Positions 1-32,000 are shown, numbered from the stretch's first letter. The stretch: DNA of 32,000 nt from Candidatus Iainarchaeum sp. (GCA_038736825.1 JAVYME010000001.1:125383-157382), one strand, 5' to 3'. Made by a program: numbers and translations. Notes: a model not told the origin generated them from the sequence alone.

Positions 1-1
1 C

Positions 2-223
2 CGCGCAATGGAAATTACAAAGGCAAAAAAAATTCCCTTTGTTGAAGCAAAACAGGAATTGGAAGAAATGGAGGAGGAAGAAAGAAAAAAACTCTTGCAT
101 TTTCTCGGCGTTAACATTCATGACTTGAAATACTTTGACTTGGTAATAAACGCAGACAAGCTTGAAATGGAAGGAATAACAGCAATAATAATGAAATTCA
201 TGAAAAACTTTAAGGTGAAATGA
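2..223 (+). CDS. cmk: cytidylate kinase (archaeal type), C-terminal fragment; gene runs off the 5' window edge
   Basis: The frame is open to the window edge. The tail ...FLGVNIHDLKYFDLVINADKLEMEG... resembles the C-terminus of archaeal CMP kinases. It sits directly upstream of L14e, as in the conserved archaeal cmk-L14e arrangement, and its stop overlaps the next ATG (ATGA). The call rests on a ~73-aa fragment only. Confidence 0.55.
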   Translation, partial: RAMEITKAKKIPFVEAKQELEEMEEEERKKLLHFLGVNIHDLKYFDLVINADKLEMEGITAIIMKFMKNFKVK

Positions 224-525
224 TGCCCGCAATAGAAATAGGCAGAGTGTGTTATCTTGAAAGGGGCAGGAATGCAGGCACAAAAGCCATAATTGCCGAA
301 AAACCAGAAGGCACAATCGTTACAGTGCTTGTTGGTGGAAAAAGAAAAAAATGCAATATCAGGCACTTGTTTCCAACAAAGGAAATTGTTGACATTAGAG
401 AAATAAAAGAAGCAAAAGTTGAAGAAAAAAAAGCAGAAAAACCAGAAAAACCAAAACAAGAAAAGAAAAGGAAAGAAAAAAATAAAGAAAAGGCAAAAGA
501 AGCCAAAAAAAAGAAAAAAAAGTGA
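220..525 (+). CDS. rpl14e: 50S ribosomal protein L14e (eL14) with K/E-rich C-terminal tail
   Basis: The KOW-like core MPAIEIGRVCYLERGRNAGTKAIIAEK...VLVGG is typical of eL14. A GGTGA SD-like motif lies upstream. About 40 aa of lysine-rich tail (EKKAEKPEKPKQEKKRKEKNKEKAKEAKKKKKK) follow the core. Confidence 0.85.
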   Translation: MMPAIEIGRVCYLERGRNAGTKAIIAEKPEGTIVTVLVGGKRKKCNIRHLFPTKEIVDIREIKEAKVEEKKAEKPEKPKQEKKRKEKNKEKAKEAKKKKKK

Positions 526-560
526 AAAAATAGCGTTAAAAAATGTGGAAAGGGAAAAAA

Positions 561-1076
561 ATGAAACAAGAAACCGCAAAAGAAGAAATGCGCTACATTG
601 TAAGGATTGCAGGAAAAGACCTTGACGGCACCAAACCAATATTTTCAGCCTTAAGGGGAATAAAAGGAATAAGCCACAGGTTTGCAAGAGTTGCAGCAAT
701 ACAATTCGAAAAAGAAACAGGCATCAAATTCGATTCAAGGCTTGGAACAATTCCAGAAAACCACGACAAAACCCTTGAAGCAATAATAACCGAACCAGAA
801 AAGCACGGTTTTCCAGAATGGATGCTTAACAGGAGAAAAGACTTTTACACTGGAAAAAGCAGCCACCTAATCATGGGCGACCTAGACTTTGCAAAAAGAG
901 AAGACATCAAAAGACTCAACATAATAAAAAGCTATAGGGGCTTAAGGCACAGCTGGGGCTTGCCAGTAAGAGGGCAAAGAACAAAAAGCACTCACAGAGG
1001 CAAAGGCCCAGTAGTCGGAGTCATGAAAAAAGAAGCCAAAAAGGGTGGCGGCGGCCAAAAAAAAGAAGGAAAGTGA
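561..1076 (+). CDS. rps13: 30S ribosomal protein S13 (uS13)
   Basis: The motifs RYIVRIAGKDLDG ... IKSYRGLRHSWGLPVRGQRTKSTHR are diagnostic of uS13. I prefer the ATG at 561 over the track start at 543, so the start is uncertain by a few codons. Confidence 0.93.
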   Translation: MKQETAKEEMRYIVRIAGKDLDGTKPIFSALRGIKGISHRFARVAAIQFEKETGIKFDSRLGTIPENHDKTLEAIITEPEKHGFPEWMLNRRKDFYTGKSSHLIMGDLDFAKREDIKRLNIIKSYRGLRHSWGLPVRGQRTKSTHRGKGPVVGVMKKEAKKGGGGQKKEGK

Positions 1077-1082
1077 CAATAA

Positions 1083-1832
1083 ATGGGCGACCCCAAACGG
1101 CAGAAAAAACACTATGAGCGACCCAAAAAAATCTGGGATAAAGCAAAAGTGGAAGAAAGAAGGCATTTCACAGAAGCCTATGGCTTGAAAAACAAGAGGG
1201 AAATCTGGAAAAGCGAAACATTCCTGAGAAAAAAAAGAGCCAGTGCAAGAAAGCTTTTAGCACAACCAGTGGAAACAAGAAAACAAAGAGAAAAAGAACT
1301 ATTGGAAAGCCTATTGAAAGTAGGCATCTTGAAAAAAAATGCAACACTGGACGACGTGCTCGGCCTAAAAGTAGAAGCAGTGCTGGAAAGAAGACTGCAA
1401 ACAATAGTTTGGAAGCAAGGACTGGCAGCCACGCTTAAACAGGCAAGACAACTAATAACACATGGACACATTGGAATAAACGGAAAAAAAATAACCGCTC
1501 CAGGCTACATTGTAAGAAAAGACGAAGAAACAAAAATAGGGTTTTTGGACAAAGCACTGGAAATAAAAATAAAAAAAGCAGCGCAAAAGAAAAAAGAAAC
1601 CTTGAAACCAGAAGGAAAAGGCGCAGAAAACAAGCCAGTGGAAACAAAAACAGTCGCTCAAGAAACAATGCCGAAAGAGGAAAAAACTGAAAAAAAAGAA
1701 GACATTGAAAAAGAAAAACCAGAAAAAAAGGAAAGCAAAGCAAAACCAGAGCAAGCAAAAACAGAAAAACCGCACAAAAAAGAAACAATCCAGAGAAAAA
1801 AAACAGGCAAGGAAGGGCAAAAAGGAGAGTGA
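1083..1832 (+). CDS. rps4: 30S ribosomal protein S4 (uS4) with ~85-aa K/E/P-rich C-terminal extension
   Basis: It has the N-terminal GDPKRQKKHYERP motif and an S4 RNA-binding domain (LERRLQTIVWKQGLAATLKQARQLITHGHIGINGKKITAPGYIV). The conserved S13-S4-S11 order supports the call. A long low-complexity tail follows roughly aa 165. Confidence 0.93.
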   Translation: MGDPKRQKKHYERPKKIWDKAKVEERRHFTEAYGLKNKREIWKSETFLRKKRASARKLLAQPVETRKQREKELLESLLKVGILKKNATLDDVLGLKVEAVLERRLQTIVWKQGLAATLKQARQLITHGHIGINGKKITAPGYIVRKDEETKIGFLDKALEIKIKKAAQKKKETLKPEGKGAENKPVETKTVAQETMPKEEKTEKKEDIEKEKPEKKESKAKPEQAKTEKPHKKETIQRKKTGKEGQKGE

Positions 1833-1838
1833 AAGGAA

Positions 1839-2228
1839 ATGGTTTCACAACGAGAAGGAATAATCCACATTTTTGCCTCACACAACAACACACTAATGCT
1901 CTTAACAGACATTACAGGCAGTGAAACACTTGCAAAATGCACTGGCGGCATAGTGGAAAAATCCGACCACAAGCACGGCTCGCCATACACTGCAATGAAA
2001 ATAGCTGAAATAATAGCAGAAAAAGCCAAAGAAAAAGGCATAACCAACGTAATAGTCAAAGTAAGAGCGCAAGGCGGCAACAAAAGCGCTTCCCCTGGAA
2101 AAGGAAGCGAAGCAGCAATAAGAAGCCTTACAAGAAACGGCATACGCATAAAATCAATAGAAAACGTAACACCAATACCGCACGATGGCTGCAGGAGAAA
2201 GAAAAAATTTAGATCAAAAAAGGGCTGA
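1839..2228 (+). CDS. rps11: 30S ribosomal protein S11 (uS11)
   Basis: The motifs GIIHIFASHNNTLMLLTDITG ... GSPYTAMKIAE ... IKSIENVTPIPHDGCRRKK match uS11. Confidence 0.93.
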   Translation: MVSQREGIIHIFASHNNTLMLLTDITGSETLAKCTGGIVEKSDHKHGSPYTAMKIAEIIAEKAKEKGITNVIVKVRAQGGNKSASPGKGSEAAIRSLTRNGIRIKSIENVTPIPHDGCRRKKKFRSKKG

Positions 2229-2233
2229 AAAAA

Positions 2234-2986
2234 ATGAATGTAAAAAAAATAAGCGAAGAAGGCAACACACTAGTGCTCTTAGTCAGCGGCACACACCCGC
2301 AATTCATGAACGCAATAAGAAGAATCGTAATGAAATCTGTTCCCACGCTTGCAATAGAAAACGTAACAATATACAAAAACGATTCAGTATTGTTTGATGA
2401 ATTCCTGGCAAGCAGGCTAGGCGCACTCCCAATAAAAATAAAAAAAAGCATGAAAAAAGGCGAAAAAGCCAAGTTTGTGCTAAAAGCAAAAGGCCCAAAA
2501 ATGGTTTACGCCAGCGACATAGAATCAAAAGATGACGATGTTGAAATAGTCAACAAAGAAACCCCATTGGTAAAACTAAAAGAAGGCCAAGAAATAAAAA
2601 TAGAAATGGAAGCAGTAATGGAATCAGGAAGAGAGCACGTAAAATGGCAGCCTGCAATAATATACTACAAAGAACTCCCCGAAATAAGCAACAAAAACGC
2701 CAAAATAAAAAACGCTCAAAAAATAGTTGAATCCTGTCCAAAAAAAGTGCTTGAAATAAAAGCCGGAAAAATAGTGATGAAAAACCCTTACGAATGCACT
2801 TTATGCGGTTATTGCGAAGACATTAGCGAAGAACAAATAGAAGTAAAAGCAAACTCAAACTCTTTCGTGCTCACAATAGAAACATTTGGACAGCGTGAAA
2901 GCACAAAATTGCTGGAAGAAGCTGCAGAAATACTCAAACAAAAAACTGAATCACTGGAAGAGGAGGCTGGCAAAAAAATAAAATGA
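2234..2986 (+). CDS. rpoD: DNA-directed RNA polymerase subunit D (Rpo3)
   Basis: The N-terminal motif HPQFMNAIRRIVMKSVPTLAIENVTIYKNDSVLFDEFLASRLGALPI matches Rpo3. An internal C-x21-C-x2-C-x2-C cluster fits the ferredoxin-like domain seen in some archaeal D subunits. The gene holds the canonical position after S13-S4-S11. Confidence 0.9.
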   Translation: MNVKKISEEGNTLVLLVSGTHPQFMNAIRRIVMKSVPTLAIENVTIYKNDSVLFDEFLASRLGALPIKIKKSMKKGEKAKFVLKAKGPKMVYASDIESKDDDVEIVNKETPLVKLKEGQEIKIEMEAVMESGREHVKWQPAIIYYKELPEISNKNAKIKNAQKIVESCPKKVLEIKAGKIVMKNPYECTLCGYCEDISEEQIEVKANSNSFVLTIETFGQRESTKLLEEAAEILKQKTESLEEEAGKKIK

Positions 2987-3007
2987 AAAAAAACAGCATT
3001 TCTTAAT

Positions 3008-3131
3008 GCAGGAGTACCCAAGCGGCCAAAGGGGCAGGACTTAAGAAAATGCTCAAAAAAAAACCCGGCATTTAAAGGTTGAGATATCCTGTGGCTTAGT
3101 GCCTTCGGGGGTTCGAATCCTCCCTCCTGCA
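3008..3131 (+). tRNA. tRNA-Leu (anticodon UAA) with a ~40-nt intron at the canonical 37/38 position
   Basis: I folded it by hand. The acceptor stem is GCAGGAG/CTCCTGC with discriminator A. The anticodon stem is CAGGA/TCCTG and the loop CU-UAA-G. The long variable arm (GGC-TTAGT-GCC) is typical of class II tRNAs. The T-arm is GGGGG-TTCGAAT-CCTCC. The stretch 3046..3085 (aaaatgctcaaaaaaaaacccggcatttaaaggttgagat) interrupts the anticodon loop. No CCA is encoded. Confidence 0.85.
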
Positions 3132-3167
3132 ATACAAGAAAAAAAAACTAGAAAAAAAAGTGGTTTT

Positions 3168-3530
3168 ATGAAAGAATTAAAGAAAAAAAAGGCAACAAAA
3201 GCCTTGCTGGCAGAACTGAAAAAAGCCTCAAATGAAAGAAAGGAACAGTTATGGGCAGACCTTGCAAAAAGGCTTTCAAAACCGTCAAGGCAGTTGCACT
3301 CAGTGAACATTGAAAAAATTTCAGCAATTGCTGGAAAAAACAAGGGCAAAACCATAGTGGTTGCAGGCAAAGCCTTGGGCAAGGGCGAAATGCTGGAAAA
3401 AGCAGAAGTAAGCGCCTTTGCATTCAGCAAAGAGGCAAAGGAAAAAATCAATTCCAACGGAAAAGCAATGGATTTATGGGAACTCATGGAATCCAAAAAA
3501 AAGGCAAGCGAAATCGTGGTTATATGGTGA
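3168..3530 (+). CDS. rpl18e: 50S ribosomal protein L18e (eL18)
   Basis: The motifs LWADLAKRLSKPSRQLHSVNIEKISA...GKTIVVAGKALGKG match L18e. The upstream part of the track ORF (3099..3167) overlaps the tRNA, so the ATG at 3168 is taken as the start. Confidence 0.85.
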   Translation: MKELKKKKATKALLAELKKASNERKEQLWADLAKRLSKPSRQLHSVNIEKISAIAGKNKGKTIVVAGKALGKGEMLEKAEVSAFAFSKEAKEKINSNGKAMDLWELMESKKKASEIVVIW

Positions 3531-3536
3531 AATGAA

Positions 3537-3956
3537 ATGGCAGTCATAGATGCTTCAAACCTTGTGTTTGGAAGAATTGCAAGCATTGCAGCAGAAAGAG
3601 CACTCAAAGGCGAACAAATAGACATAGTGAACGCTGAAAAAGCCATTATAATCGGCCACAAAGACTGCATTGTGGAAAAATTCAAAAAAAGGATAAGAAT
3701 GGGAGCAAAAGGAAATCCCGAAAAAGGCCCCAAATACCCGAAAACACCGCATGGCTTGCTAAGGCATGCAGTGAAAGGAATGCTGCCAGACAGAAAAGAG
3801 AGAGGCGTGAAAGCATTAAAGAGAGTGCGCGTATATGTTGGAATTCCAAAAAAACTGGAAAAAGAGCCAAGGGAAACAATAAAAATCGCACTATACAATG
3901 GAAAAGAGGAAGCTTCAGAGCTTGGAGAGATAAGCAAAGCACTTGGATGGAAGTGA
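3537..3956 (+). CDS. rpl13: 50S ribosomal protein L13 (uL13)
   Basis: The motifs VIDASNLVFGRIASIAAERALKGEQIDIVNAEKAIIIG ... GMLPDRKERG match uL13. The conserved L18e-L13-S9 order supports the call. Confidence 0.93.
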   Translation: MAVIDASNLVFGRIASIAAERALKGEQIDIVNAEKAIIIGHKDCIVEKFKKRIRMGAKGNPEKGPKYPKTPHGLLRHAVKGMLPDRKERGVKALKRVRVYVGIPKKLEKEPRETIKIALYNGKEEASELGEISKALGWK

Positions 3957-4368
3957 TTGTTTGACCAAAAAGAAAGGAATTACTGCAAAAGCGAAAAAAA
4001 AGGAAGCCAGGGCAAGAGCAGTGATAAGAAAGGGCACTGGCAAGATAAAAATCAACAAGTTAAACCTTGAATGCGTGGAACCAAAATATGTAAGGCTTTA
4101 CATTTCTGAACCGCTTGAACTGGCTGGCCCGCTTGCAAAAGAAGTGGACATAGATGTTTCCGTTAAAGGCGGCGGCTTCATGGGTCAAGCGGTAAGCGCA
4201 AGAGCAGCAATAGCGAAAGCGCTTTTGCGGATTCACAAGTCAAGCGAACTCAAGCAAAAATTCCTCAAATATGACAGAATGCTTTTGGTTGACGACCCGA
4301 GAAGGACAGAACCGAAAAAGCCGCTGGGCACTGGCGCCAGAGCCAAAAAACAGAAAAGCAAAAGGTGA
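3943..4368 (+). CDS. rps9: 30S ribosomal protein S9 (uS9)
   Basis: The motifs KKKEARARAVIRKGTGKIKINK ... DPRRTEPKKPLGTGARAKKQKSKR, including the typical C-terminal KR, match uS9. There is no in-frame ATG. Candidate TTG starts lie at 3943 (overlapping L13) and 3961, so the start is uncertain. Confidence 0.88.
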   Translation: MDGSDCLTKKKGITAKAKKKEARARAVIRKGTGKIKINKLNLECVEPKYVRLYISEPLELAGPLAKEVDIDVSVKGGGFMGQAVSARAAIAKALLRIHKSSELKQKFLKYDRMLLVDDPRRTEPKKPLGTGARAKKQKSKR

Positions 4369-4373
4369 ATTGA

Positions 4374-4568
4374 ATGATTGTTCCAGTAAGATGCTTTAGT
4401 TGTGGAAAAATTGTCGGAGACAAGTATGAAGTTCTAGTGAAAGAAGTGCAAAACGGAAAAAAGGCAGAAACAGTTCTTGACGAGCTTGGAATCAAGAGAT
4501 ATTGTTGCAGGAGAATGCTTTTGTCCCATGTGGACTTGATTGATGAAATAATAAAGTATGGAAAGTGA
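4374..4568 (+). CDS. rpoN: DNA-directed RNA polymerase subunit N (Rpo10)
   Basis: The sequence [19 protein letters not shown]...[17 protein letters not shown] is the classic Rpo10 zinc-bundle sequence. A GGTGA SD-like motif lies upstream. Confidence 0.92.
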
Positions 4569-4572
4569 TTGC

Positions 4573-5253
4573 ATGGTTGAAAAAACTCTAGTGCCAGCAA
4601 AAGAATACCTTCAAACAGGAGCTCACATTGGCGCCAAATTCAAAAGCGATGGAATGCGCAAATACATTTTCAAGCACAGAAAGGACAGCCTGAAAGTCCT
4701 TGACGTCAGCACAATAGATGAAAGGCTGAGGATTGCAGCAAAATTCCTTTCCTCTTTTGAACCATCAAAAATCGCAGTAGTATCACAAAAAGAATACGGT
4801 CAAATAGCAGTCAAAAAATTTTCAGAACTGGTGGGTGCAAAAGCCATAACCGGACGGTTTGTGCCTGGAACCTTCACAAACCCTATCTCCAACAATTTCA
4901 TGGAACCGCAAGTGCTAATAGTGACAGACCCAAACAGTGACAGACAGGCAATAAGGGAAGCAAAAAAAATGCGTTTTCCGGTAATAGCCTTTTGCAGTAC
5001 AGACAATCAGACAAAAAACATAGATTTGATTGTGCCAATAAACAACAAGGGAAGAAAAAGCCTAGCACTCGCCTACTGGTTGCTTGCAAGAGAGATTTTG
5101 CGAGAAAAGGGCATTGTCAAAAAAGAAGCGGATTTCAGTGTAAAAATAGACGAATTCGAGTTTTCAATGGATGAAAAAGCACAACAAAAATACCGCCAGC
5201 CAGAAGAAGGCAAAGACCGCTTTGAAAGGCATGGAAAGCATTACAAGGAATAA
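4573..5253 (+). CDS. rps2: 30S ribosomal protein S2 (uS2)
   Basis: The motifs YLQTGAHIGAKFKSDGMRKYIFKHRKDSLKVLDV ... LIVTDPNSDRQAIREA match uS2. I chose the ATG at 4573, just after the rpoN stop. The track alternative at 4558 would overlap rpoN. Confidence 0.9.
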   Translation: MVEKTLVPAKEYLQTGAHIGAKFKSDGMRKYIFKHRKDSLKVLDVSTIDERLRIAAKFLSSFEPSKIAVVSQKEYGQIAVKKFSELVGAKAITGRFVPGTFTNPISNNFMEPQVLIVTDPNSDRQAIREAKKMRFPVIAFCSTDNQTKNIDLIVPINNKGRKSLALAYWLLAREILREKGIVKKEADFSVKIDEFEFSMDEKAQQKYRQPEEGKDRFERHGKHYKE

Positions 5254-5326
5254 TTGAAAAGGCTGTCAGGCAGCGTTTGCTGAAAAAAACCCCTGATTAA
5301 AAATTTTTTCACTGCATAAATTTTTT

Positions 5327-6118
5327 ATGAACGCGCGCATGCCGGCGGTTGCAGGACAGTTTTATCCGAAAAGCGAAAGCCAGCTTAAGAAAACCCTGGA
5401 AAACCTTTTCTTGAATGCAAAAACCACGCCCAGTTCGAGGGCAATAATTGCCCCGCATGCAGGCTACATTTACAGCGGGCGAACTGCAGCACTGGCGCAT
5501 GCACGGCTTGAAAAGGCTGAAACCTTTGTATTGCTTGGCCCCAATCACACCGGGCTTGGTCCAAGCATTTCGGTTTCTGAAAGCAGTGAATGGATTACGC
5601 CGCTTGGCAGAATAAAAACAGATGCTGTTATTGCAAAAAAAATAATTGAAAAATCTGCAGCAGAATTTGACTTGCTTGCACACATTGGAGAGCACTCTCT
5701 GGAAGTGCAATTGCCTTTTTTGCAGTATCGTTTTGGCGAATTCAAAATTGTTCCACTGACAATTGCATCTTGCAGTTTGAAAGAATTGCTTGAACTGGGA
5801 AATGCGATTGCTGAACTCAAAGGGGACATTGCGGTTATTGCCTCAAGCGATTTCTCCCACTTCATTCCACTCAAAAAAGCGAAGGAAAAAGACCTTGAAG
5901 CAATAGAATTAGCCTTAAAAGTAAATCCCGAGGGATTCCATTCCCTTGTCAGCCAAAAAAACTTGAGCATTTGCGGTCATAATGCAATAACTGTCTTGCT
6001 TCAATACTGTAAAAAGAAAGGATTGAAAAAAGGCGAATTGCTGGAATACTGCACTTCTGCTGACAGGACAGGCGACCAAAGCAGTGTTGTTGGCTATGCA
6101 GGCATTGCATTTCATTAA
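5327..6118 (+). CDS. MEMO1-family protein (AmmeMemoRadiSam system protein B-like)
   Basis: The N-terminal PAVAGQFYP and IAPHAGYIYSG motifs, plus HSLEVQLPFLQ and a C-terminal VGYAGIAF, are characteristic of the Memo/UPF0103 family. Confidence 0.8.
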   Translation: MNARMPAVAGQFYPKSESQLKKTLENLFLNAKTTPSSRAIIAPHAGYIYSGRTAALAHARLEKAETFVLLGPNHTGLGPSISVSESSEWITPLGRIKTDAVIAKKIIEKSAAEFDLLAHIGEHSLEVQLPFLQYRFGEFKIVPLTIASCSLKELLELGNAIAELKGDIAVIASSDFSHFIPLKKAKEKDLEAIELALKVNPEGFHSLVSQKNLSICGHNAITVLLQYCKKKGLKKGELLEYCTSADRTGDQSSVVGYAGIAFH

Positions 6119-6300
6119 AAACAAAAGCAAAGCACTAATGCAAAAAAATTGTTTGAAAAAGCAAAAAAAGGCATATAAAGCCATAAAAACAGCTTAAAAG
6201 GCTAAAAAAAGAAAAAAAGCCAAAAAAAGGGCTGAAAACAGCAAAAAACAAAAAAAAAGGCAAAAAACCCAAAAAACAGTATGTTTAAATAAAATTAACT
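6119..6300. other. purine-rich, T-poor low-complexity spacer made of recurring A5-A9 tracts separated by G/C
   Basis: Direct reading shows units such as gcaaaaaaagg, gctaaaaaaagaaaaaaagccaaaaaaaggg and caaaaaacaaaaaaaaaggcaaaaaacccaaaaaac. No ORF of 60 aa or more covers it. TATA-like AT-rich blocks follow at about 6284-6294 and 6321-6328, ahead of the regulator gene. Confidence 0.6.
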
Positions 6301-6380
6301 CGCTAATGTTATATGTAAAGTATATAAATGAGAATGTTGTTATAATATTGTTTGTTTTGGCTGGACAGGGATTGGTTTAT

Positions 6381-7121
6381 ATGGATTTTCGCGAAATTCA
6401 AGGGCTTCTTGCAAGACTGGGTTTGACTGAATACGAGTCAAAAACCCTTACAAGCCTTTTAAGATTGAACGAGGCAAAAGCGCCGGACATAAGCAGGGAA
6501 GCACAAGTGCCAAAAACCAGGGTTTACGATGTATTGGACAGCCTGGTGGCAAAAGACCTAATAATAGAAATCCAAGGGCGCCCTAAAAGATACCGTGCAA
6601 GAGAACCAGACAAGGTTTTCTCAGAATTGCTTAACAGCAAAAAGCAGGAAATAAGAGAGCTTGAAAACGAAACAGCCAGCCTTCAAGCAAAAATAGGTTC
6701 GGTTTTTTCCGAAGATGAAGTCGGAGAAAAAGTATTGAAAGTAAAAGAACCACAAGACTTTGTGAGAATCCTGGCACAAGAAATCAGCAAAGCCAAGAGC
6801 TCTGTAATAGCATTCACAGAAATCACTCCAAAACAGGCAGTGCTAAGGAACGCAATCGCCCAAGCAAAAGCAAACAAAGTAAACGTGAAAATGTTGCACG
6901 CCTTGGACGAAACAGACATTAGCAAAATAAAAGAACTCGGCGTTGAACTAAAAAAATCAAAACACGGCCTTGAAGCATTCATTATAGACGGAAAAAAGCT
7001 TGTCATGGCATTAAGCGATTTCAGCAAGGCACAGCCAGAATACCATTTTGCAATCTGGACAGACGCTCCAATCATAGGACCGCTAAACGACCATTTCTCA
7101 AAGCTCTGGAATGCAAAATAA
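6381..7121 (+). CDS. TrmB-family transcriptional regulator
   Basis: The sequence LGLTEYESKTLTSLLRLNEAKAPDISREAQVPKTRVYDVLDSLVAKDLI...GRPKRYRA is a TrmB-type wHTH followed by a coiled-coil linker. I prefer the ATG at 6381. The track start at 6306 would add an implausible AT-rich hydrophobic leader over the likely promoter. Confidence 0.75.
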   Translation: MDFREIQGLLARLGLTEYESKTLTSLLRLNEAKAPDISREAQVPKTRVYDVLDSLVAKDLIIEIQGRPKRYRAREPDKVFSELLNSKKQEIRELENETASLQAKIGSVFSEDEVGEKVLKVKEPQDFVRILAQEISKAKSSVIAFTEITPKQAVLRNAIAQAKANKVNVKMLHALDETDISKIKELGVELKKSKHGLEAFIIDGKKLVMALSDFSKAQPEYHFAIWTDAPIIGPLNDHFSKLWNAK

Positions 7122-7173
7122 CCAGAAAAAACCCCTTTTTAAACTATTTCTGCAATCTTTAGTTTGAAGTAAG

Positions 7174-8838
7174 GTGTTTTTTGTGGGCTTGGAAGAACAA
7201 GCATACAAGTATGCAGTGAAAAACGCGTTTTTGCACGGCGGAAAAGCAGACGCAGGCGCAGTAGCAGGCAAGCTCAAGGCATTGAATCCCGAAAAAGAAA
7301 TGAAAGAGCTAGCGCTTGCTGCACAAAAAGCAGTGGCTACAGTCAATGCACTGCCAAAGGCAGAACTTGAATCAGATTACAAAAAATTTGAAGCAGAAGG
7401 CTATGAATTGAAACCAAAAGAAAAAACCGAAGGGCTGGCAGAACTTGCATGGGCTGAAAAAGGCAAGGTTATAACAAGGTTCGCCCCAAACCCGAACGGC
7501 CCAATCCATTTGGGCTCTTCAAGAGCAGCAATACTAAGCCATGAATACGCAAGAAAATACGAAGGCAAATTCATACTGAGATTTGATGACACTGACCCGA
7601 AAGTGAAAAAACCAATGGAGGACGCAGAAACAGTTTTCAGAGAAGACCTGGAATGGCTGGGCTGCAAAATAGACAAGCTTTTTTTCGCCTCAGACAGACT
7701 GCAAATCTATGAAGCATACATGGAAAAACTCTTGAAAAAAGGCCATGCTTATGTTTGCACTTGCCGCCCAGAAGAATGGCGGGAAAAAATAAAAAACGAA
7801 AAAGCCTGCCCTTGCAGGGATTTGCCGCCAACCGAACAAATGGAAAGATTTGAAAAAATGCGCTCTCACAAGTTCAAGGAAGGACAAGCAGTCTTGCGCA
7901 TTAAAACCTCGTTATCACACAAGGATCCAAGCGTGAGAGACTGGTGGGCTGCAAAAATAGTTGACAGGCCAATTCATCCGAGAGCAAGCGAAACACAACA
8001 TGTTTGGCCGAGCTACAATTTTGCATCCGCAATTGACGACCACGAAATGGGAACAACGCTAATCATAAGGGGGCAAGAGCACGCTCAAAACGAAACAAAA
8101 CAAATGTTTTTGTACAATTATTTTGGCTGGGAGTACCCGCACACTTTTTACACTGGCAGGGTAATGCTTGAAGGCGCAGTATTATCCACTTCAAAAATAA
8201 AGGAAGGAATAGAAAAAGGCGAATTTATTGGGTGGAGCGATCCAAGGCTTGGAACAATAGCCTCACTGCGCAGGCGCGGCTTTCACCCAGAAGCAATTCG
8301 CAAAATAATAATAAGCATTGGCACAAAACCAAATGACACCACAATAACCTGGGACCAGCTTGCTGCAGAAAACCGTGAAATCATAAAAGACGAAGCCGAA
8401 AAAATAAAGGTATTGGAAAAGCCCTTCAAACTTGTAGTGGAATACGCTCCAGAAAAGAAAATAAAGTCAGAATTCGGTGACGTGGTATTGCACGAAGGAC
8501 TCCAAGACTTTTTTGTTGAAAAAAGCGCAGTGGAAAAAAGCGCGGGCACAACCATAAGGCTTAGAGAAGCATATAATGTTAAAATCAAGAAAGTCAGCGA
8601 ACTCCAAGCAATAGGCGAATACGCTGGCGAACAAAAAATTGAACCAATCGTGCCATGGATTTCTGAAGGAATAGAAATCCATGTTATTCTGCCAACAGGC
8701 AAAAAAATCACCAAGATAGCGGACACCCGCATAATGTCAAAAAACATTGGCGACAGGGTTTACTTGGACAAAATCGGTTATTGCCGCATAGACCGCAAAG
8801 AAGAAAAAAAAGTAGTGGCTTGGTTCACTCACAAGTGA
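7174..8838 (+). CDS. gltX: glutamyl-tRNA synthetase (archaeal type)
   Basis: It has the class I core RFAPNPNGPIHLGSSRAAILSHEYARKYEGKFILRFDDTDP (HIGH-type motif) and VLSTSK (KMSKS-type motif). The N-terminal AYKYAVKNAFLHGGKA appendage is as I recall it from archaeal GluRS. The start is GTG, either 7174 or 7183. Confidence 0.9.
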   Translation: MFFVGLEEQAYKYAVKNAFLHGGKADAGAVAGKLKALNPEKEMKELALAAQKAVATVNALPKAELESDYKKFEAEGYELKPKEKTEGLAELAWAEKGKVITRFAPNPNGPIHLGSSRAAILSHEYARKYEGKFILRFDDTDPKVKKPMEDAETVFREDLEWLGCKIDKLFFASDRLQIYEAYMEKLLKKGHAYVCTCRPEEWREKIKNEKACPCRDLPPTEQMERFEKMRSHKFKEGQAVLRIKTSLSHKDPSVRDWWAAKIVDRPIHPRASETQHVWPSYNFASAIDDHEMGTTLIIRGQEHAQNETKQMFLYNYFGWEYPHTFYTGRVMLEGAVLSTSKIKEGIEKGEFIGWSDPRLGTIASLRRRGFHPEAIRKIIISIGTKPNDTTITWDQLAAENREIIKDEAEKIKVLEKPFKLVVEYAPEKKIKSEFGDVVLHEGLQDFFVEKSAVEKSAGTTIRLREAYNVKIKKVSELQAIGEYAGEQKIEPIVPWISEGIEIHVILPTGKKITKIADTRIMSKNIGDRVYLDKIGYCRIDRKEEKKVVAWFTHK

Positions 8839-8991
8839 AACCAGCACTTGCATAAAACAGAAGGAGTGGAAAAAGAAAAAAACAACAGGAATCTTTGCCA
8901 GCCCATCTTTCCAAACAAAAACCAAAAAACCGGTTTTTAACCCAAACAATCACCCTTTTAAAGGGTTTCTTGGCATTTTATATCAGTAAAA

Positions 8992-9016
8992 TCATCGCTT
9001 TTTTTCAAGCCGATGA
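8992..9016 (+). promoter_or_regulatory. imperfect hairpin in the long spacer upstream of L7Ae (TCATCGC-T7CAA-GCCGATGA)
   Basis: Seen directly: TCATCG (8992-8997) pairs with CGATGA (9011-9016), C8998 pairs with G9009, and C9010 is a one-base bulge. The loop contains a T7 run. A TTTTATAT TATA-like box lies at 8976-8983 and GGAGGTG (SD) at about 9045-9051. Function is unknown. Confidence 0.3.
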
Positions 9017-9057
9017 CCAAAACAAAACCCAAAGGGTTTTATTTGGAGGTGTAATTG

Positions 9058-9420
9058 ATGGACTTCAATGTTCCAGACGGAGTAATGGCTGAGGCCCTCG
9101 CAGTCCTTGCAAAAAGCAGGGAAAAAGGAAAAATAAAAATTGGCGTAAACGAGGTCACCAAAGCAGTTGAAAGAGAAGTTGCAAAACTTGTCCTGATAGC
9201 GGAAGACGTGGAACCAAAGGAAATAGTAATGCACATTCCACTAATCTGTGACGAAAAAAAAATACCCTATTGCCCGGTGAAAACCAAAAAAGAACTGGGA
9301 GAAAAAGCAGGCATTGAAGTGGGAACAAGCAGTGTGGCAATAATTGACCCTGGAATGGCAAAAAAAGAACTTGCAGATTTGACAAAAAAAATCTTGGAAC
9401 TCAAGGGCGCAAAGGAGTGA
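9058..9420 (+). CDS. rpl7ae: 50S ribosomal protein L7Ae (K-turn binding protein)
   Basis: The motifs [61 protein letters not shown] match the L7Ae/L30e family. A strong GGAGGTG SD sits 7 nt upstream of the ATG at 9058. Confidence 0.92.
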
Positions 9421-9424
9421 TTGC

Positions 9425-9631
9425 ATGGAACAAGGAACCCCGGCAAAAGTAGTTGAAATAGTCAAGAGAACAGGCGTGCAAGGAGAAATCGTTCAAGTAA
9501 TGCTGGAAATAATGGACGGCCCGGAAAAAGGCCGCGTCAAAAGGCGCAATGTAAAGGGCAACGTGCAAAAGGGAGACATAGTGATACTCTTAAGCACTGA
9601 AAGAGAAGCAACTGAAATAAAAGCCCAATAA
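9425..9631 (+). CDS. rps28e: 30S ribosomal protein S28e
   Basis: The motifs [28 protein letters not shown]...[27 protein letters not shown] match eS28. The conserved L7Ae-S28e-L24e order supports the call. Confidence 0.92.
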
Positions 9632-9670
9632 AAAAAATTCCAAGCAACATCAAAGCAAGCGGAATTTTTT
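9632..9670 (+). terminator. perfect 10-bp inverted repeat ending in a T6 run, between S28e and L24e
   Basis: AAAAAATTCC (9632-9641) and GGAATTTTTT (9661-9670) flank a 19-nt loop. The 3' arm supplies an oligo-T tract of the kind archaeal RNA polymerase terminates on. It could act as an attenuator or terminator, or be an AT-rich coincidence. Confidence 0.4.
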
Positions 9671-9684
9671 AAAGAGGTGATAAG

Positions 9685-9900
9685 GTGAAGTGCTCTTTTT
9701 GCGGAAAAGAAATATTGGATGGCACCGGCACAATGTTTGTTTTCAGGACTGGAAAAAGATACCATTTTTGCTCCAAAAAATGCGAAAAAAACATGCTAAA
9801 ACTCGGTCGCAAGCCATCCAGACAGAAATGGACAGAATTGGGCAGATCAGAGCGAAAACCTGAAAAGGCAAGTGCAGACAAAAAGAAAAAAGGTGACTGA
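9685..9900 (+). CDS. rpl24e: 50S ribosomal protein L24e
   Basis: The motif KCSFCGKEILDGTGTMFVFRTGKRYHFCSKKCEKN matches the eL24 zinc-binding N-terminus. The gene starts with GTG and is preceded by GAGGTGAT. Confidence 0.9.
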   Translation: MKCSFCGKEILDGTGTMFVFRTGKRYHFCSKKCEKNMLKLGRKPSRQKWTELGRSERKPEKASADKKKKGD

Positions 9901-9905
9901 AAAAA

Positions 9906-10343
9906 ATGCAGTTCAAAGTCAAAGTTCAAAAAACCTGTGCTTGGGCAAAACTCCCAGAAATGGCACACAAGGGCGATTCCGGCTTTGACCTTTTTGCAAG
10001 CGAAACCGTTTTATTGAAACCAGGGGAAAGAAAACTGGTTGGAACAGGATTGAAAATGGAAATGCCTGAAGGCATAGAGGCACAAGTAAGGCCTAAAAGC
10101 GGGCTTGCAATAAACTATGGCATTTCAGTGCTCAATTCGCCTGGAACTGTTGATTCAGGATACCGTGGCGAAGTGAAAGTAATTCTTGCAAATTTTGGGG
10201 AAAAAGATTTTTTGGTTGAAAAAGGCTCAAAAATAGCACAAATGGTTTTTGCAAGAGTGGAATGCCCTGAATTTGAAGAAACCCTGAAATTGAATGAAAC
10301 CAAGAGAAGCAATGGTGGTTTTGGCTCAACCGGCTTAAAGTGA
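9906..10343 (+). CDS. dut: dUTP diphosphatase, homotrimeric Dut type
   Basis: The five classical Dut motifs are visible: GDSGFDLFA, RPKSG, GTVDSGYRGEVKVIL, KIAQMVF and RSNGGFGSTG. Confidence 0.87.
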   Translation: MQFKVKVQKTCAWAKLPEMAHKGDSGFDLFASETVLLKPGERKLVGTGLKMEMPEGIEAQVRPKSGLAINYGISVLNSPGTVDSGYRGEVKVILANFGEKDFLVEKGSKIAQMVFARVECPEFEETLKLNETKRSNGGFGSTGLK

Positions 10344-10349
10344 TTAATT

Positions 10350-12107
10350 ATGATGATAAGGGAACCGATTATTTCGGTGTTAGGCCATGTTGACCATGGC
10401 AAAACAACTTTTTTGGACAAAATCAGGGGCACCACTCTGGCTGAAAGAGAGGCTGGCAGGATAACCCAACACATAGGCGCAACAGAAGTGCCAATTGAAA
10501 CCGTAAAAGAGCTCAGCGGTGAACTCATAAAAAGGTTTGGCTTTCAATTAAACATTCCAGGGCTTTTGTTCATTGACACTCCAGGGCATGCTGCCTTCAC
10601 CAACCTGAGAAAAAGAGGCGGTTCAATTGCAGACCTTGCAGTGCTAGTAGTGGACATAACCCAGGGATTCCAAGAACAAACAGTTGAAGCAATAGAAATA
10701 CTGCGCTCTTACAAGACACCCTTCATTGTTGCAACAACAAAAATAGACAAGCTCAGGGAATGGAATTCAAGGGAAGGCTCTTTCATTGCAAACCTTAAAA
10801 GGCAGGGAGCGCAAGCAGAACAAGAATTGAATGAAAAAATTTACGCTATTGTGGCATCACTCTTCAAGCACGGCTTTGAATCCGAAAGAGTTGACTTGTG
10901 CGCGGATTTCACCAAACAAGTGCCAATAGTTCCGGTTTCAAGCGTTTCAGGGGAAGGCATTCCAGAAATCCTTGTCCTATTGGCAGGCTTAAGCCAAAAA
11001 TTCTTGAAAAAAGAGCTTGAAGTTCTGGAAAGCGAAGAAATGAAAGGCACAGTCCTAGAAGTAAAAGAGGAAAAAGGCTTTGGCACAACAGTGGACTTGA
11101 TACTTTACAGTGGAACCCTTCACACTGGCAGCGAAATAGTGTTAGGCGGAAAAAACGGCATCATTAAAACAAAAGTCAGGGCTCTCTTGAAACCAATGCC
11201 GTTAGAGGAAATGCGTGACACGAAAAAAAAATTTTTGAAAGTGAAAGAGGCTGTTGCCGCTTGCGGAGTCAAGGTTGCAGCACCAGGGCTTGACGAAGCG
11301 CTTGCTGGCTCGCCAGTAAGAGTGCCATCTGAAAAAAAAGACGTGGAAAGCGAAATACTAAAGGAAATAGACTCAATAAAAGTCAAGGGCACAAGCGGAA
11401 TAGTGATAAAGGCAGACACATTGGGATCTCTTGAAGCACTCACTAGGGTTTTCTCTGAAAAAAACATTCCAATAAAAAAAGGCGATCTTGGAAGCATAAC
11501 AAAACACGACATCCTTGAAGCACACTCTGTAAAAACAAAAAACCCATTGCACGGTGTTGTCATTGGTTTCAACGTTGAAACCGAGCACCACGCAACAGAG
11601 GAAGCAAAAAGGCTCGGCGTAAAAATATTTTCAGAAAAAGTCATTTATTCGCTCATAGAAGCATACTTGAAATTTGTTGAAGAGGAAACACAAAAAGCAA
11701 GAGCGGAAAAAGAAAAAAAACTGGCATTCCCTGCAAAATTTGTCTTCCTTAAAGGATTTGTCTTCAGGAGAAGCGATCCCGCAATTTTTGGCGTCAAAAT
11801 CCTTGCCGGAAAACTCAAACCCAATGCAAGAATAATGGATTCATGCGGAAGGGAAATTGGAAAAGTCGAATGCCTGCAATGCAATGGCAAAAACCTGCAA
11901 GAAGCACGAGAAGGTCAAGAAATAGCGCTTTCCCTTTCAGGAGGCATAATCGGCAGAAACTTGAAGGAAGGCGATATTCTGTTCACAATAATACCTGAAA
12001 ACTCTTTCGGGGAACTGCTCTCGCTCGACCTAAGCGAAAGCGAGTGCACTCTATTGGAAGAAATAAAAAAGATATGGCAAAAAGAAGCAAAGGAGGCGGT
12101 TGAATGA
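10350..12107 (+). CDS. infB: translation initiation factor aIF5B (IF-2 homologue)
   Basis: It has the GTPase motifs GHVDHGKTTFLDKIRGT, DTPGHAAF and TKID. The length (585 aa) and its position after L24e fit aIF5B. No intein-sized insertion is present. Confidence 0.94.
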   Translation: MMIREPIISVLGHVDHGKTTFLDKIRGTTLAEREAGRITQHIGATEVPIETVKELSGELIKRFGFQLNIPGLLFIDTPGHAAFTNLRKRGGSIADLAVLVVDITQGFQEQTVEAIEILRSYKTPFIVATTKIDKLREWNSREGSFIANLKRQGAQAEQELNEKIYAIVASLFKHGFESERVDLCADFTKQVPIVPVSSVSGEGIPEILVLLAGLSQKFLKKELEVLESEEMKGTVLEVKEEKGFGTTVDLILYSGTLHTGSEIVLGGKNGIIKTKVRALLKPMPLEEMRDTKKKFLKVKEAVAACGVKVAAPGLDEALAGSPVRVPSEKKDVESEILKEIDSIKVKGTSGIVIKADTLGSLEALTRVFSEKNIPIKKGDLGSITKHDILEAHSVKTKNPLHGVVIGFNVETEHHATEEAKRLGVKIFSEKVIYSLIEAYLKFVEEETQKARAEKEKKLAFPAKFVFLKGFVFRRSDPAIFGVKILAGKLKPNARIMDSCGREIGKVECLQCNGKNLQEAREGQEIALSLSGGIIGRNLKEGDILFTIIPENSFGELLSLDLSESECTLLEEIKKIWQKEAKEAVE

Positions 12108-12532
12108 ACATAGTCTTAAGCGATCCAAAAAGCGGAAAAGCATATTCAAAAAAAATAGAGTCTGTTGCATTCATGGGAAAAAAACTGGGTGAAACAGTTT
12201 CACTGGAAACAATTGGATTGAAAGGCTACAAGGCAATAATAACAGGCGGAAGCGACAAAGATGGCTTTCCAATGAAACCCTCAGTGGAAGGACAATCCAG
12301 AAAAAAAATCTTAATGTCAAAAGGCATAGGCATAAAAGGGCTTAAAAAAGGCGAAAAGCGCAGGAAAAGAGTGAGAGGAAACACTGTTGCAAAAGACATT
12401 CACCAGCTCAACCTCAAAATAACAGAATACGGTCCAGAAAGCCTTGCCGAAATATTCAAAAAAACCGGCGAAGAAAAAAAAGAAGAAGCAAAAGATGAAA
12501 AAAAAGCAAAAAAAGAACCAGCAAAAGAATAA
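12104..12532 (+). CDS. rps6e: 30S ribosomal protein S6e with K/E-rich tail
   Basis: The motifs NIVLSDPKSGKAY ... GYKAIITGGSDKDGFPMKPSVEG ... RKRVRGNTV match eS6. The start overlaps the infB stop (ATGA). Confidence 0.9.
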   Translation: MNIVLSDPKSGKAYSKKIESVAFMGKKLGETVSLETIGLKGYKAIITGGSDKDGFPMKPSVEGQSRKKILMSKGIGIKGLKKGEKRRKRVRGNTVAKDIHQLNLKITEYGPESLAEIFKKTGEEKKEEAKDEKKAKKEPAKE

Positions 12533-12552
12533 AAAAAATCAACAGAGAAGGG

Positions 12553-13905
12553 TTGCCTTTGAAGGAAAAAAAGGAAACTGCAAAAACCAAAAAGCCAAAA
12601 CTGCAAAAAAAAACAGCGGAAGCAGAGCCATTGCACGCAAAAAAAAAGCACACAAAAGAGGAAAGCAAAAAAACACCACCCCATGAAAAGCCAGCAAAAA
12701 CAAGCACTGCCTTGGAAAAAGAACCATTGCAGGCAGAAATAAACATTGGCATGATAGGCCACGTTGATGCTGGCAAAACAAGCCTGGTTGAAGCACTAAC
12801 AGGGCAATGGGTTGACACTCACAGCGAGGAATTAAAGCGAGGCATTTCCATAAGAATAGGGTATGCTGACACTTCCTTTTACCATTGCCAGAAATGCTCC
12901 TTAAACTTTTCAATAAAAAACGAATGCCCGGCATGTGGCGCAAAAGGCTCCTTTCTTAGAAAGGTTTCATTTGTGGATGCACCAGGGCATGAAACCCTGA
13001 TGACAACAATGTTGAGCGGAGCTGCAATGATGAACGGCGCCATACTAGTGGTTGCTGCAAACGAGTTTTGCCCGCAAGCCCAAACCATAGAGCACTTGAA
13101 CGCAATGAAGATTGCGGGAATAAAAAACATAGTTGTGGCACAAAACAAAATAGACTTGGTGGACAAAAACAGGGCACTGGAATCCTACAAAGAAATACAA
13201 AAATTCTTGAAAGAAAACAATTATGAAGGCTCACCAGTAGTGCCTGTTGCAGCCCACTCAAAAGCCAACATCAGTGCACTCATAGAGGCAATACAGCAAA
13301 CAATGCCATCCCCAGTGCTGGATCCATTAAAACCAGCAAAAATGTATTGCGGGCGATCCTTTGACGTGAACAGGCCTGGCACCAAGCCAGCTGACTTGAA
13401 GGGAGGCGTTCTCGGAGGAACCTTGCTCCAAGGAACAATCAAAAAGAACGAAATCATTGAAATTGCTCCAGGGTTTAACGGCAAAAAAATTGCAACCAAA
13501 GTGTTCAAAATAAATTGCGCTAGCGGAGAGCTTGAAACAGCCAAACCAGGGGGATTGATAGCAATAGAAACCGGCATAGACCCAAGCCTTGCCCAAAACG
13601 ACCAGTTGAAAGGGCAAGTGATAGGAGCCCTTGGCTCTCTTCCAGAACCTATAAGCACTCTCAAACTCGAAATTGAATTTCTCAAAAGACAGGCTGTTGA
13701 AGCAGTTCCAGAAATAAAAACAAACGAATCAATTGTGCTCACAATTGGCACAATGACAGTAATGGGCACAGTCATAGAAGCCAAGCCTGGTTCAATAACA
13801 GTATTGTTGCCTCGCCCTGTTATTGCTGAAAAAGGACAACAAGTGGCAATAAGCAAAAAGGAAAAAATGAAGTGGAGGCTGATTGCCTTTGGAAGAATGG
13901 AATAA
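12553..13905 (+). CDS. eif2g: translation initiation factor aIF2 gamma subunit with ~60-aa K-rich N-terminal extension
   Basis: It has NIGMIGHVDAGKTSLVEALTG, a zinc ribbon (C-x2-C...C-x2-C), DAPGH and QNKIDL. The only in-frame ATG sits at the G1 motif, too late for a start. A non-ATG start (TTG at 12553 per the track) is therefore required, and its exact position is uncertain. Confidence 0.9.
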   Translation: MPLKEKKETAKTKKPKLQKKTAEAEPLHAKKKHTKEESKKTPPHEKPAKTSTALEKEPLQAEINIGMIGHVDAGKTSLVEALTGQWVDTHSEELKRGISIRIGYADTSFYHCQKCSLNFSIKNECPACGAKGSFLRKVSFVDAPGHETLMTTMLSGAAMMNGAILVVAANEFCPQAQTIEHLNAMKIAGIKNIVVAQNKIDLVDKNRALESYKEIQKFLKENNYEGSPVVPVAAHSKANISALIEAIQQTMPSPVLDPLKPAKMYCGRSFDVNRPGTKPADLKGGVLGGTLLQGTIKKNEIIEIAPGFNGKKIATKVFKINCASGELETAKPGGLIAIETGIDPSLAQNDQLKGQVIGALGSLPEPISTLKLEIEFLKRQAVEAVPEIKTNESIVLTIGTMTVMGTVIEAKPGSITVLLPRPVIAEKGQQVAISKKEKMKWRLIAFGRME

Positions 13906-14269
13906 GGTTGCCCTTGACACCAGCATTCTACTGTCAATTCCAGAAAACGGAGCGCAAGTCTTTGAGGGAATAACAGAAAAACTGGGCAAAACAGAATTTT
14001 TTGTCACTGAAAGCGTTTTGCGGGAACTTGAAATATTGAAGCAAAAAAAGGGAAAAAAGCAGGAAATCGCAATAGTGGAAAAAGCACTTAAAGCCAACAA
14101 AGTAAAAAAAATAGGCAACAATTATGCAAATGCAGATGACTGCCTTGAAGAAAAAGCCAGGAACGGCTTTATTGTGGCAACAAGCGACAGAGAGCTTAAG
14201 AAAAGAATTAAAGGCTTTGGTGGAAGGATTATTTATTTAAAAAAAGGAAAGCTAATTGAAACTGAATGA
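13883..14269 (+). CDS. PIN-domain protein, Fcf1/Utp24-like (COG1412-type)
   Basis: The motifs VALDTSILL ... VTESVLRELE ... ADDCL ... IVATSDRELKKRI give the acidic PIN signature. It occupies the conserved position between aIF2gamma and rpoE'. The start is non-ATG (TTG at 13883 or 13889) and overlaps the aIF2gamma end. Confidence 0.7.
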   Translation: MPLEEWNKVALDTSILLSIPENGAQVFEGITEKLGKTEFFVTESVLRELEILKQKKGKKQEIAIVEKALKANKVKKIGNNYANADDCLEEKARNGFIVATSDRELKKRIKGFGGRIIYLKKGKLIETE

Positions 14270-14286
14270 CAACAGGTGGAAGCCAA

Positions 14287-14934
14287 ATGTTTGAAGTTGT
14301 AAAAATAAAGGACACTGTGAGAGTGCCCCCTGAAAAATTCGGAAAAGACATGCCTGAATCCCTAGTGAAACTCACCCAAGAAGAATACGAAGGACTATTA
14401 GACGAAGACCTTGGAATAGTGGTTGCAGTAATAAGTGCAGTCAAAAGCGGTGAAGGAAAGGTTGTTTTAGGGGATGGAGCAGCATACTATAAAACCGATA
14501 TAGAATTGCTGGTCTTTAAACCTGAAATGCACGAACTAGTGGAAGGAAAGGTAAGCGAAATAACCGAATTCGGTGCATTTGTCGGAGTCGGTCCAATGGA
14601 AGGCTTAATCCATGTAAGCCAGATAATGGACGAATACTTGAATTATGATTCAAAGGCAGCGTGCTTTACTGGAAAAGAAAGCAAAAAAAAGCTAAAAGTG
14701 GATGACCGCGTTCTTGCAAGGATTGTGAGCATAAGCTTGAAGGGAACATTGCAGGATTCAAAGCTGGGGCTTACAATGAGACAACCCTTTTTGGGAAAAG
14801 ATGCATGGATAGAGCAAGAAATAAAAGACACAAGAAAAGGCAAGCCCAGGAAAAGCGAAAAACCAGCCAAGGCAAAAAAACCAGAAATTGAAAAACAGGC
14901 AAAAAGCGAAAGAAGAGAGGGTGGAAGAAGATGA
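14287..14934 (+). CDS. rpoE1: DNA-directed RNA polymerase subunit E' (Rpo7) with basic C-terminal tail
   Basis: It begins MFEVVKIKDTVRVPPEKFG and contains an S1 domain (HELVEGKVSEITEFGAFVGVGPMEGLIHVSQI). The ATG at 14287 is preceded by GGTGGA. The track start at 14266 is less likely. Confidence 0.9.
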   Translation: MFEVVKIKDTVRVPPEKFGKDMPESLVKLTQEEYEGLLDEDLGIVVAVISAVKSGEGKVVLGDGAAYYKTDIELLVFKPEMHELVEGKVSEITEFGAFVGVGPMEGLIHVSQIMDEYLNYDSKAACFTGKESKKKLKVDDRVLARIVSISLKGTLQDSKLGLTMRQPFLGKDAWIEQEIKDTRKGKPRKSEKPAKAKKPEIEKQAKSERREGGRR

Positions 14935-15128
14935 CATTCAAGGGAAAAGCCTGCAGGAATTGCAGAAAAATAATAGAAAAAGGAAAGGACTGCCCTGTCT
15001 GTGGAAGCACTTCCTTTACAACATTTTGGCGTGGTTATGTGGTAATACTGGATCCGCAAAATTCAGAAATCGCGCAAAAAATGGGGGTTTCAACAATTGG
15101 AAAGCATGCTTTACGGCTTAGCAGGTGA
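14931..15128 (+). CDS. spt4: transcription elongation factor Spt4 (RpoE'')
   Basis: It has the zinc ribbon ACRNCRKII...CPVCGS followed by WRGYVVILDPQNSEIAQKMG. The start overlaps the rpoE1 stop (ATGA). Confidence 0.87.
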   Translation: MTFKGKACRNCRKIIEKGKDCPVCGSTSFTTFWRGYVVILDPQNSEIAQKMGVSTIGKHALRLSR

Positions 15129-15135
15129 GAACAAA

Positions 15136-15483
15136 ATGGATTTAAGAATAATCAAAGAAAAAGAAGACAGTTTGCTTAAAAGAACAGAAATAGATTTTGA
15201 AATTGAGAACGCCCAGAAAACCCCTGCAAGAGCCGAATTAAGGAAAAGGATTGCTGCACTCAAAAACGCAAGGGAAGAGCTTGTGTCAATTTACTGGGAA
15301 AGACAGTGCTTTGGCGAGCACAAAGCAAAAGGAAAAGCATTCGTTTATTCAGACGAAGGAACATTCAAGCTGGTTGAACCAAAATTCCTTGCTGAAAGGG
15401 AAAACAAAGGCGGAAAGAAAAAAAAGGAAAAAAGTGAAACCCAGACAGAAAAAAGCGAAGCAGCGGAAAAAGGTGAACAATAA
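15136..15483 (+). CDS. rps24e: 30S ribosomal protein S24e with K/E-rich tail
   Basis: The motif DLRIIKEKEDSLLKRTEIDFEIENAQKTPARAELRKRIA fits eS24. I chose the ATG at 15136, since the track start at 15097 overlaps spt4. Confidence 0.85.
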   Translation: MDLRIIKEKEDSLLKRTEIDFEIENAQKTPARAELRKRIAALKNAREELVSIYWERQCFGEHKAKGKAFVYSDEGTFKLVEPKFLAERENKGGKKKKEKSETQTEKSEAAEKGEQ

Positions 15484-15686
15484 TGGCTGAAAAAGGAGAG
15501 AAAACTGGAAAAAAGCAAAAAAAGAAAAAGGCAAAAATGAAAAAATCCGCCTATTATGCAGTGAAAGACGGGCGCCTGGAAAGAAAAAAACAAACCTGCC
15601 CAAAATGCGGTCCTGGAATATTTTTGGCAGAACACAAGGACAGGCTTGTATGCGGGAATTGCGCTTACACCAAGTGGACAAAATAG
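15483..15686 (+). CDS. rps27ae: 30S ribosomal protein S27ae with K-rich N-terminus
   Basis: It has the C-terminal zinc ribbon CPKCGPGIFLAEHKDRLVCGNCAY. The start overlaps the S24e stop (TAATG). Confidence 0.85.
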   Translation: MAEKGEKTGKKQKKKKAKMKKSAYYAVKDGRLERKKQTCPKCGPGIFLAEHKDRLVCGNCAYTKWTK

Positions 15687-15733
15687 GCAATTAGCCGGAA
15701 AAAAACTAGGCAAAAAAGGAAAAGTAATGCTTC

Positions 15734-16303
15734 ATGGCATTCTGGCTTTTAGACTTATTCTTTTTTTTCCTGCCACTATGCTGGCTCTGGATTGAAAAAA
15801 AGCAGGGAATGCCGCTTTCAGCAAAAAAAGCAAAACTATTGTTAAGCGAACTCGGATTCAAGAGAGAAAAAGCAAAAATTGTTCTTCAAAAAACCATTCT
15901 GCTCTTGGGAGCACTCTTGCTTACAGCAACAATTTTAGCATTAGCACTCAACATGGCTGGATTGAATGACACAAAACTCGTTGAAGAACACGCAAAAGAA
16001 ATAATTGCAATTCCCTGGCTTGCAGCATACATATTGCTGGTAAGAGTGCCATGCGAAGAAATCTTTTTCAGGGGCTTCCTGCAAAGAGAAATAGGCAAAC
16101 TGGGAACAACAACCGGCATACTTGGCTCAACACTGCTGTTCGCAATAGCACACCTTGCATATGGCTCCATTGGGGAAATAATAGGCACCTTTGTTTTGGG
16201 AGCCTTGCTAGCAATCGCCTACCATCGCTCAAAAAACATAATCATCAATATTTTAGCACATATTGCATATAATTTCATCATATTTTTGTCAATAATGTGG
16301 TAA
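15734..16303 (+). CDS. CPBP-family intramembrane glutamic endopeptidase (CAAX protease/Abi family)
   Basis: It is multi-TM and carries the three family motifs: EEIFFRGFL, FAIAHL and ILAHIAYNF. Confidence 0.8.
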   Translation: MAFWLLDLFFFFLPLCWLWIEKKQGMPLSAKKAKLLLSELGFKREKAKIVLQKTILLLGALLLTATILALALNMAGLNDTKLVEEHAKEIIAIPWLAAYILLVRVPCEEIFFRGFLQREIGKLGTTTGILGSTLLFAIAHLAYGSIGEIIGTFVLGALLAIAYHRSKNIIINILAHIAYNFIIFLSIMW

Positions 16304-16306
16304 AAA

Positions 16307-17338
16307 ATGCCTGCTGGAAGCAAAAAAACAATAAAAAAAATAAAGGAAACAGGCTCAAGCCTTGTTTGCCTTGGAATTGAATGCACAGCCCACACATTTG
16401 GAGCCGGAATTGCAGACAGCAAAGGCCACATATTGGCAAACGAGCGCACTGTTTTCAGGACAACAGAAGGCGGCATAAAACCGCAAGAAGCAGCAGACTT
16501 TCACAGGGAAAACGCTACTCTAACAATCGCAAGAGCCCTAAAAAAAGCCGGCTTGGAAATAAAAGACATCAATTGCATTTCATTTTCCCAAGGCCCTGGA
16601 TTGGGTCCAACCCTCAAGGTTGGCGCAGTCGCAGCACGCACACTCAGCCTTATACATAACCTGCCTTTGGTTGGAGTCAACCACTGCATTGCACACATTG
16701 AAATCGGACGCCACCTCACCAAAGCAAAAAACCCCACCGTGGTTTATGCAAGCGGAGGCAACACCCAAATAATCGGCCTCACAAAAAAACATTATTCGGT
16801 TTTTGGGGAAACACTGGACATTGGCATTGGAAACCTGATGGATTCCTTTGGAAGAAAACTCGGTTTAGGCTTTCCAGCAGGACCAACTTTGGACAAATGG
16901 TATTTTGAAGGAAAAAAATACATTGAACTCCCATATTCTGTCAAAGGCACAGACCTTGTATTCTCTGGACTGCAAACAGCAGCAGAGGCAAAAATTGGAA
17001 AGTTTCCTGAAAAGGATTTGGCTTACAGTCTCTTGCACACCGCCTTTGCAATGCTTTGCGAGGCAACCGAGAGGGCTTTAGCGCACACAGAAAGAAACGA
17101 GGTTCTCTTAGTTGGCGGAGTGGCTTCAAGCAAGGCATTGAGGAAAATGCTTGAAAAAATGTGCAGGGAACGAAATGCAAAACTGTTTGTGCCAGAACAA
17201 CAGTATTGCGTGGACAATGGAGCCATGATTGCATGGCAGGGAATTCTTGAATTCTTGCACGGAAAAAGGACAAAAATCTCTGACAGCATTGCAAGACAAG
17301 ACTTTCGCGTGGAAGAAACCGAAGTAAATTGGACTTGA
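16307..17338 (+). CDS. kae1: tRNA N6-adenosine threonylcarbamoyltransferase Kae1 (KEOPS catalytic subunit), stand-alone
   Basis: The motifs GIECTAHTFGAGIAD ... SQGPGLGPTLKVGA ... VNHCIAHIE ... YASGGNTQ ... CVDNGAMIA match the Kae1/OSGEP family. At 343 aa it has no fused Bud32 domain. Confidence 0.92.
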   Translation: MPAGSKKTIKKIKETGSSLVCLGIECTAHTFGAGIADSKGHILANERTVFRTTEGGIKPQEAADFHRENATLTIARALKKAGLEIKDINCISFSQGPGLGPTLKVGAVAARTLSLIHNLPLVGVNHCIAHIEIGRHLTKAKNPTVVYASGGNTQIIGLTKKHYSVFGETLDIGIGNLMDSFGRKLGLGFPAGPTLDKWYFEGKKYIELPYSVKGTDLVFSGLQTAAEAKIGKFPEKDLAYSLLHTAFAMLCEATERALAHTERNEVLLVGGVASSKALRKMLEKMCRERNAKLFVPEQQYCVDNGAMIAWQGILEFLHGKRTKISDSIARQDFRVEETEVNWT

Positions 17339-17346
17339 ATTACAAT

Positions 17347-17517
17347 TCAAATTTCGCCTTGCTTTTCCTTTTCCCTTAATGCCTTTAACAATTCTTTCCT
17401 GTGCTTTTCGAATTTTTTCTTCAAAGACTTGAGTTCCTTGAGCGAATGCTGTTCCAGCAATTCATGGTACTCCCATTCAACCAACTGGTCCAACAATTCC
17501 CTATAAGTTCTTTTCAT
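17347..17517 (-). CDS. hypothetical small helical protein (56 aa from ATG; 83 aa with an N-terminal hydrophobic segment if TTG at 17598 is used)
   Basis: This is the only minus-strand ORF here that is not an antisense shadow. The sequence MKRTYRELLDQLVEWEYHELLEQHSLKELKSLKKKFEKHRKELLKALREKEKQGEI is charged and heptad-like. A TATA-like TTTTTATATTTTT block on the minus strand about 35 nt upstream of the ATG at 17517 favours the short form. I recognise no homology. Confidence 0.35.
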   Translation of the reverse strand: MKRTYRELLDQLVEWEYHELLEQHSLKELKSLKKKFEKHRKELLKALREKEKQGEI

Positions 17518-17691
17518 AAAAAAACCACCAAGCAATAAAAACCAAAAAAATATAAAAAACCATTGCAATGGCAGTTGATTGAAACCGAACAATTCCAAAA
17601 AAGTTTAATTAGCAAAACAGTAAAATATAATAATAGAAAAAACATAAAATAGAAGAAAAAGTAAGGCTATAATGCTATGGTAGGTGGTTTG

Positions 17692-20600
17692 ATGAAGAAT
17701 GGTTTATTGGCAGTTTTGTTTTTGGCGTTTTTATCCACGTGGGCTTTTGCCACAACAAGTTATTATGAGCCAGCGCCCTCTCCAACAATTAACAACAGTT
17801 GTTCCTATCTTTACTGGTTCGACAATGACACAAAAACATGCGGATACAAGCAATTCTGCGGAACATACATGTACTATGGACTCCAAACATTCAAAACAAA
17901 AGAAGAATGCGAAACAGCCCTAAAAAAAACCCAACCACTCAATTGCACTCAAGACGTAAAAAAATGCGATGACGGCTCATACGTTTCAAGAGACCCATAC
18001 AACAACTGCGAATTCAAACCCTGCCCGACTGATACAACAACCTTAAAGGAACAAGTAAAATGTGTTTTTAGTGGCAGCACTGCCACTCAAAAATGCTATA
18101 CTGCTGACGGGCAATTCGAATGCTCTGGCTCAGGAACCTGTATAGCGAATGTTTATGGCAAAAAAGGAGCAACCCTGGTCTGGAAAAGCACTTGCGGCGG
18201 ATACGCTTACACTACCATAGATGGAACAAACAAGTATGCTGAATTCAAGTGCGAAGGCGGAGACTGCAAATACCTTTACTGGTTTGACAATTACACCAAG
18301 GCTTGCGGCTACCAAAAATTTTGCGGACAATACATGCATTATGGACTGCAAACCTTTGACTCATACGATGCTTGCGAGAAAGCCCTTGGCTTTGGGGGAA
18401 CCGAAATTGAACAACCCAACATAATTGTTTCAGCAGCCCCTACAAGCACAAGCAGTTCCACAACAACCACAACCGCAACAAACGCTTATTCTGTTGGCGT
18501 TTGCCCAATAAAAGAACAACCCGTTGCCTGCACAATGGAATACGCGCCCGTTTGCGCAACAATCCAACACTTTGGACCAAACGGCCAATACAGCAAGTAC
18601 AGGAAAACCTTTAGCAATGCCTGCATGGCTTGCGCTTCTTCAACCAAAACAGACCTTGTAGTGGAATATGTGAGCGGAGCATGCAGTCAAGAAACAGACA
18701 TTGAATGCCCGCTTGTTGAAAAAATGCCGCCAGAGGCATGCCCGAACGGCCAAATCTTGCCAGAATACGGTGAAATCAATGGCAAAAAATGCATTGTTGG
18801 ATATTACTGCAAGGAAGTGCAAGCGGATCCAACAAATGAAGTGCCTGTGTTCGTTTATGGTTCATATGGCGGGTTTGCGGTTATGGAAAAAACCATGGAA
18901 GTCTACAAGAATGGCGCCATAGTGGAGAAAAAGTCAATAAGCGGTCAAGTGACAAAAATGTCTGGGCAGACAAGCAGTGAAAAAGTGATTGAATTCCTTA
19001 AAAACCTTGACGCAAAAGGCTTTTTTGAATTGAAAATGACAAATCCAAGCTGTTGCATAACTAAAAGTGAAGGTGTCTCAATGTGTGTTGCCGACATGCC
19101 AATCCAAAAAATGTTTGCAAGGCTTGGCGAGAAAGAAAACAGCATTGCATGGTGCATTTTGGAAAAAGAACCTGAAGCAATAACATATGCTCTAAAAATG
19201 GTTCAAGAATTTGAATCATTGTTAAAGGAAAACCCTGAAAACACTACAAAATATGTTTCGCTTGGAGAAATCTTTGACCTTTCCCTAGGACAAAAGGCAA
19301 TAGTCAGGGAAACAGGCTTACAGGCAAAACTTTCAAGCATTGAACCAGACAGCGCTTTATTGATTTTAAAGCCAGCCTATAGCTTGCAGGAAACCGCTGA
19401 AAAAGAAACAAGCGATAAGTGGGTGAAAATAAAGGCAGGGGAAAGCGCAGAAGCCTTTGGCCACACTATTTACTTGAACAGCATACTTTTCCCCAAATGC
19501 GCCATAGAAAAAGACCTGAAAACAGGCGAAGAAACAACCAAATGCTATGGAGCATCACCCTATGCAAGCCTGACAATAACAAAGCAAGAAGTTAAAGAAA
19601 AAACAGCATACTTGGGAGAAAAATTCGAATTAAAAGTGAGTGAAAAAGCAACAATAATTGACTCCATGTCACAGAAAAAACTGCTCTGGGTGAGCCTTGA
19701 AGGCATCAGCATTCCAGTTGACTGCCCAATAAAGGAAAAATGCGATCCAACAAAAGGTTATTGCATTCAAGGCTGGTGTGACATGCGGGCAATGGCAAAA
19801 ATCCTTGTAAGCATTCCCCAACAATACGGTTCGGAAATGAAAGTAATAGAAGTAACTCCCTTGGCAATCCTTGAAGGTGAAACAAAAACAGTTGGCGAAT
19901 ACAAGATATACTTTGCAGGGCTTTCAGGCAAAAATGCTGTTTTCGTGGTGAATAGGCTATCCGAAGAAATAAAATACATAAAGGTAAGCCTTGGCGAAAA
20001 ATTCAAGCTAAAAGAAAAAGAAACAGCGCTTATATTGGACAAGGATATCTTTGTCACGCTGGTCAAGTCCGCAGTAATATCCCAACAGCCCTTTGAAGAA
20101 ACTGGGTGCCCTGGTCGGTCTGAAAGAAAAATGCAAGTCCAGCATTCAGTAAGCAAAACGCTTGACTGTGTTTATCTTGAAATCATGCCCCATTGTGCTC
20201 CAAACAGCCCCCACATTCTGCACATTGAAAATAACAAATGTGAAAACGAGGTGTTAGTATACATTGATGGAAAAGGGAACACGCACGAACTAGTGCACCG
20301 GGAACACTTAAACTCTCTTTGGTGGAAAAATGATGGCCAGCCTTACAGCTTTGAAGAATCAGGAATACCCCAAGAGATAGGGGCTGAGTGGACACGGGAA
20401 TTTTACTTTAAAAGCAATCCAAATGAAAAAGTGACCATTAAAGCCAAAAATATTGAGTTTTTGCCCGAGCCTAAACCTTACCCTGCAACAGGCTATGCAA
20501 TTGTTTCAGTCTGGAAAAAGGGATGGGGTGTAACGCCAATGCCCATAATCCAAGAAATAAAGCAAAAAATGGAAACCATACAAGAAAACATGAAAAACGC

Positions 20601-21837
20601 TGGAATTGATAGCAAAATAATGGAGCAAAACAGGATTGCCTCTGGTTCAAGCAACACTGTTTTCTACAAAAAAACCTATTTACTGAATTTGGGTGAAAGC
20701 CTCAAAATCTATGACATAAAGCTTTCACTCCTTGACCTCAGTGAAGGCAGTGCCGCCCTTTTGGCAGAAGAAACACCATATGATGACACAATCAACGTGC
20801 ATGTCGGCGAACCCTTCAAATTAAAGGAAAAAATGAAGGCAAGAGTGCTAGAAGCAAACCTGTTAATGGAACTCCTCGGAATTTACTCCGTAGAAGCATG
20901 TTATGACGTGCCAGAAGGACAAGCCGGTGGTTGCACTGCAAAAAACACTGTGAAAATAGGGGTAACAAATTACATGTTTGCAAAAGCACAAATGGGCAAA
21001 ACAGTGAGCAGCCAGCAGATTTCGGAAAAGGCAAAAAGCGAAATAATTGAAACAACTGGAATTGCTAAAAAAACAAACCAGCCACTCAATTGCACTCAAG
21101 ACGTAAAAAAATGCGATGACGGCTCATACGTTTCAAGAGACCCATACAACAACTGCGAATTCAAACCCTGCCCGACAACATCACAAAACACTCCAATAGA
21201 AATTCCAAAGCCAGTCAGTGTTTACACTCTTGGCGAAGGCGAATCCATTGCTGTCGGCGAATTCGAAATAACAGCCAAGGCAATCTGGGCAGACTATGCA
21301 GAATTTGTTGTCACAGAGAAAGGCACAGGCATTGAATTCAAGATTGCAATAGGAAAAGGGTGGAATTTGTTTTCAATTCCAGGCGAAATAAAAGCCACTG
21401 AATTGAACAAGTGCAATCTCAGCAATTTCAGGCTGTTTGAATACAAAAACGGACAGTTTGTTAAAGCACAAAAGGCAGAGCCAGGCAAAGCATACGGGCT
21501 TTACAATCCAAGCGAGGCTTGCACGATAAAAGCAAAACTGATAAAGCCGGTTTCCTTGTTTGAATTGAAACCATTGCAGAAAGGCTGGAATTTTGTGCCA
21601 GTGCTCAAGGATATGCTGGGAAGCCAACCAGGCAAAATGGGCAAATGCAATATGAAAGGCGCTTTCTTTTATGACTCTGAGGGAAAACAGTGGGTGAAGG
21701 CTATGGAAACCACTCTTGGAGAACAACACTTTGGAAAAGCACTCGCGGTTTATGCAGAAACAGGTTGTTCTCTTGCAAGCCCAGACATTCCAATCCCTGA
21801 AATTCCAGCTTTGCCGGAAATCTTGGAGGTGGGGTAA
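17692..21837 (+). CDS. giant secreted Cys-rich multi-repeat surface protein (hypothetical; 1381 aa from ATG 17692, 1386 aa from 17677)
   Basis: It is the longest ORF in the window. It has a Sec-type signal, MKNGLLAVLFLAFLSTWAFA|TT, with GGTGG upstream of 17692. There are about 50 Cys, an S/T linker, several N-x-S/T sequons and several internally repeated modules. No further TM segment is visible and no enzyme motif is recognised. Confidence 0.85.
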   Translation: MKNGLLAVLFLAFLSTWAFATTSYYEPAPSPTINNSCSYLYWFDNDTKTCGYKQFCGTYMYYGLQTFKTKEECETALKKTQPLNCTQDVKKCDDGSYVSRDPYNNCEFKPCPTDTTTLKEQVKCVFSGSTATQKCYTADGQFECSGSGTCIANVYGKKGATLVWKSTCGGYAYTTIDGTNKYAEFKCEGGDCKYLYWFDNYTKACGYQKFCGQYMHYGLQTFDSYDACEKALGFGGTEIEQPNIIVSAAPTSTSSSTTTTTATNAYSVGVCPIKEQPVACTMEYAPVCATIQHFGPNGQYSKYRKTFSNACMACASSTKTDLVVEYVSGACSQETDIECPLVEKMPPEACPNGQILPEYGEINGKKCIVGYYCKEVQADPTNEVPVFVYGSYGGFAVMEKTMEVYKNGAIVEKKSISGQVTKMSGQTSSEKVIEFLKNLDAKGFFELKMTNPSCCITKSEGVSMCVADMPIQKMFARLGEKENSIAWCILEKEPEAITYALKMVQEFESLLKENPENTTKYVSLGEIFDLSLGQKAIVRETGLQAKLSSIEPDSALLILKPAYSLQETAEKETSDKWVKIKAGESAEAFGHTIYLNSILFPKCAIEKDLKTGEETTKCYGASPYASLTITKQEVKEKTAYLGEKFELKVSEKATIIDSMSQKKLLWVSLEGISIPVDCPIKEKCDPTKGYCIQGWCDMRAMAKILVSIPQQYGSEMKVIEVTPLAILEGETKTVGEYKIYFAGLSGKNAVFVVNRLSEEIKYIKVSLGEKFKLKEKETALILDKDIFVTLVKSAVISQQPFEETGCPGRSERKMQVQHSVSKTLDCVYLEIMPHCAPNSPHILHIENNKCENEVLVYIDGKGNTHELVHREHLNSLWWKNDGQPYSFEESGIPQEIGAEWTREFYFKSNPNEKVTIKAKNIEFLPEPKPYPATGYAIVSVWKKGWGVTPMPIIQEIKQKMETIQENMKNAGIDSKIMEQNRIASGSSNTVFYKKTYLLNLGESLKIYDIKLSLLDLSEGSAALLAEETPYDDTINVHVGEPFKLKEKMKARVLEANLLMELLGIYSVEACYDVPEGQAGGCTAKNTVKIGVTNYMFAKAQMGKTVSSQQISEKAKSEIIETTGIAKKTNQPLNCTQDVKKCDDGSYVSRDPYNNCEFKPCPTTSQNTPIEIPKPVSVYTLGEGESIAVGEFEITAKAIWADYAEFVVTEKGTGIEFKIAIGKGWNLFSIPGEIKATELNKCNLSNFRLFEYKNGQFVKAQKAEPGKAYGLYNPSEACTIKAKLIKPVSLFELKPLQKGWNFVPVLKDMLGSQPGKMGKCNMKGAFFYDSEGKQWVKAMETTLGEQHFGKALAVYAETGCSLASPDIPIPEIPALPEILEVG
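17935..18029 (+). repeat. copy 1 of a perfect 95-bp in-frame direct repeat inside the giant ORF
   Basis: The repeat ccactcaattgcactcaagacgtaaaaaaatgcgatgacggctcatacgtttcaagagacccatacaacaactgcgaattcaaaccctgcccgac is identical base for base to 21082..21176. It encodes PLNCTQDVKKCDDGSYVSRDPYNNCEFKPCP. Confidence 0.92.
21082..21176 (+). repeat. copy 2 of the perfect 95-bp in-frame direct repeat
   Basis: It is identical to 17935..18029. The offset is 3147 bp (3 x 1049), so both copies share the reading frame. Confidence 0.92.
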
Positions 21838-22032
21838 ATGAACCTAAAAGTGATAGCAATAGTCTTAATTTTATTGATAACAATAACTGCTTTCAGTGGG
21901 TGCACTGAAACCCCCCCTGCAAAAACAACTCCGACACCAACGCCAAGCAGTGGAATTGAGGCTGACTCGAAAAGCATTCCAATGCCAACAGACACTGGCG
22001 ACAGTGGAGCGCCACCTGAACTGCCGCTTTAA
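21838..22032 (+). CDS. small lipobox protein with T/P-rich linker (64 aa), translationally coupled to the giant ORF
   Basis: The sequence MNLKVIAIVLILLITITAFSG-C22 has a lipobox-like signal, followed by TETPPAKTTPTPTPSSG. Its ATG directly follows the TAA of the giant ORF and is preceded by GGAGGTGG within that ORF's last codons. Confidence 0.6.
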   Translation: MNLKVIAIVLILLITITAFSGCTETPPAKTTPTPTPSSGIEADSKSIPMPTDTGDSGAPPELPL

Positions 22033-22059
22033 AAAAAAAGCGGCTTTTATTATTTTTTT
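22023..22059. terminator. hairpin plus T-run between convergent genes (putative bidirectional terminator)
   Basis: GCCGCTTT (22023-22030) pairs with AAAGCGGC (22037-22044) around an A-rich loop. TTTTATTATTTTTTT follows immediately. It spans the stop codons of both convergent ORFs. Confidence 0.5.
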
Positions 22060-22697
22060 CTTTTAGCCAATTGCATTTTTTCAGCCAGTTTTCTTTTTCT
22101 TGCATGCCTGTCCAAAGAATCAAATTTCAAGGCATAATTGTGCATGTAAAGGAAAACCGCGGTTATTGCTGCAAAGGTAAGAATTTTTGCAATTGTATCC
22201 CATGGAGCAGGCAAGTCTGTGCCGGATTTTTTGAGCAGGGAAAGCCAGCTTAAAAGCCAGTCATTGTTCAAATTTGGGTCTGGATCCAAATAAAGATAGA
22301 CAGCCATAACAATTAGCATGACATAAGCAAAATCTATGAGGATTAAGGCAATAGAAAAAGGGTTTTCACGGGAACGCCTTATTTTAGCGCTGGTTGTTTC
22401 CTTTAAAAGAGAATGCAAGCCGGAATCAAGAGAGTGAAAAGTCCAGTTGCGCTTTTTTGAAACAAAACTAATGGAAAAAATCGTGAACACAACTAGTGCC
22501 ATCACAATGTACACTGAAAGGTCTTCCGAAAAAGAAATTGTGCGCATTTCCCAGTCAATATGCAAAACATGGTATAATTCAAAAAGAAAAACCAGTGCAA
22601 GCAAAACCTGTATTGCGAGAAGAAAGAGGGCCTTTTTGTTCTTTTGTTTTGCATTATCAAGCGCCACTTTTTTCTCTGAAGCTTTCCATTTAGCCAT
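22050..22697 (-). CDS. hypothetical integral membrane protein (about 4 TM segments, basic termini)
   Basis: The 215-aa ORF has four hydrophobic stretches (LFLLAIQVLLALVFLF, VYIVMALVVFTIFSISFV, FSIALILIDFAYVMLIVMAVYLYL, IAKILTFAAITAVFLYM) and K/R-rich ends. I recognise no family. Confidence 0.55.
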   Translation of the reverse strand: MAKWKASEKKVALDNAKQKNKKALFLLAIQVLLALVFLFELYHVLHIDWEMRTISFSEDLSVYIVMALVVFTIFSISFVSKKRNWTFHSLDSGLHSLLKETTSAKIRRSRENPFSIALILIDFAYVMLIVMAVYLYLDPDPNLNNDWLLSWLSLLKKSGTDLPAPWDTIAKILTFAAITAVFLYMHNYALKFDSLDRHARKRKLAEKMQLAKRKK

Positions 22698-22801
22698 ACT
22701 GCTATTAAAAGGGGCGTTCCAGTATAAATATTTTTTGCGGGGCTGGTGCTGAATGCATTTTTGCTTTAATTTTAAAACCGTTTTGAGAAAAAAAGCTGAA
22801 A

Positions 22802-23218
22802 TTATTCAAACTTTAAGCCGAATTCTCTGTCAATCCGTTTCGCTGTTTCCTGCATTCTGCGAAAAATCCTGTCAATGTCTTCCTCTATTTCCTGTATTGT
22901 GCGGTAAACGCTCCTAGAGCGCGGCACATAATAACGGCCTTCTTTGAGCACAAGGCCAGCAGTGATAAGGTTGTTCAAGTGGTTTATTACAGAGCCACGG
23001 CTCATTTTAACCATTTTTGCCAGGTCGGTTGAAGTAAGCTTTTTGCCCTTGTCATAGTTTTTCACAATGTGCCTGAATATTGCACTGGCGGTTTTTTCCT
23101 TGTCTATTTCTTCAAAAAAACCCAAAGACCTGCAAAGGAATGCGAATTCCTCGTCTGGGTTGTGGGAAAACGGGGGCTCTATTTTGCGAATTGTTATCCT
23201 GAAAGGTTTTGCGGGCAT
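22802..23218 (-). CDS. winged-helix DNA-binding protein (ArsR/MarR-like), hypothetical regulator
   Basis: The sequence LTSTDLAKMVKMSRGSVINHLNNLITAGLVLKEGRYYVP is an HTH plus wing, followed by a helical C-terminus. The ATG at 23218 is preferred. The track start at 23323 would overlap the divergent bud32 start and the AT-rich promoter region. Confidence 0.65.
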   Translation of the reverse strand: MPAKPFRITIRKIEPPFSHNPDEEFAFLCRSLGFFEEIDKEKTASAIFRHIVKNYDKGKKLTSTDLAKMVKMSRGSVINHLNNLITAGLVLKEGRYYVPRSRSVYRTIQEIEEDIDRIFRRMQETAKRIDREFGLKFE

Positions 23219-23301
23219 ATAAAAAAATTGGCTGAAAAGCATTAAAAGATTTTTGATTAAAGAATCCAATAAATAATTAAATGGTTTAAACAGGTTTTCT
23301 T

Positions 23302-23904
23302 GTGGCAGAGAAGGCAATCGCAAAAGGCGCTGAAGCTGAAATCATTTCGCTTAAACTCCAAGAAAAAAACGCAATTGAAAAACACAGGCTTTCAAAGGGC
23401 TACAGGTGCAAGGAACTCGATGAAAAGATAAGAACTGAAAGGACAAGGCTTGAAGCACTGTTATTGCATAGAGCCAAAAAAGCCGGAGTGAGAACCCCCC
23501 TTTTATTTGCAGTGGATTCTGAAAAGAAATCCCTCTTCATGGAATTCATTAAAGGAAAAAAAGCAAAAAGCAAAATAAAGGGAAATCAATGGCTTTGCAG
23601 GGAAATAGGCAGAAAAATTGCTGCAATGCATTCCAGTGACATAATCCACGGCGACCTAACAACTGACAACATCATTGTCAGCGGAAAACAAGTTGTTTTC
23701 ATAGACTTTGGCTTGGGTTTCAATTCAAGCAAAGAAGAAGACAAAGCCGTTGACCTAATCAACCTAAAAAAAACATTGCTTGCCGGCAATGCATCCCTAA
23801 AAAAGGAATGGAACACAATATTGAAAGCATATGTTGCCACAACGGGAGAAAAAAAAATTTCAGAAAAAATTGCACAAATAGAAAAGCGCGGAAGATATGC
23901 ATAA
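23302..23904 (+). CDS. bud32: Bud32-like atypical protein kinase/ATPase (KEOPS subunit), stand-alone
   Basis: It begins with AKGAEAEII and carries the catalytic loop IIHGDLTTDNIIV and the FIDFGLG (DFG) motif. The small size (200 aa) is typical of archaeal Bud32. The start codon is GTG. Confidence 0.8.
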   Translation: MAEKAIAKGAEAEIISLKLQEKNAIEKHRLSKGYRCKELDEKIRTERTRLEALLLHRAKKAGVRTPLLFAVDSEKKSLFMEFIKGKKAKSKIKGNQWLCREIGRKIAAMHSSDIIHGDLTTDNIIVSGKQVVFIDFGLGFNSSKEEDKAVDLINLKKTLLAGNASLKKEWNTILKAYVATTGEKKISEKIAQIEKRGRYA

Positions 23905-24025
23905 ACTTAGCAAGCAAGGTTATTTGCCAGTAACTGAAAAAAAAAGCATTTCAACAAGCTTCAAGCAATGGTGAAACCTATTTAAACCTTTCCAAGAAGG
24001 ACTTATTATCTCATTAATGTTTTTT

Positions 24026-24053
24026 CTTTTCCCTGCCGGCATGGAGGGAAAGG
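24026..24053 (+). promoter_or_regulatory. 9-bp stem hairpin in the putative S15 leader
   Basis: CTTTTCCCT and AGGGAAAGG (one G-U pair) flank a 10-nt loop, GCCGGCATGG. It lies about 23 nt upstream of the S15 ATG and about 40 nt downstream of a TATTTAAA TATA-like box near 23979-23986. Coordinates are good to +/-1. Confidence 0.3.
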
Positions 24054-24075
24054 TACTAAAAAAAAGGTTTTTGGA

Positions 24076-24558
24076 ATGGATGAAAAAGAATTAGAACCCA
24101 TGGAAACAGAAAAAGAAAAACCAAAAAAAGCAGAAAAACCGGAAAAAAGCTCAAAAAAGAAAAAGGACACTGCTTGGGTTGAAATGAAACCAGAAGAAAT
24201 AATTGAAAACGTGAAAAAACTAGCAAACGAGGGCTATTCAAAAAGCGAAATCGGAATGATTTTAAGAGACCAGTACGGCATTCCGGACGTAAGAGCAATA
24301 ACAGGCAAAACAATCTCAGAAATACTAAAAGAGCAGGGCTTTTCAGAAGAAACCCCTGAAGACCTTTTAAACCTGATAAGAAAAAGCGTAACCCTCAAAG
24401 AACACATGAATGAAAACCCAAAAGACCAAACAGCAAAAAGAGGCTACCAGATAACAGTGTCAAAAATAAGAAGGCTGGTTGCATATTACAAAAAGAAAGG
24501 AAGGTTGCCAGCAGAATGGCACTTCACTGAAGAAAAAGCAAGGCTTTTGGTGAAATAA
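24076..24558 (+). CDS. rps15: 30S ribosomal protein S15 (uS15/S13e) with K/E-rich N-terminal extension
   Basis: The motifs GYSKSEIGMILRDQYGIPDV ... HMNENPKDQTAKRGYQITVSKIRRLVAYYKKKGRLPAEW match uS15. Confidence 0.9.
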   Translation: MDEKELEPMETEKEKPKKAEKPEKSSKKKKDTAWVEMKPEEIIENVKKLANEGYSKSEIGMILRDQYGIPDVRAITGKTISEILKEQGFSEETPEDLLNLIRKSVTLKEHMNENPKDQTAKRGYQITVSKIRRLVAYYKKKGRLPAEWHFTEEKARLLVK

Positions 24559-24560
24559 AA

Positions 24561-24686
24561 ATGGAATACACCATATCAATCGAATACTCTGGAAAAAAAA
24601 CCACAGAATGCGGAAACGCACAAACAAAAACAATACTAAAAGCCGGAGACAAAATCATTGAAAAAGCCATAAAGGAAAGTGAGTGA
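24561..24686 (+). CDS. candidate 41-aa ORF exactly filling the S15-S3Ae gap (hypothetical)
   Basis: This ORF is below the track cutoff and I translated it by hand: MEYTISIEYSGKKTTECGNAQTKTILKAGDKIIEKAIKESE. The ATG lies 2 nt after the S15 stop with GGTGA 7 nt upstream. Its TGA ends 1 nt before the S3Ae ATG. Its composition matches neighbouring genes. Confidence 0.35.
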   Translation: MEYTISIEYSGKKTTECGNAQTKTILKAGDKIIEKAIKESE

Positions 24687-24687
24687 A

Positions 24688-25266
24688 ATGGCCGCAGTGC
24701 AAAAAACAGTTGACAAATGGAAAAAAAAGAAATGGTTTGAACTGATTGCACCAAAAATATTTGAAAACAAAAACATCGGGGAAACACCCGCTGAAAAAAG
24801 CAGGCAAGTGATTGGAAGAACCGCTTGGGCCACAGTTGACGAGCTCACAGGGCAAAGAAAACTAAGACACATTGCAGTAAAATTCAAAGTCAGAGAAGTA
24901 AAAGAATCAAAAGCTTTCACAGAAGCAATAGGCTTTGAAGTCAACCAATCCTATTTAAGGAGAATGATAAGAAGAAGGATAACAAAAATAGAAGCAATTG
25001 TCACTGGAACAACAAAAGACGGAAAAAAAACAAGGGTTTCCGCAATTGCAATTTCTGGCAGAAAGCTTGAAAAGAAAAAAGAAAAAGCCATAAGAAAGGC
25101 AATGACAGAAATAATCGCCGGCGACATCCAGAAAAAAGACTTTGACCAGCTATTGCAAGAACTGATTTTCGGCATCACCATTGCAAAAATAACAAAAAAA
25201 ACCAGTGAAACAGACAAGCTGAAAAAAATAGAAATAGCCAAAGCCAGGTTGCTGGAAGGTAAATGA
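24688..25266 (+). CDS. rps3ae: 30S ribosomal protein S3Ae (eS1)
   Basis: The motifs VDKWKKKKWFELIAPKIF ... IGRTAWATVDELTG ... KFKVREV match eS1. I prefer the ATG at 24688 over the track's GTG at 24679. Confidence 0.9.
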   Translation: MAAVQKTVDKWKKKKWFELIAPKIFENKNIGETPAEKSRQVIGRTAWATVDELTGQRKLRHIAVKFKVREVKESKAFTEAIGFEVNQSYLRRMIRRRITKIEAIVTGTTKDGKKTRVSAIAISGRKLEKKKEKAIRKAMTEIIAGDIQKKDFDQLLQELIFGITIAKITKKTSETDKLKKIEIAKARLLEGK

Positions 25267-25943
25267 GAATGGACCAGCTGGCAAAAGCCCTAGTCCTTTT
25301 CACAACACTCTTGGTTTTCTCGCTTGTTTCATGGAAAAAAAAACTTTTAGACAAAGACGGCATCATAATAGCAAACATTGTTGGCATAACAATCTATCTC
25401 TTGGGAGGCCTTGAATCCTTCTTCCTAATTGTTTTCTTTTTTATCGCTGGAGAAATAGCAACCAAAACCGGTAGAAATGGAAAAAGACAGCACGAACAGC
25501 GCTCCACAGGAAACATTTTAGGGAATAGCGCTGCAGCAATCCTTGCCCTCTACTTTGCCTCCCCATTTGGATACTATGGAGCGGTGTCTGCAGCACTCGC
25601 AGACACTCTGTCCTCAGAAATAGGGCTTTTATCAAAAAAAAAGCCAAGGCTTATAACCACCTTCAAGGAAGTCGAGCACGGCACAGACGGCGGAATAACC
25701 GCGCTGGGATGCTATTCCGCAATCCTTGGAGCAACCATGATTGCAACATTCCATTTCTTAAAATTCCAAAACCCGCTCCTCGCAATAACCATAATATTTT
25801 GCGGTTTTTTTGGCTCAATAGCTGATTCGCTCTTTGGAGCAATATTTGAACTAAAAAAACTCCTAAACAACACTCAAGTGAACTTTTTAGGATCAGCCAC
25901 AGGCGCAATAAGCGCAATCCTAATCAAAAGCCTGCTGGCATAA
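25263..25943 (+). CDS. DUF92/TMEM19-family integral membrane protein (VTE6-like family)
   Basis: It is multi-TM, with GNILGNSAAAILAL and AALADTLSSEIG motifs resembling the DUF92 signature. The start overlaps the S3Ae stop (ATGA). Confidence 0.6.
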   Translation: MRMDQLAKALVLFTTLLVFSLVSWKKKLLDKDGIIIANIVGITIYLLGGLESFFLIVFFFIAGEIATKTGRNGKRQHEQRSTGNILGNSAAAILALYFASPFGYYGAVSAALADTLSSEIGLLSKKKPRLITTFKEVEHGTDGGITALGCYSAILGATMIATFHFLKFQNPLLAITIIFCGFFGSIADSLFGAIFELKKLLNNTQVNFLGSATGAISAILIKSLLA

Positions 25944-26052
25944 ACAAGGCAAAAAAAAACAGGGATTTCTTTAAAAAAAAAAGAAAGTCACTTGTATTTA
26001 AAAAACAATGACACAAATATATAACAAGAAAAATTGTTTTGAGGCAAACTAA

Positions 26053-28263
26053 ATGAAGAAAAGTGCTTTTGCCCTTTTGGCTTTCGGCTTAATCTTGTTT
26101 TTTTTATTGAATGGCTGCAATGAACCATTGATTCCAACAGAAGAATATGAAGTGCACGAGTGGGGGGTTATTGCAGGCTGTCATAGTTCAGAACAATGGA
26201 TTCTGACATCTAGACCAGAGCAAGCCACTGCAGTGCTTGTAAAGGAGCCTGTAATTTACGTGCATGCTGGAAATTTGAAAAATTTCAGTGCCAAGGCAAT
26301 TTTCAGCAGTGGAAACCCCACTCTGGCTTACCCGCAAGCTGAAATTTCCAAAAACTCTTTGAAATGGGAAAACGTGCAGGTTGTCGGAAAAACAGGCAAA
26401 ACAGAAATGGAGACTGTAAAAGGCTTTGGCGAACTTTTGCCGCTTCAGTCAATAATTCCAACCCTTAACGATGTTGAAGCCGACTTGCTAAAGCATGGGG
26501 ACACTGAGGCACGATTCCTCTTCTACGAGGGCGAAATGCAATTTGAAAACAAAATAACGGTTTCCTATGAACTGGAAGAAGCAGGGGATTCATCTAAAAT
26601 AAAAGGGCAAAAGGCTATTGTAAAAAACAATGCCGGTTATGATGTTTTCAATGTTTTTCTTTCAATCAATACCGGTCCGGTCTATGGGGTAAAGTACGCT
26701 TACACTGGCTTTTTGAGTGAATTGAAAGCCGGGCAGAGCAAGGAAATCAAATTAGATTACAGAAAACTGGATGGGGATGAACTAGTAGAACTAAGGAATA
26801 GGGAAAAACTGGGCTTGAAAGCAAAAATGATGCAGTTGGGTTTTACTGAAAAAGAATCACAGGCGTTTGATTCGCTTTGGGCAACTCCCTTTTACCGACC
26901 TTCAAACATTGACAGATTTGCAAGGCTTTCATACTTGTTGCCGCAAAGCGAAACCGAAAAACTCATAAAACTGGAATTCAATCCGACTCCAAAAAAAACA
27001 ATAAGGGCAATGTGGGTTCTCGTGGACTTAAGCGAAGAAAAAAAATGCGAAACCGATTTTGACTGCGAAAAATGGGGTCATGAAACCTGCAGCTACGGCT
27101 GCTATTTTTCTTGCAAAAATGGAGCCTGTGCGTGCTCCTGCGAAGAATTGGCATGCAAAAACGATAATGACTGCAAAAAACTTGTGAAAATATCACAGTG
27201 CCCAATTTCATGCCAAAAAGGATTTTGCTTGGAGAATTGCGGTAGGGCAGGAGAGTGCCAGCAAGACGAGGATTGTACTTGGGTTAACACCAACTGTTGC
27301 CCTGAAAGCGCAGGCGCGAAATGGGAGTGCATGAGCAAACTCGCAAAAATAGACTGCCCTGAAAACCCAGTTTGCTTGCAGGTTATAAGCCCAAAACCCG
27401 AAACAATGTGTTTGTGTAGGGGAGGCAAAAATAGCTGTGAGGAAGTGCGAGTAACAATTAAAACCGATAAAACGGAATACGAGCAAGGCGAAACAGTGAA
27501 ACTGAATGCTGAAATAAAAGGCAACTTGTATGACTGGAGGGGAATCACAATTGAAAAAAAGGTTGGCGGGGAATGGCTTTCAGCAGAAAGAGATTACGGC
27601 TATCCTTGCTTTTTAAAAAAAACCTGTGAGGAATTCTTAAACCTGCCTCAAATGGTGCGACCACTGTGCAAAAAAATTGAAAACAGTTTTTTAAGAGAGT
27701 GGACGCAGGAAGCCAGCACTGGCGTGGTTCCGCCTTGCGAATGGAGTGGTGAACCCAAAGGAGTCCCTTATTGCAGGATAATCCACAAGGCAGAAGCCGG
27801 CATTTACCGCTTCAGTTTAAGTTATTGGCTTGATGAAAACTGCGCAGGTGAAGAATTTGAAGTGAAATCAAACGAGTTCAAAATAAAAGCACCTAAAGAA
27901 ATAGTTGAATTGTGTTCAAAGGAAAAAGCACGTGCTGAAGAAATCAAAGCAGATCCAGATTGCAGTGAGGATGGTTTTCGTTGTGTGGATGGATGGGGCC
28001 AATACTATTACTATGACAACTGGCTTGCAAACCCCAAGGATTCCATGAAATCACTAAATTATGATCCGCCGGCAAGGGTGAAAAACGCACTCATTGCAAA
28101 ATACCTTCGCAGCAATTGCTCTTGCAACAAGCCTTTTTCTTACCAAATTGTAACCAATAATGGGTTCAAGGAAACCGAATGCGAATCCTATTACTCTTTC
28201 TTGCGAGACTATAATGCTTTATGCAATGGGTGTGTATTGCACTGGGAAACAGGGTGCTGTTAA
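26053..28263 (+). CDS. secreted Cys-rich lipoprotein (736 aa, hypothetical)
   Basis: It has a lipobox-type signal, MKKSAFALLAFGLILFFLLNG-C22. There are more than 40 Cys, including 24 in aa 332-462 (nt 27046-27438), arranged as three C-x2-D-x-DC-led modules. The protein ends in ...WETGCC. No TM segment is visible besides the signal. Confidence 0.8.
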   Translation: MKKSAFALLAFGLILFFLLNGCNEPLIPTEEYEVHEWGVIAGCHSSEQWILTSRPEQATAVLVKEPVIYVHAGNLKNFSAKAIFSSGNPTLAYPQAEISKNSLKWENVQVVGKTGKTEMETVKGFGELLPLQSIIPTLNDVEADLLKHGDTEARFLFYEGEMQFENKITVSYELEEAGDSSKIKGQKAIVKNNAGYDVFNVFLSINTGPVYGVKYAYTGFLSELKAGQSKEIKLDYRKLDGDELVELRNREKLGLKAKMMQLGFTEKESQAFDSLWATPFYRPSNIDRFARLSYLLPQSETEKLIKLEFNPTPKKTIRAMWVLVDLSEEKKCETDFDCEKWGHETCSYGCYFSCKNGACACSCEELACKNDNDCKKLVKISQCPISCQKGFCLENCGRAGECQQDEDCTWVNTNCCPESAGAKWECMSKLAKIDCPENPVCLQVISPKPETMCLCRGGKNSCEEVRVTIKTDKTEYEQGETVKLNAEIKGNLYDWRGITIEKKVGGEWLSAERDYGYPCFLKKTCEEFLNLPQMVRPLCKKIENSFLREWTQEASTGVVPPCEWSGEPKGVPYCRIIHKAEAGIYRFSLSYWLDENCAGEEFEVKSNEFKIKAPKEIVELCSKEKARAEEIKADPDCSEDGFRCVDGWGQYYYYDNWLANPKDSMKSLNYDPPARVKNALIAKYLRSNCSCNKPFSYQIVTNNGFKETECESYYSFLRDYNALCNGCVLHWETGCC

Positions 28264-28268
28264 GGGAA

Positions 28269-29171
28269 CTAAGATTGCAGTCTTGTTTCTCCAGAGGAAA
28301 GGCTTTGCTTGAAGCCCATGCCGAAGGAATAACCCATCCGGCTTAACATGGAGAAAAGCGATTTTTCTGGAGCCATTTTTCGCAGGGAGGGTTTTTCTGT
28401 GCCGGTTAGTTCGCCTATTTTTTTCACTGCATCTTCTTTTGAGCCAAGCGCGTCAATAAGTCCATAGGATAGTGCTTGTTTTCCTGTCATTATTCTGCCG
28501 TCAAAAATTTCGTCAAGCTTGCTTTGGTTTATTTTTCCAGCTCTAAACGAGAGCACGTCTTCTCTGAAGCCTTGCCATGCCTGGTCTACAATGGATTGCA
28601 TTATTTTTCTTTCTTCATCGCTTAGTTCTGTGAAGGGGTCTCCCATTCCTTTTTTGTCTCCCTTGGTGAAGGAATCAGCTCCAATGCCGATTTTTTCTCT
28701 TAAGTCTGCAAGGTTTAATCTAATTGAAATTACTCCAAGCGAGCCTGTCAGGGAGTCAGCATCGGCAATAATGAAATTGCAGGCAGAGGCTGCATAATAT
28801 GCGCCGCTTGCCCCAATGTCTTTTATTAGCGCTACCTTTGGTTTTTTTGCTTCTTTTAAAGCACGGACTATTTCTTTTGATGCAACCACTGAGCCGCCGC
28901 CAGAGTTTATTTCAAGGAGGATGCCTGAAATTGATGGGTCTGAATCTGCTTTTTTTATTAGTTCGGCTGTTTCTTCGGCGGTGGTGTTTATTGCAAGCAT
29001 TCCTGAATCGTTTGAGATTTCGCCTTTGATTTCTATAATTGCAACTTGTCCCCTGGAAAGAAAAAGCGCTCCGTCTTCAGAGCCTGCGAAAAGGAATGAA
29101 AAAAGCAATCCCAGTCCTAACAAGAGCATGACGCATGCGATTATGACTGCCACTACAGTGGTTGCTTTCAT
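28269..29171 (-). CDS. sppA: signal peptide peptidase SppA (S49 family, 36K type)
   Basis: It has an N-terminal TM segment. The motifs LLEINSGGGSVVASKEI ... IGASGAYYAASACNFIIADADSLTGSLGVI are S49 signatures. The ATG at 29171 is preferred over the GTG at 29183. Confidence 0.85.
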   Translation of the reverse strand: MKATTVVAVIIACVMLLLGLGLLFSFLFAGSEDGALFLSRGQVAIIEIKGEISNDSGMLAINTTAEETAELIKKADSDPSISGILLEINSGGGSVVASKEIVRALKEAKKPKVALIKDIGASGAYYAASACNFIIADADSLTGSLGVISIRLNLADLREKIGIGADSFTKGDKKGMGDPFTELSDEERKIMQSIVDQAWQGFREDVLSFRAGKINQSKLDEIFDGRIMTGKQALSYGLIDALGSKEDAVKKIGELTGTEKPSLRKMAPEKSLFSMLSRMGYSFGMGFKQSLSSGETRLQS

Positions 29172-29243
29172 GTTGAATCCCACGCCTGCAACAGTTTTAA
29201 AATAGAATAATATCCAACATATAGAATTGAAAACACTTTTTAA

Positions 29244-29774
29244 TTGAATGGTGGAATCTTGGAATTGCTTGAAACTGCAACAATAATCACAGCATACCTT
29301 GCCCCTTTATACATAACAAATGCTTGTGCCCTGCTTTTTGGCGGAAAAACCCCCTTGGATTTTGACGTAAAGATTGATGGAAAACCGCTTTTTGGAAAAG
29401 GAAAATCCATTGAGGGCACCCTGTATGGTTTTGCTGCTGGAATACTGGCGGTTTTGGCAATTGATGCTTTTTTCAACAGTTTTACAAGGTCTTTCGTGCC
29501 AGATTTTGTTTTTTTTGGAGCACTTCTTTGTGCAGGCGCCCTAGCTGGCGATATTGCGGCTTCTTTTATAAAAAGGCGTTTTGGAATAGAAAGAGGAAAA
29601 CCAGTTCTTTTCCTTGACCAGCTTGATTTTGTTTGCGGAGGGCTTGCCTTTACTGCATGGATTAGGATTCCAGCCATAGAAGAAGTCTTGATAATGATGG
29701 TTATCACGCTTTTGGCTCACAGGATTTCAAATTATGCTGCGTTTAAGTTCAAACTGAAAAGTGTTCCCTGGTAG
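29244..29774 (+). CDS. carS: CDP-archaeol synthase (CarS, DUF46 family)
   Basis: The motifs YITNACALLFGG ... GKGKSIEGTLYGF ... GDIAASFIKRRFGIERGKPVLFLDQLDFV match the CarS family. The start is non-ATG (TTG at 29244) and uncertain. Confidence 0.8.
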   Translation: MNGGILELLETATIITAYLAPLYITNACALLFGGKTPLDFDVKIDGKPLFGKGKSIEGTLYGFAAGILAVLAIDAFFNSFTRSFVPDFVFFGALLCAGALAGDIAASFIKRRFGIERGKPVLFLDQLDFVCGGLAFTAWIRIPAIEEVLIMMVITLLAHRISNYAAFKFKLKSVPW

Positions 29775-29783
29775 GATTTCAAC

Positions 29784-30332
29784 ATGAGAAAGAAAAACTT
29801 GCAGGCTAAAAGAAAAGCCAGTGCAAGCAAAAGCGAACAGCAAAATGCAATCATTTACAATAAAAACCTGCTTTTTTTGGCAAAATTCTTCATAATTTTT
29901 GGCTTGCTTTACTGCATTTTGTGGTTTGCAGAAATTCAACCCTTAAACGAATGGATTGCTAGTGTAGAAGCAAGATGGCTCTCGCTGGAAAGAAGCGGTA
30001 ACACTTTGAAAGCCAATGGATTGGTTTTCGTTATAACAAACTATTGCACTGGACTGGTTTCTGCTTCAATTCTGGCTGCAATTGTTTTTTCGCTGAAAAA
30101 GCCCTCGCTGGAAAAAAAGATATTGGTTTTCGCGCTAGGGGCAATTGCTCTTTTTGCAATAAACCTTGTGCGGGTTTATTTGGTGCTTGCAGCAGGCATT
30201 GCATTGGGCGGAAATGCTGCTGAAACACTGCACACTCTTTCCTGGTTTGCCATGTCTGCCTTCATTATAGCACTCTGGTATTATCTCACAAAAAAAATTG
30301 CAAAAATAAGTGATTTTTCGGAGTTATTGTAA
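29784..30332 (+). CDS. exosortase/archaeosortase-family protein, minimal (182 aa)
   Basis: It is polytopic, with the family's ordered Cys/Arg/His candidates: ITNYC88TGLVSA, NLVR130VYLV and ETLH150TLSWF. The Cys-to-Arg spacing (42 aa) is similar to my recollection of ArtA. The subfamily is not assignable by eye. Confidence 0.62.
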   Translation: MRKKNLQAKRKASASKSEQQNAIIYNKNLLFLAKFFIIFGLLYCILWFAEIQPLNEWIASVEARWLSLERSGNTLKANGLVFVITNYCTGLVSASILAAIVFSLKKPSLEKKILVFALGAIALFAINLVRVYLVLAAGIALGGNAAETLHTLSWFAMSAFIIALWYYLTKKIAKISDFSELL

Positions 30333-30919
30333 TGATTGGAAGAAAAAAACCAAAGAAAGAAATAAAAAAGCCAAAATTCAGAAAAGCAGACATTTTTATT
30401 TGGCCTTGGATTGCTCCAGCCAAAAGGCACAGAGGGCCATATTTTCGGCTTGTAAGGGAAATTGCTTCCTTGCTGGAAATAAAAAAAGGCGATCGTGTTC
30501 TTGAAACGCATTGCGGCATAATTCCCCATTTTAGGGTGTGGAAGGCTGCTGTGGGAAAGGAGGGGCGAATGATTGCCATTGACTTGGATCCATTTGCGGT
30601 TAGGGCATCAAAAGCCATAGAAAGCGTTTATACGCGGAAAAAGAACAGAACTGATATTAGGGTTGCAGATGCTGAAAACCTGCCTTTTCCCGACAAAAGC
30701 TTTAACAAATACATAATGGTTTTTCCAGATGAACTGACAGAAAAAGTCATGAGTGAAATGTACCGGGTTTTAGAGCCAGGCGGACTGGCGTTCATAAAAA
30801 CAGATCCTGATGAAATCTTTGATGCACTCAAATACTGGGGTTTTATGAAAAAATTTAAAGTTTTGAAAAGCCAGTTTCATTCACGAAAAACCCAGTCAGT
30901 TGTCTTGAAAAAAATATGA
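30332..30919 (+). CDS. class I SAM-dependent methyltransferase-like protein (type 11-like)
   Basis: The motifs GDRVLETHCGI (atypical motif I), MIAIDLD, DAENLPFPDKSFN and YRVLEPGGLAFI fit a class I methyltransferase. The start overlaps the upstream stop (TAATG). Confidence 0.6.
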   Translation: MIGRKKPKKEIKKPKFRKADIFIWPWIAPAKRHRGPYFRLVREIASLLEIKKGDRVLETHCGIIPHFRVWKAAVGKEGRMIAIDLDPFAVRASKAIESVYTRKKNRTDIRVADAENLPFPDKSFNKYIMVFPDELTEKVMSEMYRVLEPGGLAFIKTDPDEIFDALKYWGFMKKFKVLKSQFHSRKTQSVVLKKI

Positions 30920-30933
30920 TTTTCAGGCAAAAA

Positions 30934-32000
30934 TCAGTATTCTCCCATCAAATACCTTGCAATTTCACCATACGCTGGTCTTGTAATGAAAACACCAACC
31001 AGAACTCCGATTACCACTGCAATTGCAAACCCAACCAGTTTAACCATGGCTCCACCAAAGACAATAAATGGCACCATTGTTGCAAGCATTGTGGCTGCAG
31101 CCGCCATAACCATAAAGAAAGCGCGCTTTATGCGCCTTGCAACAGAAACCTGTTCTTCTTCCTTTCCGCCCTTTAAAAGTTCGTCGGTTATTATTATTTG
31201 ATCGTTAACACCGGTTCCGATTGCTGCAATTATTCCCGCAATTGTGGCAATGTCTATGCTTTGCCCTAAAGAAGAAGTGAAAGCTGCAGTGCAAAATGCT
31301 TCAACTATTGCAGTGAAAATTATTGCCATGGACAGCTTTACCTGCTTGTATCTCAAAAAAATTATTGTTGAAACCGCTATAAGGGCAAGCAATCCCATTA
31401 TGGCCGCACCAGTCAAAAACTCTTTTCCTTGTGTTGGCGAAGTCCAGAAATGGCTTATGCTTTCAACTGAAACAGGCAGAGAACCTGAACTAAGCAAAAT
31501 TTTGGTTTCAGTGCGCTCAAGTTTTGCAAGCTCAAGGGCTTTGGAGGAGGATTCACTGCTGGCAGCCATTCCTGTTATCATGAGATCCTGGACTATTTTT
31601 GCATCACTTGCTCTTTCAACATATGGCTTGTTTCCAGTGAGCTCTGGGTTAAGCCTTACTATTGATCTCAAGCCTGTGGCTGTATAAAGCCAGGGAATTT
31701 CAGGGCTAACCAAGGCAACCTCTTTTACAGTAAAACCAAGTGAAACCAGTTCTTGCTTTATTTCGTTTTGAATATCAGATGGCACTATTGCGGTTGAATT
31801 TCCTTTTGCCAGTTCTTCTTTGAGCTCTGACAATTGTTCTTTGGAAAAGGCATTTTCGGAAACAACGAAATGCTTTAGTCCGCCATTGAGAAGTATTTCT
31901 TGAATGCTAGTGTTTTGTGGAATTCTCTGGCTTCCAGCCAAAAAAAGCCTTTTGTCTTCGTCAAACCGCCCTTGCGAGAGAACAAGTACTGATTTTTTCG
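30934..32000 (-). CDS. secD: protein-export membrane protein SecD (SecD/SecF family), N-terminus beyond the window edge
   Basis: The C-terminal six-TM bundle carries AIGTGVNDQIIITDE. A soluble domain of more than 200 aa precedes it, which favours SecD over SecF. The frame stays open upstream of the track start (31941) to position 32000. Confidence 0.72.
   Translation of the reverse strand, partial: KKSVLVLSQGRFDEDKRLFLAGSQRIPQNTSIQEILLNGGLKHFVVSENAFSKEQLSELKEELAKGNSTAIVPSDIQNEIKQELVSLGFTVKEVALVSPEIPWLYTATGLRSIVRLNPELTGNKPYVERASDAKIVQDLMITGMAASSESSSKALELAKLERTETKILLSSGSLPVSVESISHFWTSPTQGKEFLTGAAIMGLLALIAVSTIIFLRYKQVKLSMAIIFTAIVEAFCTAAFTSSLGQSIDIATIAGIIAAIGTGVNDQIIITDELLKGGKEEEQVSVARRIKRAFFMVMAAAATMLATMVPFIVFGGAMVKLVGFAIAVVIGVLVGVFITRPAYGEIARYLMGEY

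Follow-up and report, generated by a model that had tools for sequence, protein, structure and literature searches.

The window, 32,000 nt from Candidatus Iainarchaeum sp. (Iainarchaeia; Diapherotrites, DPANN), carries a giant gene followed directly by a small ORF. Amino acid positions refer to the 1386-aa longest ORF from 17677, in which the ATG at 17692 is M6.

17677–21837 (longest, 1386 aa) or 17692–21837 (1381 aa), plus strand: giant ORF
17692–17751, plus strand: start codon M6 and Sec-type signal peptide MKNGLLAVLFLAFLSTWAFA/TT (GGTGG, NCBI model, hydropathy)
17800–17922, plus strand: module A, copy 1 (aa 42–82; four Cys; CxYLYWFDN..CGY..FCG.YMYYGLQTF...C..AL)
17935–18027, plus strand: module B, copy 1 (aa 87–117; four Cys; CTxxxKxCxDGSxVxRxPxNNCEFxPCP; self-comparison)
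18046–18252, plus strand: module C (aa 124–192; 69 aa, six Cys; KEQVKCVF...WKSTCGGYAYTTIDG.NKYAEFKC; homologue matches)
18265–18387, plus strand: module A, copy 2 (aa 197–237; self-comparison)
18436–18480, plus strand: Ser/Thr-rich linker (aa 254–268; translation)
18502–18684, plus strand: Kazal-like six-Cys module (aa 276–336; Pfam Kazal_1, sub-threshold)
18700–19236, plus strand: opening part of the conserved core: Cys-knotted beta hairpin (aa 342–378) and alpha/beta domain (aa ~390–520) (alignment, AF2)
19240–21324, plus strand: four split beta domains with variable inserts between halves (hhalign, BLAST, AF2)
aa 578–606, 726–762, 996–1032 and 1177–1216: type i halves of the split domains (hhalign)
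aa 522–566, 639–680, 765–802 and 1036–1075: type ii halves of the split domains (hhalign)
20089–20466, plus strand: lineage-specific insertion (aa ~805–930) within split domain 3 (homologue alignment)
21082–21174, plus strand: module B, copy 2 (aa 1136–1166), within the linker of split domain 4 (nucleotide self-match)
21337–21780, plus strand: double-GWN C-terminal domain (CTD, aa 1221–1368), two homologous halves GWN...C...Y...W...C (profile search, hhalign)
21781–21837, plus strand: proline tail PDIPIPEIPALPEILEVG and stop codon (motif count)
21838–22032, plus strand: small partner ORF (64 aa) with signal peptide, lipobox AFSG/C, Pro/Thr linker and IPMP...APPELPL end
22023–22044, plus strand: terminator-like hairpin and T-run closing the two-gene unit

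The ATG at 17692 is the likely start codon, as GGTGG sits 5–8 nt before it and the NCBI model (P0001), a 100% match to the giant protein, begins there. The top Kyte-Doolittle windows of the N-terminus lie at aa 1–12 and AFA/T at aa 23–26, which fits the Sec signal peptide proposed in the first-pass annotation; a hydropathy scan found no hydrophobic segment beyond it. The protein has seven N-glycosylation sequons. The ORF and every motif listed in that annotation are present in the sequence. The gene is genuine and its predicted product is a secreted, disulfide-rich mosaic protein, for which a surface location is plausible.

The head of the protein is built from small Cys-rich modules which are shuffled among close relatives while the core and CTD stay conserved. 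The paired copies of modules A and B, both pointed out in the first pass along with the Ser/Thr linker, are evident on self-comparison. Those of module A share 68% identity over 37 aa (E 5e-18; 75% over 116 nt); every full-length homologue has two or three copies, and P0023, an unrelated multi-enzyme protein, has a single one as its C-terminal part. The module B copies are identical in protein sequence and 97% identical over 108 nt (21069–21176 versus 17922–18029), pointing to a recent duplication, and homologues have no module B at the site of copy 2 in the alignment. Elsewhere, module B turns up in the small partners encoded at loci L001 and L007 (one contig), at L027 and, five times over, in a diatom protein (P0021). 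Module C had been overlooked. It is common to a set of uncharacterised, large, mosaic Cys-rich surface proteins with signal peptides from DPANN and CPR (Patescibacteria) genomes (P0007–P0020), at 53–69% identity and in up to six tandem copies; unlike the giant protein, these have no conserved core or CTD, and instead display thioredoxin or other domains and other C-termini.

The Kazal-like module resembles Kazal domains in its six Cys (276, 285, 293, 316, 319 and 336), in most of their spacing (C-x7-C, C-x2-C, C-x16-C) and in its PVCA and TFSNAC motifs, but not in its Pfam score: the match to Kazal_1 (PF00050) at aa 282–327 has an E value of 0.016 and 15.6 bits, short of the 21-bit gathering threshold. 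None of five other homologues matches Kazal_1 at E 0.1 or better in Pfam, though the module is conserved in five homologues. The exception in spacing is C3–C4, where the 22 residues make a loop ~12 residues longer than the ~10 typical of Kazal domains. A genuine Kazal_1 match (28 bits) is present in another CTD protein (P0119). This module, and the lack of an anchor in the large protein itself, would be compatible with secretion in soluble form, say as a protease inhibitor of the Kazal type or a cryptic enzyme, and not with a role in the cell surface. We consider this very improbable, since the sub-threshold match concerns a single small module, 60 aa out of 1386, since Pfam, NCBIfam and PDB sequences give no match to a catalytic family for any part of the protein, and the conserved CTD and its pairing with a predicted lipoprotein (see below) favour retention at the cell.

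The conserved core opens with a region containing invariant Cys and Gly columns (alignments A1 and A3; AF2 pLDDT 55–88). A likeness of its alpha/beta domain to Mago nashi was not significant (Foldseek E 2.6e-3), the match being placed on this domain from the order of secondary structure, without aligned coordinates. Further along, the first-pass annotation had described at least seven short beta-like repeats around an LGE motif. All six of the quoted examples are present and are genuine repeats by hhalign, but as judged from profile comparison they resolve into a split beta domain of two halves that is present four times, and not into seven short units. HMM-HMM probabilities between halves are 92–97% for type ii and 34–95% for type i, pairwise BLAST E values reach down to 2e-6, and beta strands are present in AF2. 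The insertion in the third domain is missing from homologues P0002–P0006, and has AF2 pLDDT values of 24–45; P0003 and P0005 have a module B at that site.

Homologues of the giant protein in Iainarchaeia MAGs are 35–61% identical over more than 1000 aa. The gene was found in one copy per genome in 19 Iainarchaeia genomes, a count made from two peptide patterns only, which divergent paralogues could escape, and it retains its synteny beside housekeeping genes. The earlier reader could name no characterised family, and searches of Pfam, NCBIfam, PDB sequences and Foldseek likewise returned nothing significant for the giant protein; full-length homology to a characterised S-layer or enzyme family was not found. 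Specifically, there was no S-layer resemblance by PDB sequence match, Foldseek match at E < 1e-3 or S_layer Pfam family, and no ligand-binding domain was identified in Pfam or NCBIfam.

The C-terminal domain is where the protein connects to a much wider set. The duplicated KGWN motifs recognised in the first pass (KGWNLF at aa 1227, KGWNFV at aa 1302) belong to two related halves (hhalign probability 96%, E 3.6e-9) of a domain of ~150 aa with two predicted disulfides and with Trp and Tyr invariant in both halves. The AF2 model (pLDDT 81, pTM 0.68) has no fold match in Foldseek. A profile search gave 646 matches, most of which cover only the last ~165 profile positions, with the CTD match ending a median of 2 aa from the protein C-terminus. 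The CTD is carried by ~140 other cluster-representative proteins, almost always at the extreme C-terminus and, where named, from DPANN or Altiarchaeota. The passengers differ: CARDB, Laminin_G_3 (lectin-like), F5/8-C (discoidin), Big_7, DsbA/thioredoxin and Kazal domains are all represented, and 95 of 108 full-length CTD proteins have an N-terminal signal-like segment. Directly after the CTD, P-x-[LMFIV]-P is found in 126 of 141 proteins against a background of 2.4%, and 70% of these tails lie no more than 5 aa from the protein end. The proline-rich tail noted in the giant protein (IPIPEIPALPEILEVG, aa 1371–1386) is disordered in AF2 and undocked on the CTD. We define the double-GWN CTD family here by two halves with GWN and a Cys pair, C-terminal position and a following P-x-[LMFIV]-P; the window protein has all three, and scores 149 bits against a 24-sequence CTD profile.

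The first-pass annotation had also held that the protein ends with no membrane anchor or sorting signal. As to the anchor this stands: the last 60 aa of the giant protein contain nothing resembling a TM segment (maximum 19-mer Kyte-Doolittle 0.86), and hydropathy found a C-terminal TM segment in none of the 141 CTD proteins. An archaeosortase/exosortase signal of the PGF-CTERM or PEP-CTERM type is also absent, there being no TM helix and no NCBIfam match. The denial of any sorting signal is probably wrong, because the CTD and proline tail are common to ~140 proteins and a small lipobox ORF adjoins; the CTD appears to act like an anchoring or sorting module. Like PGF-CTERM, the T9SS CTD and SLH, it is a conserved module that closes many secreted proteins whose passengers are unrelated to one another. 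In contrast to them, it has neither TM helix nor basic tail (0/141) and matches nothing in Pfam or NCBIfam, being instead a duplicated two-disulfide domain with a P-x-[LMFIV]-P end and a dedicated adjoining gene for a predicted mini-lipoprotein.

The ATG of the small ORF abuts the giant's stop codon and is preceded by an SD-like GGAGGTG, with no terminator-like site between the two ORFs, suggesting that they are co-transcribed as a two-gene operon. We regard this pairing as obligate, with a small ORF lying directly after the CTD gene in 27 of the 29 archaeal loci read. Small ORFs were found at all 19 Iainarchaeia loci (L007–L025, of which L007 is on the same contig as L001), at L002–L005, in the window and at four of six other archaeal loci of the scan (L028–L031); none was found at L026 or L027. 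They start between −10 and +30 nt relative to the large gene's stop, encode 60–106 aa with a signal peptide and usually a lipobox Cys, and end PPELP[FLI]. In an alignment of 25, the Cys is present in 23, mostly in an xSGC, xAGC or xIGC context, two have no clean lipobox, and the terminal P..P is kept in at least 90%. By the published definition, a lipobox is [LVI][ASTVI][GAS]C placed after the h-region of a signal peptide, and AliA, which lipidates lipoproteins, has been reported from DPANN (PMC12462473). The window ORF has ITAFSG/C, with F at −3, and its predicted mature peptide of ~43 aa is probably lipid-anchored via this Cys. At loci of the Nanoarchaeota and Altiarchaeota type, a membrane-bound wHTH regulator lies upstream and displays the same Pro motif on its ectodomain.

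On this basis we favour, at a probability of roughly 55%, an operon whose two genes provide a cell-surface assembly in which the small lipoprotein tethers the large protein by the latter's CTD and tail. The first gene would encode a ~151-kDa Sec-secreted protein of three tiers: a variable disulfide-rich head of shuffled modules A, B, C and the Kazal-like module; a conserved stalk, in which an alpha/beta domain is followed by the four split beta domains; and the conserved CTD ending in the proline tail. The second would provide the membrane tether, a lipid-anchored peptide whose end is a Pro motif of like type (PPELPL), while the large protein, with no membrane anchor of its own, would be kept outside the cell by the CTD and tail, presumably through contact of the CTD with the Pro motifs. 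If the large protein is held in this way, its conserved end should therefore lie near the membrane with the variable Cys-rich head facing outward, and a membrane-proximal C-terminus fits a conserved core and CTD with a shuffled head. A point against the tether is the unusually small mature size of the partner. The CTD and tail with the adjoining lipobox mini-protein are nevertheless most likely an anchoring device.

The aromatic-rich CTD could bind glycan rather than peptide. It would then be a carbohydrate-binding or export-recognition domain (like a CBM, SLH or the T9SS CTD), with the tail a spacer and the small ORF an independent lipoprotein or assembly chaperone. The invariant Trp and Tyr are typical of sugar-binding sites, the domain is C-terminal on diverse passengers, and Cys-less relatives end large Dehalococcoidia proteins with no small ORF downstream. 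We nonetheless think this decidedly unlikely: it leaves unexplained the Pro motif shared by both proteins and the regulator ectodomain, and searches of NCBIfam and Pfam with the whole giant protein found no C-terminal sorting-domain family, Kazal_1 and HTH_22 being the only matches below threshold.

A narrower form of the tethering arrangement would make the giant protein the main lattice protein of an S-layer, with the small lipoprotein as a SlaB-like anchor. As for SlaA/SlaB of the Sulfolobales, which are envelope proteins with a variable outer part, the gene for a large, secreted, beta-rich, anchor-less subunit lies beside that for a smaller, predicted membrane-anchored one, and the size, beta-rich repeats and single syntenic locus are compatible with such a role. 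No S-layer protein has been determined in DPANN and candidates have no homology between lineages (bioRxiv 10.1101/2023.10.27.564410). However, neither Foldseek search of the PDB was significant, neither sequence nor fold resembles SlaA/SlaB, and the partner has ~43 mature residues and a predicted lipid anchor as opposed to ~400 aa and a C-terminal TM helix. The Cys-rich mosaic head is unusual for S-layer proteins, the Cys-rich modules and Pro-motif tail are points of difference from SlaA/SlaB, and the seven sequons are few. The very diverse CTD passengers, moreover, mean that a general anchoring domain fits better than a single lattice protein, and we regard the lattice as possible but on the doubtful side.

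The first-pass annotation had proposed a candidate protein for attaching an episymbiont to its host. As such an adhesin, for a host or other partner cell, it would bind the host surface with its variable Cys-rich head. Shuffling of modules A, B and C among close relatives, the late duplication of module B, the occurrence of module C in many large surface proteins of the episymbiont-rich DPANN and CPR, and lectin-like or discoidin domains on other CTD proteins all argue for this. We judge it unlikely, since the giant protein has no recognisable ligand-binding domain and its core is conserved and syntenic, not fast-evolving; Iainarchaeum may also be able to live on its own (PMC6349945). With a syntenic gene that was found once per genome and an organism that may be independent, we take a core envelope role to be at least as likely as host attachment.

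A bolder extension of the tethering model, to which we give little credence, is a three-component surface module across DPANN and Altiarchaeota, in which PPx[LMFIV]P motifs on the large-protein tail, the ~40-aa lipoprotein tether and the wHTH regulator ectodomain would all dock to the double-GWN domain as a new polyproline-binding fold, anchoring the main surface coat and reporting its assembly state to transcription. More generally, the pairing of CTD and tail with a mini-lipoprotein points to an undescribed way of keeping large proteins on the cell surface.

The giant gene lies within a group of genes for which we use the following coordinates.

16307-17338: kae1/TsaD
17677-21837, + strand: giant ORF, 1386 aa, a single long ORF in the window
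20089-20466: lineage-specific insertion of ~125 aa within the giant protein (aa ~805-930), containing four Cys
21838-22032, + strand: small partner ORF, 64 aa, its ATG directly following the giant stop codon and preceded by GGAGGTG
22050-22697, - strand: ~4-TM protein, 215 aa, with a Lys-rich C-terminus and no Pfam family
22802-23323, - strand: soluble HTH_5 protein, downstream of the giant gene in the window's clade
23302-23904: bud32-like RIO-type kinase

The giant protein is identical to P0001, a hypothetical protein from a Candidatus Diapherotrites MAG which begins at M6 (nucleotide 17692), and the ATG at 17692 is the likely start of the gene because it is preceded by GGTGG. The N-terminus is hydrophobic and ends AFA↓T. 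The ORF has the base composition of the remaining window, and a sigma-70 promoter scan returned matches no higher than those in shuffled background. The possibility that the ORF is not a gene is ruled out by its conservation. Every feature listed in the first-pass annotation was found in the sequence, among them the S/T run, both KGWN motifs, all six of the 'LGE' strands that it quotes, and IPIPEIPALPEILEVG at the end of the protein; the pattern of the 52 Cys residues (3.8%) tracks the modules. The giant gene is real, and the initial observation is both confirmed and extended.

An exhaustive HMMER profile search using the core alignment (threshold E ≤1e-3) returned 646 proteins, comprising ~8 full-length relatives, ~35 sharing the last third and a remainder which mostly match the last ~165 profile positions alone. 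The family is visible through HMMER; a word-index search with a broad profile of this C-terminal domain (CTD, aa 1221-1368) found just two proteins, and a search with the close profile four. Four Cys are conserved in the CTD, two of them invariant alongside two GWN motifs, a Met, a Trp and two Pro, and the other two nearly so. The domain is an internal duplication whose halves are related at 96% probability (HMM-HMM, E 3.6e-9), and a dedicated AF2 model is confident and all-beta (pLDDT 81, pTM 0.68). A structure search with this model found nothing significant, the best E values being 0.046 in the PDB and 0.029 in BFVD. The domain is covered by no Pfam or NCBIfam model.

In the 141 CTD proteins analysed, the distance from the end of the match to the C-terminus has a median of 2 residues. 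The motif P-x-[LMFIV]-P directly follows the last CTD Cys in 126 of them, compared with 2.4% of control windows, and in 70% of those 126 it lies ≤5 residues from the end. None of the 141 has a C-terminal TM segment, while 95 of 108 full-length proteins begin with a signal-like segment. The passengers are unrelated to each other and extracellular (CARDB, Laminin_G_3, F5/8 type C, Big_7, DsbA-like thioredoxin and Kazal). Because the CTD recurs on such diverse passengers with a conserved terminal motif, the duplicated KGWN motifs and proline tail are hallmarks of a widespread C-terminal module. A distant relative of the CTD, a double 'GWNL...GYWVW' domain lacking Cys, closes large secreted proteins of Dehalococcoidia/Chloroflexi (L032-L040, e.g. 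L035 121-3525); it is without a Pfam or NCBIfam family and is 22–26% identical to the archaeal CTD. Its conserved end, PGTLVP, is unlike the archaeal tail, and these genes have no small ORF after them.

The small ORF that follows the giant gene encodes a signal peptide, a lipobox-like AFSG↓C, a Pro/Thr linker, an IPMP motif and the terminus APPELPL. A hairpin and T-run are present at its stop codon, and none was found between it and the giant gene. Equivalents occur at L001, L002 and the distant CTD loci L003, L004 (a Nanoarchaeota MAG) and L005. A genome scan using a close 11-sequence alignment returned 34 loci, each from a separate genome. The small ORF is present in all 19 Iainarchaeia loci (L007-L025), including the complete GW2011_AR10 genome and one Falkowbacteria-labelled bin, and in four of the six other archaeal loci (L028-L030 from Altiarchaeota and L031 from Nanoarchaeota); it was not found in L026 or L027. 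Across 25 aligned small proteins the Cys is nearly invariant, the C-terminus is PP[ES]LP[FLI] or PPxIP, and most contain an internal hydrophobic-P-M-P motif. The Falkowbacteria-labelled locus (L013, contig JAFCBY010000015.1) carries an archaeal CTD gene of 41% identity with a typical mini-lipoprotein, and has probably been misplaced from Iainarchaeia into a CPR bin, the alternative being transfer.

The wider neighbourhood differs between lineages. In archaea the genes for Kae1 and Bud32 usually lie side by side or are fused. In the window a ~6-kb cassette comes between them, containing a coiled-coil small ORF and the giant, mini-lipoprotein, 4-TM and HTH genes, an order that is kept in L001, L002 and L007-L009; RIO1, KH/PNO1 and topoisomerase VI genes are instead the neighbours of the more distant CTD loci. 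Only the closest relatives keep the ~4-TM protein next to the mini-lipoprotein on its downstream side (E 1e-72 to 3e-29), and it is possibly part of the module in the window's clade. At five Nanoarchaeota- or Altiarchaeota-type loci, a gene for a family of membrane-spanning regulators adjoins the CTD gene upstream.

L004, 4569-5597: full-length regulator
L005, 985-2145: full-length regulator
L029, 222-1250: full-length regulator
L027, 2-1066: regulator cut off at the N-terminus
L031, 1-306: regulator seen as its C-terminal 102 aa

The full-length regulators consist of a signal peptide, an ectodomain (with a weak CarboxypepD_reg match in L005 only), one TM helix and a cytoplasmic winged-HTH domain, and each displays a PPx[LMFIV]P-type Pro motif (APPPPPIE, IIPPSIPN or TPPELPG) close to the start of the mature protein. 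Elsewhere in the window, a gene for an Rce1-like CPBP intramembrane protease (15734-16303, +) sits just upstream of kae1. A second large Cys-rich predicted lipoprotein (26053-28263, +; 736 aa), whose signal peptide ends LLNG↓C, matches nothing in Pfam and has none of modules A, B, C, Kazal-like or CTD; it would be another uncharacterised surface protein.

Five full-length homologues of the giant protein (P0002-P0006, 35–61% identity) were retrieved by word-index search, and are collinear with it from aa ~342 to the end. The ~125-aa insertion has no counterpart in these proteins and is predicted with very low AF2 confidence; P0003 and P0005 have module B at the equivalent position. The suggestion that the protein resembles no characterised family held up across Pfam, NCBIfam, PDB and Foldseek: an NCBIfam search gave no match, PDB sequence profile searches nothing credible, and the sole Pfam match was a sub-threshold Kazal_1 (15.6 bits vs 21). 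The seven short beta-like repeats described initially are real, but HMM-HMM comparison of sub-alignments resolves them into four copies of a two-part domain. Copies of the 'type ii' half (LGExFxL...A.V....L.L) match one another with 92–97% probability and those of the 'type i' half (L..GE...vG.y.I....A.F.V) with 34–95%, and the inserts between halves vary, being Cys loops, module B or the private insertion. Modelled by AF2, the 1045-aa core is poor overall (pLDDT 57, pTM 0.28), with the split domains predicted as beta structure. The best Foldseek match to the core, Mago nashi (E 2.6e-3), is not significant and no fold was assigned; a SAKe/Kelch match (E 2.4e-4, with no single stretch passing alone) vanished with a broader profile and was discarded as spurious, the confident CTD model showing no match to propellers either.

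Preceding the core are small Cys-rich modules, whose number and order vary among relatives. Whole-protein BLASTP self-comparison gave the identity match alone, and internal repeats were therefore sought with overlapping 60-aa segments. This recovered the two reported copies of module A (E 5e-18), and the two of module B proved to have identical protein sequences. The module B copies (17922-18029 and 21069-21176) are 97% identical over 108 nt, which points to the 36-aa module having recently been duplicated within the gene, or inserted into a linker; the second copy occupies a linker where relatives have no module, and there is no comparable DNA repeat elsewhere in the gene. Overlooked previously was module C (aa 124-192; 69 aa, six Cys), which alone is common to many DPANN and Patescibacteria proteins in up to six tandem copies. 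An unrelated multi-enzyme protein ends in module A, and one small partner protein carries module B. Five copies of module B are also present in P0021 from the diatom Skeletonema menzelii (aa 1024-1240), together with a GH19 chitinase domain, so module B crosses domains of life.

The CTD on diverse secreted passengers, the terminal peptide, an anchor-less giant protein and an adjacent, putatively membrane-anchored mini-protein that ends in the same peptide form the pattern expected of a surface-retention system, and because the locus fits this pattern we read the giant protein as a tethered surface protein. Its conserved C-terminus would lie near the membrane, held by the small lipoprotein, with the variable Cys-rich head facing outward. 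The protein may be the lattice-forming coat, an adhesin, or the bearer of a general anchoring device. We infer that the aromatic-rich CTD may bind Pro motifs; AF2 leaves the cis tail disordered. Lipidation of the small partner is plausible, since AliA, an archaeal lipoprotein enzyme, is on record for DPANN (PMC12462473). In function, the SlaA/SlaB pair of Sulfolobales is the nearest analogue; for DPANN, an S-layer protein has yet to be determined (bioRxiv 10.1101/2023.10.27.564410). A relationship to the hamus, the grappling hook of Altiarchaeum, was set aside: L029 (721 aa), the single CTD protein from Altiarchaeales that was read over its full length, shows by eye none of the S-layer-like N-terminus published for the hamus subunit (PMC4460559). 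The first-pass annotation had put the protein forward as a candidate for the surface or for attachment to a host, an interpretation supported in part: a surface location is plausible, and host attachment would be one possible role. Iainarchaeum may be able to live independently (PMC6349945). Surface proteins that pair an anchoring module at the C-terminus with a small anchor protein are a known function class, and the version seen here seems not to have been described in the libraries and literature searched.

The construction and anchoring of the cell surface in DPANN archaea are largely unknown, and these surfaces presumably play a central part in interactions with other cells. The locus defines a widespread uncharacterised CTD for which no related fold was detected, a proline motif conserved at the terminus and an obligate mini-lipoprotein partner, and thereby a concrete, testable candidate for surface anchoring in Iainarchaeia, Nanoarchaeota or Woesearchaeota-type lineages, and Altiarchaeota. 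The CTD and its tail also provide a simple sequence signature with which to list the surface proteins of uncultivated archaea.
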